Assembly (NCBI GenBank): GCA_965203905.1 | Contig: CBDBDQ010000005.1 | Coordinates: forward strand, 640,001 to 704,000 | DNA length: 64,000 bases | Direction: 5' to 3' | Source of the DNA: Spirochaetia bacterium | GTDB lineage: Bacteria > Spirochaetota > Spirochaetia > SZUA-6 > Bin103 | Shown here: piece by piece, positions 1 through 64,000 of the stretch | How the letters are laid out: each line of letters starts with the position of its first letter | How positions within the stretch are numbered: position 1 is the first letter of the stretch | Position numbers and translations under genes: made by a program | The notes under the pieces: generated by a model | What the model was told of the DNA's origin: nothing | Database searches by the model: none | The model's input: the letters and a program-made list of their open reading frames with translations, nothing else

Positions 1-516
1 GATCGCCTCTACTACGACCGGGCGCGCAACGCCGGCATGGCCTGGTACCTGGAAGACCGCCGGCGCCACCGCGATCCGCGGCTGTGTCGGCTGGCGAGTC
101 TGCGCGCCGGGTTGCGCGATCAGGTGGTGTGTCTCACCGTCATCGGACGCCGATGTGGGCTGCTGGCGCTACAACGGACAATCGACCGACGTCACGAGAA
201 CGTGGTCCGCAGCTACTGCTTCGAAAACCACTATTCACCCGGCTGGCACTGGCTGACCCTGCTGGACCGGCGCGCCACCAAGGAACAGGGTGTGGCCGCG
301 CTGCGGCGACTGCGTCCCGAGCTGCAGGGCTGCCGGCTGGTGGCGTTCGGCGACGGTGCCAACGACATCGGCCTGCTGCAGGCGGCTGACGTCGGCCTGG
401 CGGTGGCCAACGCGGAGCCCGAATTGAAGCGGCAGGCGACCGCGGTGATCGGCGCCAACGACGATGACGCCGTGGCCCGCTATCTCGGTGACCACTGGAT
501 GCCATCGGGCGGATGA
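1..516 (+). CDS. Cof-type HAD hydrolase, C-terminal part (5' end outside window)
   Basis: Frame open from base 1; HAD motifs 'ATKEQG' and 'AFGDGANDIGLL..A.VGLAVANA'. Confidence 0.85.
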   Translation, partial: DRLYYDRARNAGMAWYLEDRRRHRDPRLCRLASLRAGLRDQVVCLTVIGRRCGLLALQRTIDRRHENVVRSYCFENHYSPGWHWLTLLDRRATKEQGVAALRRLRPELQGCRLVAFGDGANDIGLLQAADVGLAVANAEPELKRQATAVIGANDDDAVARYLGDHWMPSGG

Positions 517-550
517 GCCCGGGTAGCGCCGGGTTCGCCCGCTGGACAAT

Positions 551-581
551 GTGGCCACGACAACGGGTACATTGTAGCCAC
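551..581 (+). promoter_or_regulatory. Probable antitoxin operator (two GT(G/A)GCCAC boxes)
   Basis: Palindrome GTGGCCAC at 551-558 and near-copy GTAGCCAC at 574-581, just before the antitoxin ATG. Confidence 0.5.
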
Positions 582-582
582 C

Positions 583-873
583 ATGACCTCCGTCGGAATC
601 CGCGAGCTGAAGAACCGGCTCAGTGAATATGTGCGCCGCGTCCGCCGCGGCGAAGAGTTCCTGGTGACCGACCGCGGCAGGGTGGTAGCCGAGCTGCGCC
701 AGCCGACCGGCGTTCCCACGGGGGCGGAGTACTCCGGGTTGATCCGCCACGCGCGCGCCGGCAAGGTGCGGCTGGGCGCGCCCAACATCGCCGCCTCCTA
801 TCCGCGAGTGCCGCGCTCGCTGAGTCAGGGAACCGCCCGGCGCCTGCTGGACGAAGAACGCGGAAACCGATGA
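583..873 (+). CDS. Phd/YefM (prevent-host-death) family antitoxin
   Basis: 'VGIRELKNRLSEYVRRVRRGEEFLVTDRGRVVAEL' Phd signature; ATGA overlap with PIN gene. Confidence 0.9.
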   Translation: MTSVGIRELKNRLSEYVRRVRRGEEFLVTDRGRVVAELRQPTGVPTGAEYSGLIRHARAGKVRLGAPNIAASYPRVPRSLSQGTARRLLDEERGNR

Positions 874-1310
874 CTCGCCCGCCCAACCTGTATGCAGAAT
901 CGAGCGCCATCCTGGCCTGGCTGCTGGGCGAGGACGGCGGCGAGGAGGTGCGCCAGGCGCTGCAGACGGCACAGCTCGTGGTGACCTCCGATCTCACGCT
1001 CATCGAGTGCGACCGCGTGCTGCAGCGCGGCCAGGCGCGTGGGGTGCTGAGTCTTTCGCTAGTCGCTCAGACCCGCGCCGCGCTCAATTCGGTGACCGAG
1101 CATTGGGCGATTTTTGCGATCGACCATGACGTGGTGGACCGGGCGCGACGCCCGTTCCCCCAGGAACCGATCCGGACCGCGGAGTCGATGCATCTGGCCA
1201 CTGCCCTGGAGGCGCGCAACCTGGTCACCGAAGTGGCGATGCTGTCGCTCGACCAGAACATCCGCAACAACGCGCAAGCCCTGGGGATGGACCCGATCCC
1301 GAATCGTTGA
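870..1310 (+). CDS. vapC: VapC-family PIN toxin
   Basis: PIN motifs 'YAESSAIL', 'LTLIEC', 'RTAESMHLATA', 'LSLD'; coupled to antitoxin. Confidence 0.85.
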   Translation: MTRPPNLYAESSAILAWLLGEDGGEEVRQALQTAQLVVTSDLTLIECDRVLQRGQARGVLSLSLVAQTRAALNSVTEHWAIFAIDHDVVDRARRPFPQEPIRTAESMHLATALEARNLVTEVAMLSLDQNIRNNAQALGMDPIPNR

Positions 1311-1343
1311 CTCATTTCCGAAGCCGGCCTACACTTCCCGAGA

Positions 1344-1492
1344 GAACTTCGGGGCATGGTGTAATTCCAGACCGGTGGTGATGGGCATCCCGAGGGATGC
1401 GCGCAGCCCACTACTCCCGTTCACCTGCGGTGGACGGGACTGAACCGGTGCAACTCCGGTGCCGACGGTAACAGTCCGGATGGGAGAAGTTC
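1344..1492 (+). promoter_or_regulatory. FMN riboswitch (RFN element)
   Basis: Consensus blocks CTTCGGGGC.GGTG.AATTCC.GACCGGTGGT and GCCGACGGT..AGTCCGGATGGGAGAAG; P1 GAACTTC(1344-1350)/GAAGTTC(1486-1492); upstream of rib operon. Confidence 0.95.
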
Positions 1493-1642
1493 GCACGACC
1501 TTCTGAACGCGCGCAGGCGCGGTGCGCCCGTACCGCCACCAGGTGGCGACGAGCGTGCTGTGCATCCTGCGCCCAACCCGCCCACGCGGTGGCAGTACGC
1601 CCGGTGCGTACCGCCGGCGCCGAAGTTCTCGGAGCGTGATTC

Positions 1643-2833
1643 GTGACGGGAACTGCCCATCGCCACCACATGCAGCGCGCGCTGCACCTGGCCGCACGCG
1701 GTCGCGGCCGCACCTCGCCCAATCCACTCACCGGATGCGTGGTCGTGAAGGCCGGGCGGGTGATCGGCGAGGGCTTCCACGAGTGCCATGGCGCCCGCCA
1801 CGCCGAGGCCGCCGCCCTCGACGCGTGCCGCGAGAGCCCGCGCGGAGCTCACCTCTACTGCAACCTGGAGCCGTGTGCCGCAACCTACCCGGGCAAGCTC
1901 ACCCCGCCCTGCGCCGGCCGCATCATCGGCGCCGGGATCGCGCAGGTGACCGTGGCCACGCTCGACCCCAATCCGCACGTCAGCGGCGCGGGCGTCCGCC
2001 TGCTGCGCGAGGCCGGCATCGCGGTGACCGTCGGCGTGGAGGCCGAGGACGCGCTGCGGCTCAACGTGCCGTTCTTCACCGCCGTGCACTACCGGCGTCC
2101 GTTCGTCCATCTGAAGGTGGCGCAGTCCCTGGACGGCCGCATCGCCACCCGTAACGGAAACTCCCGCTGGATCACCGATACGGACGCCCGCCGCGTGGTG
2201 CATCGGATGCGGGCCGAGCACGACGCGATTCTGGTGGGACGCGGCACCGCGCTGCGCGACGACCCGCAACTCACCGTACGCGGCGTCGAGCCCGCGGCGC
2301 TCCCCGCGGGAGTGCCATGGCGCGTGGTGCTGGACAGCCGGCTCGCCCTTCCCGCAACGGCGCGTCTGGCCAGCGACGAGCACGCCCCGCGAACCATGGT
2401 GTTGACCACCGCCGCGGCGGATCGGGCGCGGCGGCAGGTCCTGGAGGGTCACGGCGTCCAGGTGCACACCGTGACCGCCGACGCTTCCGGGCGTCCCGAC
2501 GTGGATGCGGTGCTGCGGACCCTCCACGGCTGCGGCATCCGCTCGCTGCTCGTGGAAGGGGGAGCGGCGGTCTACACCTCCTTCCTGCGCAGCGGGCGTT
2601 TCGACCAGGTCACCGCGTTCGTGGCGCCGCTGCTGATCGGGGAAGGGATCGATGCGGTCGGCGCCCTGGGCAGCGAGCGGATTGCCGACGCGGTGCGCCT
2701 GCAGGGCGTCACCACCACCACCGTCAACGACCAGGTGGTGGTCTCGGGTTACCGCGACCTGGATGCTCTGCGCCGGATGGTGCTGCCCGCCCGTGAACGG
2801 CAACCGGCGGCCGGCGCCGCGCGGGCCGGCTGA
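1643..2833 (+). CDS. ribD: Bifunctional diaminohydroxyphosphoribosylaminopyrimidine deaminase / reductase
   Basis: 'TSPNP', 'HAE', 'LEPC', 'TPPC', 'KVAQSLDGRIA', 'SRWIT', 'LLVEGG'. Confidence 0.95.
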   Translation: MTGTAHRHHMQRALHLAARGRGRTSPNPLTGCVVVKAGRVIGEGFHECHGARHAEAAALDACRESPRGAHLYCNLEPCAATYPGKLTPPCAGRIIGAGIAQVTVATLDPNPHVSGAGVRLLREAGIAVTVGVEAEDALRLNVPFFTAVHYRRPFVHLKVAQSLDGRIATRNGNSRWITDTDARRVVHRMRAEHDAILVGRGTALRDDPQLTVRGVEPAALPAGVPWRVVLDSRLALPATARLASDEHAPRTMVLTTAAADRARRQVLEGHGVQVHTVTADASGRPDVDAVLRTLHGCGIRSLLVEGGAAVYTSFLRSGRFDQVTAFVAPLLIGEGIDAVGALGSERIADAVRLQGVTTTTVNDQVVVSGYRDLDALRRMVLPARERQPAAGAARAG

Positions 2834-2844
2834 GGCGCCGGACG

Positions 2845-4122
2845 ATGTTCTCCGGAATCGTCGAAGAGGTCGGTACCATCCGCGCACGCGCCGACTCCGG
2901 CGGCGGCGTGCGGCTGACCGTTGGCTGCTCAACGGTCCTGGAGGACCTGGCCCCGGGCGCGTCGGTCGCCGTGGACGGAGTCTGCCAGACCGTGGTGAGC
3001 TGCCGCGTGGATGGTTTCGTCGTGGAGGCCGGAGGCGCAACCCTGCGCAAGACCACGCTTGGTGCGGCGCAGGTGGGCGAACGGGTCAATCTGGAGCGCG
3101 CACTGGCCGTGGGCAGCCGCCTCAACGGCCACTTCGTGCAGGGCCACGTGAACGCCACCGGCACCGTGCGCGCCTGGTCGCCCGACTCCACCGCTGCGCC
3201 GGAGGAATCCGGCTCCGCGGAGACTGACGACCACGACGCCGGCGGTGCGTGGCGCTTCGAGATCGACATACCCGAGCACCTGCTGCGTTACGTGGCCCTG
3301 GAAGGATCGCTGGCGGTCAACGGCGTCAGCCTCACGGTCGCCGAGCTGGAAGGCACTCGCGTCACGTTCTCCATCATTCCCTTTACCGCAACCCACACCG
3401 CGCTGCGCGACCGCAAACCGGGCGCTGCGTTGAACCTGGAGGTGGACATGATCGCCAAGTACATCGAATCCCTGCAGACCCACGCCCCACCGGTACCGGG
3501 CTCGGAGGATCCCGTTCCCAGTGGCATCGAGGCCGCCACCGCGGCGCTGGCCGCCGGCGGCATGATCATCCTCACCGACCACGCGGCGCGCGAGAACGAG
3601 GGCGACCTGGTGCTGGCCGCCGAGCACACCACCCCGGCCGGGGTCAACTTCATGGTCACCCACGGCCGCGGCATGGTGTGCGTGCCCCTGACCGCCGAGC
3701 GCGCGGCCGCACTCGACCTGCCGCCGATGGCGCCGGACAACAGCGCGCTGCACGGCACCGCGTTCACGGTCTCGGTCGACTACCGGCATGGCACCACCAC
3801 CGGCATCTCGGCGGCGGACCGTTCCGCCACCATCGTCGCCCTCGCCGACCCCGCCGCAACGGCACAGGAGTTCGCCCGCCCCGGACACATCTTTCCGATC
3901 GTCGGCGACCGCGGCGGAGTGCACGCGCGGCCGGGGCACACCGAGGCGGCGATCGAGCTGATGCGGCTGGCGGGCTGCCGCCCGGTGGCGGCGATCTGCG
4001 AGATCATGGCTGCCGACGGCAGCATGGCCGGGGACGCCGAGCTGCTGGAGCTGGCGCGGACCCACCGCCTGCCGGTGGTCAGCGTGGACGAGGTCGCGGA
4101 GGTGGCGGCGTCATGCAACTGA
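2845..4122 (+). CDS. ribE-ribB: Fused riboflavin synthase (alpha) + 3,4-dihydroxy-2-butanone-4-phosphate synthase
   Basis: N-term 'MFSGIVEE', 'GVCQTV', 'VNLERAL', 'GHFVQGHV'; C-term 'RENEGDL', 'AFTVSVD', '[10 protein letters not shown]', 'PGHIFP', 'GHTEA'; one continuous ORF. Confidence 0.92.
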
Positions 4123-4604
4123 TCGAGGGCACCTACGAAGGCGCCGGGCGCCGCTTCGTGCTGGTGGCCAGCCGCTTCAACGAGCTGATCACCACCCGCC
4201 TGGTGGAAGGGGCCGGCGACTGCCTGCGGCGTCACGGCGTGGACCCGGATCACATCACGCTCGTGTGGGTACCGGGCGCGTTCGAGATTCCGCTCGCCGC
4301 ACGGCGCGTCGCCCGGCGGCTGCGCTGCGACGCGGTGATATGCCTGGGCGCCGTCATCGAGGGTGCCACCGACCATCACGAGTACGTGGCCGGCAACGCC
4401 GCCGCCGGAATTGCGCGCGAGACCGCGGCCGCCGACGTGCCGATGACCTTCGGCATCATCACCGCCTCCAGCATCGAGCAGGCGATCGAACGCGCCGGCA
4501 CCAAGCAGGGCAACCTCGGCTGGAGCGCCGCCCTGTCGGCGCTGGAGACGAGCAACGTGCTGCGCCGCATCGACGAGGTTGCGGAGCAGCGGGAGGACGC
4601 ATGA
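4113..4604 (+). CDS. ribH: 6,7-dimethyl-8-ribityllumazine synthase
   Basis: ATG 4113; 'SRFNELIT', 'VPGAFEIP', 'CLGAVI.G.T.H', 'QAIERAG'. Confidence 0.95.
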
Positions 4605-5485
4605 CCATCACCAGCACTCCGTTCGGCAGCACCGGCCACCACAGTACGCGCTGCATCTTCGGCGGAACCGCCCTGTCCCGGGCCTCGCAGGAAGGGGCCG
4701 ACCGTACCCTGGAGCTGCTGCTGCAGTACGGCATCAACCACATCGACACCGCCGCCGGCTACGGCGATTCCGAGCTGCGCATCGGTCCCTGGATGCGGCG
4801 CCACCGCGACCGCTTCTTCCTGGCTACCAAGACCGGTGAGCGCAGCGCCGCCGGCGCCCGCGAACAGTTGGAACGCTCTCTGCAACGCCTGCAGGTGGAG
4901 CGGGTCGACCTGATTCAGCTCCACAGCCTCACCGAGCCGGAGGACTGGCACCAGGCACTGGGTGGCGGTGGCGCCCTGGAGGCGTTGATCCGGGCGCGCG
5001 AGGAGGGCCTGGCACGCTACATCGGCGTGACCGGCCATGGCGTCACGGTGGCGCGGATGCACCTGAATGCGCTGCAGCGCCATCCCTTCGACGCGGTGCT
5101 GCTGCCGCTCAACTACCCGATGTTCCAGATCCCCGAGTACGCCGCCGACTTCCGCGAGCTGCGCGAGCTGTGCCGGCAGCGGGGGGTGGCAGTGCAGACC
5201 ATCAAGGCGATCGCGCGGCGGCGCTGGACCGGCAGCGAGCGTCCCCATCGCACCTGGTACGAGCCGCTCGCCGGCCAGCAGGACATCGACGCCGCGGTGC
5301 ACTGGGTCCTGGAACACGAGGGCGTATTCCTGAACACCGCCGGCGACATGACCCTGCTGCCGCGCATCCTCGATGCGGCCGCCCGCTTCAGCCCCGCCGG
5401 CGACAGCCATGCCGCGGCGGCCGGCGCCGCGGTCGAGCGCCGCCAGATGCAGCCGCTGTTCACCGCCGCCCAGAACATGATCTGA
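4601..5485 (+). CDS. Aldo/keto reductase
   Basis: '[10 protein letters not shown]', 'FLATK', 'SL.RLQ...VDLIQLH', 'YIGVTGH'; ATGA overlap with ribH. Confidence 0.9.
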
Positions 5486-5533
5486 CACCTGCCGCTCACT
5501 TCGGAGCGCCGTCATCAGATCAACCGAATGGTG

Positions 5534-5575
5534 GTCAACTACCTGGTTGACAACTTTTTGGTTTCCCTGTAGGTT
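5534..5575 (+). promoter_or_regulatory. Sigma70-type promoter with overlapping inverted repeat
   Basis: TTGACA(5547)-17 bp-TAGGTT(5570); GTCAAC-N6-GTTGAC (5534-5551) overlaps the -35; GGAGG RBS at 5582. Confidence 0.55.
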
Positions 5576-5595
5576 GGGGTTGGAGGCGAGTTGCC

Positions 5596-6470
5596 TTGAA
5601 ATCATCGACCGAGACCACGGGGAACGGCTGCTCCGGAGCTGTGCCGAACATGACCAGCGCGTTCTTTTGGTGATCGACGAACTGCCGATCTATCTCAAGC
5701 GGATGCTTCGCGCCGAGGATGGCGTTACCCGTGTCGAGACGTTTCTGAGCTGGCTGCGCGGGGTGTTGCAAGGTATTGATAGTGGCTCGCCGGTCCTCAT
5801 CGTGTCCGGCAGCATCGGACTCATGCCCCTCGTGCAGCAGCTCGGCATACCCGATCGTATCAACTACCTTGATCCGTTCCGTCTGGGTCCCTGGAGCCGA
5901 GAAGCCAGCATCGAGTGCTTCGACCGGCTCGCGAAGAGCACCTCGCTGGCTGTCGACGACGCTGTCGCTGGAGCCGTATACGATGCGCTCGGGATCGGAA
6001 TCCCTCATCACGTACAGTCGTTCTTCGCACGGCTGCGAGACTTCGCCGTCATGGAGAACCGCGACCGGGTGACCGTGGCCGACGTCGAGAGGGTGTACCA
6101 CACCGGTCTGCTCGGCCCTTCCGGCCAGAACGACCTCGCGCACTACGAAACGCGGCTCCGCGACGGACTCGACGACGAAAGCCGCTCCATCGCCATGGAG
6201 ATCCTGGCGGAGGCCGCCACGCAAGGATCGCTCACGGCCCCCGCGCGCACCCGTCTCGGCGAGCTCTACTCCCGCGTGATGGCCGACGCACACGGCCGCG
6301 TCACCGAGGTCCTCGACGTACTGGTCCATGACGGCTATCTGGAGGCGTCTGGCCGAGACCACGGGTTCCCGTCGCGCCTGCTGAGAGATTGGTGGGCGGC
6401 TCGTTTCCGCGATCACCACGTTCCGGTCGCTGACCGCTCGTCCGCCACCGCGGAGGGGACGGCTCGATGA
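5596..6470 (+). pseudogene. P-loop ATPase (archaeal-ATPase/STAND-like) with internal deletion
   Basis: RBS + TTG at 5596 reads MKSST, then out of frame with the rest; Walker B 'LLVIDELP' and 'SGSIG' remain, Walker A absent; stop overlaps next ATG. Confidence 0.7.
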
Positions 6471-9433
6471 GCGAAGTGCAAGGGCGGATCATTCGCAAGC
6501 GCAACCCCGGGATGCTCCAGCCGGACGAGGAGCTTATTGAACAATTCACCGTCAGAAAGCACGAACTCGCCACTGTGCTCGATATTCTTCGTGGCAACCT
6601 CAATGCCGACTCCTGCCAGCACACGCTGATCGTCGCTCCCAGAGGCAGGGGGAAGACCATGCTCCTGGCACGCGTCGCGGCCGAACTGCGCACCGACGCG
6701 CAGCTTGCTTCGGGCCTCCTGCCGGTCCGCTTCATGGAGGAGAGCGACGAGGTGTTCAACACCGCGGACTTCTGGCTGGAGGTCCTGTTCTATCTGGCGC
6801 TGGCTGTCGACAGGCAGAACCCCGAGTTCGCACGGAGCCTGCGGGACACCCGGGCCGACCTCACCTCTAGGTGGCGCGAGCGGGAACTCGACGAACGTGC
6901 CCGCACCGCGGTACTGGAGGCGGCGGACACGCTCGGCAAGCGCCTCGTCCTCATGGTCGAGAACCTGCAAGCGCTATGCGCCAACGCAGAAGGCGACTTC
7001 GGTTGGAAGCTGCGCAAGACGCTGCAGACGGAGCCACAGATCATTCTGGTCGCCACCGCGACCAGCCGTTTCGAGGGACTAGAAGACGCGCGGGAACCGT
7101 TCTTCGAGCTGTTCCGCGTCATTTGTCTCGGACCGTTGAGTGCAGTGCAGTGCGGACGGCTGTGGAAGGTCGTCAGTGGTGATGCGGCGGGCGAACGCCA
7201 GCAACGGGCGCTTGAGATCCTCACGGGAGGCTCCCCCCGATTCGTGGTCATCGTAGCCGGATTCGCGCACCACCGCTCCGTGCGCCGGTTGATGGAGGAG
7301 CTGGTGCTACTGATCGACGATCTCACCGACACCTTTCGCGGCTACCAAGAGGCCCTCCCCAGGACCGAACGCCGCGTCTTTCTGGCCATCGCCGACCTGT
7401 GGCAGCCGTCGACCACGGGCGAGATCGCGGCGCGCGCGCGAATGGACGTACGTACCGTCTCCACGATGATCGGTCGGCTGGTCAACCGTGGCGCGGTGAT
7501 CCGGGATGGAACAGGCAACAAGCGGCTGTACAGAGCTACGGAACGCCTATACTGCATCTACTACCAATTGCGCCGACAACGTGACGACGCGGTTGTCGTA
7601 CAGAGTCTCCTGCGCTTCATGACAGTACTCTACCGGGGCCCCGAGCTTGCCAAGCTGTTCGGCACGCTGAAGCTGCAGGCTCTGGAATCTCCGGTCATTC
7701 TGGCAGGAATCGAAGGTGCCCTGTCCCACGTACCGGAACTTGGCGCGCTTTCCGCCGATATTGCGCGGAGTGCCCACGAGCTGATCGATAGTGCGGTCGA
7801 AAAACTTGAACGCGCGGAGTATGAGGCGGCGATCGTCAATTGCGACGAAGTGATTTCCCGATTTGGTGCGAGCGAAGCACCCGAGCTGCAAGCGACCGTG
7901 ATGCAAGCGTATACCCGCAAGGGAGTGGCGCAAGGACGCAACGGAGACTCCGGCGCGGCAATCAAGACCAACCGCACGGCTCTAGCGCGTTTCGGTGACA
8001 GCGACGCTCCGGAGTTGCAGCATTACATTGCCACCGCGTTCTTCAATATCGGAGTTGAACAGATTCGACTCGAACAACGCGAAGACGCAGTCAAGACTTG
8101 CGACGAAGTCGTACGGAGATTCCGAAGTAGCCGAAAGAGAGAAGTACAAGTATTGGCAGCAAAGTGTCTGATCAACAAGGGCTCTCTACTTGGGCAACTT
8201 GGTGACCGAAACGCTGAGATGGAGGCTTACCTCCAGCTCGTAAAGCACCATGGAGCGACCGACGTTCCCGAGTTACAGGTCGAAGTCGCTTCCGCTATGT
8301 TCAACGCAGGAGGGGCGCTGGCTCGACTGGGTAACCATCACGGAGCGATCCAAGTGTGTGATCAAATGGTGAAACGCTATGGCACGAGTGACGTAGCGGA
8401 ACTGCAGAGTCGAGTTGCTCGGACCTTGATCAACAAGGGGGTCACGCAAGCCGAGCTTGGCTGGGTTTCGGCGGCGGCTGCAACCTTCGAAGACGTCAAA
8501 CAGCGTTATGAAAGAAGTGACGTGGTTGAGCTACAGGCGTGGGTTGCGCAATCATTGTCGTACAAGGCCGCGATGCAGGCTCGACTCGGCAGTCACGAGG
8601 CTGCAATAAGAACATCGGAAGAGGTGATCGAGCGGTTTGGGGCTTCCAAGGAGGCGGCCGTTCAAGCGCAGGTCGCAGGTGCTCTACTACAGAAAGGTGC
8701 ATCGTTAGGAGAGCTTCGCCGCCATCCTGAGGCGATCACCGCCGCCGAGAGTGTGATGGCGCAGTACGCCCACGACGCGGATCCGAAGCTACACGAGGTG
8801 GTGGCTCGGGCCATGAACAACAAGGGGGCCTCTCTGGCGTTGATGGGCGACGTGAGTGCGACGATTGCGACCAGCGATGCCCTCGTCGATCGTTTCGGAT
8901 CTAGCCAAGTGCCGGAGATGCAGGCGGAAGTCGCCACCGCCCTGTTCCGAAAGGGCATGACTCAGATCAGGATCGGTCGCGCGGACGAAGCGTTGCTGGC
9001 AGCAAACGAACTCGATCACCGGCGCAAGGTTGTGGGTCATGACATCGGTGTCTCTTTCGACTGGAAAGCACGGTACATCCGGATGTCCGCGGAATTGTCG
9101 CAAGGAAGTCTCAGGGCAGCCGTTGACGCGTTTTGCTCCTTGTACGCCGCGTTTGCTCCTGAGAACGAGACGATGATACCGGAGTTGGTGGAAGCGGTAG
9201 CCATGGCGGTCACCGCCGGCGTGCCGGAGCGCGAGCTCGTCGAGGTACTGCGAAGCGAACCGCAGCAGGTCGCACGTGTCGCACCGCTATCCATAGCCCT
9301 GCGTCAGCGCGACGGAGAGACGGTGCGCGCTCCCGCCGAGATGCTGGAGGTTGCGGCTGACGTTCGCAAGCGAATCGACGAAATAGGACTCTCCCCGCTA
9401 TCCGCGATCCCAGAGCCCGTGGTGCGAACGTGA
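6467..9433 (+). CDS. STAND-like ATPase + winged HTH + TPR-like repeat protein
   Basis: Walker A 'APRGRGKT', Walker B-like 'VLMVENL', 'TGGSPR', wHTH 'TTGEIAARARMDVRTVSTMIGRLVNRG', then helical repeats. Confidence 0.85.
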   Translation: MSEVQGRIIRKRNPGMLQPDEELIEQFTVRKHELATVLDILRGNLNADSCQHTLIVAPRGRGKTMLLARVAAELRTDAQLASGLLPVRFMEESDEVFNTADFWLEVLFYLALAVDRQNPEFARSLRDTRADLTSRWRERELDERARTAVLEAADTLGKRLVLMVENLQALCANAEGDFGWKLRKTLQTEPQIILVATATSRFEGLEDAREPFFELFRVICLGPLSAVQCGRLWKVVSGDAAGERQQRALEILTGGSPRFVVIVAGFAHHRSVRRLMEELVLLIDDLTDTFRGYQEALPRTERRVFLAIADLWQPSTTGEIAARARMDVRTVSTMIGRLVNRGAVIRDGTGNKRLYRATERLYCIYYQLRRQRDDAVVVQSLLRFMTVLYRGPELAKLFGTLKLQALESPVILAGIEGALSHVPELGALSADIARSAHELIDSAVEKLERAEYEAAIVNCDEVISRFGASEAPELQATVMQAYTRKGVAQGRNGDSGAAIKTNRTALARFGDSDAPELQHYIATAFFNIGVEQIRLEQREDAVKTCDEVVRRFRSSRKREVQVLAAKCLINKGSLLGQLGDRNAEMEAYLQLVKHHGATDVPELQVEVASAMFNAGGALARLGNHHGAIQVCDQMVKRYGTSDVAELQSRVARTLINKGVTQAELGWVSAAAATFEDVKQRYERSDVVELQAWVAQSLSYKAAMQARLGSHEAAIRTSEEVIERFGASKEAAVQAQVAGALLQKGASLGELRRHPEAITAAESVMAQYAHDADPKLHEVVARAMNNKGASLALMGDVSATIATSDALVDRFGSSQVPEMQAEVATALFRKGMTQIRIGRADEALLAANELDHRRKVVGHDIGVSFDWKARYIRMSAELSQGSLRAAVDAFCSLYAAFAPENETMIPELVEAVAMAVTAGVPERELVEVLRSEPQQVARVAPLSIALRQRDGETVRAPAEMLEVAADVRKRIDEIGLSPLSAIPEPVVRT
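7859..8960 (+). repeat. Nine in-frame 43-aa (129-nt) TPR-like repeats
   Basis: 'RFG.S..PELQ..VA.AL.NKG' recurs; first unit at 7859, ninth at 8891, a difference of exactly 8 x 129 nt. Confidence 0.85.
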
Positions 9434-9607
9434 CCGTCGGTGCCGGGCTCGGGAGGCTGGTGATTCATAGTCGGAGAGTCCGCCCGTGGGTCCTTGCTTT
9501 CCACGCGCGCGACTTGCACCGCCAGCTCATAGTTGTAGAGCAGGAGACGAGACGAACGAGACAGACACTCAGTGGCTTGACACGCGGCGGATGACGCACG
9601 ATCCTAC

Positions 9608-10336
9608 CTGCCGGAGCGCTCCATCACAGCCACATCGGTATCCGCTCACAGCAGCACGGTCGAGAACTACATCAAGCAGATCTACCTGGAGGCGCAGAAG
9701 GACTCCCGCGAGCGAGTGCCGATGAAGCGCCTCGCCGACGGCGTGGGGGTCTCACCCGGCACTGCCACCTCCATGGTCAAGAGCCTCGCGCGCTCCGGCC
9801 TGATCGAATACGAGCCACGCGGCGGCAGCCGCCTCACCCGCGAGGGCGAGCAGCTCGCCCTCAACGTGCTGCGGCGCCACCGCTTGGTGGAGGCGTTCCT
9901 GGTGGACGTGCTCAAGCTGGACTGGTCGGAAGTGCACAGCGAGGCGGAACTGCTGGAGCACGCCATCAGCGACAAGGTGCTGGAGAAGATCGACGAGTTG
10001 ATGGGACGGCCGCGGGTCGACCCGCACGGCGATCCGATCCCTACCAACCGTGGTGAAATCGACGACACCCGCTTCGAGCCGCTGGCACAGCGAGCGACCG
10101 GCGACCGCCTGCGGATCGTCCGGGTAATCGACCAGGATGCCCGGTTCCTTCAGTTTGCCGAGCGCGCCGGCCTGGTACCGGGGGCCGAGCTGGTGGTGCA
10201 GCACCACGACCCGCAGGCCGATGCGGTGACGATCACCATTCCCGGGCGCAGCGCCCTTACCCTGGGGGCGGGAGCTGCGGCCAAGATCCTGGTGGCCGCG
10301 GCGGAGGACGCGAGAAGGCCCGCGGACGATGGCTGA
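9608..10336 (+). CDS. mntR: DtxR/MntR family metal-dependent regulator with FeoA domain (start uncertain)
   Basis: 'STVENYIKQIY' lies upstream of the annotated GTG; 'RRHRLVE.FL', 'EAELLEHAIS', 'DPHGDPIP'; no ATG/GTG/TTG between stop at 9578 and 9716, CTG at 9608 used. Confidence 0.85.
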   Translation: MPERSITATSVSAHSSTVENYIKQIYLEAQKDSRERVPMKRLADGVGVSPGTATSMVKSLARSGLIEYEPRGGSRLTREGEQLALNVLRRHRLVEAFLVDVLKLDWSEVHSEAELLEHAISDKVLEKIDELMGRPRVDPHGDPIPTNRGEIDDTRFEPLAQRATGDRLRIVRVIDQDARFLQFAERAGLVPGAELVVQHHDPQADAVTITIPGRSALTLGAGAAAKILVAAAEDARRPADDG

Positions 10337-10544
10337 ATCACCCGAGGTGAGCCGCGCGGTCGAGTTGCGGCTGGCCATGCTGCGGCACTGGTACGGCGAT
10401 CAGCTCGACGCCGAACAGTGGGAGGAAGTGCGGCGCCAGGTGCGCACCGAGCTGGTCGAGGTATCGCAGGCGCTCGCCGAGGTGCCGCTGGACCCTGCCG
10501 ACGAGCCGCAGCCCCTGTTCACCCCCTATCGCAGTGACGAGTGA
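10329..10544 (+). CDS. Small amidase-associated protein (GatC/AtzG-like by context)
   Basis: 71 aa, helical, ends 'LDPADEPQPLF'; overlaps both neighbours. Confidence 0.6.
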   Translation: MAESPEVSRAVELRLAMLRHWYGDQLDAEQWEEVRRQVRTELVEVSQALAEVPLDPADEPQPLFTPYRSDE

Positions 10545-11982
10545 CCCGGGAGCACAGCCGGAGGTAATCTTCCGGCCGCTGCGGCAGCTCGCCGAGCTGG
10601 TGCGGACGCGGCAGGTGTCGCCGGTGGCGCTTGCCGAGACCTTTCTCGACCGCCTGCGCACGCTGGGACCGCGTTACCACGCCGTCGTTACCCTGACGCC
10701 CGGTCTCGCTCTGGCGCAGGCGCGCCGGGCGGAGAAGGAACTGGCCGCCGGCCACTGGCGTGGGCCGCTGCACGGCATCCCGTACGGGATCAAGGACCTG
10801 TTCGCCACCGCCGGAATCCCCACCTCGTGGGGGGCGGCGCCGTTCCGCCACCAGGTGTTCGATTACGACGCCACCGTGGTGCGCCGTCTGGAACGTGCGG
10901 GAGCGGTGCTGGCGGCCAAGCTGGCGATGGTGGAGCTGGCCGGCGGACTGGGCTACCGGCAGCCCAATGCCAGCTTCACCGGGCCCGGCATCAATCCCTG
11001 GGGCGGGGACACCTGGTCGGGCGGCTCCTCCAGCGGTTCCGGCTCCGCCGTGGCCGCCGGCCTGGTGCCGTTCGCCATCGGCACCGAGACCAACGGCTCC
11101 ATCATCAGCCCGGCGGCCAACTGCGGCATCGCCGGCCTGCGTCCCAGCTACGGCAGGGTGAGCCGGCGCGGCGGCATGCCCCTGGCCTGGAGCCTCGACA
11201 AGCCGGGACCGATGGCCCTGACCGCCGACGACTGCGGCCTGGTGCTGGAGGCCATTGCCGGCTTCGATGCCGATGACCCCACCACCACCCGGCGTACGTT
11301 CTCCTACGCGCCCGCCGCTCCCGGACGCCGCTTCCGCCTGGCATTGCCCGCGGGCGCCACCGACGACGCCGACCCGGCAGTACGCGACAACTTCGCCGCC
11401 GCCCTGGAGGTGCTGGGGGAGATCGCCGACATCGAGCCGGTGACGCTGCCCGACTATCCCTACCAGGCGGTGATCTCCGCGATCATGATGAGCGAGTCCG
11501 CGTCGATCTTTGCCGAGTTCGCGCGCAGCGGGAAGTCGGCGCAGATGACCGCACCGGAGGACCGCTACGGGATCCACGCCCGCGGCGCCGCGCTGGCGGC
11601 CGACTACCTGCGCGCGCAGCGCATCCGCCGGCTCCTGGCCCGCGACCTGGACCGCCTCCTGGCGCGCTGTGACGCACTGGTGGCGCCGTCGCGACCCGCC
11701 GTTGCCTCCGCCCTCGACGAGTCCTGGTCCCGCCACGGTCAGCAGCCGCCGCGTGCCGGAGCGGAGCGCGGTCAACGCCGCGCGCGCTGTCCGCTCAGCG
11801 CCGCCGGCAACTGCGCCGGGCTGCCGGCGATCAGCGTTCCCTCCGGGTTTTCGGAGGCCGGACTCCCCACCGGCATTCAGTTCGTGGGCCGTGCCTACGA
11901 GGAGCCGGCCATCCTCGCCGTCGCCACCGCCTACCAGAAGCTGACCTCCTGGCACCAACGCCACCCGGCCGACCTCCTCTGA
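10534..11982 (+). CDS. Amidase-signature family amidase
   Basis: 'GPLHGIPYGIKDL', 'GGSSSGS', 'GTETNGSI.SPA..CG', 'GLPTGIQ'. Confidence 0.92.
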   Translation: MTSDPGAQPEVIFRPLRQLAELVRTRQVSPVALAETFLDRLRTLGPRYHAVVTLTPGLALAQARRAEKELAAGHWRGPLHGIPYGIKDLFATAGIPTSWGAAPFRHQVFDYDATVVRRLERAGAVLAAKLAMVELAGGLGYRQPNASFTGPGINPWGGDTWSGGSSSGSGSAVAAGLVPFAIGTETNGSIISPAANCGIAGLRPSYGRVSRRGGMPLAWSLDKPGPMALTADDCGLVLEAIAGFDADDPTTTRRTFSYAPAAPGRRFRLALPAGATDDADPAVRDNFAAALEVLGEIADIEPVTLPDYPYQAVISAIMMSESASIFAEFARSGKSAQMTAPEDRYGIHARGAALAADYLRAQRIRRLLARDLDRLLARCDALVAPSRPAVASALDESWSRHGQQPPRAGAERGQRRARCPLSAAGNCAGLPAISVPSGFSEAGLPTGIQFVGRAYEEPAILAVATAYQKLTSWHQRHPADLL

Positions 11983-12047
11983 AACGGTTGGAGCGCGTTT
12001 GCTCGCAATGCTACTAGTGGGTTCGTATAATCTCGTTGGACAGCGGT

Positions 12048-13151
12048 ATGCCTAGATTGAAAGAGGTCATCGTCAGGGGTTTCAGGTCCATCAAGGAGAT
12101 GGATCTGGAACTCGGGCCGCTCAACGTATGTATTGGAGCCAACGGAGCCGGCAAGAGCAATCTCATTGAGTTCTTCAAGATGATCAACGAATTGATGGGC
12201 GGACGGCTTCAACAATACATCGCTACCACGGGGCGGGCTACGGCTAATCTGCACTTCGGCCCCAAAGTAACCCCTCAACTTGAAGCCGAGCTCAGATTCG
12301 AGGCCGATCAGGGCACCGATACCTACTACATGAGGTTGTTTTATGCTGCCGGAGACTCTCTGATCTTTGCCGATGAGACGCTCTCGTTTCTCGGCATTGG
12401 ATTCGATACGCCTCGACAGACGTCCTTAGGAGCTGGCCATCAGGAAGCTCTTGTTCGAGATTACACGGAAGATGTCCCCCTGATTAACGTGCTACGGAAC
12501 TTCCTGAATCGATGTCGAGTATATCACTTTCATGACACCTCACAGACGGCACGGATTCGTCAGCACTGCTACATCGGAGACGCCCGTTGGTTAATGCCGG
12601 ACGCGGCGAATCTTGCGGCGGTCCTCTTTCGTCTCAAGTCCGAGAACGAGCGCGTCTATCGCCGTATTGTGAGAAATATCGCCCAGATAGCGCCATTTTT
12701 CGAGGACTTCGAGCTGCAACCTTCGGGGCCCTATGAGAAGGATATCATTCTAAACTGGCGACATCGAGCGTCTGATCTGGTATTCGGCCCACATCAACTG
12801 TCGGATGGTACTCTGCGCGCCATATGCCTGATTGCGCTGTTGCAGCAGCCGACTGAGGATCTGCCCTACCTCATCGTGGTCGACGAACCGGAGCTAGGAC
12901 TGCACCCCCAGGCGCTCGACTTGGTCGCTTCTCTGTTCCAGGCGGTAAGTGAGCACGTACAAGTCCTTATCAGTACGCAGTCCAGCAGGTTTGTCGATGG
13001 GTTCGAACCTCGGGACATCGTTGTCGTGGAACGGAAGCGGGAAGCTACGACGTTCGAGCGGCCCGACCCGGCGATGCTTGACTCCTGGTTGGAGGAATAT
13101 TCCCTCGGCGAAGTCTGGGAGAAAAACGTGATCGGTGGCAGTCCAAGCTAA
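12048..13151 (+). CDS. ABC/AAA_21-type ATPase
   Basis: 'RGFRSI', Walker A 'GANGAGKSN', signature 'LSDGTLR', 'VVDEPELGLHP', 'ISTQS'; TATAAT at 12026; AT-richer than flanks. Confidence 0.9.
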   Translation: MPRLKEVIVRGFRSIKEMDLELGPLNVCIGANGAGKSNLIEFFKMINELMGGRLQQYIATTGRATANLHFGPKVTPQLEAELRFEADQGTDTYYMRLFYAAGDSLIFADETLSFLGIGFDTPRQTSLGAGHQEALVRDYTEDVPLINVLRNFLNRCRVYHFHDTSQTARIRQHCYIGDARWLMPDAANLAAVLFRLKSENERVYRRIVRNIAQIAPFFEDFELQPSGPYEKDIILNWRHRASDLVFGPHQLSDGTLRAICLIALLQQPTEDLPYLIVVDEPELGLHPQALDLVASLFQAVSEHVQVLISTQSSRFVDGFEPRDIVVVERKREATTFERPDPAMLDSWLEEYSLGEVWEKNVIGGSPS

Positions 13152-13837
13152 TGGCGAGACTTCACCTGTTCGCGGAAGGTACTACGGAACTGGTATTCGC
13201 TCGCGAAGTGCTGGGCCCACACCTGTGGAGCTACGACGTCTTTCTGCACAATCCGGTGTTGATCGCACACGCCCACAAAAAGGGAAGAGTCCATCGAGGT
13301 GGAGGAAGAAAGTTTCGTCCAATGCAAAACGACATTGAACGACGACTGAAAGAGGATCATGGAACGGATGTCCACTTTACCTCAATGATTGACCTGTATG
13401 CTCTCCACTGCGATTTCCCTGGACGACGTGAGGCAGATTGCTTACGCAACAGACCCTATGATCGCGTAGAATCACTGGAGCGTTCGTGGAGTGGTGAGAC
13501 TAACGACACACGATTCATCCCTTTCATTCAATTGCACGAATTTGAAGCCTACCTGTATACCGAAGTAGGCAGATTCAAGGAGTTCTTTGACAATGCCGGT
13601 CACGGAGTGAGAGAACTCCAGACGGTTGCCAACAGCGCCAGCTCCCCGGAGTTGATCGACGATGGGCAGCACACTGCGCCATCGAAGAGAATCACCGCTC
13701 AGTTCCCCACGTACGAACGACTTAAGGCGACCGTCGGGCCGCAAATGGCCAAGCTCATCGGGCTGCAGAAGATCCGGGCGACCTGCCCCCACTTCGATGC
13801 GTGGATCCGGCGCCTGGAACAGCTTGAGAACGAATAG
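13151..13837 (+). CDS. DUF4276-like TOPRIM-fold protein
   Basis: 'FAEGTTE..F', 'SMIDLY', 'FIPFIQLHEFEA', 'SPELIDDG..TAPSKRI', 'IR..CPHF..W'; 1-nt overlap with ATPase. Confidence 0.85.
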   Translation: MARLHLFAEGTTELVFAREVLGPHLWSYDVFLHNPVLIAHAHKKGRVHRGGGRKFRPMQNDIERRLKEDHGTDVHFTSMIDLYALHCDFPGRREADCLRNRPYDRVESLERSWSGETNDTRFIPFIQLHEFEAYLYTEVGRFKEFFDNAGHGVRELQTVANSASSPELIDDGQHTAPSKRITAQFPTYERLKATVGPQMAKLIGLQKIRATCPHFDAWIRRLEQLENE

Positions 13838-13941
13838 CCGTGATGACCCACGGAAGCCGTCGGTAGCAGGTATCCCCCTCAGCCGGCCGGGTCGATAGCG
13901 CGCAACATAGGTCGTGGCGGCAGCTAACCGCTTGGCGTAGA

Positions 13942-15537
13942 ATGGCCCTTATGGCCAGCGACAACATGGCGGAAAGGATCCAGGCTGCGCGTGAGTTGCG
14001 CGAGCATCTGCTGCGCGACCGCTACCGGCCCGGATACCACTTCGCGACTCCCGAGGACATCGGCCGGCCCGGCGACCCCAACGGCGCGTTCTACGCCAAC
14101 GGGCGCTACCACCTGATGTACCTGTACGATCGCCGCGGCATCTCCGCCTGGCGCGGCAAGGGGTACGCCTGGGGCCACCTCTCCAGCACCGACCTGGTCC
14201 ACTGGCGCCACCATCCCGACGCCCTGCTGCCCGACGACTACGACGGCGGCATCTTCAGCGGCGGCGCGTTCCTGGACGACGACGGCACCGCCTACCTCAC
14301 CTACTGGCGCGTCAACGAGTCGTCCGCGGGCACCGGGATCGGCATCGCCCGCAGCAGCGACCGTCACTACGATCACTGGGAAAAGCTGATGGTCCCCTCC
14401 CTCGACGGCACCGAGTTCGGCATCCTGGAGACTTCCGCGGCGGGCGGGGAGACGCGCTACCTGTGCAACGCCGACCCCAGCAACATCTGGAAGCAGGACG
14501 GCACCTACTACCTGCAGGCCGGCAACCTGCTGATTCTGAACAAGCTGGGACGCGAGCCAGACTCTCCGCCGCAGTACCGCGGCGACTGGGTGGACCTGTT
14601 CCGGTCGCAGGATCTTCGTCAGTGGGAGTACGTGCACCGCTTCTACCAGCGCCGCGGCGACAACACCTGGACTCAGGAGAGCGAGGATGACATGTGCCCC
14701 AGCTTCCTGCCACTGCCCCGTTCCCGTGAAGGCGGCCCGCCCAGCGGCAAGCATCTCCAGCTCTTCATCTCCCACAACCTGGGATGCCAGTACTACGTCG
14801 GCCGCTACGACACGGAGCGGCAGGTGTTCATTCCGGAAGGACACGGGCGCATGAGCTGGGTGGACAACACGTTCTTTGCACCCGAGGCGCTGATCGACGG
14901 CAACGGACGCCAGATCATGTGGGCATGGCTGACCGACTACCCGGCGCGGGAGCACGACGAGGCGCTGCGGGACGGCTGGTGCGGAGTGTACGGCCTGCCG
15001 CGCGTGCTGTGGCTGGGGAACGATGACCGCACGCTGCACCTGGCCCCTGCGCCGGAGCTGGAACGGCTGCGCTATCAGGCCCGGAAGTTTGACGACCTGA
15101 CGCTGGACGACGGCGGCGCGGCCCTGCTGAGCGGCATCAACGGCGAGTCGTGCGAGATCGGCCTGCGCATCGAGCTTGGCACGGCGCAGCAGGTCGGCCT
15201 GCAGGTGCGTACCAGCCCGGACGGCTCGGAGACCACCCTCCTCTACTACGACGCGGCGGCGCGGAGCCTGATGTTCGACGCTACCCGCAGCGGCAGCAAG
15301 GGCCGCCCGGTGGTAGAGCAGGCGCCGCTCGCCCTGGCCGCCGGCGAGGCCCTGGAACTGCGCGTGTTCATCGACCGCTCGGTCGTCGAAGTGTTCGCCA
15401 ACGACCGCCAGGCGATTTCCCGGCGCGTGTTCCCCGACGGCGAGGCCAGCGACCTGGTAACGCTGTGGTGCCGCGGTGGACGGGCCGCCTTCAGCGCCAT
15501 ACGAACCTGGGAGATGATGCCTGCCAACGCCTGGTAG
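13942..15537 (+). CDS. Glycoside hydrolase family 32 protein
   Basis: 'RPGYHF', 'GDPNG', 'WGH..STDLVHW', 'FSGG', 'LPRVL', 'LRVFIDRSVVEVF'. Confidence 0.88.
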   Translation: MALMASDNMAERIQAARELREHLLRDRYRPGYHFATPEDIGRPGDPNGAFYANGRYHLMYLYDRRGISAWRGKGYAWGHLSSTDLVHWRHHPDALLPDDYDGGIFSGGAFLDDDGTAYLTYWRVNESSAGTGIGIARSSDRHYDHWEKLMVPSLDGTEFGILETSAAGGETRYLCNADPSNIWKQDGTYYLQAGNLLILNKLGREPDSPPQYRGDWVDLFRSQDLRQWEYVHRFYQRRGDNTWTQESEDDMCPSFLPLPRSREGGPPSGKHLQLFISHNLGCQYYVGRYDTERQVFIPEGHGRMSWVDNTFFAPEALIDGNGRQIMWAWLTDYPAREHDEALRDGWCGVYGLPRVLWLGNDDRTLHLAPAPELERLRYQARKFDDLTLDDGGAALLSGINGESCEIGLRIELGTAQQVGLQVRTSPDGSETTLLYYDAAARSLMFDATRSGSKGRPVVEQAPLALAAGEALELRVFIDRSVVEVFANDRQAISRRVFPDGEASDLVTLWCRGGRAAFSAIRTWEMMPANAW

Positions 15538-15568
15538 GCGCTGGCCGCGCGGCGCGTTGGCAGCGCGG

Positions 15569-16873
15569 TCAGTCGGCCGGACGCCGCAGGTGCACGCTGT
15601 GGCGGTGGGCCTCGAACCCTTCCAGGCCGGCGAGCAACTCGATGTCGTCGAATGCCTGCCGCGGCAGCCCGTAGGGGTAGGCCTCGATGCTGGTGCGCTT
15701 GAGGAACGTGTAGACGCTGCAACCGGAGGTGAAGCGGGCCGTGCCGCCGGTAGGCAGGCAGTGGCTGGGCCCGGCCCAGTAGTCGCCGCTGGCCACCGGC
15801 GAGCGATCGCCCACGAACACGGCACCGGCGTGCTGCACCTGCTCCAGCACCGCCTGCGGGTCACGCACGGCCAGCGTCAGGTGCTCGGGAGCCAGGCGGT
15901 CGATCAGCTCGCAGGCCGTTGTCCGGTCGGGCACGTGCACCAGGGCGCAATTGGTTTGCAGCGCCCGTTCCAGGGCGTCCCGCCGTGCGCGCCCTTCGAG
16001 CAGCTCCTGCAACGCGGCCGCCACCGCCTCCACCACCGACCGCTCGACGGCCACCAGAATCGCGGTTCCGGGATCGTGCTCGGCCTGTGCCAGCAGGTCG
16101 GCCGCCACCCAGGCGGGGTGCGCCGCGGCATCTGCCAGCACCACGATCTCGCTGGGACCGTATAGTCCGTCGATGCCGACCACGCCGAAGAGCTGGCGCT
16201 TGGCCTCCTGGCCGTAGACGTTGCTGGGCCCGGCGATCATCTCCACCGGCGCAATTCGTTCGGTGCCGACGGCCAGGGCCGCCAGCGCGAACCCGCCGAT
16301 GCGGTACACCGTGTCGATGCCCAGCAGGTGACACACGCCCAGCACCGTGGGGTCGATCTCGACCGTCTGCCCCGTGCTGCGCGGCGGCGTGGCCACGGCC
16401 AGCCGCGGCACTCCCGCGACCTGCGCCGGGACCGCCAGCATCACCAGGGTGGAGGGATAGGCGCCGGCCCCGCCCGGTACCGACAGCCCGGCGCTGGCCA
16501 CGGGCGTGTGGCGCAGGCCCAGCTCGGCGCCGTGGCGCCGCAGCGGAACCGGATCGACCGGCTTGACGTGGGCCTGGTAGGCGCGCACGTTGTCCGCCGC
16601 GCGGCGGAAGGCGGCCGCCGCTTCAGGATTGAGAGCCGCTTCGGCCGCCGCGATCGTTTCGGGAGCGACGCGAATGGCATCCTCGGAGTAGTCGCCGCGG
16701 GTATGCCGTCGCAGGTAGTCGACGACGGCGGCATCGCCACGGGCGCGCAGGTCGTCCATGAAGCGGCCCATGTCGGCCGCCAGCTCGCCGCCGACCCAGG
16801 AGCGCGCCGCGTAGCGATCGGCGATCTCCTGCAGGCGTGCGCGATCCGCGGGCCGGGTCCAATCGAGAATCAT
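15569..16873 (-). CDS. hisD: Histidinol dehydrogenase
   Basis: 'VPGG...YPST', 'GPSEI', 'DLLAQAEHD', 'APEHL', 'GDY.AGPSH.LPT', 'EG..AH'. Confidence 0.9.
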   Translation of the reverse strand: MILDWTRPADRARLQEIADRYAARSWVGGELAADMGRFMDDLRARGDAAVVDYLRRHTRGDYSEDAIRVAPETIAAAEAALNPEAAAAFRRAADNVRAYQAHVKPVDPVPLRRHGAELGLRHTPVASAGLSVPGGAGAYPSTLVMLAVPAQVAGVPRLAVATPPRSTGQTVEIDPTVLGVCHLLGIDTVYRIGGFALAALAVGTERIAPVEMIAGPSNVYGQEAKRQLFGVVGIDGLYGPSEIVVLADAAAHPAWVAADLLAQAEHDPGTAILVAVERSVVEAVAAALQELLEGRARRDALERALQTNCALVHVPDRTTACELIDRLAPEHLTLAVRDPQAVLEQVQHAGAVFVGDRSPVASGDYWAGPSHCLPTGGTARFTSGCSVYTFLKRTSIEAYPYGLPRQAFDDIELLAGLEGFEAHRHSVHLRRPAD

Positions 16874-16908
16874 CCGCGGCGGGGTAACGCCGGCACCCGA
16901 TGGCAGCG

Positions 16909-17877
16909 TCAGCCGCGCTCGGAGAGTCCGGTCCAGCCACGACCGGGCGAGTACGCGCGCGCTGCGTCGAAGCGGCGCCGCAGTTCCTGGAACCGCTCGG
17001 GGCTGGTGATCTCGCGCTCGGGGTGCCGGTCGTCACGAATCACGAAGTCCGCCTCCGGCGGATAGCACGCCATCGTGACCGGCTCCCGTTCCGGCGTGTA
17101 GTCCTCCGGACCCTCGCCGATGTTGTTGGGTGCATCGGTGCCCTGGTAGCGCAGGTCCAGGCTCCAGCGCACCTGTCCGCTGTGGTTTTCGAACGACGCG
17201 TGCGGCGTGAAGTTGGTCATGAACAGCACGTCGCCGGCGCTCATCTCCAGGGCAACCGGCGTCACCTCCGGCAGCACCTCGTCCGGCACCTCCAGGTAGC
17301 CGGCGTGACCGCCGGTGTAGTGCCGCAGGATGCCGCCGCGGTGCACCCCCGGCAGGACGTGCAGGCAGCCGTTGTCGAGCGTGGCGTCCACCAGCGGAAT
17401 CCAGCAGGTCACGATCAGGTAGGAGTCGCAGTGTGCCAGCAGGTAGCCGGAGTCCTGGTGCCACGGCACCTCGCCATGATCCCAGCGCGGCAGCTTGGGT
17501 CGGATGCGATACACCGACGATCCGATGATCTCGGGCCCCACCAGGCGCTCGATGCAGGACAGCAGCGGCGGATGGCGCAGGAAGTGGAGCATCGCCGGGC
17601 CGTGAAACCCGCCGCCGCCGCGTCCCATGATCGCCCGGTAGATCACCTCGCACGCCGCCGGATCGGCAAACCGGATCTTCGCGAGACGGGTCTCGAACGG
17701 CTCCTCTTCGAACAGGTCATCCAGCTCGCCCCTGGCCTGCAGCGCGGACGCCTCGTGCTGGATGATCCGCGTCAGGCTGTCCTTGATCGGCTGCAGGTCG
17801 GACGCCGAGTAGACGCCCTCCTTGACCACGTAGCCCTGACGCCGGAACTGGTCGACCTCTTGCCCGGTAAGCGTCAT
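16909..17877 (-). CDS. Phytanoyl-CoA dioxygenase (PhyH) family protein
   Basis: 'PWHQDSGY', 'CWIPLVDATLDNGCL..LPG.H', 'AGDVLF...TPH.S..N', 'RWSLDLRY'. Confidence 0.9.
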   Translation of the reverse strand: MTLTGQEVDQFRRQGYVVKEGVYSASDLQPIKDSLTRIIQHEASALQARGELDDLFEEEPFETRLAKIRFADPAACEVIYRAIMGRGGGGFHGPAMLHFLRHPPLLSCIERLVGPEIIGSSVYRIRPKLPRWDHGEVPWHQDSGYLLAHCDSYLIVTCWIPLVDATLDNGCLHVLPGVHRGGILRHYTGGHAGYLEVPDEVLPEVTPVALEMSAGDVLFMTNFTPHASFENHSGQVRWSLDLRYQGTDAPNNIGEGPEDYTPEREPVTMACYPPEADFVIRDDRHPEREITSPERFQELRRRFDAARAYSPGRGWTGLSERG

Positions 17878-20009
17878 CGGCCCGAGCGCACGTAGAGGTC
17901 GGTGAATTCGACCGGCCCTCCCAGGGTACGCAGCGCAACGGTATCGGCGGCGCGCCCGGCGATCGCGTCGGAGACGGCTACCTTGAACTGCTCCGCGCCG
18001 TCCACCAGCACCGCGATCGAGCCGTGACACGGGGCGTCACCCATCGTCTCCGGACAGTCGTTCGGGTCGTAGAGCGCCTCCAGCGTCAACTCGGAGGACA
18101 ACGCCCGCTCGATGTTCCGGCTCTTGCGCCACACCAGCCGATTGCCGTCCAGCGACTCGTAGAGCTGCACCTGCGTCTCGTCGGTGTCGTAGAAACCGGG
18201 CTCACGCGTCACCCACACGAGGTAGGAGTGGCCGAAGTTCCAGGTGTTGCCGGAATCGGGGGTTCCGGAAGCGAGGAAGTGCAGCCCGTAGCCTACCCGC
18301 GCACCGCCGTCGACCCGAGCCGTCAAACCGTAGAGCGTGAGCGCCTCCGATTGTGCCACGTCGGCGACCGCGAACTTGGCATGGCTGGCCTCGGAATCGG
18401 TCTGAGCTACCGTCCCGGCAACGGTCATCGACCAGGCCCCCTCGCCCGGCAATGGCGCGCCGGCCCCGAAGCCGCTGACGAGGCTGGCGGCAGCGGCAGA
18501 GCTCAGCAGGTCGTCGCGCTTCAACTCGGCGGCGGTTCTGACCCGGTGTCCCTGTTCCTGGGCCGCTCCGACAATGGATCCGTCCAGACTGAACCGCAGG
18601 GAGAAGGTGTATGCGGCACCGCCGATCCCGACGTTGGACACGACCAGCGTGTCGGGAGCTACCACTTCCAGGGCCGGAGTGGACAGGTCCACGTCCGGAA
18701 TCCGCCCTGCGCTGGCATCGTACAGCGCCTCCAGTATGCCCTGGTTGCCTCCCAGGTAGCGCATGCGGGCGGCGAACGTCCCGTTCCCGTAACCGATACC
18801 CGTTATGTAGATCGAATCGGGACCGGCAACCGACAACCGGGCCGCGTCGAGCGAAATCAGATCGAGGTCCAGCCCGGCGGGCACCATCACGCGGCGGCCG
18901 CGGAGATCCTCGATCTGGGCCTGCACCTCTGCCGTTGCGGCGGCGGCCGCCTCCGCCTGGCGCATCGCCGCGGCGGCCGCGGCCTCGGCGGCGGCTGCGG
19001 CGGCCTGTGCGGCAGCCACCTCGGCGGTGGCCGCGGCCTCGGCGGCGGCCGCCGCTCGTGCTTCGGCCAGCGCAGCGGCAGCGGCGGCTTCCGCATCGGC
19101 AAGCCGCTCCGCCGCGGTCGGCGGCAGCTCTACCCGTTGAATCCCGGCCACCTCCAGGCGATTGTCGCCGGCGTGGCGCAACTGCCCGGAGTATCCCTTG
19201 CCGCCCACCTCGACGTACGCGATGTCCAGCACATCGGGCGGTACGAACGCCAGCTCCGTTTGCGCCAGGCCGACCGTGACGGGAATCAGCATCCCCTCGG
19301 GACCGAACACCTGCTCCACGATAGCGGTGGTGCCTCCCTGATACTTCAGGAGCGCGGAGTAGTCCTTCCCGCCATACCTGATCGACGAGACGTAGACCGA
19401 ATCGGGCCCCGCCAGGGACACCCGCGCGGAATCGAGGTCCAACCGGCTCAGGTCGAGTCGATCCGCGGCTACCGTCAACGCCGAAGCCGGCTGCGCCGCC
19501 ATCATCATGTCGATCTTGGCCTGCGCTTCCGTGGCCGCCGCCCGCGCCGCGGCAACCTGATCCCTTGCCGCGGCGGCTTCCGCGAGGGCCGAATCGCGTT
19601 CCGCCTGCGCCGCGGCCACGGCAGTGCCCGCATCGGCTCGTGCCGCAGCGGCAGCTTCCTGCGCTGCGCCAATCTGGGCTTTCGCTTCGGCGATCATCTG
19701 CTCGGCGGCCTGCGCCTCGGCCTGCGCCGCGGCCTGCGCCTCGCCAAGCTCCATCCGCGCATCACCCGCCTCCGTCTCGAGTCCGGCGACCGTTGCTTCC
19801 AGCGCGGCTACCTCCGCTTCCAGGGCGGCAACCCGTTGCTCCGCCGGTGAGGGTTCGGCGGCCGTTTCCTCCGCCTCCGGGGCCGGCTCCGAAGCCGACT
19901 CCGGCGCCGACTCGTCGACCCCGACGCCTGCCGGGGAAACACAACCTGTCTGGATAACCAGAGCGCCTGCGATGGCAAGTAAGGTGAGACCGAGACCCTT
20001 GTGGAGCAT
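17874..20009 (-). CDS. Uncharacterised lipoprotein with Ala-rich coiled coils and repeated beta domains
   Basis: Signal peptide ending 'IQTGC'; two Ala/Glu-rich stalks; duplicated domain 'LD.AR.S.AGPDS.Y...I.YG'; RBS GGAGGG upstream. Confidence 0.75.
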   Translation of the reverse strand: MLHKGLGLTLLAIAGALVIQTGCVSPAGVGVDESAPESASEPAPEAEETAAEPSPAEQRVAALEAEVAALEATVAGLETEAGDARMELGEAQAAAQAEAQAAEQMIAEAKAQIGAAQEAAAAARADAGTAVAAAQAERDSALAEAAAARDQVAAARAAATEAQAKIDMMMAAQPASALTVAADRLDLSRLDLDSARVSLAGPDSVYVSSIRYGGKDYSALLKYQGGTTAIVEQVFGPEGMLIPVTVGLAQTELAFVPPDVLDIAYVEVGGKGYSGQLRHAGDNRLEVAGIQRVELPPTAAERLADAEAAAAAALAEARAAAAAEAAATAEVAAAQAAAAAAEAAAAAAMRQAEAAAAATAEVQAQIEDLRGRRVMVPAGLDLDLISLDAARLSVAGPDSIYITGIGYGNGTFAARMRYLGGNQGILEALYDASAGRIPDVDLSTPALEVVAPDTLVVSNVGIGGAAYTFSLRFSLDGSIVGAAQEQGHRVRTAAELKRDDLLSSAAAASLVSGFGAGAPLPGEGAWSMTVAGTVAQTDSEASHAKFAVADVAQSEALTLYGLTARVDGGARVGYGLHFLASGTPDSGNTWNFGHSYLVWVTREPGFYDTDETQVQLYESLDGNRLVWRKSRNIERALSSELTLEALYDPNDCPETMGDAPCHGSIAVLVDGAEQFKVAVSDAIAGRAADTVALRTLGGPVEFTDLYVRSGR

Positions 20010-20168
20010 TAGATGTTCCCTCCGTTTATCCTGAGGCAGGTTCCGAACCGGAGCGACGGTTCAGCGACTGATCATTTCGCGAACGGCAAGCCTTGTCAAA
20101 CGCGGTATGCACTAATGTCCCGTTCCGCGCTTCGCACACCTTGGCCACCACCACTACTATCGGTGCAG

Positions 20169-21113
20169 ATGCCGCCGTTCGCCGTGATCCTGGTGCTGCT
20201 CTCTACCGTGCTGCACGCGAGCTGGAACATCCTCGCCAAGCGCGGCAGTGCGACGCCGGAACTGTTCCCGCGCGTCCTGGCGGCGGTTGCCATTCCCGGT
20301 CTCGTGATCGGGCTGCTGGCGGAGTGGCGCAGCACGGCGCTGCTGCCGCACATCTGGCCCCTGGTGCTGGCCGCCGGGGCCTGCCAGGCGGCGTACTTTG
20401 TGGGCCTGACCCTGGGCTACCGCGCCGGCGACCTGAGCCTGGTCTATCCGTTGGTGCGCGCCCTCCCGGTCCTGCTGATAGGGTTCTTCGACGTGGCCCG
20501 CGGTCAGCCTCCGGGCGCTGCCGGCTGGTCCGGTCTGCTGCTGGTTCTCGGCGGTTGTCTGCTGGTGGCACTGCCTGCAGCCCGGCAGCACACCGGTGCC
20601 GGCGCGCCCGCGACGCCGCAGGCTGCCGGGAGTCGGCCGCGGGCGGCCGTGGGCTGGGCCGTGCTAGCCGCGCTCGGCACGGTCGGTTATACGGTGTTCG
20701 ACAAATTTGCCGCCGATGCGATCACCGTGACCGGCGGCATGGGAGCCGCTGCCGCGTTCCGTTACGGTCTCTGGGAATTCACCATCTGCGCGGCGTGCTT
20801 CCTGCCGCTGATGTCCGTAATCAACCGCGGCAGTGCGCGGCGTCAGGCTCCGCCGCAGCACTCCCGTGCCGCCGGCCGCATGCACGGCGTCCTCATCGCG
20901 ACGCTGATGTACGTCACCTACGCGCTGGTGCTGTGGGCCTACCAACTGAGCTGGCAGACCAGTTACGTGGTGGCGCTGCGGCAGTTCAGCATCGTGCTTG
21001 GCGTAGTGGTGGGCGCGCTGCTGCTGCGCGAGGCGGCACCTGCGACGCGAGTCGCCGGCGCCGTGGTCATCGTAGGAGGCGTTGCAGTGCTCACGTTCGC
21101 CGGCGCGCTCTGA
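20169..21113 (+). CDS. EamA/DMT family transporter
   Basis: 'LHASWN', 'GY..GDLSLVYPL.R', 'YVVALRQFSI', about ten hydrophobic helices. Confidence 0.88.
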   Translation: MPPFAVILVLLSTVLHASWNILAKRGSATPELFPRVLAAVAIPGLVIGLLAEWRSTALLPHIWPLVLAAGACQAAYFVGLTLGYRAGDLSLVYPLVRALPVLLIGFFDVARGQPPGAAGWSGLLLVLGGCLLVALPAARQHTGAGAPATPQAAGSRPRAAVGWAVLAALGTVGYTVFDKFAADAITVTGGMGAAAAFRYGLWEFTICAACFLPLMSVINRGSARRQAPPQHSRAAGRMHGVLIATLMYVTYALVLWAYQLSWQTSYVVALRQFSIVLGVVVGALLLREAAPATRVAGAVVIVGGVAVLTFAGAL

Positions 21114-21223
21114 CGCCGGTAACGCGATTGACACGAGGAAACGCGGGCCGCAGGGTCGACAGAACGCGCCGATTCGGGACAATGGCAACCGGCCCGACAC
21201 CTTCCAACCGAGGAGCGCCAGCA

Positions 21224-22135
21224 ATGGACAGCCTTGACAAACTTCCCTTCACCCAGCCTGGTAATTGGTACCGCGGCAATCTGCACACTCATTCCACCGC
21301 ATCGGACGGACGCAAGACTCCCGCCGAGGTGTGCGCCTTCTATCGTACCCAGGGCTACGACTTCATCAGCCTCACCGATCACTTCCTGGAGACCTACCGG
21401 TTCCCAATCACCGACACGACCCCCTACCGCGGCGACGGGTTCACCACCATCCTGGGAGCGGAGCTGCACGCGCCGGCTACCAGCCTGGGCGAGAACTGGC
21501 ACATCCTGGCCGTGGGGCTGCCCGCCGACTTCGCTGCAACGGGCGCAGAGGAAACCGGACCGCAACTGGCGGATCGGGCCAAGGCGGCCGGCGCCTACGT
21601 GGCCGCCGCCCATCCCGCGTGGTACGACCTGACCGATGCGGACGTGCTCTCGGTGCCGGCTGCGGGCGCCATCGAAATCGTCAACACCACGTGCGCGGTT
21701 GCCAACGGCAAGGGGGACAGCACCGGCTACATCGACCGCCTGCTCAGCCAGGGGCACTACTACCAGATCATCGCCACCGACGATGCCCACTTCCACCGGC
21801 CCGACTGGTGCCGCAACTGGGTGATGGTACGCAGCGAGAGCCTCGATCCCGCGCGCCTGCTCGCGGCGCTGCACGGCGGCGACTTCTATTCCAGCCAGGG
21901 TCCGGAGATCCTGGAGGTCACGCCGCTCCAGGGTGGCGCGAAGCTGGCGGTGCGCACGTCACCGGTGCGTGCCATGCGCCTCACCGGCCGCGGCGCCGCC
22001 GCCTCCGTCGTAGCGGGAGACGCCGACATCACCACGGCGGAGCTGAGCCTGGAAGCGGTCCAGGGGCCTTACGCCCGGCTCACCGTCACCGATCGTGACG
22101 GCCTGCGCGCCTGGACCAACCCCATCCCCGTGTAA
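21224..22135 (+). CDS. PHP-domain metallohydrolase (CehA/McbA-like)
   Basis: 'GNLHTHST.SDG', 'GYDF...TDH', 'AHP.W', 'IEI.N', 'DDAH', 'WTNPI'. Confidence 0.88.
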   Translation: MDSLDKLPFTQPGNWYRGNLHTHSTASDGRKTPAEVCAFYRTQGYDFISLTDHFLETYRFPITDTTPYRGDGFTTILGAELHAPATSLGENWHILAVGLPADFAATGAEETGPQLADRAKAAGAYVAAAHPAWYDLTDADVLSVPAAGAIEIVNTTCAVANGKGDSTGYIDRLLSQGHYYQIIATDDAHFHRPDWCRNWVMVRSESLDPARLLAALHGGDFYSSQGPEILEVTPLQGGAKLAVRTSPVRAMRLTGRGAAASVVAGDADITTAELSLEAVQGPYARLTVTDRDGLRAWTNPIPV

Positions 22136-22418
22136 ACTCTCGTGTAAACCCGCGCGCGGCGACGACGCTCGCCGCAGCGCCGCCCTCCTTCGCGGCGCTT
22201 GCCGCCCGCATCGATGTCCGGACCGACTGGCCAACTCCTTGACAATCGCTCGGCGGTGCTCTTGGATAATCCCCATCTGTCACCCATGAGGGGCGAGCAC
22301 GTGCCGAGGGACCGCGCCTCGCCGCGATCGGATGTTCGCTGACAAGAAACGCGGACCGGCCTATGGAACAGGATGCCGGTCTCAGGAACAGCATCCTCCC
22401 GGCCGTATGGAGACACAG

Positions 22419-24263
22419 ATGAGACGACTCTCAATCGTCGCCGTCAGCCTGCTGCTGCTGCTGGCGCTGGGCGGCACCTACTCGGTGGCGCAGACCTACC
22501 AGGAGGCGCCGATGCTCAGCGCCATGGTGGCGGCGGGCGAGTTGCCGCCCGTGGGGCAACGGCTGCCCAAGGAACCCTACGTAGGAATCGACCAGGTTCC
22601 GGTTTCCGATCTGCAGGGAGGGAGACTCGAGATCGGTCGCTACGGGGGCATCATCAAGGGCGACACCCCGCACAACCAGTGGCGCATCGAGGCGATCGGC
22701 AAGAAGGGAGTCCGCTTCGACCCACAGGAGGCCTATCCCCACTTCTTCAAGGACTTCTCGGTCTCGCCGGACGGCAAGGTCTACTCCTTCACCCTGCGCG
22801 AAGGCCTGAAGTGGAGCGACGGCATGCCGCACACCACCGAGGACGTCCGCTTCTGGTACGAGGACGTGCTCCTGAACGGCGACCTGACGCCTTCGATTCG
22901 CATCGACTTCATGTCGGGAAGCCGGGGCGATGCCGAGGTGATGAAGCTGAACGTGGTCGACGAGTCCACCTTCGAGTTCATCTACGACGAGACCCCGTGG
23001 GACCTGCTGCAGTACTTCTCCCACGTCGACTGGGATCCGGTGGCGTACTCCAAGTCGTTCTTCTCCCAGTACCACGCGGACTACACGCCGGTGGCGGAGA
23101 TCGATGAAGCGGCGGTCGAGCATGGCTTCGAGAAGGGCGAGTGGGCGAAACTGTTCCGCCACCTGAGCGGCTGGCCCAAGCTGCCCACTACCCTGCCCAC
23201 CATCAGCCCGTTCCTGCTCAAGGAGAACAATGCGCAGCAGATGGTGTGGGAGCGCAACCCCTACTACTGGAAGGTGGACGCGGCCAACAACCAGCTTCCC
23301 TACCTGGACGGGTGGGTCTGGGTGAAGACCGCCGACACCGAGGCCATGAACATGCAGATCATCGCCGGTGAGATCGACCTGGCGCACCAGACGCCGGACG
23401 CCGCCAGCGCCGCCCTCTACAAGCAGTACGGCGACGACAAGGGCTACGACGTGCGGTTGCTGAAAGACCACTTCGCGGCCGCCGAGTTCTTCCTCAACCT
23501 GACCAACGAGGATCCCAACTGGCGCCAGGTGGTGCGCGACATCAGGTTCCGCAAGGCGGTGAGCATGGCGCTCGACCGGCAGCGCATCATCGACACCGTA
23601 TACGCCGGCTTCGCGGGTCCCCCTCGAACCGTGGCGATTCCCGCCTACGACCCGGACGGCGCCAATCGGTTGCTCGACGAGATGGGACTCGACAAGAAGG
23701 ACAGCGACGGTTTCCGGCTGGGACCGAACGGCGAACGGTTCGAGATCTTCATCGAGCACACCACCTGGTACCCGGAGATGAAGGTGATGCCGGAGGCGAT
23801 CAAGTCGGAGCTGGAGAAGGTGGGCATCGCGGTGCGCACCCAGCTCCGCGAGGGCGGGCTGTTCTGGGAGCGGCACAACTCCAACCAGCTCTACGCCGGC
23901 AACCTGTGGTTCCATCACGGCATCTGGCCGTACCACTGGTACGAAGACTTCCTCGGCATCCGCTGGGCGCAGCAGTGGTTCAACTGGTCGAAGTCGGGAG
24001 GCATGCAGGGCGAAGAACCGCCGCCCGAGTACCAGGAGCTGTGGGAGCTGCACCGGCAGATGAAGACTTCGCAGGACTACGCCGAGCGTGATCGGCTGTG
24101 GACGGAGATCCAGAACAAGCTGAGCGAGAACCTGTTCTGGATTCCGATCATCGAGTACGCCGAGAAACCGGCCATCGTCAACAAGAAGCTGGGCAACACC
24201 GTGGTCACCGGCTACACCAACTTCAACAACTACCACCTGGAGCTGATCTACTGGAAAGAGTAG
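22419..24263 (+). CDS. ABC transporter substrate-binding protein, family 5
   Basis: Signal peptide; 'EAPML..MV..G.LPPV..RLP', 'LREGLKWSDG.P.T..DV.FWY', 'RNPYYWKVD..NQLPYLD'. Confidence 0.92.
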   Translation: MRRLSIVAVSLLLLLALGGTYSVAQTYQEAPMLSAMVAAGELPPVGQRLPKEPYVGIDQVPVSDLQGGRLEIGRYGGIIKGDTPHNQWRIEAIGKKGVRFDPQEAYPHFFKDFSVSPDGKVYSFTLREGLKWSDGMPHTTEDVRFWYEDVLLNGDLTPSIRIDFMSGSRGDAEVMKLNVVDESTFEFIYDETPWDLLQYFSHVDWDPVAYSKSFFSQYHADYTPVAEIDEAAVEHGFEKGEWAKLFRHLSGWPKLPTTLPTISPFLLKENNAQQMVWERNPYYWKVDAANNQLPYLDGWVWVKTADTEAMNMQIIAGEIDLAHQTPDAASAALYKQYGDDKGYDVRLLKDHFAAAEFFLNLTNEDPNWRQVVRDIRFRKAVSMALDRQRIIDTVYAGFAGPPRTVAIPAYDPDGANRLLDEMGLDKKDSDGFRLGPNGERFEIFIEHTTWYPEMKVMPEAIKSELEKVGIAVRTQLREGGLFWERHNSNQLYAGNLWFHHGIWPYHWYEDFLGIRWAQQWFNWSKSGGMQGEEPPPEYQELWELHRQMKTSQDYAERDRLWTEIQNKLSENLFWIPIIEYAEKPAIVNKKLGNTVVTGYTNFNNYHLELIYWKE

Positions 24264-24278
24264 GTTCCTGGTGGGCGA

Positions 24279-24316
24279 CCCGAGGTTCGAGCTCCAGACC
24301 GGGTTCGGGCCTCGGG
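24279..24316 (+). other. Intergenic stem-loop after the SBP gene (mRNA stabiliser or attenuator)
   Basis: CCCGAGG(24279)/CCTCGGG(24316) arms with inner G-U-containing pairing; no U-tract. Confidence 0.5.
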
Positions 24317-24326
24317 CCGGCGTAAC

Positions 24327-25325
24327 GTGCTTCCCTTCATCACCCAGAGAGTCGTCATTCTGGCGGCGCTCCTGATCGTGCTCTCCATCGTCTCGTTCAT
24401 CCTGATCGAGTTGCCGCCGGGCGATTTTCTGACCACCTACGTCGAGCGCTTGAAGATCGAAGGCCACGAGGTCTCGAAGGACGAGGTGGAGAAGCTGTCG
24501 CAGATCTACGGCCTCGACCAGCCCGTCCACACCAGGTACCTGCTATGGGTCCGCAAGATCGTCCTGCGCGGCGACTTCGGGCGCTCGCTGCAACACGACC
24601 GGCCGGTCAACGAGCTGATCAAGGAACGGCTGCTGCTCACGGTGGTGATCTCGCTCTGCACCATCGTCGTGGTGTGGCTGATCGCCGTTCCCATCGGTGT
24701 CTACTCGGCGACCCGTCAATACAGCTTCTTCGACTACTTCTGGACCTTCGTCGGGGTGGTCGGCCTGGGCACGCCCAACTTCCTCCTCGCCCTGCTGGTG
24801 ATGTGGCTGGCATTTCTGTGGCTCGGCATCAGTGCCGTCGGCATCCAGTCGCCGGAGTTCATCAGCGCGCCCTGGAGCGTGGCCCGCGTCATCGACCTGC
24901 TCAAGCGCGTCTGGGTTCCGGTGGCCGTGATCGGCCTGACCAGCACCGCGGGCCTGATCCGCATCATGCGCGGCACGCTGCTGGACGAGCTCAAGAAGGC
25001 GTACGTGATCGTGGCTCGCGCCAAGGGCCTGGGCGAAGGCCGGATCGTCTTCAAGTATTCGCTGCGCATCGCCATCAACCCGCTGATCAGCACCATCGGC
25101 TGGATGCTGCCGGCCATATTCTCGGGGGAGGCGCTGGTCTCCATCGTGCTCAACCTGCACACCATCGGCCCCCTGCTGCTGCAGGCGCTGCTCAACCAGG
25201 ACATGTTCCTGGCCGGCAGCATCGTGTTGATCCTTGGCTTCCTGACCCTGGTCGGCACCCTCGTCTCCGACATCATGCTGGTGTGGGTCGATCCGCGCAT
25301 CCGCTTCGCGGGAGTCACCCGCTGA
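24327..25325 (+). CDS. ABC permease (OppB/DppB-like)
   Basis: 'LPPGDF', 'YGLDQP', 'GDFGRS', EAA loop 'ARAKGL', 'DPRIR'; GTG start. Confidence 0.92.
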   Translation: MLPFITQRVVILAALLIVLSIVSFILIELPPGDFLTTYVERLKIEGHEVSKDEVEKLSQIYGLDQPVHTRYLLWVRKIVLRGDFGRSLQHDRPVNELIKERLLLTVVISLCTIVVVWLIAVPIGVYSATRQYSFFDYFWTFVGVVGLGTPNFLLALLVMWLAFLWLGISAVGIQSPEFISAPWSVARVIDLLKRVWVPVAVIGLTSTAGLIRIMRGTLLDELKKAYVIVARAKGLGEGRIVFKYSLRIAINPLISTIGWMLPAIFSGEALVSIVLNLHTIGPLLLQALLNQDMFLAGSIVLILGFLTLVGTLVSDIMLVWVDPRIRFAGVTR

Positions 25326-25326
25326 C

Positions 25327-26418
25327 ATGGCAGAGCGCGAGGAACGCTACTACTACGCCTCCCAGTTCACCCTCATGTGGTGGAAATTCAAGAAGCACCG
25401 GCTGGCGCTGGCGGCGGTCGTCATCCTGGCCGGGTTCTATCTGATCGCCATCGGCGCCGAGTTCATCGCTCCGTACACGCCCACCACCGACTCCGAGTAC
25501 CTGTTCGTGCCGCCCTCCAAGGTGCACTTCGTGGATGCCGGAGAGGGCCTGCAACGGCCCTTCGTCTATGGCCTTGACCGCACCCGCGACCGCGAGACCC
25601 TGCGCTGGGTGTACCAGGAGGACCAGGAGCAGAAGCACGTCATCCGCCTGTTCGTGCGCGGGGTCGACTACAAGCTGTGGAACCTGTTCCGCACCGACCT
25701 GCACCTGTTCGGCACCGAGGACGGCCCGTTCTTCATCTTCGGCACCGACCGCTTCGGCCGGGACCTGTTCTCACGGGTGATCTACGGCACCCGGATTTCG
25801 ATCACCATCTGCCTGGTCGGGATCCTGCTCAGCTTCGTGATCGGACTCGCGCTCGGCGGCATCTCGGGCTACTTCGGCGGGCTCGCCGACAACCTGATCC
25901 AACGCGTCATCGAGTTCCTCATCTCGATTCCCACCATCCCCCTGTGGATGGCGCTGGCCGCCGCGGTGCCGCGCGACTGGCCGGTGGTCAAGACCTACTT
26001 CGCCATCACCGTGTTCTTCTCCATCATCGGCTGGACCGGGCTGGCGCGCGTGGTGCGCGGCAAGCTGCTGGCGCTGCGCGAGGATGATTTCACCGTCGCC
26101 GCCCGCATCGTCGGCGCCAGCGAGACGCGCATCATCTGGCGCCACCTGCTGCCCTCGTTCTTCAGCTACATCATCGTCCAGCTCACCCTCACCATGCCGG
26201 CCATGATCATGGGCGAGACCGCCCTGAGCTTCATCGGCCTGGGCATGCAGCCGCCCGCCGTGAGCTGGGGGGTGCTGCTGCAGGACGCGCAGCAACTGGT
26301 GTCGATCGCCCATTTCCCCTGGCTGCTGCTGCCGGCGTTGTTCGTCATCGTGACCGTGCTGTCGTTCAACTTTCTCGGAGACGGTCTGCGCGATGCCGCG
26401 GACCCCTACACCACGTGA
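25327..26418 (+). CDS. ABC permease (OppC/DppC-like)
   Basis: 'GTDRFGRDLFSR', 'AARIVGAS', 'ETALSFIGLG', 'GDGLRDAADP'. Confidence 0.92.
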   Translation: MAEREERYYYASQFTLMWWKFKKHRLALAAVVILAGFYLIAIGAEFIAPYTPTTDSEYLFVPPSKVHFVDAGEGLQRPFVYGLDRTRDRETLRWVYQEDQEQKHVIRLFVRGVDYKLWNLFRTDLHLFGTEDGPFFIFGTDRFGRDLFSRVIYGTRISITICLVGILLSFVIGLALGGISGYFGGLADNLIQRVIEFLISIPTIPLWMALAAAVPRDWPVVKTYFAITVFFSIIGWTGLARVVRGKLLALREDDFTVAARIVGASETRIIWRHLLPSFFSYIIVQLTLTMPAMIMGETALSFIGLGMQPPAVSWGVLLQDAQQLVSIAHFPWLLLPALFVIVTVLSFNFLGDGLRDAADPYTT

Positions 26419-27962
26419 GCAAGAACCTGATCAACGACACCGAGCTGGCGCTGCGCAGCGCCCGGCAACTGCAGGAGCGGCTCGCCCGCGATCCCTACCG
26501 GCCGCGCTTCCACTTCCTGCCACCGGGCGGATGGCTCAACGATCCCAACGGGGCGCTCTACTGGCGCGGCCGCTATCACCTGTTCTACCAGTACTACCCG
26601 GACGCCGCGTACTCGGTGCTCGAGCATCGCGACGGCAGCCAGGAGCACCTGCGGATCTGCTGGGGCCACGCCTCCAGCAGCGACCTCATCCACTGGGAGC
26701 ACCACCCCGTCGCGTTGCAGCCGTCGCTGCCAGGCGTGGACGACAGGGCCTGCTTCAGCGGCCACGTGGTCGACAACGACGGCGTGGCGACGATGATCTA
26801 CTGCGGCATTCCCGGAGGGAGCTGCATCGCCACCAGCAGCGACTACCGGCTGGAGCGCTGGTCCAAGCACCCGCGCGTCGTGATCCCCCGGCCGCGGCCG
26901 GGCGAGCCGGAGCACGGCAGGTACGGGGCCTGCGACCCCTGCATGTGGCGGGAGGGCGACCGCTGGTATGCGCTGTGCGGCTTCCGCAGCCCGCGGGGCG
27001 GCGATACCGCCAGCCTGTTCCGCTCGCACGACACCCTGCACTGGGAGTTCGTGCACGACTTCTACGAGTCGCGGCGGGACTGGACCAGCGCGCGCGACGA
27101 CTGCGCGGTACCCGACTTCTTTCCGTTGGGCGACACCCACATGCTGCTGTTCATGAGCCACGAGACCGGCGCCCAGTACTACCTCGGGGATTGGCGCGAC
27201 GAGACCTTCCATCCCGAGGCTCACGGGCACATGAACTGGGCCGGAGGGCAACTGAACGCCCCGAAGAGCCTGCTGGACGCCAGTGGCCGGCGCCTGATGT
27301 GGGGCTGGGTGTGCGAAGCGCGCACCAAGGACGCGCAGCGCGCGGCGGGGTGGGCCGGCATGCTGTCACTGCCGCGCGTGCTGTCCCTCGATGCAGCGGG
27401 CGGTCTGCTGATCGAGCCGGCCGCGGAACTGCAGGTGCTGCGCCGCCACCACCGCCGCTGGACTGACCTGCGCCTCGGCGGCGACCACCCCATCCCCGAA
27501 GTGCAGGGAGACTGCCTGGAGCTGGCGCTGGAGTGCGACCCGGGCGACGCCGGCGAGGTCGGGGTTCGCGTCCGCTGCGCCCCCGACGGCAGCGAGTCCA
27601 CCGCCATCTCCTACCGCGCCGCGGCCGGTGAACTGGTGATCGATACCAGCGCCTCCAGCCGCCGTGGCGACCTGATGCAGCCGTGGCCGCGTCCGTGGGC
27701 GGCGCTGTTCAGCGATCCGGTCAGCAAGCTGCCCGCCACCGAGCAGGTGTACGTGCAGCGGGCGCCGCTGGCGCTGCAGCCGCGGGAGCCGCTCAAGCTG
27801 CGCGTGTTCATCGACCGCTCGGTGATCGAGGTGTTCGCCAACGACCGCCAATGCATGACCCAGCGCATCTACCCGGCGCGCCGCGACAGCCTGGGCCTGG
27901 CCCTGTTCAGCAACGGGGGCAACGCGCGCTGCACCACCCTCGACGCCTGGGACCTGGACTGA
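26415..27962 (+). CDS. Glycoside hydrolase family 32 protein
   Basis: 'RPRFHF', 'WLNDPNG', 'WGHASS.DLIHW', 'CFSG', 'LPRVL', 'LRVFIDRSVIEVF'. Confidence 0.9.
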   Translation: MSKNLINDTELALRSARQLQERLARDPYRPRFHFLPPGGWLNDPNGALYWRGRYHLFYQYYPDAAYSVLEHRDGSQEHLRICWGHASSSDLIHWEHHPVALQPSLPGVDDRACFSGHVVDNDGVATMIYCGIPGGSCIATSSDYRLERWSKHPRVVIPRPRPGEPEHGRYGACDPCMWREGDRWYALCGFRSPRGGDTASLFRSHDTLHWEFVHDFYESRRDWTSARDDCAVPDFFPLGDTHMLLFMSHETGAQYYLGDWRDETFHPEAHGHMNWAGGQLNAPKSLLDASGRRLMWGWVCEARTKDAQRAAGWAGMLSLPRVLSLDAAGGLLIEPAAELQVLRRHHRRWTDLRLGGDHPIPEVQGDCLELALECDPGDAGEVGVRVRCAPDGSESTAISYRAAAGELVIDTSASSRRGDLMQPWPRPWAALFSDPVSKLPATEQVYVQRAPLALQPREPLKLRVFIDRSVIEVFANDRQCMTQRIYPARRDSLGLALFSNGGNARCTTLDAWDLD

Positions 27963-28508
27963 CCAAGCCTCCCACGCCGGCGCCGCTTGGAAGGTGGCAC
28001 ATACTGGTCCGTTGAGATACGCTTGAGGACTCCAATGCTGAAGCGCGTTCAGGTCCGGGGCTACAAGTCGCTGGTCGGAGGTTCACCACCTGGGGCTCAT
28101 GGGTGAGGAGCTTGCCGCGTTCCTGAATACCATGAAGGCCCTGGACAAGGGCAGATTCTTGGCAGTCGAGAAGGCGCTGCAGGCATTGATGCCTCAGATC
28201 AGCGGAATCGAGCTTGAGGTAAGCGACCTTGGCGAGGTCGAGTTGCGTCTGAAGGAGGGTGGCATCGCCATACCCTCTCGGGTGCTTTCCGAGGGTGCCT
28301 TGCGAATGCTCGGACTGCTGGCGCTCACGGGCGCGAAAGACCCACCCGCTCTTGCTGTGAAACGCGCCGGTGCTTTGGGCGCACGGAAGCGTGACCGCGG
28401 GTTGGCGGCCCTTGGGCACGAGCAGGTGAGGTTCCAGATCGGCTCGGCGGTGCGGGCAGCCCCGTTCTATGGCCCGTCACGGCGCCGCGTGATACGGAAC
28501 CGTTCGTT

Positions 28509-29795
28509 TCAGCCGCGCGCTGCTGCTTGCACTTCGGCGAGAAAGCCGTGCCGGGTGAGCATGCGCAGCCAGCGCGGCGCGTTGCGCTCGACGACGAGCT
28601 TTTCGTAGTCGATGTCCGGATCGGTGTACGGCCGATCATCACGCAGTACGGCGTGGATTACTCGCAACAGCTTGTGGGCACTGGCGAGGATGGCCTTTTT
28701 GTAGCCGATGCGCCCGGCCAACATCCGGTGATGGCCGTAGAACTGCGAACTCTTGGTCCGCACCGCCCCGTGGGCGCACTCGGCCAGCGTGGCGCGCAGC
28801 GTCGGATTCCCTTTCCGCGCGCGCCCGGAGCGACGTTTGCCGGCGCTGTTGTTGTTCCCCGGGGCCACGCCGGCCCAGGGGCCGATAGAACACGCTTTGC
28901 GGAACGCCCCCAGGTCCGGCCCGATCTCGGCCAGGATGGTGCAGGCACTGCCGTAATCGATACCCGGAATCGTTTGCAGCAGCCGTAGCGAGCGTTGGTA
29001 ATCGGCCAGTACGGTCCGGATGCGCTTGTCCAGCGCCACCAGGGCGGTGTCGGCGCGGTCGACGGCCTCCATCTGCATGCCCAGCGCGAACAGCGCGAGC
29101 GGGTCGAGCGTGGCGGCCAGTGCCTGGGTCAGCGGCGCCAGCTTGGCGGCCACGTGGTGCGTCAGATTGGCCAGGATGTAACGCGGCGAGTGCCCGGCAA
29201 CCAACCCGTCGAGGATGCGCCGCCCGTTGACGCCGAAGATGTCGCTCAACACGCCGCCGAGCCGCAAGCCGTCGTGGTCAAGAGTCTTGTGGACCCGGTT
29301 GCGCGCCCGGCTGCGCTCGTCGACCAGTTTGCGGCGGTAGCGGGTCAACTGCCGCAGCTGCCGGAACAGACGTGGCGGAACGTAGCTCGGCAACGCCAGA
29401 CCAAACTGGCAGATACGCGCCAGCCACAGGCTGTCGTTGACATCCGTCTTCTTCCCGCGGATCTGCTTGACCTGCTGCGCATGGTGCAGATCGGCCTGGA
29501 TGCCCGCGTCTTCGAGCGCCTCGAACGGCGCCTTCCAGTAGACCCCGGTGCCTTCCATGGCCGCTGCCGTGACGCCGTGTCCGCACAGCCACTCGGTCAT
29601 GGCGCGCAGGCCGTCCGGCAGCGCGCTGAACTCCCGCGTAGCCGTGCGCGCCGGTCCGCTACCGGCCTCGCACAGCCGCACCGTGGCGGTGACGTGCATC
29701 TTGTGCACGTCGAGGCCGGCAGCGCGGGCACACACCACGTGCATGTCATCGGTGCACAAGGTGTCGCGGTCGCTGTCGACAGTGGTGTAACTCAT
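28509..29795 (-). CDS. IS110 DEDD recombinase/transposase
   Basis: 'GLDVHK', 'MEGTGVYW', 'KTDVNDS.WLA', 'LQTIPGI', 'WAGVAPGN..SAGK'; RBS AAGGAGG. Confidence 0.95.
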   Translation of the reverse strand: MSYTTVDSDRDTLCTDDMHVVCARAAGLDVHKMHVTATVRLCEAGSGPARTATREFSALPDGLRAMTEWLCGHGVTAAAMEGTGVYWKAPFEALEDAGIQADLHHAQQVKQIRGKKTDVNDSLWLARICQFGLALPSYVPPRLFRQLRQLTRYRRKLVDERSRARNRVHKTLDHDGLRLGGVLSDIFGVNGRRILDGLVAGHSPRYILANLTHHVAAKLAPLTQALAATLDPLALFALGMQMEAVDRADTALVALDKRIRTVLADYQRSLRLLQTIPGIDYGSACTILAEIGPDLGAFRKACSIGPWAGVAPGNNNSAGKRRSGRARKGNPTLRATLAECAHGAVRTKSSQFYGHHRMLAGRIGYKKAILASAHKLLRVIHAVLRDDRPYTDPDIDYEKLVVERNAPRWLRMLTRHGFLAEVQAAARG

Positions 29796-29812
29796 CAGCT
29801 ACCCTCCTTGAC

Positions 29813-30006
29813 GGCGGAAGCGGGCGAGCACGCCGGGTGCAGGAAACACCCGCCGCCAAGCGGGGTTCGATTTGCTGCTCGTCCACGGCCACAGGCCGGG
29901 TACGGTTCGGGGCTCGATGCCCAGCGCGCAGCGTCAGTTTGACAACGGGGAAGGGAGTCGTCTCCCGCCACCGAAAAGAGCTACGACGACTGTGCCCGCT
30001 TCCGCC
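29813..30006 (-). ncRNA. Candidate IS110 bridge/guide RNA
   Basis: In the 323-bp non-coding end; closed by perfect 13-bp IR GGCGGAAGCGGGC(29813-29825)/GCCCGCTTCCGCC(29994-30006), with several internal hairpins. RNA boundaries are inferred. Confidence 0.55.
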
Positions 30007-30418
30007 CCTTGAGGATGCCACGACACGCCTCCGCACCGAAACGCTTGAGACTCCGGGCCGACACGTCGTCCGCGTTTCATGTCGTCGGGGTGAGTGGTGC
30101 GCCGATCATGCAGGTTTGTCGGGTTCGAAGAGCCGGAGAACGGAGTCCATCCGGGACGCATCGCTTTGATCGCCGAACTGCTGAAGACCCAGGAGAGCTT
30201 CCGCAGAACCCAATACCTGATGACCACCCACTCTCCGCTTCTGCCGGATTTGCTGGAGGACCGGGCGCTCTTCGTCGTGCGTCGGACCAACAACAAGACA
30301 CAGGTCGACCCGTTCTCCACATGGGGTCCACTGGATCGCCGTTCAGGTATCGGGGAAGCGCTCGCCGACGGCGCATCGCAACTTTCCGTCTCAGAACGAA
30401 TTCTGAGAGGGGACTTTG

Positions 30419-30543
30419 ATGTATGAGATCGCGCTGTTTGGCGAAGACAACGCACATCGTCAGATCATTGACGCATTGGTACGGAAGATCGCCAATCAGC
30501 ATGGCATCACCGTCGAGTTGCGCTGGTCATACGTAAGTATCCT
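30419..30543 (+). pseudogene. Truncated TOPRIM-like partner of the ATPase
   Basis: MYEIALFGEDNAHRQII.. overlaps the ATPase stop; only about 40 codons survive, even after IS66 removal. Confidence 0.6.
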
Positions 30544-32098
30544 GTAACTATTCAGCCTGGGTGGCGGGCGTGAGGCAAGGCGGGGTCGTCGGGTGGCCGT
30601 CAAAGACGTTCGTCAGGGCTTCCAGTACGTTCAGGCCGTTCTTGCGGATGGTGGAGATATAGGATCTGGCCCGGCAGAAGGCGACAGCTCCTGCGGCGCT
30701 CCGGAACGTCCCAGATATCTTCTGCTGCACTTTCATCATCCGTAGATCTCGTTCCGCCAGGTTGTTGTCGAACGGCACCCCAAAGTCATCCATGAACGCC
30801 AACACCTGGGGCCAGCGGCCGGCCAGCCGCAGCAGCAGGTTGCGCGCTTTGCTCTGCTTCTTGCGACCGCGTTTCTTGGCGCTGCCCGGAACCTCGGGGG
30901 GCGCCGGGTTGGCCTGCAGTCCGGCGTTGATGATGCGGTGGTAGGCGGCCACATAGCGCTCCCGTACCGACTCGGGGAGCTGGCGACGCTGCTCCTGGAC
31001 TGCTGCCTCCACCGCGCCCTTGATCTCCACCAGCAACTCGATCAGGGTCGCTGCCCAGTCCTGCCCGTACTGTTCGTGGATGAAGGTCAGCTCCCGCAGA
31101 TGATGGCCGTTACACAGTCCATGGTCGCAGGGGTAACCAAAGTAGCTCTGCCAGTTATCGTGCACCGCCGTGCCGCCAAACTCGGGCAAGATGCCGATCG
31201 CCGCGAACGCTTCCCGGCCCCGCTTGGCATGTCCCTCGTAGTAGGTCAACAACTCCGTGCTCGCCACGTGCAGCCAGTGCAACTCGCCACCGATGCTCAT
31301 CCCGGTCTCATCAAAACACACCACTGGCTGAGTTCTCAGGGCAGCACGGAGTTGCTCGTTGATCCCGCTCAAGCGCTCGCCGCAGCGCTCGTTGATGGTC
31401 ACCAAGGTTCCCACGCTCACCGGGATCGAAAATAGATCCGCGAACAGCTCGGCCGTGCGCTGATACGGCAGCAACCCATAGTTGCGCAGATATGCCGCTA
31501 CCGCTTGCAGCCGCGGGCCGTACTGCACCGGCTGCGTGACTGCGGCGGGGAACTCGGCGGCGTTGAGCTGGCCGCAGTCCGGGCAGCGCTTGCGCTCCGC
31601 TCGATGCTCGCTGACCGCCACCGGCAGCGGCGGCAGATCGAACACTTGGCGGCGCTCGTAGTCTGCCACTGGCTCACCGTACAGTGAGCAGCCACACCGG
31701 CAACGCTCCACCGGGTGGATGGCAATCGTGTCCGGCTGCGCCACTTGGCGCAGTGTGGCGCCGGCATGCTCAGGCTGACCGCCCGCCCGCTTGGCGGTGG
31801 CGCGCTTGCGGCGTGATTGCTTGCGGTTCAGTTGCTTGCGTTGGAAGCTGTCGCGTGACGGTGGCTTGCCGCTGTCGTGACTGTCCTGCTTCAGTTCCTT
31901 GAGTTCCTGCTCCAGCGCCGTGATCCGTTGCTCCTGCTGCTCGATGATCCCTTCGATCAAGGCTAGCACTGCTTCCGGGCCGGCCGCGTAGACCTTGAGA
32001 ATCTCCTCCCGCGTGATCTTGAAGCTGGTGCCCACTCTCTGGCCTTCGGCCGGGAGCGCAGATTCCTTGAGCCTTTTTTCGCGGGGCTGAATAGTTAC
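30544..32098 (-). mobile_element. IS66-family element, single-ORF (ISBst12-like), 1555 bp
   Basis: Perfect 14-bp TIR GTAACTATTCAGCC / GGCTGAATAGTTAC; 8-bp TSD AGTATCCT at 30536-30543 and 32099-32106. Confidence 0.95.
30548..32035 (-). CDS. tnpC: IS66 transposase
   Basis: Coiled coil + 'DS..S.KPPS', Zn fingers 'CRCG'/'CPDCG', 'FDETG', 'VHD.W..Y', 'C.GHHLREL', 'VPFDNNLAERDLR'. Confidence 0.95.
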   Translation of the reverse strand: MGTSFKITREEILKVYAAGPEAVLALIEGIIEQQEQRITALEQELKELKQDSHDSGKPPSRDSFQRKQLNRKQSRRKRATAKRAGGQPEHAGATLRQVAQPDTIAIHPVERCRCGCSLYGEPVADYERRQVFDLPPLPVAVSEHRAERKRCPDCGQLNAAEFPAAVTQPVQYGPRLQAVAAYLRNYGLLPYQRTAELFADLFSIPVSVGTLVTINERCGERLSGINEQLRAALRTQPVVCFDETGMSIGGELHWLHVASTELLTYYEGHAKRGREAFAAIGILPEFGGTAVHDNWQSYFGYPCDHGLCNGHHLRELTFIHEQYGQDWAATLIELLVEIKGAVEAAVQEQRRQLPESVRERYVAAYHRIINAGLQANPAPPEVPGSAKKRGRKKQSKARNLLLRLAGRWPQVLAFMDDFGVPFDNNLAERDLRMMKVQQKISGTFRSAAGAVAFCRARSYISTIRKNGLNVLEALTNVFDGHPTTPPCLTPATQAE

Positions 32099-32111
32099 AG
32101 TATCCTTACCT

Positions 32112-32363
32112 ATGGACAGAGTGCTCTCAATCAGAGTCGATGAAGAGGTCGTTCAGACTCTTGATGCTCTCGCTCGCACTCTGCAAACGTCCAGGAAGCG
32201 CATCGTCGAGGACGCCATCCGGCTCTACAACGAGACGGTCGAGCAGAAGCAGGACCCGCTCGATCAATCGTTCGGCGCCTGGCGGCGGTCGGAAGCACCG
32301 GACGAGTTGCACCGCCGGATACGGGCCACCTTCGAAGACTCCATGCATCGGCTCCAGAGGTGA
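32112..32363 (+). CDS. Ribbon-helix-helix (CopG-like) antitoxin
   Basis: 'VLSIRVDEEVVQTLD.LA.....SRKRIVEDAI'; C-term 'SFGAW' typical of VapB-like proteins. Confidence 0.8.
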   Translation: MDRVLSIRVDEEVVQTLDALARTLQTSRKRIVEDAIRLYNETVEQKQDPLDQSFGAWRRSEAPDELHRRIRATFEDSMHRLQR

Positions 32364-32400
32364 GGGGCCTACGTCGATGCCGATGTCCTGAGCTGGACGA
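32360..32400 (+). pseudogene. Relic of PIN (VapC) toxin 5' end
   Basis: GTGA overlap; with one G removed reads MRAYVDADVLSW (first PIN strand); rest absent. Confidence 0.55.
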
Positions 32401-32468
32401 ACGGAGTCCACGCAGTGCGCGGTTTACCTTCGCCGACGGGCAGCGTACCCTGCACCGGCGAAACTGGC

Positions 32469-32843
32469 ATGGCTGCTGCGACCGAGTACGACTTCCCGCG
32501 CCTGTTCACCGCCGCCGAGGCACAGCGCACGCTGCCGCTGGTGCGCACCATCGTGCGTGACATTCTGGCCCTCGGGGCGCAGGCGCGCGAGGTGCTCTCC
32601 GGGCGTGCCGAGGAACCCTCTATCGAAGAGCTGCAGGATCAGCTTCAGGACCTGCTGGCCGAACTGAGCGGCATGGGCTGCTATTACAAGGACTGGAACT
32701 TCCAGATCGGCCTGGTCGACTTTCCGGCGCTGATCGACGACGAGGTGGTGTTCCTGTGCTGGCGCAGCGACGAGCCCGAGCTGCGCTACTACCACCGCAT
32801 CGAAGACGGCTACGCCGGGCGCCGGCCCCTGCCCCGCGACTGA
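32469..32843 (+). CDS. DUF2203 family protein
   Basis: 'FT..EA...LP', 'KD...GLVDFP', 'VFLCW..DE....YYH....GYAGRRPL'. Confidence 0.85.
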   Translation: MAAATEYDFPRLFTAAEAQRTLPLVRTIVRDILALGAQAREVLSGRAEEPSIEELQDQLQDLLAELSGMGCYYKDWNFQIGLVDFPALIDDEVVFLCWRSDEPELRYYHRIEDGYAGRRPLPRD

Positions 32844-32858
32844 CCGGAGCGCCGGAAT

Positions 32859-33563
32859 TCAGCGGCCGCGGGCGTCCGCGATCAGCCGCAGCGCGGTGCG
32901 GACGTTGGCGGTGATGGCCGCGTAGTCACCCGCGGCGACCAGGTCCGCGCGCACCAGGTCGCTGCCCATTCCCACGCAGCAGGCCCCGGCCGCGAACCAC
33001 TCGCGCAGATTCTCGGCGCTCAGCCGCACGCCTCCGGTGGGCATGAGCCGCGCCCACGGCATCGGGCCGAGCAGGTCCTTTATGAACGCCGGGCCGCCCA
33101 TCTTGCCGGGGAAGACCTTGACGATCTCGGCACCCCACTCCTCGGCGGCGGAGATCTCGGTGGGCGTGGCGCAGCCGGGCAGGTAGGGGATCTTGCGGCG
33201 GTTGCACAGCCGGGCCACTTCGGAGTTGAAGCTCGGGCTCACCACGAAGCGGGCGCCCGCGGCGATGAACAGCGCGGCGGTTGGCGCGTCGATCACCGAG
33301 CCGACGCCGAGACTGGCCGTGTCGCGCAGCACGGGCTGCCCGGCCAGCTCCTGGAACACCTGCAGGGCGCCGGGACCACGGTTGGTGAACTCCACCGCCG
33401 CGGCACCGCCGTCCACCAGCGCCCGCGCCACCGCGGCCGCCACCGCGGCGTCGCCGTGGTAGAACAGCGGCACCAGCCCGCTGGCCAGCACCGTGCCGTA
33501 CCACTCCAGGCGGCCTCCGGGCCGGAACCCGGCTCCGCCGGACGCCGCGGCCTGCGCCGTCAT
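32859..33563 (-). CDS. eda: KDPG/KHG aldolase
   Basis: 'EFTNR', 'LGVGSV.D', 'PGCATPTEI', 'VKVFP', 'LMPTGGV'. Confidence 0.92.
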   Translation of the reverse strand: MTAQAAASGGAGFRPGGRLEWYGTVLASGLVPLFYHGDAAVAAAVARALVDGGAAAVEFTNRGPGALQVFQELAGQPVLRDTASLGVGSVIDAPTAALFIAAGARFVVSPSFNSEVARLCNRRKIPYLPGCATPTEISAAEEWGAEIVKVFPGKMGGPAFIKDLLGPMPWARLMPTGGVRLSAENLREWFAAGACCVGMGSDLVRADLVAAGDYAAITANVRTALRLIADARGR

Positions 33564-33579
33564 CGCCGCTTCCCGCGCC

Positions 33580-35028
33580 CTACGCCGCGTTGCCGCCGTC
33601 CCCGCGGGTCGGGGTGACGCCGGGAACGGCGAAGTAGCGGGCGGCGTTGTCGTAGCAGATGTCCTGGATCACGCTGCCCAGGTGCGGGTAGTCGGCGGGC
33701 AACAACCCGCGTTCCACGTCCTCTCCGAACAGATCGCACACCAGCCGCCGAAAGTAGTCGTGGCGCGGGTAGGAGAGAAAGCTGCGCGAGTCGGTGACCA
33801 TGCCCACGAAGGCACTGATGACGCCGGAGTTGGAAAGCGCCGCCATCTGCGCCCGCATGCCGTCGGTCTGGTCGTTGAACCACCAGGCGGTGCCGAACTG
33901 CATCTTGCCGCGCACCGTGCCGTCCTGAAAGTTGCCGATCATCGACGCCATCAGGTCGTTGTCGGACGGGTTGAGGTTGTAGAGGATCGTCTTGGCCAGG
34001 CTGCCGTCGCGGTCGAGGTGATCGAGGAAGCGGGCCAGGGGGCGCGCCATGCTCTGGTCTCCCATGCTGTCGAAGCCGGTATCCGGCCCCAGCGCCGTGC
34101 CCATACGGGTGTTGAGGCCGCGCAGCGCGCCCAGGTGGTACTGCTGCGTCCAGCCGCGTCCCGCGTCCAGCACCGCCAGCTCATACAGCAGCGCCGACTG
34201 CAGCAGACGCAGCTCGGCGCGCTCCAGCGGCGTGCCTGAGCGCACCTTGGCGAACGCGGCCGCGGCCTCCGCGCCGGTAAACGGATCGGCGTAGATCTCC
34301 TCGATGCCGTGATCGGACAACCGGCAGCCCTGCTCGTGGAAGTAGCCGTGGCGCTGTTCCAGGGCGCGCAGCAGGTCGGCGTAGCTGCCTATCTCGATGC
34401 CCGCCGCCGCGCCGAGGCGGTCCAGGTAGGCGTTGTAGACGGGCGGATCGGCTGCCGCCATCGCCTTGTCGGGACGGAACGCCGGCGCCACCACCACGGA
34501 GAAGCCGGGGTCGGCAGCGATGGCGCGGTGCGAGGCCAGGTCGTCGCCGGGATCGTCGGTGGTGCACACCGCCCGCACGTCGAACGACTGCATGATGCCG
34601 CGCACCCGCAGCTCGTCGCTCGCCAGCAGCTCGTTGCAGCGGTCGTACACGGCGTCGGCATTGGCCGACGTAAGCAGCTCGTCGATGCCGAAGGGCCGCC
34701 GCAGCTCCATGTGGGTCCAGTGGTACACCGGGTTGCGCACCGTGTAGGGCACCACCTCGGCCCAGGCGTGGAACTTGGCGCGGTCGTCGGCGGAACCGGT
34801 GATGAGCTCCTCGGACACGCCCAGGGCCCGCATCACCCGCCACTTGTAGTGATCGCCGCCGAGCCAGATCTCCGTCAGGTTCGCAAACTGGTGGTTGTCC
34901 GCGATCTGCTCCGGGGGCAGGTGGCAGTGATAGTCGAAGATCGGCATCTCGCGGGCGTAATCGAAGTAGAGACGGCGGGCGGCGGGGTTGCTGAGCAGGA
35001 AGTCCTCGCCCAGGAATTCACTGGCCAT
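33580..35028 (-). CDS. uxaC: Glucuronate isomerase
   Basis: 'PIFDYHCHL', 'GDHYKWR', 'CTTDDP', 'WWFND', 'TDSRSFLSYPRH.YFRR'. Confidence 0.96.
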   Translation of the reverse strand: MASEFLGEDFLLSNPAARRLYFDYAREMPIFDYHCHLPPEQIADNHQFANLTEIWLGGDHYKWRVMRALGVSEELITGSADDRAKFHAWAEVVPYTVRNPVYHWTHMELRRPFGIDELLTSANADAVYDRCNELLASDELRVRGIMQSFDVRAVCTTDDPGDDLASHRAIAADPGFSVVVAPAFRPDKAMAAADPPVYNAYLDRLGAAAGIEIGSYADLLRALEQRHGYFHEQGCRLSDHGIEEIYADPFTGAEAAAAFAKVRSGTPLERAELRLLQSALLYELAVLDAGRGWTQQYHLGALRGLNTRMGTALGPDTGFDSMGDQSMARPLARFLDHLDRDGSLAKTILYNLNPSDNDLMASMIGNFQDGTVRGKMQFGTAWWFNDQTDGMRAQMAALSNSGVISAFVGMVTDSRSFLSYPRHDYFRRLVCDLFGEDVERGLLPADYPHLGSVIQDICYDNAARYFAVPGVTPTRGDGGNAA

Positions 35029-35149
35029 GGTGGCTGCCATTCTACGGGCGTTGTCGGAGGACCGACAAGCTCGCGCGTCGACGGAGTGGACGGCGGGCTA
35101 CGGGCTGCGGTGGAGCAGAAGCGCGTGCGCCGGTACAGTGCGACAACCG

Positions 35150-36022
35150 ATGGAGCACGCCAACCGGCTGCCGCGACTGCTGGCCGTCGACCTCGACGGC
35201 ACCCTGCTGACCCCCGACCGGCGGATCGGCGCAGGTGACGCCGACGCCTTGCGCCGATCGGTCGATGCCGGGGTCGCCGTGCTGGTGGCCACCGGACGCG
35301 GCCTGCACACCGCACGCCCGGTGCTGGAGGCATTGCCGGTGCCGGCCTACGCGGCGCTCCACAACGGCGCGCTGATGCTGGACCCTTCCGGCGCCGAGCT
35401 GTGGCGGGTGTCGATGCAGCCGCGGGCGGTGGCGGCGGCCCTGCCGCTGGTGCGCGGAGCCGGCCTGCACCCGATGCTGTACGTCGGCGTCGCCGGCGCC
35501 GGAGGCGACGACGTGACGCTGGTGCTGGAACGGGACGCCAGGGACTCCGCGTATGCGCAGGAATACCTGCGCACCAAGGGGCCCATCCTGGAACTGGTCG
35601 CGGACGTGGCGGCGGCCTGCGACCGCGGGGTGCTGGGGATCGTGAGCTTCGGGTCGCGCGACTCCGTGACCGCCGCGGCAAGCGCCGTGGCGCCGCTGAA
35701 CGGGAGCGTGGAGAGCTGGTGGAGCCCGTCAACCGGCTCCGGCGCCGACCTGTTCGAAGCGCTGGCTCCCGGTGGTGCCAAGGGTTGCACGCTGCGGCGC
35801 CTGACCGAGCGGCTGGGCTTCACGCCGGAGGAAGTGATGGCCATCGGCGACAACAACAACGACCTGGACATGCTGCGCTACGCCGGCACCGCGGTCGCCA
35901 TGGCCAACGCCACGCCCGAGGCACGTGCCGCCGCCCACTTCGTCACCACCGCCAACACCGCCGACGGCGTCGCCCACGCCCTGTGGCGCGTCGGCCTGCC
36001 GACGCGCCACAGGCAAGGCTAG
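35150..36022 (+). CDS. Cof-type HAD hydrolase
   Basis: 'DLDGTLL', 'ATGR', 'NGA', 'AIGDNNNDLDML'. Confidence 0.92.
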   Translation: MEHANRLPRLLAVDLDGTLLTPDRRIGAGDADALRRSVDAGVAVLVATGRGLHTARPVLEALPVPAYAALHNGALMLDPSGAELWRVSMQPRAVAAALPLVRGAGLHPMLYVGVAGAGGDDVTLVLERDARDSAYAQEYLRTKGPILELVADVAAACDRGVLGIVSFGSRDSVTAAASAVAPLNGSVESWWSPSTGSGADLFEALAPGGAKGCTLRRLTERLGFTPEEVMAIGDNNNDLDMLRYAGTAVAMANATPEARAAAHFVTTANTADGVAHALWRVGLPTRHRQG

Positions 36023-36152
36023 ACTGGGCGCGTATCGGCCTGTCCATACGCACCCGCGCACGGCGCTCGGACCACCTGCAGGTCCGGGCCAGGCTCAGCC
36101 GTGGCGCGGCGGCCGGGTTGCAGCAGCCGGCGGAATGCCCTACGTTGGCCGC

Positions 36153-37124
36153 ATGGCTTCCGTGCGCACGCTCCGGCCGCCCGTCGACCCACCCGTCGAG
36201 GCGGTCCCGCGCGCCCAGCCGCCGACGGCGGCCGAGTTCCCCGGCTGCCGGCCGGTCCGCCTGCCGCGGGAGGAACTCGACCACTGCGAGGTGAGATTCG
36301 AGTACTGGGACACCGCCTCCGAGACCGCCTGGATCTGCGACCCGGTCAGCTCCGACCACGAAGACCCCACGCGTTGCCTGGGGAGGTTGGCCGAGCGCAT
36401 CGCCGCGGTGCGTGGGGCGCCGGTGAAGTGCCTCGGCAGCACCGACCTGACCGAACGCGACGAGCACGGCGAGCCGCAGCTCATCATGCAGGCGGACGAG
36501 ATGGTGTACCTGCACCCGGCGCGCGCCCGGCTGCCGCGGCCGGCTCTGACGATCGGCGAGCATGACTTCCCGGACGTGGTGCTGGAAGTGGACCACACCA
36601 CCGACGTGCGGCCGCGCAAGCTGGGGCAGTATGAGGCGTGGGGGTTCCCGGAGGTGTGGGTGGAAGTGCCGGAGGCGCGCCCGTCCGGCCGTCCGCGGAG
36701 CCGGCGTTCGGCGCTGACCATCCACCTGCTGGAGGATGGAGCGTATCGGGAGGCGGCGCAGAGCCGTGCGTTTCCGGGCTGGACGGCGACGGAGATTCAC
36801 GCGGCATTGAACGAGGAAACGTTCTCCGCACGGACCAGCGCGGTGCTGGAGCGGGTGGGGGCGGTGCTCGGGGAGCGGGAAGGCACCGGCCCGGACGACG
36901 ACCCGCTGCTGGGCGCACTGCGCCGCCGGAGCCGGGCGGATGAGCGCACCGAACTGGCGCGGGCGCTGTTGGCGGCGCGCGGCATCGAGGTCTCGGCCGG
37001 ATTCCCCGGCGTGCCCGGCTTCGCCGAGTTGCCCGCCGACGCCATCGCGGAGGCCGCCACCGCCTGCGTCAGCGAGGCCGACTTCCAGCACCGTCTGCGC
37101 AGCCGCCAGGAGCCTGTACACTGA
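36153..37124 (+). CDS. Uma2 (DUF820) family endonuclease-fold protein
   Basis: 'MQADE', 'PDVVLEVDHTT', 'KL..YEAWGFPEVWV'. Confidence 0.85.
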   Translation: MASVRTLRPPVDPPVEAVPRAQPPTAAEFPGCRPVRLPREELDHCEVRFEYWDTASETAWICDPVSSDHEDPTRCLGRLAERIAAVRGAPVKCLGSTDLTERDEHGEPQLIMQADEMVYLHPARARLPRPALTIGEHDFPDVVLEVDHTTDVRPRKLGQYEAWGFPEVWVEVPEARPSGRPRSRRSALTIHLLEDGAYREAAQSRAFPGWTATEIHAALNEETFSARTSAVLERVGAVLGEREGTGPDDDPLLGALRRRSRADERTELARALLAARGIEVSAGFPGVPGFAELPADAIAEAATACVSEADFQHRLRSRQEPVH

Positions 37125-37131
37125 CGCTCCC

Positions 37132-37581
37132 ATGCTCGATCTACCGCTGATCCATCCTGACATCCTGCGCGTGCTGGGTCGTGCCGGACACGGCTCGCAG
37201 GTGCTGATCGCCGACGGCAACTACCCGTTCCGCACCACCCTGGGTCCCAACGCCGAGTTGGTGAGCCTCAACCTGGCTCCCGGCATCGTCAGCGCCAGCG
37301 ACGTGCTGGCAGCGGTGGCGGCCGCGATCCCGGTTGAGGCGGCCGCGGTGATGGCCACCGCCAAGGAAGGGCCCTACGCCATGACCGAGGACCCGCCGAT
37401 CTGGGCCGAGTTCCGCGACCTGCTGGCAGCGAACGGCTACGACGGGCCGCTGGACGAGATCGAGCGGTTCGCGTTCTACGAAGCGGGTCGCGGCGCGGAC
37501 GTGGCGCTCGCCATCGCCACCGGCGAGCAGCGCATCTACGCCAACCTGCTGCTCACCATCGGAGTCATCCAGCCCGACTGA
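37132..37581 (+). CDS. RbsD/FucU family sugar mutarotase
   Basis: 'GHGS.VLIADGNYP', 'ERFAFY', 'ATGE.R.YANLLL..GV'. Confidence 0.9.
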   Translation: MLDLPLIHPDILRVLGRAGHGSQVLIADGNYPFRTTLGPNAELVSLNLAPGIVSASDVLAAVAAAIPVEAAAVMATAKEGPYAMTEDPPIWAEFRDLLAANGYDGPLDEIERFAFYEAGRGADVALAIATGEQRIYANLLLTIGVIQPD

Positions 37582-37605
37582 CCGCGGCGCGCACCCGGAG
37601 CCGGC

Positions 37606-38634
37606 TCAGCCTCCGACCGCGCGCGCCACGGGCAGGGCGAAGTAGGTGAGGATCAGGTCAGCGCCGGCGCGCTTGATGGCGGTTACCGTCTCCAGCATCA
37701 CGGCGTTCTCGTCGAGCCAGCCGCGCGCCGCCGCCGCCTTGATCATGGCGTACTCCCCGCTCACCTGGTATGCGGCCACCGGCACGGTCGACTCTGCCTT
37801 CACCGCCGCCACCACGTCCAGGTAGGGCAGCGCCGGCTTCACCATCACCATGTCGGCGCCCTCGTCCAGGTCCAACAGGATCTCGCGCAGGGCCTCGCGG
37901 CGGTTGGCCGGATCCATCTGGTAGCTCTTCTTGTCGCCGTGCTTGGGCGCCGAGTCGAGGGCGTCGCGGAACGGGCCGTAGAACGCCGAGGCGTACTTGG
38001 CGCTGTAGGCGAGGATGCCCACCTCGGTGAATCCGGCGTCGTCCAGGGCGTCGCGGATATACCCGACACGGCCATCCATCATGTCGGAGGGCGCCACCAG
38101 GTCAGCCCCCGCCTGCGCCTGCGCTACCGCCATGTCGCAGAGAATGTCGACGCTCTCGTCGTTGACGATCCTGCCGTCCACTACCAGGCCGTCGTGGCCG
38201 TCGCTGGAGTAAGGGTCCATGGCCACGTCGGTGATCACCAGGAGCTCCGGCAGCGCCTCCTTCAAGTCGCGCACCGTGCGCTGCAGCAGGCCGTCGGGGT
38301 TGGCCGACTCGGTGGCGTGGCTGTCCTTGAGCGAGTCGGCCACCACCGGGAACAGCGCTACCGCGGGGATGCCCAGGGCGTGCGCGGCGCGCGCCCGGGC
38401 CACGACGCGGTCCGGGCTCAGGCGGCTGGTGTCGGGCATCGAGGCCACCGGCTCCTCCAGGTCGGAGCCGTCCACCACGAACAGCGGCAGCACCAGGTCC
38501 GCCGGGGTGACATGCGTTTCCCGTACCAGCGCCCGCAGGGCCGCGGTGCGGCGGTTGCGGCGCGGCCGGATCGGCAGGTCCAGTTGCCCGCCGGAACGCG
38601 TCGGCGAGCCGTTGTGGGAGCTGTGGGAGGCCAT
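37606..38634 (-). CDS. hemB: Porphobilinogen synthase
   Basis: 'RPRRNR', 'DVAMDPYSSDGHDG', 'PSDMMDGR', 'SAKYASAFYGPFRDA', 'MVKP', 'AYQVSGEY'. Confidence 0.97.
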   Translation of the reverse strand: MASHSSHNGSPTRSGGQLDLPIRPRRNRRTAALRALVRETHVTPADLVLPLFVVDGSDLEEPVASMPDTSRLSPDRVVARARAAHALGIPAVALFPVVADSLKDSHATESANPDGLLQRTVRDLKEALPELLVITDVAMDPYSSDGHDGLVVDGRIVNDESVDILCDMAVAQAQAGADLVAPSDMMDGRVGYIRDALDDAGFTEVGILAYSAKYASAFYGPFRDALDSAPKHGDKKSYQMDPANRREALREILLDLDEGADMVMVKPALPYLDVVAAVKAESTVPVAAYQVSGEYAMIKAAAARGWLDENAVMLETVTAIKRAGADLILTYFALPVARAVGG

Positions 38635-38750
38635 GGCGCCGTTCAGTGTAGCTACCGCCCCCGGCGCCCCGCAACCGCCACGTACCGCCCGCCCACCGTG
38701 GCGCCCGTCACCTTCCCCAGCTCCTGTCGCCGACCTATACTGGCCTGACG

Positions 38751-39446
38751 ATGCCGACGCACCTGTCAGCCGGCGCCGACCTGGAGCGTGTGCTGCTTAC
38801 CGCCGAGGATTTCCTCGAATGGCTCGATCCGGAGGTCTCGGCCGACCTGATCGACGGAGAAATCTTCATGCACTCGCCCGTGTCCATCCGCCACGCCAAG
38901 CTGCTCAACTTCCTCGATCGCCTCCTCGGTACGTATGTGGACGAACTCGGACTTGGGCAACTGTTCCGAGAGGAGGTCGCGGTCCGACTCAGTTCGCGGA
39001 ACGTGTATCTTCCGGATTTGGCGTTTTATCGTGCCGAACGTGAGGATCGGATCCACGAAAATCATGTCGAAGGCGCACCCGACCTGGTGGTCGAGGCGTT
39101 GAGCCCGCGGACCGCCGACCGCGATGTGGGGGTCAAGTTCGCCGAGTACGAGCAGCACGGCGTTACCGAGTACTGGGTGCTGGATCCCGAGACCCTGGCC
39201 CACCGCTTCTACCGCCGTGACGGCGAGCTGCTGGTGGAGTACGCCGCGGGAGCGGCCAGGATCGAGTCTCGCATGGTGCCGGGATTCTTCGTTCTCCGGG
39301 AGTGGCTGGACCCGGAACGTACGCCCTCCATCCTGGAGTCGATCGCCCGGAATCCATGCCGCGCCAGCGCCGTAGGACGCGGCAACAACATGTTTCTCAC
39401 GGGGACCGAGTACTCTCCGACCACCACGAAATCGTTGCCGAGCTGA
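38751..39446 (+). CDS. Uma2 (DUF820) family endonuclease-fold protein
   Basis: 'DLIDG', 'PDL.F', 'GAPDLVVEALSP.T...D...K...Y...GV.EYWVLDP'. Confidence 0.9.
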   Translation: MPTHLSAGADLERVLLTAEDFLEWLDPEVSADLIDGEIFMHSPVSIRHAKLLNFLDRLLGTYVDELGLGQLFREEVAVRLSSRNVYLPDLAFYRAEREDRIHENHVEGAPDLVVEALSPRTADRDVGVKFAEYEQHGVTEYWVLDPETLAHRFYRRDGELLVEYAAGAARIESRMVPGFFVLREWLDPERTPSILESIARNPCRASAVGRGNNMFLTGTEYSPTTTKSLPS

Positions 39447-39497
39447 CGGCTCAGGGATAAGATGCCGCCACTGGCCCGCTCTTTGGGACGAACTGAG

Positions 39498-40298
39498 ATG
39501 CCGGAAGCGCTGCCCCTCGTGGCACAGCCCGATCTGCCCAGCCAGGTGCGCGCCGTGGAGGAGGACGGGTACGTCTACCTGCCGGCGGTGCTCGACGCGG
39601 AGCAGACCGCCGAGCTGCGGGCGCACATGGACCGGCTGCAGCCGAACCCCGAGAGCTTCGACCGCGGCCTGGACCTGGAAGCCGACGGCTTCATCAACCG
39701 CCACATCAACAACGCCTTCAACCGCGATCCCCACTTCGTCCAGTTTCTCGACTACCCGGGGGTCATCGAGATCGCCGAGGCGCTGCACGGCGGCGACTGC
39801 CACGTGATCGGCATGACGGCGTGGATGACCGGACCGGGGCGTCCGGACCAGGGCCTGCACGCGGACTGGCAGCCGCTCACCCTGCCCGAGGACGTGATGG
39901 CCGACCCGCGGGTGCGCATCCCCGTGTACATCTCCACCGCCCACTTCTACCTGGACGACCTCACCGAGGAGCTCGGCCCCACCCGCTTCGTGCCCGGCAG
40001 CCACCGCGCCGGCCGCGCCCCCAACGGCGACACCACCTGGAATGGGCGCGGCGAGCAGAGCATTCTGTGCAACGCGGGAGACGTGGTGATCTTCCGCAGC
40101 GAGGTGTGGCACCGCGGCACCGCCAACCACAGCGACCGGGTGCGCTACCTGCTGCAGGTGCACTACTCCCAACGCGGGATCGCGCAGCGGTTCCCGCCCT
40201 ACCTGCACCGCTTCAATGTCGATCCCGAGATCGTGGCGATCACGACCGAACGCCAGCGGCGAATGCTGGGGGATCACCCGATGGGGAACTACGATTGA
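39498..40298 (+). CDS. Phytanoyl-CoA dioxygenase (PhyH) family protein
   Basis: 'LHAD', 'YLDD.T...GPT..VPGSH', 'AGDV..F...VWHRG..N'. Confidence 0.9.
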   Translation: MPEALPLVAQPDLPSQVRAVEEDGYVYLPAVLDAEQTAELRAHMDRLQPNPESFDRGLDLEADGFINRHINNAFNRDPHFVQFLDYPGVIEIAEALHGGDCHVIGMTAWMTGPGRPDQGLHADWQPLTLPEDVMADPRVRIPVYISTAHFYLDDLTEELGPTRFVPGSHRAGRAPNGDTTWNGRGEQSILCNAGDVVIFRSEVWHRGTANHSDRVRYLLQVHYSQRGIAQRFPPYLHRFNVDPEIVAITTERQRRMLGDHPMGNYD

Positions 40299-41188
40299 GC
40301 GACCACCCCTGGCGCCTGGGCGTCGTGACCGACGAGATTGCGGCGGACCCGACTGTGGCCCTGCCGGCGGCGCGCGCGATGGGCTTGACCCACGTCGAGC
40401 TGAACCGGGTCGGCGACCTCGGAATCCATGAGCTGGACGACGCCGGCGTGGCCGAGTTGCGGCGCATGCTCGAGGCGGAGGGGCTGCAGGTAGTGGCCGT
40501 GGATCCGCCCGCCTTCAAGGCGATCGAGCTGGACGATGTACCGGTCGCGGAGGTGACCGGTCACCCGGCGGTGGTCGAGCACCTCGGCCAGATCCGCAGC
40601 GGCTGCCAGGTGGCGTGCGAGTTGGGAGCCGGCATCGTGCGCGTGTTCTCGTTCCGGCGCAGCAACATGGTCGGAGCCGGCAACCCCTCGCCGCGCGAAC
40701 CGGGGGGCGGCACCATCCCGGATGACCTGCTGCCGAAGATCGTCGCCGGGCTGCGTGCCGCGGTGGCGATCGCCGACGAACACCAGGTGACCCTCGGGCT
40801 GGAGAACGTGCGCTCCTGCTGGGGCAACTCCGGGCCCAACGCGGCGCGCATCCTGGCCGCCGTGGACCACCCCCGCCTGCGTGCCATCTGGGACCCCGGC
40901 AACGACTACGTCTCCGGCGGCGTGCCCTACCCCGACGGCTACCGGGCGGTGCTCCCCTACCTCGTGCACGTGCACGTGAAGGACGCCGCGGTGGTGGACG
41001 CCGCCACCGGCCTCACCCGCTGGGCCTGCATCGGCAGCGGCGGCGTGGACTACGCCGGCCAGATCGCCGCCCTGCGCCGCGACGGCTACGCTGGCGTGAT
41101 CAGCGTCGAGACCCACTGGCGCAAGCCCGGCGACGACGGTCCCGAGTCCACCCGCGACACCCTCGCCGGCCTGCGCCGCTTCCTGTGA
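40295..41188 (+). CDS. Sugar phosphate isomerase/epimerase (xylose-isomerase-like TIM barrel)
   Basis: TTG start overlapping upstream stop; 'VTDEI', 'LGLEN', 'WDPGN', 'HVHVKD', 'SVETH'. Confidence 0.88.
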   Translation: MSDHPWRLGVVTDEIAADPTVALPAARAMGLTHVELNRVGDLGIHELDDAGVAELRRMLEAEGLQVVAVDPPAFKAIELDDVPVAEVTGHPAVVEHLGQIRSGCQVACELGAGIVRVFSFRRSNMVGAGNPSPREPGGGTIPDDLLPKIVAGLRAAVAIADEHQVTLGLENVRSCWGNSGPNAARILAAVDHPRLRAIWDPGNDYVSGGVPYPDGYRAVLPYLVHVHVKDAAVVDAATGLTRWACIGSGGVDYAGQIAALRRDGYAGVISVETHWRKPGDDGPESTRDTLAGLRRFL

Positions 41189-42063
41189 GCAAGCCAGCGC
41201 TCGCCCACACCGACGTACCGGTCGAGGTTCGCAACCTGCGCAAGCGTTACGGGAAGGGCGCGTGGGCCAACGACGGCATTTCGTTCGCCGCGCTCGGCGG
41301 GGAGATTCTCGGCATCGTCGGCCCCAACGGCGCCGGCAAGACCACCCTGATCCGCCAGATCACCACCGAGCTGCGCCCCACCTCGGGCGAGGTACGGGTG
41401 TTCGGAATCGACGCGGTCGCGCGGCCGCATGCCGTCAAACAGATGATGGGCGTGATGCCGCAGGAGGCCACCCTGTACTGGGGCCTGTCGGTGCGCCATC
41501 ACCTGCGCATCTTCGCCAAGCTGCGCGGCCTGCGCCGGCGGGCCGCAGCGCGCCGTTGCGAGGAGTTGATCGCCGAACTGGGCCTGCAGGAGCACCGCGA
41601 CAAGAGCACGGAGACCCTTTCGGGAGGGCTGCGGAGGCGCGTGCTGCTGGGCATCGCCGCGGTGGCCGATTCGCCGCTCCTTATCCTCGACGAGCCCAGC
41701 GTCGGCCTCGACCCGGAGGCACGACGCGACCTGTGGGAGCTGCTGCGCTCCTACCGGCAGCGCGGCAAGACCGTGCTGCTCTCTACCCACTACATGGAGG
41801 AAGCGGAAGCGCTCTGTTCCCGCGTCGGCATCATCCAGCGCGGCTCGTTGCGGGCGTTGGACACGGTCGAGAACCTGTATTCCGCGTACGGCTACGAGTA
41901 CAAGATCACCTTCGCCACCGCGGACGGCGGCGAGACCCTCTACGGCAATGACGACCGGCTGCTGGTGCGGCAGGCCCAGGAACGAGGCAGCGACCAGTAC
42001 AGCGTCTCGCGTACCACCCTGGAGGACGTCTACCTCGGCCTGATCCAGGGGGCCGGGGAATGA
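41185..42063 (+). CDS. ABC exporter ATP-binding protein
   Basis: 'GPNGAGKTT', 'LSGG', 'LDEP..GLDP', 'STHYMEEAE'. Confidence 0.93.
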   Translation: MSKPALAHTDVPVEVRNLRKRYGKGAWANDGISFAALGGEILGIVGPNGAGKTTLIRQITTELRPTSGEVRVFGIDAVARPHAVKQMMGVMPQEATLYWGLSVRHHLRIFAKLRGLRRRAAARRCEELIAELGLQEHRDKSTETLSGGLRRRVLLGIAAVADSPLLILDEPSVGLDPEARRDLWELLRSYRQRGKTVLLSTHYMEEAEALCSRVGIIQRGSLRALDTVENLYSAYGYEYKITFATADGGETLYGNDDRLLVRQAQERGSDQYSVSRTTLEDVYLGLIQGAGE

Positions 42064-42830
42064 GCAGCGCCGTATCGGGAAGCCTCCGTCCCCTGGGGCT
42101 GCGCAAGTTCCTGGGAGACGTGGTCAGCATCTTCCAGATCAACGCCATCCCGGCGCTCCGGCATTGGTACGTCACCGTGCTCGCCGCGGCGCTGATCCCG
42201 GTTCCCTGGTTCTACGTCACCCGCACCATCGCCCCGGAAGATCCGCAGGTGCTGCGCCGGCTGATGGCGGGCACGCTGGTGTTCGGCGTCACCTTCTCCA
42301 TCGGCATGTTCGTGGGCCAGAACTGGGTAGGGCAGCGCTTCAACGGCAGTCTCAAGCTGCTGATCGCCATGCCGGTGTCGAAGGGCTCCTACATCCTGGG
42401 CTCGCTGCTCTACTCGGCTCTGTCCGGAGCCGTCATCATCCCCGCCCTGTTCGGCTTCGGGCTGCTGGCGGGCGTGCAGACCCACCTTACCTGGGGGCTC
42501 GCCCCCACCCTGGCGCTGGCGGTGCTGACGATGGCCGGTCTCACCCTGTTCGTGGTCAGCTTCGCGCCCTCGGCTCAGGTGGGGAATCTCATCACGGCGC
42601 TCCTGTCCCTGGTGCTGGCCGCCCTGTCGCCGGTCTACTTCACGATGGAGCAGTCGCCGCTGCTGCTCAAGCTGCTCGGCTACGTGTCGCCGCTGCGCTA
42701 CGCCGCCGACGGCATCACCAAGTCGCTGTCCGGGCAGACCGACGTCTGGTTCGAGCTGGCGGTGCTGGCGGGGTTCGCCCTGGTCACCATGGCCCTGGGC
42801 ACCTGGCGGCTCCCCTGGCGCGAGGATTGA
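42060..42830 (+). CDS. ABC-2 type permease
   Basis: About six TM helices; 'LSPVYF', 'SPL.YAAD'; coupled to ATPase. Confidence 0.88.
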   Translation: MSSAVSGSLRPLGLRKFLGDVVSIFQINAIPALRHWYVTVLAAALIPVPWFYVTRTIAPEDPQVLRRLMAGTLVFGVTFSIGMFVGQNWVGQRFNGSLKLLIAMPVSKGSYILGSLLYSALSGAVIIPALFGFGLLAGVQTHLTWGLAPTLALAVLTMAGLTLFVVSFAPSAQVGNLITALLSLVLAALSPVYFTMEQSPLLLKLLGYVSPLRYAADGITKSLSGQTDVWFELAVLAGFALVTMALGTWRLPWRED

Positions 42831-43729
42831 GCGCTCTGTCGGGCGACACGACGGGCGCCGTGACACCCGCCGAGCTGTGGTGCGAATACGCGGTCGACCC
42901 GCTCGGCATCGACGTACCGGAGCCGCGCTTCAGTTGGATCCTCGATTCGAGCCGGCGCGGCGAGCTGCAATCCGCTTACCGGATCCTGGTCGCCAGCAGT
43001 GAAGAAATCCTGCGCGGCGACGGCGGCGACAAGTGGGACAGCGGAGTGGTCACCTCCGACCAGTCGGTGAACGTCGCCTACGCCGGCGCGGCCCTCGCGA
43101 GTGGCGAGCGCTGCTTCTGGAAGGTGCGGGTCTGGGACGGCCGGGGCGCCGCGGCGGCGTGGAGCGCCGGAGCCAGCTTCGAGATGGGGCTGCTCGATCC
43201 CCGCGACTGGAACGGCATCTGGATCGGCGCCGACAGCGACCTCGCGGCGCCGCTGCTGCGCAAGGAATTCACCCTCCAGCGGCCGGTCGCCCGGGCGCGG
43301 CTCTACCTGTGCGGGCTGGGACTGTACGAGCTGTCGATCAACGGCGCGCGCGTCGGCGACCGGGTGCTCGATCCGGCGCTGACCGACTACCGCGTGCGCG
43401 TGCCCTACGTCACCCACGACGTGACCGGCGACGTGACCTGGGCGCGGGCGAGCATCCGGACCGTGCGCGGCACGGTTGCAGCGAGCTGGCGACTGACCGG
43501 CGACTCGCTCGCCGTGAAGGTGGAGATACCGGTCAACAGCCGCGCCACGCTCTGCATCCCCAAGCTGGGCTGGCACAACGTGACCGTAAGAGAGCAGGGA
43601 CAGGTGTTGTTCCGCAACGGTGACCTCAGCGGCACCGTCGCCGGAGTGCAGGGCGGGAGCGAGAACACCGCCCAGGTCGAGCTGCGCATCGGCTCGGGTG
43701 CCTACACCTTCACCCTCACTCCCGACTGA
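42827..43729 (+). pseudogene. GH78 alpha-L-rhamnosidase with in-frame loss of the catalytic core
   Basis: N-term 'L.CEY..DPLGID...PRFSW', 'WDSG.V.SDQS', 'LRKEF', 'GLGLYEL.ING', 'THDVT' joined directly to C-term 'WARAS..T.RG.V...W', 'IGSG.Y.F'; about 300 aa. Confidence 0.8.
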
Positions 43730-43776
43730 CACCCGGGTTCCCTTGTGGTCGGTTGGGCAGGTTGCGGTTATCCTGA

Positions 43777-44130
43777 TTGTGGAGCGCGACGTGTTACCCA
43801 CCCACACGGCAGGCGCTGACACGAGTCGGCGCGGCGATACGAGCACGGATCGAGAGGAGCGGGGACGATGTTCGGCTGGAGGGCATCTACGCCTTCGGGT
43901 CGCGCGTGCGCGGTGATCACAGGGGTGACTCGGACCTCGACCTGCTCGTGGTAGTAGGCGAGCGCACCCCGGAGGTGGAGCGCGTCGTCATTGACACCTG
44001 CGTGGAGGAAGAACTGCGCAGCGGCATTCCGTTCGATCCGGTGATCAAGGACTCCACCAGCTTCGCGCTGGAGCACCGCTACCACTCGCCCTTCTACGAG
44101 AACGTGTCGCGGGAAGGCATCGCCGTATGA
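43777..44130 (+). CDS. Minimal nucleotidyltransferase (MNT) antitoxin
   Basis: 'FGSRVRGD...DSDLDLLVV', C-term 'SPFY.NV.REGI'; start uncertain (RBS + GTG at 43791 is out of frame). Confidence 0.85.
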   Translation: MWSATCYPPTRQALTRVGAAIRARIERSGDDVRLEGIYAFGSRVRGDHRGDSDLDLLVVVGERTPEVERVVIDTCVEEELRSGIPFDPVIKDSTSFALEHRYHSPFYENVSREGIAV

Positions 44131-44209
44131 CGAGGAATGCGTGCAACGGGCGGACCGGCTGCTGAACCAGATCGATTCACTCCGCAGGCGGCTCGCCGCA
44201 GAACGGTAA
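44127..44209 (+). pseudogene. Relic of HEPN-like toxin
   Basis: ATGA-coupled start followed out of frame by an amphipathic terminal helix EECVQRADRLLNQIDSLRRRLAAER-stop; HEPN identity inferred from context. Confidence 0.5.
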
Positions 44210-44344
44210 CTGTCCGGCGGAACGGCGCCAGCAAATGCGGACGAACATCTCGGGCATCGGCGAGTGTGACCGGCTTGCACCCACCACTTGCGCAACCGGC
44301 GGGCGGGTGTGGGCCGGTGGCGACAGCGGGCATCGGCATCGGGG

Positions 44345-44371
44345 TGTCGATTTCGGCGCACGCCGCTCGTC
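44345..44371 (+). promoter_or_regulatory. ECF42-type promoter
   Basis: TGTCGA-17 bp-CGTC upstream of the yciI-sigma operon, matching the known ECF42 motif. Confidence 0.7.
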
Positions 44372-44425
44372 GTAATCATGAGGCCCATGGAACGGGCCCC
44401 GAACTCAATCCTTTGGAGGTATACC

Positions 44426-44806
44426 ATGAGGTACCTGTGTCTGCTGTACGACAATGAGGCGGGGATGGCCGACGTTACCCGGGAACAGATGGCGGAGGCG
44501 ATGAAGGTGTGGGGGGCTTTCGACGAGGAGCTCACCAAGGCCGGCGTCAAGCTCGGTGGCGAGGCTCTGCGTCCGACCAGCAGCGCAACGTCCGTCTCCC
44601 GCCGGGGAGAGGAACTCGTCACCACCGACGGACCGAACGCCGAGACCAAGGAGCAGCTTGGCGGCTATTACCTGATCGAGGCGAAGGACCTGGACGAGGC
44701 GATCGAGTGGGCGGCGAAGATCCCGACTACCAGGGAAGGCGGCACCGTGGAGATCAGGCCGATCTACGAGATGGCCGACATGATGAAGGACGCCGGTATG
44801 GGGTAG
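44426..44806 (+). CDS. YciI/DGPF family protein
   Basis: 'MRYLCLLY', 'GGEAL', '[17 protein letters not shown]', 'VEIRP'. Confidence 0.92.
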
Positions 44807-44843
44807 TGCGCCGGCGCGGCGGAGGCGGAGGATCGGCGGTAGG

Positions 44844-46127
44844 ATGATTTCGGCCGCCGCCGCGGCCGCTGCCGCGGAACGCACCTTTCGCGCGGAGTCC
44901 GGGCGCATCGTTGCTGCGCTGATCCGCGTGTTCGGCGACTTCGACCTGGCCGAAGACGCGATGCAGGACGCTCTCGCCGTTGCCATGGACCGCTGGCAGC
45001 GCGACGGCATGCCGGCCAATCCGGCAGCGTGGATCACCACCACGGCCAGGCGCAAGGCGATCGACCGCCTGCGGCGGGACCGGCTCGGTATCGCGAAGCT
45101 CCAGGAGCTTGGCCGCCAGGCCGCCCTGACCGCCGCGGACGACGAGATGCCCGACGGGCACGACCACGGCGCGCTGACCGACGACCGGCTGCGCCTGATC
45201 TTCACCTGCTGCCATCCCGCGCTCAAGCTGGAGGCACGGGTGGCGCTGACCCTGCGCACACTCGGAGGCCTCACGACGCGGGAGATCGCGCACGCGTTCC
45301 TGGTGCCGGAGCCGACCATGGCGCAACGGCTGGTGCGCGCCAAGCGCAAGATACGCGCCGCCAACATCCCGTACCGGGTGCCGCCGGCCCATCTCCTGCC
45401 GGCGCGCCTGGAGGCGGTGCTCGTCGTGATCTATCTCGTGTTCAACGAGGGCTACGCGGCGACTGAGGGCGGCGCGCTGCTGCGGACCGATCTGACTACC
45501 GAAGCGATCCGCCTGGGCCGAGTGCTGCACGAGTTGATGCCGGAGGAGCCGGAAGCGACGGGATTGCTGGCGCTCATGCTGCTGCAGGACTCGCGGCGCG
45601 CGGCGCGGACCGATGCGCACGGCGACCTGGTCGTGCTGGAGCGGCAGGACCGGTCGCAGTGGGACCGCGGCCGGATTCGGGAAGGGTCGGAGCTGGTGGA
45701 GGCCGCTTTGCGCCGCCGGCGCCCGGGACCGTACCAGGTGCAGGCGGCCATCGCCGCACTCCACGCGCAGGCCCGGCGCCCGCAAGAAACGGACTGGAAG
45801 CAGATCGCCGGGCTGTACGCCACCCTGATGCGGTTGGCGCCGACACCGGTCGTCGCCCTCAACCGGGCGGTGGCGGTGGCGATGTCCGGGCGGCTGGAGA
45901 CCGGGCTGGAGCTGATCGAGGCGCTGCGCGCCGACGGGCGGCTGGACCGCTACCATCTCCTGCACGCCGCGCGCGCCGACCTGCTGCGACGGCTCGTCCG
46001 TTACGACGAGGCGGCCGCCGCGTACCGCGCCGCGCTGGCACTGGCCGCCAACACGTCCGAGCGCCGCTACCTGACCCGGCGCCTGGCCGAGGTGTCAGGA
46101 GGACGGGCGGCGCCGTCGCCGACGTAG
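44844..46127 (+). CDS. ECF sigma factor with C-terminal TPR extension (ECF42-type)
   Basis: '[10 protein letters not shown]', '[15 protein letters not shown]', 'MAQRLVRAK', 'FNEGY', '[12 protein letters not shown]'. Confidence 0.93.
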
Positions 46128-46240
46128 CGACCCGCCTGAGCCCCTCCACCGATCGACGGCGTGCACCGCCTGGGCGCATCGGCACCTGCCGGGCCACACG
46201 CACGCGCGGCACACGATGGCACTGAGGCTGATCGCCCCGC

Positions 46241-46268
46241 CTCCTTGCACCGCCGGCGGTGCAAGGAG
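46241..46268. repeat. Perfect 28-bp palindrome
   Basis: CTCCTTGCACCGCC|GGCGGTGCAAGGAG, between convergent genes. Confidence 0.9.
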
Positions 46269-46460
46269 TTGCATCAGCAGGCTCTCGGGCGAGTCAAGCG
46301 CGACTATGAGCGCCGCCGGGAGGGTTTCCGAAGGCGTGGCGGCCTCATGTGGCAACCCCGCACCCTATCCCGGGCTCGTCCGCGCTTCAGGTCCTGGCGG
46401 CGCTGGTGAGCAACCGCCAAGTGCCGGTACGAGAGAATGACGCGACGGTGAGCGGCCCGC

Positions 46461-47939
46461 TCAGAACTTGCGCGACCAGTCCGCGGGCCAGCGTTCCACC
46501 ACCACCTTGGTCTGGGTGAAGAACTCGACCGCGTGCTTGCCCTGGCCGTGCAGCACGCCGAAAAAGCTGCGGCGCCAGCCGGAGAACGGGAAATAGGCCA
46601 TCGGCGCGGCGACGCCGATGTTGATGCCGATGTTGCCCACGTCCGCAGCGTAGCGGAACTGGCGCGCGGCGCGGCCATCGGTGGTGAACAGGCAGGCCAT
46701 GTTGCCATAGCGGCCCGAGTTCACCAGCGCGATGGCATCCTCCACGGTGTCCACCTGCATCAGCCCGAATACGGGCCCGAAGATCTCGGTGGTGGCCACG
46801 GTGCTGTCGGGAGGGACGTCCGCGAGCAGCGTGGGGCGCACGAACGAGCCTCCCTCCAGGCCGGGAATGGAGGTGCCGCGGCCGTCCACCACGACCCGCG
46901 CCCCCTCCTGCTCGCCGACGCCGATCAGGCGCTCGATGCGCTGCTTGCTGGCCTGGGTGATCACCGGGCCCATCTCCACCGACTCGTCCAGGCCGTCGCC
47001 GACCACCCGGCTGGTGGCGGCCGCGGCCAGCGCCTCGGTGAAGGTGTCGCCCGCTGCGCCCACGGTAATCGCCAGGGATGCCGCCAGGCAGCGCTGGCCG
47101 GCGTTGCCGTAACCGGAGTCGACCGTGATCTGGGTGGTCATGTCGATCTCGGCGTCGGGCAGCACCACGAGCGGGTTCTTGGCGCCGCCCTGCGCCTGCA
47201 CCCGCTTGCCGGAAGCCGAGGCGCGGGCATAGACGTGCTCGGCGACCGCGGTGGAGCCGACGAAGCTCACCGCGTGCACGCCGGGATGATCGAGCAGGGC
47301 GTTGACCGTGTCGGCGCCGCCGTTCACGACGTTGAACACCCCCGGCGGCAGGCCGGTCTCCTCGATCAGCCGGGTCACCAGTTGCAGGGTGATGGGCGTG
47401 CGGTCGGCGGGCTTGACGATCACCACGTTGCCGCACGCCAGGGCGTAGGGGAAGAACCAGAACGGGATCATCGCCGGAAAGTTGAACGGGCAGATGATGG
47501 CGCACACCCCCACCGGCTGGCGGATCATCAGCTCGTCGATGCCGCGCGAGACATCCTCCAGCACGTCGCCCTGCATCATGGTGGGGATGCCGCACGCCAC
47601 CTCCACGTTCTCGATGGCACGCGTCAACTCTCCGAGCGATTCTGAAAGAATCTTGCCGTTCTCGATGGTGATGGCCCGGCCCAGCTCCTGGGTCTCGCGC
47701 TCCAGCAGCGCCTTGAGCTTGAACAGGTACTGGATGCGGTCGCCCGGCGGCGTGCTGCGCCACTCCGGGTAGGCGGCGGCGGCCGCGGCGACGGCGCGGT
47801 CCACGTCGGCGGCGGTGGACTGCGGCACCGCCCCGAGGGTCTCGCCGGTAGCCGGATTGAGCACCGGCCGGGTGGCGGCGGCGCCATCGGACGCCCAGGC
47901 GCCGCCTACGTAATTTCGAATCTCATACGGTCCTGCCAT
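46461..47939 (-). CDS. mmsA: CoA-acylating methylmalonate/malonate-semialdehyde dehydrogenase
   Basis: '[10 protein letters not shown]', 'SFVGST', '[11 protein letters not shown]', 'AGQRCLA', 'EIFGPV', 'GINIGVAAP'. Confidence 0.92.
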
Positions 47940-48053
47940 GGTGCGGCGAATATACCACACCATGGCAGGACCATGGCGCCCCGTGCCGGCGCGCCATGCG
48001 GGCCGGAGGATCGGACGATCCCCCGGCCGTTCGGGTCAGCTTCCGTACCCCGC

Positions 48054-49676
48054 TCAGCGCAGGTCGGCCGGCAGCACCGGATAACGGCGCTCGCCCATCT
48101 CGAACTGCTGGCCGCCGTTGTAGTAGGACAGCACCTTGTCGACGTCGCCCAGCTTCTTGATCTCGGCGATGAAGTCGTCCCATTCGGACAGGTCACGGTC
48201 GCCGGTGATGAACTTGATGCGTTCTTCCTCGACGAAGGTGTTGACCGGGGTCATGATCTTGCTGATCTCGTCGTTCTGCTCGCCGCTCATCAGCGGCCGC
48301 GACCAGTTCACCAGCGGGATCATGTCGCCGGCCTGCAGCCGCTTGATGTCCGCCGCCATCGCCGCGCGCCCCACGTCATCCTTCTTGGTCTTGGAAAACC
48401 AGGTATTCGCAGTGTCGCTGAAGTGGATGTAGCGCGGGTCGTGGAGGTTGCCGACTCCCAGCGCCCGCAGTCCGGCGGAGTCGTTGGCGAACTCCGGCAG
48501 GACTTCGTAGGCGCCTTCGTCGTTGAACCGGAACGTCAGCCCCTCGATGCCCCACTCGTACAGCTCGGCACTCTTCTCCGACATGACATTGTCGACGTAC
48601 GCCGCCAGCAACTCGGGGTTCTTCACCTTGGAGTTGGCCATGTAGCCCCAGTAGGGGATGGTGTCGTGCGCCACCGTGATCCAGTAGTAGGTGTCACCCT
48701 CGAAGCTCGGCGGCTTCATCCCCTGGAATCCCTCGGGGGGCCGCTTGCCGGCTTCATAGTCCCAGATGCCGGTGGTCTGGCCGTAGTAGATGTAGGTAAA
48801 GGCGTAGTTGCCCTCTTCCTGCAGCTCACGCACGCGATCGGAGGTAATCGATTCGCCGATCGTGTCCAGGTTGAACGCGCCGGCCGCATACGCCTCGTGC
48901 ACGAATTCGATCAGTTTCCGGTAGTTCGGTTGAAACGGCCCATATACCCACGTCTCCGTGCTCTGATCGTACTCGACGCCCCGAATCTTCACGTTCATCG
49001 GACGGGCAAAGGCGTGCAGGAAGTAGCCCAGCCCCCACTGGGTGAGGAACGCGTCGACGTCCGGCAGCTCGGCCTTGATCTGCTTCATCTGCTCCAGCCA
49101 CTCGGCCATCGTCTCCGGCGGGCCGTCGATCCCGGCCTGCGCCAGGATGTTGGCGTTGTAGAAGTAGCCCTCGCCGATGTACTCGCCGGTGAGGATGTCA
49201 TTGATGGCGAAGCGCTCACCCTTTTCGGTCAGCACGTTGTTGACGTGCGGGAACTCGGCGGCCCAGCGCTGCATGTTGGGCATGTACTCCTTGTACTTGT
49301 CCCAATCCAGGAAGATCCCCACCGGGCCATAGGTGGCGGCCTTCGGCACCGACTCCCGCGCCCACACGATGTCGGGCATGTCGCCCGATTGCAGGTACAG
49401 GTTGAGCTTGGTGTCGTAGTCGTTCCACGGCACCGAGCTCCATTCGATCCTCGCGTTGCCGGTGGTCTCGCGATACGCCTGCACCACCGGTGCCTCCGGA
49501 TCCTCGTCGATCCCGAGATCGGCCACGAAGCCGTCCCAGACGACCTCTTCCCCGGTCCATGGCAACATGGCGCCCGGCGCCGTGCCGGCACCCGTGCCCT
49601 CGCCCTCGCCGGTGGCAAACAGCGGTCCGGCCGACAGCAGCAGCGCCGCCATCAGCCCTAAAGTAAGTTTGGACAT
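48054..49676 (-). CDS. Carbohydrate ABC substrate-binding protein, paralogue 1
   Basis: Signal 'MSKLTL..LFATGE', 'KLNL...SGDMPD', 'WGIEG.T', 'FITG.RD.SEWD.F'; RBS AAGGAGG. Confidence 0.9.
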   Translation of the reverse strand: MSKLTLGLMAALLLSAGPLFATGEGEGTGAGTAPGAMLPWTGEEVVWDGFVADLGIDEDPEAPVVQAYRETTGNARIEWSSVPWNDYDTKLNLYLQSGDMPDIVWARESVPKAATYGPVGIFLDWDKYKEYMPNMQRWAAEFPHVNNVLTEKGERFAINDILTGEYIGEGYFYNANILAQAGIDGPPETMAEWLEQMKQIKAELPDVDAFLTQWGLGYFLHAFARPMNVKIRGVEYDQSTETWVYGPFQPNYRKLIEFVHEAYAAGAFNLDTIGESITSDRVRELQEEGNYAFTYIYYGQTTGIWDYEAGKRPPEGFQGMKPPSFEGDTYYWITVAHDTIPYWGYMANSKVKNPELLAAYVDNVMSEKSAELYEWGIEGLTFRFNDEGAYEVLPEFANDSAGLRALGVGNLHDPRYIHFSDTANTWFSKTKKDDVGRAAMAADIKRLQAGDMIPLVNWSRPLMSGEQNDEISKIMTPVNTFVEEERIKFITGDRDLSEWDDFIAEIKKLGDVDKVLSYYNGGQQFEMGERRYPVLPADLR

Positions 49677-49779
49677 AGTGTCCTCCTTAACCAGATTCGA
49701 TTGAGACGCCAACGGCGTCGGAAATTTCACGGTGTAGTGGCCGATTCTACACCACGGCAGGACCTTGCGGGCAGAACCC

Positions 49780-49822
49780 AAAAAAGAGGCCGGACGATCA
49801 CAAGATTGGATCCCCCGGCCTC
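49780..49822 (-). terminator. Intrinsic terminator after SBP paralogue 2
   Basis: GAGGCCGG/CCGGCCTC stem followed by T6 on the minus strand. Confidence 0.7.
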
Positions 49823-49848
49823 CGGGTCGGCCTCCGGTGCCCCGCGGC

Positions 49849-51480
49849 TCAGCGCAGGTCGGCCGGCAGCGTGGGATAGCGGCGCTCGCCCATCGGGAAC
49901 TGCTTGCCGCCGTTGTAGTAGGACAGCACCTTGTCGACGTCGCCCAGCTTGTTGATCTCGGCGACGAAGTCGTCCCACTCGGACATGTCGCGGTCGCCGG
50001 TGATGAACTTGATGCGCTCCTCCTCGACGAAGGTGTTGACCGGGGTCATGATCTTGCTGATCTCGTCGTTCTGCTCGCCGGTCATCAGCGGCCGCGGCCA
50101 GTTCACCAGCGGAATCATCTCGCCGGCCTGCAGCCGCTTGATGTCCGCCGCCGCCGCCGTGCGGCCCACGTCATCCTTCTTGGTGAAGTACTTGCCGAAC
50201 CAGATCAGGTCGTAGTCGTTGTATTGGATGTAGCGCGGGTCGTGGAAGTTGCCCACGCCCAGCTCGCGCAGTCCGGCGGAGTCGTCGGCGAACTCCGGCA
50301 GGTACTCGTAGCCGCCGTCATCGGTGCGCCGGAAGGTCAGCCCCTCGATGCCCCACTCGAACAGCTCGTAGGTCTTCACCGACATGTTGTTGTCGACGTA
50401 CGCCGCCAGCAACTCGGGGTTCTTTACCTTGGAGCTGGCCATGTAGCCCCAGTAGGGGATGGTGTCGTGCGCCACGGTGATCCAGTAGTAGGTGTTGCCC
50501 TCGAAGCTGGGCGGCTTCATCCCCTGGAATCCCTCGGGCGGCCGCTTGCCGGCAGCGTAGTCCCAGGTGTTCGCAGTCTCGAAGTAGTAGAAGTAGGTAA
50601 ACGCGTAGTTGCCCTCCTCCTGCAGCTCACGCACGCGGTCGGAGGTGATCGACTCGCCGATCGTATCCACGTTGAACGCGCCGGCGGCATACGCCTCGCG
50701 CATGAACTCGATCAGCTTCCGGTAGTTCGGGTCCTGGGTCGGACCGTAGACCCACTTGCCGAGTTCCTGGTCGTACTCGATACCCCTGACCTTGGCGTTC
50801 ATCGGCCGCCCGAACGCCTGCAGGAAGTAGCCCAGTCCCCAATAGGTGAGGAACGCGTCGACGTCCGGCAGCTCGGCCTTGATCTGCTTCATCTGCTCCA
50901 GCCACTCGGCCATCGTCTCCGGCGGGCCGTCGATCCCGGCCTGCGCCAGGATGTTGGCATTGTAGAAGTAGCCCTCGCCGATGTACTCGGCGGTGGTGAT
51001 GCCGTTGATGGCGAAGCGCTCGCCCTTGTCGGTCAGCACGTTGTTGACGTGCGGGAACTCGGCGGCCCAGCGCTGCATGTTGGGCATGTACTCCTTGTAC
51101 TGGTCCCAATCCAGGAAGATCCCCACCGGACCGTAGGTGGCGGCCTTGGGCACCGACTCGCGCGCCCACACGATGTCGGGCATGTCGCCCGATTGCAGGT
51201 ACAGGTTGAGCTTGGTGTCGTAGTCGTTCCACGGCACCGTGTCCCATTCTATCCTCACGTTGCCGGTCGTCTCGCGGTACGCCTGCACTACCGGGGCCTC
51301 CGGATCCTCCTGGATCCCGAGATCCGCCCCGAAGCCATTGTAGACGACTTCCGCGCCGGTCCACGGCAAGATGGCGCCCGGTGCCATGTCGGCGCCCGCG
51401 GCCTCATCCTCCCCGGTGGCAAACAGCGGACCGGCCGCCAGCAACAGTGCGGCCATCAGCACTAATGTAAGTTTGGACAT
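49849..51480 (-). CDS. Carbohydrate ABC substrate-binding protein, paralogue 2
   Basis: Long blocks identical to paralogue 1; tandem duplicate. Confidence 0.9.
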   Translation of the reverse strand: MSKLTLVLMAALLLAAGPLFATGEDEAAGADMAPGAILPWTGAEVVYNGFGADLGIQEDPEAPVVQAYRETTGNVRIEWDTVPWNDYDTKLNLYLQSGDMPDIVWARESVPKAATYGPVGIFLDWDQYKEYMPNMQRWAAEFPHVNNVLTDKGERFAINGITTAEYIGEGYFYNANILAQAGIDGPPETMAEWLEQMKQIKAELPDVDAFLTYWGLGYFLQAFGRPMNAKVRGIEYDQELGKWVYGPTQDPNYRKLIEFMREAYAAGAFNVDTIGESITSDRVRELQEEGNYAFTYFYYFETANTWDYAAGKRPPEGFQGMKPPSFEGNTYYWITVAHDTIPYWGYMASSKVKNPELLAAYVDNNMSVKTYELFEWGIEGLTFRRTDDGGYEYLPEFADDSAGLRELGVGNFHDPRYIQYNDYDLIWFGKYFTKKDDVGRTAAAADIKRLQAGEMIPLVNWPRPLMTGEQNDEISKIMTPVNTFVEEERIKFITGDRDMSEWDDFVAEINKLGDVDKVLSYYNGGKQFPMGERRYPTLPADLR

Positions 51481-51547
51481 AGTGTCCTCCTCAACCAGGT
51501 TATTCGCGACGCCAACGGCGTCCGGTAATATGCAAACCGGGAGCCGA

Positions 51548-52423
51548 TCATGCCTTGATCGCCCCGATCATCATTCCCTTGGTGAAGTACTTCTGCAGGA
51601 ATGGGTAGACGCACAGAATGGGGGCGATTGTGATGATGACGGCGGCTCCCTTCACGGTACGCGAGCTGATGTTCTGAATGACCTCCAGGATCGTGCTGTT
51701 TTCCACGTCGCGGAAGTCCAGCAGCACCAGGATGCGCCGCAGGAAGAGCTGGATCGGCTGCTTGTCCTGGTCGCGCAGGAAAATCAGGGACCAGAAGAAA
51801 TCGTTCCAGAACATCACCGCCGTATACAGTGCAAAGGTAGCAAACAACGGTTTCGACAGTGGCATGATGATGCGCCATAACACGGTGAAGTGACCGGCTC
51901 CGTCGATGCTCGCCGATTCGCGCAGTGACGACGGAATATTGGCAAAGAAGGTGCGGAAGATCATTACGTTGAACGCGGAGATGGCGGGCGGCAGCACCAG
52001 CGCCCACATGGTGTCGACCAACCCAAGTCTGAGCACCACGAGGTAGGTAGGTACCAAGCCCCCGGAAAAGAAGAGCGAAATGACGAGCAGAATGGAGACC
52101 AGCTTGCCGCCACGGAAGTCGCGGAAGGTGAGAGGATAAGCCATCATCGAAGTGCTGATCAACATGATCAAGGTGCCGGTGCCGGCGTAGTTGATGGTGT
52201 TGAGATAGAAGCGCAGAATCCTGTCGTCGGAGAGCAGCAATCGATACGCATTCAGCGAGTATCCGATCGGCCAGATGCCGACGGTGGCGTTACCGAGCTT
52301 GTCGGCGTCGCTGAGCGAAAGTGCGAGCGTCATCACGACGGGGTAGAGAAAGCAGGCGCTCATGACTACCAGGATGGCGTAGTTGAAGATGTCGAAGGCG
52401 TTGGCCTTGTGCTCTACCCACAT
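51548..52423 (-). CDS. Carbohydrate ABC permease (MalG/LplC-like)
   Basis: 'FSGGLVP.Y', EAA loop 'LRESA.IDGA', 'WNDFF', 'YPFLQKYF.KG'. Confidence 0.93.
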   Translation of the reverse strand: MWVEHKANAFDIFNYAILVVMSACFLYPVVMTLALSLSDADKLGNATVGIWPIGYSLNAYRLLLSDDRILRFYLNTINYAGTGTLIMLISTSMMAYPLTFRDFRGGKLVSILLVISLFFSGGLVPTYLVVLRLGLVDTMWALVLPPAISAFNVMIFRTFFANIPSSLRESASIDGAGHFTVLWRIIMPLSKPLFATFALYTAVMFWNDFFWSLIFLRDQDKQPIQLFLRRILVLLDFRDVENSTILEVIQNISSRTVKGAAVIITIAPILCVYPFLQKYFTKGMMIGAIKA

Positions 52424-52439
52424 GCTTCGAGGCCCCGGA

Positions 52440-53435
52440 TCACCATAGTGAAGTCTCGTTCACGGCCCGCGCTACACGGTTGGTGATGATAAGGAAAATC
52501 AGCGAAATGAGCGCGGTAAACACGCCAACCGCGGTGGAGTAACTGAAGTTGGAGCCCTCGCTCTCGATGCCCACCCGGTAGATGTAAGTGGACAAGACGT
52601 CCGCGGTCTCATAGGTAAACGGACTGTACATGAGCAGAATCTTCTGAAAGTCGGTGGCCAGGATGCCGCCGACGGCGAGGATGAAGAGAATCACGATCAC
52701 CGGGAGGATCGAAGGAATGGTGATGTGCCACACCTGGCGGAAGCGCTTGGCACCGTCGATCACCGCCGATTCGTAGAGCTCCGGATTGATGTTCGCAATC
52801 GCCGCCAGGTAGAGGATGGAGGAGAATCCGATCTGGGCCCAGATCCCGGAGATGATGTAGAGTGGCGGAAACCAGAGCGGGCGCAGGAAGAAGGGGATGC
52901 GCTCGCCGCCCAAGCCGGCGATGACGGCGTTCACGATGCCGTCGTTGGGACTGGTGAACTCCCGCAGCAGGCCGATGACCACCACCGTCGAGATGAAGTA
53001 GGGCATGTAGGAGATGGTCTGGGTGACGCGCTTGAAACCGACGCTGCGCAGCTCGTTGAGCAGCAGCGCCAGCACGATCGGGGCGGGAAAGCTGAACGCC
53101 AGGGTGTACACGCCGAGCAGCAGGGTGTTCCGCATCAGGCGAAAGAAGTAGGGATCGTTGAAGAAATCGATGTAGTGCTTGAAGCCCACCCACTTGCTGC
53201 CGAGCACGCCGAGGGCGGGATGGAACTGCTGGAAGCCGATGACGATGCCCCACATCGGCAGGTACTTGAACAGCAGCAGGTTCAGCAGTCCGGGAATGAG
53301 CATCACGTAGAGGGCGGGGTTCCGGCGCACGTACCTCCACCACGAGCCCTTCTCGTGAACCGATGGCCCGAGCGAATCGATACTGGTAATGCCACGCTCG
53401 ACGTTGAAAGTCGACATCCTTGTTCCCGAACTCAT
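52440..53435 (-). CDS. Carbohydrate ABC permease (MalF/LplB-like)
   Basis: 'KYLPM.G', 'WVG.KH', 'ALLLNE', 'LYESA.IDGA'; alternative start at 53417. Confidence 0.93.
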   Translation of the reverse strand: MSSGTRMSTFNVERGITSIDSLGPSVHEKGSWWRYVRRNPALYVMLIPGLLNLLLFKYLPMWGIVIGFQQFHPALGVLGSKWVGFKHYIDFFNDPYFFRLMRNTLLLGVYTLAFSFPAPIVLALLLNELRSVGFKRVTQTISYMPYFISTVVVIGLLREFTSPNDGIVNAVIAGLGGERIPFFLRPLWFPPLYIISGIWAQIGFSSILYLAAIANINPELYESAVIDGAKRFRQVWHITIPSILPVIVILFILAVGGILATDFQKILLMYSPFTYETADVLSTYIYRVGIESEGSNFSYSTAVGVFTALISLIFLIITNRVARAVNETSLW

Positions 53436-53437
53436 GG

Positions 53438-53615
53438 AGCTTATACGGTACCGGTCGCCCTGTCAATCCAGTCCCCTTGCACCCGCGCAGGAGTGCGCCT
53501 GCGCCGGCTACCAGCGCGCCCCAGCCAAACCTGCCGGAGCGAACGCCCTCGCTGCCCCGGAACCGCAGCCTGACGCCGAGCTCCGGTTGACAAGCTGGCG
53601 CTATTGCCGTATCTC
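53438..53615. promoter_or_regulatory. Back-to-back sigma70-type promoters
   Basis: Minus: TTGACA(53466-53461)-17-TAAGCT; plus: TTGACA(53587)-17-TATCTC. Confidence 0.5.
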
Positions 53616-53624
53616 CGTCACAGG

Positions 53625-54500
53625 ATGATGGTCCGCCCACGTTTCTCGATCTTCGACTTCCTCATCTATCTGTTCCTCATCCTGCTCAGCCTGTCGTTTC
53701 TTTACCCCATCGCCAATCAGCTTGCGCTGTCGATCAGCGACGCCGGCGAACTCGGTTGGCAAGGGGTCACCGTCATACCGGTCGGTTTCAGTACCGACTC
53801 CTACCGCGCCCTGCTCTCCAGCGACGTCATTCTGCGCTATTACATCAATACGATCAAGTACGCTTCCGTCGGTACCTTCATCATGATCGCCACTACGTCT
53901 CTGATGGCCTATCCACTCACCTTCCGCGAACTTCGCGGCCGCAAGCTGGTCATGGTCCTGCTCGTCATCACGATATTTTTCTCCGGCGGCCTGGTGCCTT
54001 ACTATCTCCTGGTGCTTGCCCTCGGACTGGTCGATACGATTTGGGCCTTGGTGCTGCCCAACGCCATCGTCGCCTGGAACGTGATCATCTTTCGCACTTT
54101 CTTTCGCACCGTTCCCGACGCTCTCCGGGAGTCCGCGCACATCGACGGCGCCGGCCACTTCCTGGTGCTGTTCAGGATTGTACTGCCGCTCTCCAAGCCG
54201 CTGCTGGCAACCTTCGTGCTGTTCTCGTTGGTCGGCTTCTGGAACGATTACTTCTGGGCACTCATCTTCCTGCGCGATCAGGACAAGCAACCGATTCAGT
54301 TGTTTCTCCGGCGCATTCTCATTCTCGTCGGTCTGGAGGGCATCGAGAATACCTCCGCCCTGCAGGTAATGAACAACATCAGCTCACGGACCGCGAAAGC
54401 AGCGGCTCTCATCATCACTATCACACCGATCCTGTGCGTGTACCCGTTCCTGCAGAAGTATTTTACCAAGGGTCTGGTCATCGGCTCGCTCAAGGACTGA
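53625..54500 (+). CDS. Second MalG/LplC-like permease, divergently transcribed
   Basis: Close paralogue of 51548-52423, sharing 'LIFLRDQDKQPIQLFLRRIL'. Confidence 0.92.
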   Translation: MMVRPRFSIFDFLIYLFLILLSLSFLYPIANQLALSISDAGELGWQGVTVIPVGFSTDSYRALLSSDVILRYYINTIKYASVGTFIMIATTSLMAYPLTFRELRGRKLVMVLLVITIFFSGGLVPYYLLVLALGLVDTIWALVLPNAIVAWNVIIFRTFFRTVPDALRESAHIDGAGHFLVLFRIVLPLSKPLLATFVLFSLVGFWNDYFWALIFLRDQDKQPIQLFLRRILILVGLEGIENTSALQVMNNISSRTAKAAALIITITPILCVYPFLQKYFTKGLVIGSLKD

Positions 54501-54556
54501 GCCAACGAGCCAACACTTTGCTTGACCGCGCGTTGTAACCCGGCCTAGGCTGTCCC

Positions 54557-57418
54557 ATGGCCTGCCACTTCCCGCACCTCCTGGATCCGCGCATCCATCC
54601 TGACGACAGCCGCCGTTGTGTCAGGGTTCCCACCTGGGAGACCTTCGAGCACACCACCCAGTTCATCACCCTGCGCGACCTGACCCAGACCTCCTGGCGC
54701 GAGGACCTGGAACGCTACACCGAGGAATTCAAGCTGGGACGCATCGTGTGGCCGCTGCTCAACCTGCTCCACTGCGGTCACCTGGCCCAGGTGCTGGAGG
54801 AAATACGCCGCCGCGGCCTCTACCTGTTCGACCTCTGGAGCTACGTTCCCGGCTCGCCCCTGGAGGCGCAGTGGTCCAACATCACGCCCCCTGCCGGCAT
54901 GGTGCGGCACCTGCGACGGACCCTCGGCGACCGCTTTCTGGGCATCGACAACGGCGAGCAGGACGGTCGCTACATCTGGGCCACCGCCGAGCAGCAGTGT
55001 CCGCGGACGCAATCACGGTTCGCTCAATACCTCAGCTTTCAGCGCCACTTCCAGAAGCTCTGCGACGAGCTGGGCAACCACATGACCGCGCTCTCCTCGC
55101 TGACCCTCGGCCACTACTTCCTGAAGGAGGGCAACCACGTTCTGCTGGGCGCCGAGACCGCGCAGGCGCTGCCCAACAGCCAGCTCTACTACGCCTTCAT
55201 CCGCGGTGCGGGCAAGCAGTACGGCGTACATTGGTTCGGCAACGCGTCGGTGTTCAACCGCTGGGGATGGAAGGACTACGGCCCGCCCAAGCGCGACGGC
55301 AGGTACCGCTCCGGTCCCGAGGAAGGGTCCAGCCTCAACCTCCTGAAGCGGCTGCTGTATACCCACTACCTGTACAACTGCGTGGCCGTGGGCTTCGAGA
55401 GCGGCTGGCTGACCGAGTCGCCGCCGTACGCGCTCACCCCGGTCGGGGAGATCCAGCGCGGCGGCGTGGAGTTCGTGGCGCGCCACGGCCAGCCGGGGGT
55501 GATGCACACTCCGGCTGCGCTACTGCTGGACTTCTTCTCCGGCTGGGTGCCGCCGCGCCACCTGTACACGCCGTACGTCTACCAGGTGTGGGGCGCGATG
55601 CCCTACGAAGCGGGCGACTACCTGACCCACGGCGTGCTGTCGCTGCTGCTGCCGGGGTACGAGGACGCCAGCTACTTCCACGACGAGCGCGGTTTTCTGA
55701 GCCCGACGCCGTTCGGGGACATGACCGACTGTCTGCTCTCCGACGCGCCGTTGTGGGTGCTGCGCCAGTACGGCCTCGTGGTGGCCGCGGGAGCGCTGGC
55801 CATGACCCGCGAGCTGGGTGACAAGCTGCGCGCCTTCGTGGCCGGCGGCGGCCACCTGGTGGTGACCGCCGCCAACGCGCGCGGCCTGCTGCCCGAGTTG
55901 ACGGTGGACGGCTCGGAGGACCGGGTCGAGGCGGGGGCCGCGATCGCCTGGGCCGACGGCGCGGAAGAGGCGGAGGAGCACGCCTTCCACCTGTGCCGTG
56001 CCGCGCTGCCCGCCGGGGCCGAGGTGCTGGCCACCTGCGGCGAGCTGCCCTGCGTGGTGCGGTTGGCACACGGCGCCGGGCAGGTCACCCTGCTGTTGTC
56101 CCCCTACGGCCTGCCCGCGGACGCGCAGCACACCGGGCCGATCGAGAACGCAGAGGAAGAGCCGCTGGCGTGTCCTTTCGAGCTGCTGCGGCACGTGCGC
56201 CGGGCCCTGGCCGCGGCCTTTGCCGCCGAGCAGCTCTTCACGGTCGGCGACGGCCTGGGCTTCATCACCTGCCGCCGGGCCGCGGGCGACTACCTGCTGG
56301 CGCTGTACAACAACGGGCAGCGCGCCCTTCCCTGGCGCATCGCCTCCGGCTGCGGAACGATCCGCTCGGTGCAGGAGCTGGTGCTGGACCGGGCCGAGCA
56401 GGGCGCAGTGGGCCAGTGGCCCAAGGGGCACGACGGCACCGGAGCCGGCAGCAGCGACGCGCACACCATCGCCGGCGGCGACATCCGCCTGTTCGCGGTG
56501 TCGGTGGAGGAGCAAGGGGTGACCCTGCTCCCCGCGCCGCAGCCGCCGCCGCGCCCGCGCAACCGCCTGCTGGCGCTGCGCACGGCCGCCGCCGTGCAGC
56601 AGGAGATCCTGCGCCGGCCCACCTTCTTCGAGCACTTCGACGGCGTGAAGCTGGAGTGGAGCTACCTGCGCGATCGCGACGTCAGCCAGCTGCGGCGCGA
56701 GCAGGACTGGTTGGCGCGCCAGCAGGTGCGCGCGGTGGTGGACTTCAGCCACGACCTCAACCTGTTTCCGGGGCTCACCCTGCTGGACAGCTATCCGCCC
56801 CACTTCGCGGCCAGCGTGGCGGCGATCGACGACGTGCTGGCAAAGATGCGGATATGCCACGCCCGCGACGCGATCATCGCCATCCACCGCAAGCCGGAGA
56901 ACCACTGGAGCGACGAGCGCGCCCGGGCCGAGTTCACGACCCGGATCGGCGAGCTGTGCCGCCGTGCCGCGGACCACGGCGTGACCCTGCACCTGCAGAC
57001 CGATCACTGGAAACGGCTGCAGGACGGCGCCGCCCTGCTCGACCTGATCGCCGCGATCGACGAGCCGAACCTGCGCTACGCGCTCAACGTCGGCCACCTG
57101 TGGCCGGACGCCGAGCCGCCGGCAGAGGTGATCGAGCTCGTGGGCGAGCGTCTCGGTGCCGTGCTTCTGTGCGCGCCGCGGGTGGACCTCGCGGGCCAGA
57201 CCTACGACGCGCATCTGCCGGTCCACGGCAGCGGCATCGACCTCGCTGCGCTGGCCGGGGTGGGCGACGCGCTGTTCATCTTCGACGCGATCTACCCCGA
57301 CCGGGACGCCGAGTACCTGGACGTACAGGCGCTGAGCGCCGCGCTCGGCGGTACCGGTAGCACGCTCCTGCAGGCGAATGCTGGACAGATCCACCGTGTT
57401 GACTCAGAATTGCCATAA
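54557..57418 (+). CDS. Large uncharacterised multidomain protein, putative carbohydrate-active enzyme
   Basis: 953 aa; aromatic-rich N-term with 'GIDNGEQDG' and 'LGAETAQ'; 'LRAFVAGGGHLVV' glutamine-amidotransferase-like segment; C-term sugar-isomerase-like barrel. Confidence 0.6.
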   Translation: MACHFPHLLDPRIHPDDSRRCVRVPTWETFEHTTQFITLRDLTQTSWREDLERYTEEFKLGRIVWPLLNLLHCGHLAQVLEEIRRRGLYLFDLWSYVPGSPLEAQWSNITPPAGMVRHLRRTLGDRFLGIDNGEQDGRYIWATAEQQCPRTQSRFAQYLSFQRHFQKLCDELGNHMTALSSLTLGHYFLKEGNHVLLGAETAQALPNSQLYYAFIRGAGKQYGVHWFGNASVFNRWGWKDYGPPKRDGRYRSGPEEGSSLNLLKRLLYTHYLYNCVAVGFESGWLTESPPYALTPVGEIQRGGVEFVARHGQPGVMHTPAALLLDFFSGWVPPRHLYTPYVYQVWGAMPYEAGDYLTHGVLSLLLPGYEDASYFHDERGFLSPTPFGDMTDCLLSDAPLWVLRQYGLVVAAGALAMTRELGDKLRAFVAGGGHLVVTAANARGLLPELTVDGSEDRVEAGAAIAWADGAEEAEEHAFHLCRAALPAGAEVLATCGELPCVVRLAHGAGQVTLLLSPYGLPADAQHTGPIENAEEEPLACPFELLRHVRRALAAAFAAEQLFTVGDGLGFITCRRAAGDYLLALYNNGQRALPWRIASGCGTIRSVQELVLDRAEQGAVGQWPKGHDGTGAGSSDAHTIAGGDIRLFAVSVEEQGVTLLPAPQPPPRPRNRLLALRTAAAVQQEILRRPTFFEHFDGVKLEWSYLRDRDVSQLRREQDWLARQQVRAVVDFSHDLNLFPGLTLLDSYPPHFAASVAAIDDVLAKMRICHARDAIIAIHRKPENHWSDERARAEFTTRIGELCRRAADHGVTLHLQTDHWKRLQDGAALLDLIAAIDEPNLRYALNVGHLWPDAEPPAEVIELVGERLGAVLLCAPRVDLAGQTYDAHLPVHGSGIDLAALAGVGDALFIFDAIYPDRDAEYLDVQALSAALGGTGSTLLQANAGQIHRVDSELP

Positions 57419-58107
57419 TGGCGGACGACATCCACGGCGGCCTGCACCCCGCTAAGGTCCCCGCTTACACACCAACCGAGGCAGCGCGGATCATCAGGCG
57501 ACCGGTATCGACTGTACGATCGTGGACACGCGGCTCGCGCTATACGACCAGCTCCGGCCAGCATTTCTGGCCACCCGTGGTACCTGCCGATCCACCATAT
57601 ATGTCGTTTCAGAATCTGGTGGAGCTGTACGTGCTTTCCTCGCTGCGCAGATTCCACACTGTGCCGCTCAAGAACGTCCGCAGCGCTATCGCCTATCTCC
57701 GAGAGGCTGTACGAACCGATCATCCTCTAGCTGACTGTGACCTCCTCACTGACCGCTCAGACCTGTTCGTCGAGAAGGCGGGCAAGTACCTGAACCTCAG
57801 CCGCGCCGGCCAACTCGAAATGAAAGAGCAGCTAAATCAGTGCATGATGCAGGTCGACAGGGGAATGGATGGGTTTCCCGACAGACTACGGCTGATGGAC
57901 CCGAAGAACGAGTCAATCGTGGCGGCGGAAGTGGATCCGGCGATCAGGTTCGGGCAACCACGAATCCCCGGCACCGGCATCCCCACGGCGACCATCTACG
58001 AACGCAGCGCCCGTGAAACGGCAGAGCAGCTCGCTGCGGTATACGAACGGCCTGTGATCGAAGTGATCAGCGCAATCAGTTACGAGGAATCGAGCCGCGC
58101 GGCGTGA
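57418..58107 (+). CDS. HTH + DUF433 antitoxin (VapB45-like)
   Basis: 'PAYT..EAAR.....STVRSW', 'SF.NLVE', 'DP.IRFG.P.I.GTGIPT'. Confidence 0.85.
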   Translation: MADDIHGGLHPAKVPAYTPTEAARIIRRPVSTVRSWTRGSRYTTSSGQHFWPPVVPADPPYMSFQNLVELYVLSSLRRFHTVPLKNVRSAIAYLREAVRTDHPLADCDLLTDRSDLFVEKAGKYLNLSRAGQLEMKEQLNQCMMQVDRGMDGFPDRLRLMDPKNESIVAAEVDPAIRFGQPRIPGTGIPTATIYERSARETAEQLAAVYERPVIEVISAISYEESSRAA

Positions 58108-58499
58108 CGCCGCCTCCATTCTATGTGGACGAGACCTACGGTCCTCGGCTCGTCGGCTTGCTGCAAAAGATGAACCTGCGAGCGGTGACCTACCGCGACG
58201 TGCCTGACATCGATGCTGCGGATCCTGACACGGCCTGGATACCCAAAGTGGCGAACCGGAAGTGGATTGCGGTGACCCATGACAAGAAACTCCGGAGCAA
58301 GCGAGCAGAGAGGCAAGCAATACAGAATGCGCGGTTACGAGTAGTGGTGATCGCTACCAAAGACTCGACCGAGGACGAGGCTGCCAATGTAATCGGTAAG
58401 CACAGAAGTTCGGTTCTTGCTCTCGCGCATTACATGCCACCGCCTTTCATCATCTCACTCACTCGCCAAAAACTGGAGTTTACCTGGCTTGGACCCTAA
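58104..58499 (+). CDS. PIN-like toxin (VapC45-like)
   Basis: 'FYVDE..G', 'D..WI..VA...WI.VT.D..LR'; GTGA overlap with antitoxin. Confidence 0.82.
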   Translation: MTPPPFYVDETYGPRLVGLLQKMNLRAVTYRDVPDIDAADPDTAWIPKVANRKWIAVTHDKKLRSKRAERQAIQNARLRVVVIATKDSTEDEAANVIGKHRSSVLALAHYMPPPFIISLTRQKLEFTWLGP

Positions 58500-59839
58500 G
58501 CGGCGTCCAGCTTGGCGCGGATCTCGGCGTGGGCGGCGCGGTCGATGGGATAGCGGGCGAGCACCAGGATCCCGGCGATGAAGAACAGCGCCGGGACCGG
58601 CCCGATCAACAGCCGGATGCCGTGCAGCGCCAGCGGCGTTTGCGCCACGTCGGGCACGTAGCCGGTCCATTGCAGCACCGCTCCGCTGACCAGCGCCGCC
58701 AGGCCCAGCCCCAGCTTCTGCAGGAAGGTCCACATGCCGTAGAACACGCCTTCGCGGCGCTCGCCGTTGGCCAGTTCGTCGTAGTCCACCACGTCGGGGA
58801 TGATCGACCACGGCATCACGTAGTTGGTAGCCAGGCCGGCGCCGGCCACCACCATCACCACGAACAGCGCGGTGACGTCACGATGCGCGAACAGATAGGC
58901 GGCCAGCAGCGCGCCGCCGAACACCGCCATGCCTACGTTGTAGGCGGTGCGCTTGCCGATCCGCCCCGACAGCCATACCCAGCCCGGAATCGCCGCGAAC
59001 GCCGCCAGCAGCAGCGCCAGCGAGGCGAACTGCGCCAGCTCCGGGCGCCCGTACACGTGCTCGAAGTAAAACGGCACGGTGCTGGTGGCGACCACGATGC
59101 CGGTCATGAACAGCGTCCAGGGAAACAGCGCCAGCCGGAACGGCCGCACCTTCATCGCCGCGGCGTAGGCCGCGAACACGCTGCCTGCCGGCGCCCGGCC
59201 CCGTGTCACCGGCCGCTCGCGCACCGAGGCGAAGGTGATCAACACCACCAGGGCGGTGATCAGCCCGAACACGGCGCCGGCGACCGTGTAGCCCGATCCC
59301 ATTCCGGCGCCTGCGGCCAACTCCACCACGATGGTGAACGCCCCGGCGCCGAGCAGCGTGCCGACGATCGCCCACGCCATGCGGTAGCCGTTGAGGTTGG
59401 TGCGCTCCTGGAAGTCGCGCGCCAACTCCGGCGTGAGCGCCGCGTAGGGCACGAACACGACGGTGTAGGCGCTGTTCACCAGGCAGAACGCGAACACTAC
59501 CCACACGAACAGGGCGCCCTGGCTCCAGCCGCGGCCGCCCACCTCCAGGAACACCAGCGTCATCCCCGCCACGACCGCCGCCGCCCCGAACAGCAGGTAC
59601 GGGCGCCGCCGTCCCCAGCGCGACACGGTGCGGTCGGACAGCGTCCCCATCAACGGATCGGTCACCGCGTCCCAAGCCCGTCCCAGCAGCAGCGCCACAC
59701 CTGCCAGCGACGCCGCCAGGCCGAGGCTGTCGGTGACGAAGTTGAGCAACCAGAACCCCATGATGGTAAAGAACAGGTTGCCGCCGAGGTCGCCGACCCC
59801 ATAGCCCATCTTGGTACGTAACGGAAGCGAGCCAGCCAT
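58496..59839 (-). CDS. GPH-family (MelB-like) MFS sugar:cation symporter
   Basis: 'GYGVGD.G', 'WDAVTDPLMG.LSDRT.SRWGRRRP', 'ERT.L', 'RREG'. Confidence 0.92.
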   Translation of the reverse strand: MAGSLPLRTKMGYGVGDLGGNLFFTIMGFWLLNFVTDSLGLAASLAGVALLLGRAWDAVTDPLMGTLSDRTVSRWGRRRPYLLFGAAAVVAGMTLVFLEVGGRGWSQGALFVWVVFAFCLVNSAYTVVFVPYAALTPELARDFQERTNLNGYRMAWAIVGTLLGAGAFTIVVELAAGAGMGSGYTVAGAVFGLITALVVLITFASVRERPVTRGRAPAGSVFAAYAAAMKVRPFRLALFPWTLFMTGIVVATSTVPFYFEHVYGRPELAQFASLALLLAAFAAIPGWVWLSGRIGKRTAYNVGMAVFGGALLAAYLFAHRDVTALFVVMVVAGAGLATNYVMPWSIIPDVVDYDELANGERREGVFYGMWTFLQKLGLGLAALVSGAVLQWTGYVPDVAQTPLALHGIRLLIGPVPALFFIAGILVLARYPIDRAAHAEIRAKLDAA

Positions 59840-59955
59840 CGCCGTAAGTATAGGCCGACTCATCAAAACGTGCACTCTTGTCCGAACCGCGGGGTGCCGG
59901 GCCATCCCGCCTCCATTGCGAACTGCACGGGCTGTACGGTATCGTCTTCGATGAG

Positions 59956-60858
59956 ATGTCCGTGGACGCCGAGATCAGGTCTGCCGCATTCTCATGGATC
60001 TCCGAGCAAGCCGCCCGGTATGGCAACGCGGTACCCACGAAGACTCTCCGTACCGGCTTCACGTATCGCGGCGAACGGGTGACGCTGATGGGACCGTCCG
60101 GCATCTGGAAGCCGCGCGTGTTGGCTCTTCCACTCTCCATCACCTCGGTACCTGACGGTCCCTACGACGACTCGTTCACCGCGGAAGGATTCCTCGCGTA
60201 TCGGTACCGAGGTACGGATCCTCACCATCGCGACAACGCGGGGCTGCGCGAATTGTGCCGCACCCGTACGCCGCTGATCTATTTCCACGGCGTGGCACAC
60301 GCCAAGTACATGCCGGTGTGGCCCGTGTTCATCGTCGAGGATCTCCCGCACCAACTCTGTTGCATGGTAGCGATCGAGCCGGCTCTCGGTCTGAGCCCGG
60401 CGGAGGGATCTCCCAGCGTCATAGGAACAGACTCGATCATCGGGATCCGCCGTTACATCACCAACGAAACCAGGCGTCGCCTCCACCAGACCGCCTTTCG
60501 CGAACGTGTCATCGATGCCTACGCCGAGAGCTGTACCCTGTGCCGCCTGCGTCATCGCAGACTGCTCGACGCCGCCCACATCGTGCCCGACGGCGAAGAC
60601 CGTGGTGACCCGGTCGTCCAGAACGGGTTGTGTCTGTGCAAGATCCACCACGCCGCCTACGACAGCGACCTGATCGGAATCTCACCCGACTACACCGTGC
60701 ACGTCCGCCGCGAGGTACGCGAAGAGAGCGACGGTCCGATGCTCCTGCATGGCCTGCAGGAACTGCATGAGTCGCGGGTCGCCCTGCCCAACCGGCGAGC
60801 AGACCGTCCCGACCGTGATCGTCTGGCATGGCGGTACGAACGGTTCCGCGCAGCGTGA
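59956..60858 (+). CDS. HNH endonuclease with SRA/PUA-like N-terminus (putative modification-dependent restriction)
   Basis: 'GIWKP', 'PYDD', 'YRYRG.DP...DN'; 'RLHQ..FR..V..AY', 'C.LC', 'DAAHI.P', 'NGLCLCKIHH.AYD'. Confidence 0.85.
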   Translation: MSVDAEIRSAAFSWISEQAARYGNAVPTKTLRTGFTYRGERVTLMGPSGIWKPRVLALPLSITSVPDGPYDDSFTAEGFLAYRYRGTDPHHRDNAGLRELCRTRTPLIYFHGVAHAKYMPVWPVFIVEDLPHQLCCMVAIEPALGLSPAEGSPSVIGTDSIIGIRRYITNETRRRLHQTAFRERVIDAYAESCTLCRLRHRRLLDAAHIVPDGEDRGDPVVQNGLCLCKIHHAAYDSDLIGISPDYTVHVRREVREESDGPMLLHGLQELHESRVALPNRRADRPDRDRLAWRYERFRAA

Positions 60859-60957
60859 GGACCGTCAGGTCACCCCGGCACCATTTCTCGGGCCCCCTCC
60901 CGATGTCGCCACGGGGCGGATCGCTGAGTGCCGAAAAACACGCCCTCATTCTCAGGG

Positions 60958-60986
60958 TTGACCTATAGATCGTAAAGTTTTAACTT
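60958..60986 (+). promoter_or_regulatory. TAC operon promoter with operator
   Basis: TTGACC-17-TAACTT; IR AAGTT-N2-AACTT (60975-60986) overlaps the -10. Confidence 0.65.
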
Positions 60987-61038
60987 AACCACCCATGGAG
61001 GAAAGGCAAATGAACGGAGACCGGCCGGAGGGTAGATT

Positions 61039-61309
61039 TTGCCGTTCAGATCCCTGTGGGATGATTCAGCTTACGAGATTCAGGCCTACGCCACGACTGG
61101 TGGTAGGTGTCAGGTCTTAGCACACCTAGAGAGCCTCAATGAACGCGATCGGAAGAGGATGATCGCACTGTTGACGCGGATAGCCCATCACGGACCGCCT
61201 CGGAACCGAGAGAAGTGCCAAAAGATGGCGGGCGAGGACTTCTGGGAGTTCAAGGCCTCCCAGCCGTCAGACGTATCGCGAAGTACAGCAAGAACTGAGC
61301 ACCAAATGA
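61039..61309 (+). pseudogene. RelE/HigB-like toxin with internal deletion, now in frame with the antitoxin
   Basis: 'Y....GRCQV...L..L', 'G...N.EK...M.G..FWEFK'; following strands missing; probable original tail RQTYREVQQELSTK-TGA(61307) sits in the +1 frame. Confidence 0.7.
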
Positions 61310-61680
61310 AAGGAGAGACAGTGATCAAGGAGTGGAGTCGTCAGTACAGGGGAGATCCGGAGTACGAGTTCGACCTGCTTGCCATCGAGGTAGGGGAACG
61401 CATCGTCGAGAGGATGGAAGACCTCGGGATGACCCGTACCAAGTTGGCAGCAGCGGTCGGGGTGAGCAAGGCGCGTATCAGCCAGATCCTCAGCGGGTAC
61501 GACAATCTCACGTTGAAGAGTCTTGTCGCAGTTGCTGCCGGGCTGGAAAGCCAAATCGAGCTACGGTTGAAGGGCAAGGAGATCAATACGAAACCAGCAC
61601 GGCCTCAGTGGCGTCCCATCAGTGCCACTGTGCGACTGGCGGCCGCGGGCGATCCCTCGGAATCCGCAGTCGCTGCCTGA
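61306..61680 (+). CDS. XRE-HTH antitoxin (HigA-like) with C-terminal extension
   Basis: 'MTRTKLA...GVSKARISQILSG..NLTLKSL'; own RBS AGGAG + GTG at 61321; tail of about 30 aa ending AVAA. Confidence 0.85.
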   Translation: MKGETVIKEWSRQYRGDPEYEFDLLAIEVGERIVERMEDLGMTRTKLAAAVGVSKARISQILSGYDNLTLKSLVAVAAGLESQIELRLKGKEINTKPARPQWRPISATVRLAAAGDPSESAVAA

Positions 61681-61692
61681 CTTGGCATACCC

Positions 61693-62118
61693 TTGTCTCG
61701 CAAGCTTGCTCTACGCCAGCCCGCTCAGGCAGCTATTGATCTGCGCAGCTTCTGGATTGAGCGGATCGAGTACCAGGAGGCTGACGAGGCTCCCGAACAG
61801 CCCCCTGAACCCACAGTGCGGCTTTCGCGTCCGGTCCTGCACCAAAATGCTACCGACACAGACACCTTCTTGATGACCTTCAGAATTCGCGCGGCGCAAG
61901 GGGACGTGCGGTCGATCGATCTGACGATTTGCGGCGTATTCCACGTGCAGGCCGACGATGACGGCGACGAGGCTATCCCGAAAATGCTTATCTTTAACGG
62001 TTCTGCCATGCTGTACGGCGCTGCCCGAGGCATTATCGAGTCGGTGACGGGCCTTACGGGACTCGGACGGCTACGGGTACCGACAGTGAACATCGCGAGC
62101 GTGCTGCGCGGAAAGTGA
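61693..62118 (+). CDS. SecB-like chaperone
   Basis: 'L..FWIERI', 'IDLTICGVF', 'NGSAMLYG.AR..I..VT.....G.L.VPTVN' SecB-fold C-terminal pattern. Confidence 0.82.
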   Translation: MSRKLALRQPAQAAIDLRSFWIERIEYQEADEAPEQPPEPTVRLSRPVLHQNATDTDTFLMTFRIRAAQGDVRSIDLTICGVFHVQADDDGDEAIPKMLIFNGSAMLYGAARGIIESVTGLTGLGRLRVPTVNIASVLRGK

Positions 62119-62142
62119 CCGCGCCGCGAATCCCTCCTCGCG

Positions 62143-63006
62143 CTACTGGCGGATGAACTTCTGGAGCTGGCCGTCGACCTGTACCTGGCCGACGTAGAGG
62201 TCGCCGCGGGAGTCGCTCCAGATGCCGTGCGGGGCGGCGAGGAACTCGCCCGGTTTGCGGCTGGGCCGGCCGCCGCCCCAGCTCGACAGCAGCTCGCCGT
62301 CCATCGAGTAGACGCTGACCTCCTGCTCCAGCCCGGCGAGGTAGAGGACGTCGCCGGCGGGATCGAAGTGGAGCGTGTCGGGCTTGGTGATCCCGGCCCA
62401 CTCGGTGAGGAAGCGGCCCTCGGTGTCGAAGATCTGGATGCGGTCATTGGTGCGGTCGCACACCCAGACGCGGTCCTGCGAGTCCACGCGCACGGCGTGT
62501 GACAGGTTGAACTGGCCGGGGCCGGTGCCCCACTCGCCCCACGACAGGATCAGCTCACCGTCCGGTGAGTACTTGTGCACCCGCGCGTTGCCGTAGCCGT
62601 CGGAGATGAACAGCTCGCCGGTGGAGGCGACGCCCACGTCGGTGGGCAGGTTGAACGGGTCGCCGTCGCGCGCACCCGGCCGGCCGGGGGTGCCGATGGT
62701 CAGCACCAGCTTGCCGTTGCGGTCGAACTTGTGCATGCAGTGGGTGTTGCGCTCGGTGCAGAACACGTTGTCCTGGTCGTCGATGAAGATCCCGTGGGCG
62801 TCTTCCAGCACGTCGGCGCCCCACTCCTCCAGGAACCGCCCGTCGCGGTCGAACACCACCAGTGGATGCTCGCTGCGCGAGTAGACGAACACCCGGTCCT
62901 GCGAATCGCAGGCCACCGCCGGGATCCAGCCCCAGCTCCAGCCGTCGGGCAGCCGGCCCCATCCCTCGGCCACTTCGTATCGGTACTCACCACTGCCGAA
63001 TGCCAT
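62143..63006 (-). CDS. NHL-repeat beta-propeller protein (peptidylglycine lyase-like)
   Basis: 'FNLPTDV', 'ISDGYGNARVHK', 'GPGQFNL.H', 'V.V.DR.N.RIQIFD'. Confidence 0.9.
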   Translation of the reverse strand: MAFGSGEYRYEVAEGWGRLPDGWSWGWIPAVACDSQDRVFVYSRSEHPLVVFDRDGRFLEEWGADVLEDAHGIFIDDQDNVFCTERNTHCMHKFDRNGKLVLTIGTPGRPGARDGDPFNLPTDVGVASTGELFISDGYGNARVHKYSPDGELILSWGEWGTGPGQFNLSHAVRVDSQDRVWVCDRTNDRIQIFDTEGRFLTEWAGITKPDTLHFDPAGDVLYLAGLEQEVSVYSMDGELLSSWGGGRPSRKPGEFLAAPHGIWSDSRGDLYVGQVQVDGQLQKFIRQ

Positions 63007-63031
63007 GCCGCACCATACCACAAAGCCGGAA

Positions 63032-63049
63032 CGTACAGTATTATGTACG
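63032..63049 (+). promoter_or_regulatory. YefM-type operator
   Basis: CGTACA-N6-TGTACG palindrome immediately before the yefM ATG; GTACA core as in known YefM operators. Confidence 0.75.
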
Positions 63050-63050
63050 G

Positions 63051-63332
63051 ATGGCGGGTGAGCGGATAACGAATTACACCGAGGCGCGACAGAACCTGAA
63101 GTCGTTGATGGACTCAGCCACTGAGGATCGGGTCCCCGTGATCATCACGCGGACGACGGGAGCACCCGTGATCATGATGGCGAAATCGGAGTACGACGCA
63201 ACGATGGAGACCTTCCATCTGCTGCGCTCACCGCGCAACGCGGAACGCCTGCGGGCGGCAATCGCCGATGTCGAAGCGGGCAAGGTAGTGCACGCCGATC
63301 TCGTCGATGGGACAATCGCCGAGCGACTGTGA
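63051..63332 (+). CDS. yefM: YefM antitoxin
   Basis: 'NYTEARQNLKSLMD', 'PVIITR', 'ETFHLLRSP.NA.RL'. Confidence 0.93.
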   Translation: MAGERITNYTEARQNLKSLMDSATEDRVPVIITRTTGAPVIMMAKSEYDATMETFHLLRSPRNAERLRAAIADVEAGKVVHADLVDGTIAERL

Positions 63333-63604
63333 GCCGGGAAGGCCGCGCGGCCGCCATCGCGTTCTCACGGCAAGCCTGGGCAGATTACCAGTACTGGGTA
63401 CAGCACGACCGGAACGTGGCGAGACGAATCGCGCGGCTGATCGAGGAGTGCCTGCGCGATCCCTTTCAGGGGCTCGGACATCCCGAGCCTCTGAAGCACG
63501 AACTCTCCGGCTACTGGTCACGCCGAATCACCAAGGAACACCGCCTCGTGTACCAGGTCGCGGAAGGCCAGTGCGTGGTCGTCCAGTGTCGCTACCACTA
63601 CTGA
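63329..63604 (+). CDS. yoeB: YoeB/Txe toxin
   Basis: 'AW.DY.YW', 'PF.G.G.PEPLKH.LSGYWSRRI..EHRLVY', 'CRYHY'. Confidence 0.95.
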   Translation: MSREGRAAAIAFSRQAWADYQYWVQHDRNVARRIARLIEECLRDPFQGLGHPEPLKHELSGYWSRRITKEHRLVYQVAEGQCVVVQCRYHY

Positions 63605-63634
63605 GCTCGGCGCATCACCACAAGCGCCATTCCC

Positions 63635-64000
63635 ATGGGTGACAGCCGGCGCCGCACGAAGCGGCTCACTGCCGACGCCCGGTACCTGGTGTTCCCGCGC
63701 GCCCGCGACTACGCCGGTGACCGGGCCGGTGACGGCCGCGACCGGCTCCACGTCGCGACCGACGCGGGCACCTGGTTCTCGGCCCACGGTGCGGCGCTGG
63801 CGGCGACCGATCCCGACTTCTACAGCTACCTGGACCTGAGCCTGCTCCAGGGCAGGGAGTTGACCGTCACCATCACCGGCCCCCACGCCGCCGGCATCGA
63901 GCTGGTCCGGGTAACCGACCGGATCCCCGGCCGCCACCCGCCCTACGCCGAGCCGGGGCGGCCGCGGGTTCACTTCTCGGCCCTGCGCGGCTGGCTAAAC
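63635..64000 (+). CDS. GH32 levanase-like protein, 5' part (runs off window)
   Basis: ATG 63635, open to the end; finishes 'YAEPGRPRVHFSALRGWLN', the start of the WxNDPNG motif; not in the ORF track. Confidence 0.8.
   Translation, partial: MGDSRRRTKRLTADARYLVFPRARDYAGDRAGDGRDRLHVATDAGTWFSAHGAALAATDPDFYSYLDLSLLQGRELTVTITGPHAAGIELVRVTDRIPGRHPPYAEPGRPRVHFSALRGWLN

Follow-up and report, generated by a model that had tools for sequence, protein, structure and literature searches.

An IS110-family insertion sequence from a Spirochaetia bacterium with a probable bridge/seek-type guide RNA in its upstream non-coding end

The 64,000-nt stretch of Spirochaetia DNA analysed here (the window) contains an IS110-family insertion sequence whose 5′ non-coding end, read in the transposase sense, very probably folds into a guide RNA of the bridge/seek type. 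This reading is supported by comparison with related elements, because the helices of the predicted RNA covary and because bases in its loops covary with the flanking and terminal DNA of those relatives. An earlier, sequence-only reading had proposed a new programmable recombinase–RNA pair; the recombinase accompanied by a structured guide RNA from the upstream end withstood the comparison, but the words "new programmable" were too strong, since the element and its RNA are a member or variant of a family with established bridge/seek RNAs. The RNA of this clade may already be present in the supplementary covariance models or tables of Durrant et al.

The element is 1764 bp long (window positions 28352–30117), carries its transposase on the minus strand and is accompanied by two further copies (B and C) in the same genome besides the window copy (A). 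Sharp ends are common to the three copies, and copies B and C, as well as metagenome contigs, break at 28352/28353 and at 30118. These breaks agree with the left boundary of the extent first assigned to the element (28352..30121) and place the right one at 30118, the last three bases of that extent being flank. The junction strings previously quoted for the empty target (CCCGCTC-TTG-TCGGGTT) and the circle junction (TGCAGGT-TTG-CTGTGAA) were re-read without change, but the 3-nt core deduced from them has to be shortened to a functional core of two bases (AA in the transposase sense), because in relatives the A-run is preceded by a flank base that may be C, T or G, and because no more than 2 nt are shared in copy B. 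At the right-end junction, this dinucleotide occupies 28352–28353 (minus strand), with the bases shared at the junctions of copies A, B and C; at the left end it occupies 30116–30117 and is followed by the start of the element, A-C-CTG-CATG (30107–30115; the whole, 30107–30117, on the minus strand). The corresponding pattern AAAC-NNN-CATG is the element start in 23 of the 25 listed relatives. Only one A is retained at the right junction of copy B. The non-coding ends measure 320 nt upstream and 155 nt downstream of the gene; the latter (28354–28508, minus strand) begins with the left-donor (LD) bases CAGC (28354–28357), followed by one arm of a subterminal repeat (28358–28366), and was delimited from the copy boundaries and from the covariation of these two parts with the RNA segments LDG and g5 described below. 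Terminal inverted repeats and target duplication are absent, and a short core is shared by the target and the joined ends, as judged from the junctions of the three own copies and of multi-copy relatives. In tandem junctions found in relatives, the element ends are abutted; a circle-junction joint was not found among the contigs examined, all of them assembled contigs.

The insertion interrupts an AAA_21-type ATPase gene on the plus strand, the upstream part of which lies at 28099–28351 and which resumes at 30119–30423. The reading frames of the two flanks join across the insertion, restoring the host frame, and the flanks match neighbouring parts of the Pfam AAA_21 model (positions 184–258, a weak match with E 0.065, and then 264–302, E 5.5e-10). 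For the host genome, this is an ordinary event, a mobile element in an already truncated ATPase gene.

The transposase (428 aa; 28509–29795, minus strand) is a DEDD recombinase of the IS110 family, as had been called from the sequence; matches to Pfam DEDD_Tnp_IS110 (E 1.5e-23) and Transposase_20 (E 9.3e-19) and to NCBIfam NF033542 (238 bits, cutoff 140) support the assignment. Residues D29, E81, D118, D121 and S317 are invariant across 20 relatives. The IS621 and ISCro4 structures were matched distantly (E 7e-11), with the KTDxxD block and the serine region aligning with IS621, and our placement of the residues on IS621 numbering is presumed in part. Near-identical transposases (97–99%) were present in the database search. 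No close transposase was found at E 1e-120 in 91 other genomes of the order, and a DNA search of 24 genomes of the family returned short coding matches only. In the plasmid collection, 358 records were found, each with less than 60% identity and named only "IS110 family"; identity in the JGI metagenome loci did not exceed 41% throughout. The records of relatives come from Acidobacteriota, Proteobacteria, Bdellovibrionota, Desulfobacterota and Actinobacteria.

The structure of the upstream end was examined in about 35 relatives with transposase identities of 35–81%. A conserved domain of 196 nt (29813–30008, minus strand) is closed by the covarying stem P1 (29813–29825 with 29994–30008) and stops 3 nt from the ribosome-binding site AAGGAGGG (29802–29809, minus strand), so that the domain of about 190 nt, closed by a 13-bp repeat beside the ribosome-binding site, that had been recognised in the single sequence is confirmed as a 13-bp stem. 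RNAalifold predicted 31 pairs, 22 of them with compensatory changes. In register, 92.2% of alignment cells could pair, against 43–49% in slid controls, and the covariation score of the helices was 0.408, against at most 0.125 in controls; neither observed value was reached in 500 shuffles. At the same time, the fold energy of the upstream end was no better than that of shuffled sequences (z = −0.79, with 21 of 100 shuffles folding equally well). Folding, which the sequence-only reading had put forward as a check, yields a comparative structure with compensatory pairs and an energy no better than that of shuffles.

All parts of the predicted RNA lie on the minus strand. The 5′ arm of P2 (29985–29988) pairs with 29932–29935 and closes the target loop through four pairs, three of which are changed on both sides; over all four, 95% are paired. 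The predicted stem-loop P3 (29946–29973), variable in length, separates the two target guides and keeps its position in 25 relatives. The 5′ arm of P4 (29920–29929) pairs with 29828–29837 and closes the donor multiloop; since the MAFFT alignment is not structural at P4, nor at P3, P4 was tested sequence by sequence, and a duplex of about 10 bp, of differing sequence, was found in 25 of 25 relatives. Within the multiloop lie J1, a near-invariant single strand CAUCGAGCCCCGAACC (29904–29919), and Pmid, a conserved hairpin (29881–29903) with ten pairs, five of which show compensatory changes, and 94% pairing overall; P5 (29847–29869) is a further covarying hairpin. A C-box, CACCCCG (30086–30092, minus strand), in the left terminal region is conserved in 25 of 25 aligned upstream ends, and the bases after the CCCCG box of J1 equal those after this box more often than in shuffled data. 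G-U or U-G pairs occupied 47 cells of the alignment and A-C or C-A combinations 14, an excess that favours the transposase-sense strand as the RNA. A covariance model of the central RNA recovered 15 further loci (from 99 non-training sources) and then four more, all on the transposase strand and all upstream of the gene, except for the second match in element L050. No Rfam family was found across 27800–30700 at E up to 1.

The comparison of loop positions with targets across homologues, another check put forward earlier, was carried out, and loop bases were found to covary with flanking and terminal DNA. The clearest case is the 3′ strand of the target loop, S2 (29936–29945, minus strand), a putative left-target guide (LTG) composed of GUC (29941–29943), the core AA (29939–29940) and AC (29937–29938), the last being identical to the element's own first two bases. 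This candidate guide, GUC-AA-AC (29937–29943), is absent from the sequence-only reading, which overlooked it. In shuffle tests treating the elements as unrelated, with kinship ignored, 61 of 72 identities between the LTG and flank positions −1 to −3 (24 elements) were observed, against 27.6 in shuffled data, a value not reached in any of 20000 shuffles; position −1 matched in 96% of elements. Guide and junction have A-runs of equal length in 24 of the 25 elements listed (the exception, L053, has 6 versus 7). Outside the sample, 23 of 24 flank bases fitted in eight distant elements with natural flanks. Moreover, the exact 7–8-nt word made up of guide, A-run and two further nucleotides recurs 94–119 nt upstream in 10 of 17 parsed matches, where it is followed by CATG or AATG, and in L050 the AA within one copy's S2 DNA is the exact site at which another, complete copy is nested.

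The 5′ strand of the target loop, S1 (29974–29982, minus strand; RNA AGCUCUUUU), would be the right-target guide (RTG). It includes AAGAGC (29976–29981), whose complementarity to the target had already been pointed out and which is complementary to the core plus right target (RT) of copies A (6 nt) and C (7 nt). The family test, under the same treatment of the elements as unrelated, gave 37 matches, compared with 25.3 in shuffled data (6 of 5000 shuffles attained this value). Targets of L029-type elements match ATGCGG at six of eight sites and those of L046-type elements match AAAGA at four of four; the target sets from extra copies of L029-, L046- and L018-type elements are consistent with both guides. 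The right flank of copy B is a poor fit, and several relatives specify an A-run alone. Support for the RTG is weaker than for the LTG.

On the donor side, the strand S3 (29870–29880, minus strand; RNA GAGCAGCAAAU) has the same sense as LD plus core and is the candidate left-donor guide (LDG). It contains TTTGCTG (29871–29877), earlier noted as matching the donor across the core, and this assignment holds up in the family, in which the LDG covaries with the right-end terminus: the termini CAGC, CGGC, TAGC and GAGA are tracked, as are CGGT, CGCT, TGGG and TAGT in distant elements. The match count was 107 of 132, against 86.9 shuffled (0 of 20000). The 9-bp subterminal inverted repeat (28358–28366 with 30071–30079), also recognised in the first reading, is real and covaries as well. 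Its left arm belongs to segment g5 (30071–30081, minus strand; RNA CAUGAAACGCG), which complements positions 28358–28366 of the right end and for which 164 of 220 matches were counted against 126.8 shuffled (0 of 20000); the register of this pairing, 4 nt off the LD end, never varies, and the pairing holds in the distant elements L055, L056, L070 and L071. The LDG and g5 counts are partly circular, because a probe built from the guides served to find the right ends in single-copy relatives, and are independent only for multi-copy elements. The donor module is a multiloop with a left-donor guide, in which a right-donor guide was not found. Its expected place, the 3′ strand S4 (UUUCCUGCA, 29838–29846, minus strand), gave no signal against the left end (right donor, RD) in either sense (sense, 78 versus 74.5 shuffled, reached in 1010 of 5000; antisense, 73 versus 73.2, 2915 of 5000), and the 6 nt that S4 and the left end of the window copy share in the sense orientation are unsupported as such a guide. 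No alignment column covaried with the left-end NNN (best value 0.6), and no consistent complement or copy of it was found within the elements.

Covariation of the repeat requires base pairing of some kind, which can be supplied by RNA and DNA alike. It is a substantial possibility, to which we give a little less than even weight, that the 9-bp repeat acts at the DNA level, either as a symmetric site for a protein or through a DNA/RNA hairpin that spans the circle junction, and not as an RNA guide to the right end. In L041 and L046 the gapped repeat extends over about 33 bp, a considerable length for a guide, the mismatch in L041 places an RNA G opposite a DNA A and allows no wobble, and the subterminal repeats of IS1111 elements are described as DNA features in the available part of PMC11187229; on the other side stands the covariation of the variable positions in many lineages, which either reading would provide.

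The same repeat bears on the affiliation of the clade, which might be an IS1111-type (seekRNA) lineage with its non-coding region moved upstream and not an IS110-type one, an idea that is plausible though rather doubtful. IS1111-type elements (ISEc11, ISPa11 and ISKpn4; Siddiquee 2024, PMC11187229), as far as the accessible text describes them, share with the present element the subterminal inverted repeats, which covary here, the short flank matches, and a complement of the top strand located 5′ of the bottom-strand match (here, S1 before S2), an order opposite to that of ISEc21 and IS621 (PMC11187229; PMC11208158). The donor guide lies in a multiloop, as in many IS1111 members according to the available portion of PMC11208160, and exceptions with an upstream region, such as ISMtsp17, exist within that type (PMC11187229, in part). 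However, the non-coding region of the IS1111 type is described there as located downstream of the gene for the transposase, as opposed to the upstream location here, and its repeats as being 7 bp away from the left end and 3 bp away from the right one, whereas the present element has its left arm 36 nt and its right arm 4 nt away from the core; moreover, the database names give just "IS110 family".

The suggestion that the upstream structure is an mRNA leader that controls transposase expression only, with target and ends recognised by the protein, is very improbable in our estimation. The closing stem does lie 3 nt from the ribosome-binding site, and P5 with its trailing U's scores as terminator-like, but a leader fails to explain why, in about 35 elements with many insertion sites, loop bases track the flanking DNA on the left and on the right, or why they track the far right end. 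The RNA may, alongside guiding, also have a regulatory role. Contigs from RNA libraries cover 29913–30118, with DNA carry-over possible; used as contigs, these libraries are silent on RNA ends and levels, and uncovered parts were not counted. No sigma-70-like consensus promoter was found in the upstream end or at a tandem junction.

The caution expressed at the outset that matches of 6–8 nt could be due to chance was justified for the target, where a match of 8 nt or longer occurred in 408 of 1000 dinucleotide shuffles and six-mer matches numbered 15 against a mean of 10.1 (reached in 156 of 1000); the donor matches go modestly beyond chance (a 9-mer in 25 of 1000 shuffles; six-mers, 9 against a mean of 2.9, reached in 18 of 1000). 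The first of these figures also bears on the IS621-like layout considered earlier, in which GGGTTCGA (29863–29870; RNA UCGAACCC) reads the target flank beside the donor guide: its coordinates are right and its 8 nt are identical to part of copy A's left flank, 2 nt off the core, but the chances of this layout are practically negligible, since a match of that length is common in shuffles, the segment forms one side of the P5 helix and stays unchanged in L018 and L040 despite their differing flanks, copies B and C have no matching flank, and the covarying left-target guide is located elsewhere.

With the bridge/seek-type guide RNA as the preferred reading, the comparison shows the following arrangement. 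P1 closes a domain of two modules, the first of which is an internal loop lying between P2 and P3. The 5′ strand of this loop, GCUCUU, complements the top strand of the core and right flank; the 3′ strand, GUC-AA-AC, has the sense of the left flank, the core and the element's first two bases, and would therefore pair with the bottom DNA strand over the left junction. The second module is the P4-closed multiloop, with a strand, CAGC-AA, that reads in the sense of the terminus of the right end plus core, and the more 5′ segment UGAAACGCG is complementary to right-end positions −5 to −13. By analogy with work on IS621 and ISEc11, the DEDD/Ser recombinase would bind this RNA and bring together the circle junction CAGC-AA-ACCUG and a target of approximately G-(A/U)-C-AA-GAGC, with strand exchange within the AA, which would leave no duplication. 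Since the guides are short, the left half-site is proposed to dominate target choice; such dominance would fit the tandem and nested copies in relatives.

Bridge/seek RNA recombinases are under development as programmable tools for genome writing, and, to our knowledge, nearly all mechanistic understanding of them comes from IS621 and a few other elements. The present clade is a natural and well-sampled variant, with dozens of elements, many insertion sites and guide positions mapped to single bases, and differs from IS621 in guide order, in the junction-spanning left guide and in donor recognition. A further-reading interpretation, unlikely but worth stating, is that it represents a widespread IS110 sub-lineage with a guide logic unlike that of IS621: the polarity of the target loop would be inverted; the LTG would span the left junction of the recombinant, from the flank through the core into the first 2–3 element bases, in a bottom-strand "handshake"; the right end would be read twice, by a sense guide at the core and an antisense segment further in; and the donor side of the left end would have a fixed A-C-NNN-CATG in place of an RNA guide. 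If true, this interpretation would imply that strands are exchanged in a different order and that target choice is driven by the half-site. Confirmation at the bench would tell the general features of the IS621 scheme from the particular ones, and recognition of the left half-site could then explain the tandem and self-nested copies.

Compared with IS621, as described in the available parts of Durrant 2024 (PMC11208160) and PMC11208158, the element has a DEDD and Ser recombinase of the same family, a guide RNA from the upstream end, and a 2-nt core with no duplication; of the two target guides, one has the sense of the top strand (left flank plus core) and the other complements that strand (core plus right flank), and the left-donor guide is in the sense of LD plus core. 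In the IS621 target loop, the order is stem, LTG (50–58), stem-loop and RTG (77–80) (Hiraizumi 2024, PMC11208158, in part), whereas here it is reversed, with the RTG (29974–29982) 5′ of the LTG (29941–29943); the doubt voiced early on about the fit to the IS621 layout was correct because of this reversal. The transposase is only distantly related to that of IS621 (E 7e-11). Further differences from IS621, as far as the portions available describe it, are the donor multiloop, the stem joining both modules, the right-donor guide not found here, the shorter guides (3+2+4 nt), the entry of the LTG into the element's own end by 2–3 nt and the additional 5′ segment complementary to the right end. 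ISEc21, an IS110-type element, likewise derives its guide RNA from the upstream non-coding region, but its top-strand match lies 3′ of the bottom-strand match and here it lies 5′ (PMC11187229, in part). The tandem repeats of CazIS110-1 and the "half-match" recombination of IS621 were reported, in the accessible sections of these sources, as tandem by-products and as cases in which half of a guide suffices (10.1101/2025.10.25.684509; 10.64898/2026.08.31.748434); those are experiments on other elements, whereas the present data are genome arrangements alone, namely copies arrayed in tandem and one nested copy among the relatives, which fit a reuse of the left half-site. Taken by its predicted RNA, the element resembles the IS1111-type seekRNAs in guide order, multiloop donor module and subterminal repeat, and the IS110 type in the upstream position of the RNA.

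Comparison with relatives demonstrated that the upstream end of the IS110-family element in the window (copy A, transposase on the minus strand) has a conserved RNA fold, and that short segments in this end track the target flanks and the element ends base for base. The element very probably works by bridge/seek-RNA-guided recombination at an AA core (transposase sense), with a target of approximately G-(A/U)-C-AA-GAGC. By analogy with work on IS621 and ISEc11, the RNA would be transcribed, bound by the recombinase and used to direct strand exchange.

The ORF at 28509-29795 (minus strand) encodes a 428-aa protein that bears both IS110 domains and scores above the threshold that NCBIfam sets for "IS110 family RNA-guided transposase"; its relationship to the IS621 and ISCro4 recombinases, whose structures are known, is distant (E 7e-11). 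Three copies with common sharp ends are present in the genome: copy A, the 100% identical copy B (G000:C3:84394-86159, loci L002/L012) and the 95% identical copy C (G000:C5:1998285-2000054, loci L003/L015), where 1-nt indels break the transposase frame and the protein match covers residues 53-329 only. In public metagenomes of sponges and corals, contigs break off at 28352 and 30118, the ends seen in the genome copies, which moves the end placed at 30121 by the sequence-only reading to 30118. The flanks of copy A form one continuous reading frame and match adjacent parts of Pfam AAA_21, so the empty target site can indeed be reconstructed as that reading had done. Its 3-nt core, TTG, resolves into the 2-nt core and one base coincidentally equal in flank and element: the flank base beside the core is C, T or G in relatives, and copy B has just two bases in common. 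At copy B, a single A precedes T at the right junction, the left junction has the full A-run, and the two flanks are inverted repeats of each other (CTCTG..CAGAG). This copy may have inserted at a core-mismatch site and been resolved from a heteroduplex; its empty site was not found. An RNA-library contig from public run X18, with a loose end before window position 28352, carries a 95%-identical variant copy with an RBS and start codon on its right-end side.

On the window sequence alone, the evidence initially offered for a guide RNA is mostly not beyond chance. Dinucleotide shuffling produced a match of at least 8 nt between upstream end and target in 408 of 1000 cases, matches to the donor were only modestly unusual (25/1000), the upstream end folded no better than shuffles (z = -0.79), and Rfam gave no family over the element region. 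The question was therefore settled by comparison with relatives. Close DNA relatives were absent from 24 family genomes and 91 genomes of the order; protein relatives were abundant, and 37 loci (51-81% identity) were drawn from one-genome-per-species contigs, with the multi-copy genomes among them fixing the element ends independently. These loci all have a left end of A-run, C, NNN, CATG and a right end of TT(T/A)CA, four bases, A-run.

The upstream ends of 25 elements align with conserved blocks, and RNAalifold predicted 31 pairs in this alignment, 22 of them with compensatory changes. Pairing cells amounted to 92.2%, against 43-49% with partners slid by 1-3 columns, and the covariation score was 0.408 against at most 0.125; none of 500 shuffles reached the observed values. 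Helix P4, misaligned by MAFFT and scored sequence by sequence, forms as a 10-bp helix in 25/25 sequences, with quite different sequence among them. The excess of G-U over A-C cells in the pair list (47 vs 14) points to the transposase-sense strand. The 13-bp repeat recognized earlier is helix P1 (29994-30008 with 29813-25), which closes a 196-nt domain consisting of an internal loop flanked by P2 and P3 and a P4-closed multiloop with a conserved hairpin and hairpin P5. P5 (29849-29864, minus strand), followed by UGUUU, scores as terminator-like and could form the 3′ end of a shorter RNA, yet the helices 3′ of it (P4 and P1) covary.

The left-target guide (LTG) lies in S2, the internal loop's 3′ strand, and is formed by the three bases that precede the A-run there (29941-43, reading GUC in the window). 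In 24 elements, copy C being omitted as a duplicate guide, it equals the three left-flank bases in 61/72 cells against 27.6 after shuffling (0/20000 reach this value), and a blind column scan landed on the same position with 96% identity. The number of A's agrees between guide and junction in 24 of the 25 listed elements, the exception being locus L053 (6 vs 7). The right-target guide (RTG) lies in S1, the 5′ strand, as the complement of the core and right flank over 6 nt in copy A and 7 nt in copy C, whose guide segments are intact; the proposed guide AAGAGC is part of it. Its informative match was 37 vs 25.3 shuffled (6/5000 reach) in 20 elements, five having been omitted (one as a duplicate, two as tandem junctions and two because the right end was not found). 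The other proposed target-flank match, GGGTTCGA, was rejected as a chance match: it sits in a strand of P5 and is unchanged in loci L018 and L040 at other flanks.

Further insertion sites were obtained from the genomes of five relatives (11-48 matches each), and the new flanks fit the guides. The left flank was CC in 5/5 L018-type sites (right flank A-run then G, 5/5), TGAG in 6/6 L029-type sites (right flank ATGCGG in 6/8, one mismatch in the other two) and CACG in 4/4 L046-type sites (right flank AAAGA, 4/4). For the L034 type, position -1 was C in 9/9 and -2 was A in 8/9, and for the L044 type -1 was C in 6/6; both right guides are mostly U's and specify an A-run only. A covariance model built on the central 85 RNA positions matched the RNA in 15/99 further loci (protein identity 35-44%) plus four others, always on the transposase strand and, except for the second match in L050, a nested copy, upstream of the gene. 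With left ends placed by a generic pattern, 23/24 flank bases matched the LTG in eight out-of-sample elements with natural flanks. In 10 of the 17 hits that could be parsed, the exact word (3-nt guide, A-run, next 2 nt) appears again 94-119 nt upstream, and three of the seven misses had less than 75 nt of sequence to search. Since the two post-core bases vary in these elements (CC, CA, CG, CT) and S2 varies with them, S2 reads across the flank, the core and the first 2-3 element bases. The nested copy (L050:2037-5606) is complete and lies exactly at the AA of the S2 DNA encoding the LTG of another copy, a naturally occurring example in which guide-encoding DNA was itself used as a left half-site.

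At the donor end, the proposed TTTGCTG proved to be the left-donor guide, a sense copy of the right-end terminus and core, which follows changes of that terminus (107/132 vs 86.9 shuffled). The 9-bp subterminal repeat is likewise real: its left arm, g5 (30071-81), follows changes at positions -5 to -13 of the right end (164/220 vs 126.8) in a register constant among relatives. In both tests, single-copy right ends were located by a guide-derived probe, and full independence is limited to eight multi-copy elements; both pairings hold in the out-of-sample elements too. Neither a column scan nor an element search found a segment covarying with the variable left-end NNN, and S4, the expected right-donor guide strand, gave no signal against the left end. 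The 1-3 bases after a CCCCG box near the left end (30086-30096) agree more often than in shuffles with those after a GCCCCG box in J1, the multiloop single strand (29904-29919, minus strand). The first such base is equal in 16/24 elements vs 5.8 shuffled (0/20000), phylogeny not being controlled; both segments have the same sense, which rules out pairing between them.

A consensus promoter was found neither at the element end nor at a tandem junction. RNA-library contigs from one study cover 29913-30118; such contigs cannot show RNA ends and may reflect DNA carry-over. The surroundings contain an IS66-family transposase gene (DDE_Tnp_IS66, zf-IS66; 30548-32035, minus strand), 430 nt away from the element, and a GH32 glycosidase gene whose end is at 27962. 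Roughly the first 180 positions of the AAA_21 model are missing from the interrupted gene. Even before the insertion, this ATPase gene was probably a remnant in a region rich in IS elements. The element or its parts are present in 20 listed public runs from 11 studies, labelled mostly as sponge and coral metagenomes, and its absence from 91 further genomes of the order to which the host belongs suggests horizontal spread. Unoccupied perfect 10-nt target motifs number 2 in 8 Mb of the host genome vs 20 for the reversed control pattern, counts too small for a depletion call.

Head-to-tail tandem copies joined exactly end-core-end occur at L036, L046 and L051 and in three relatives' genomes, G094 (e.g. 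C11:48453-56771; 48 copies, with arrays of up to five), G095 and G096. They are possibly assembly artefacts of long-read MAGs; tandem repeats are described as by-products in the CazIS110-1 experiment (bioRxiv 10.1101/2025.10.25.684509). In IS621, as described in PMC11208158, the order along the target loop is stem, LTG (50-58), stem-loop, RTG (77-80), with a simple internal loop as the donor loop, whereas in the present clade the RTG precedes the LTG and the donor guide lies in a multiloop. The same reversed guide order and subterminal repeats are reported for IS1111-type seekRNAs, encoded downstream of the gene with rare upstream-region exceptions (Siddiquee et al., PMC11187229), and donor-binding bases in a multiloop for many IS1111 members (Durrant et al., PMC11208160). 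Judged from the RNA layout, the clade thus pairs an RNA logic like that of IS1111 with the position typical of IS110. Its left repeat arm lies 36 nt from the core, against ~7 nt in IS1111-type elements. The system is of moderate specialist interest because it differs from the IS621 model in guide polarity, in a left guide that spans the junction and in apparently having no right-donor guide.
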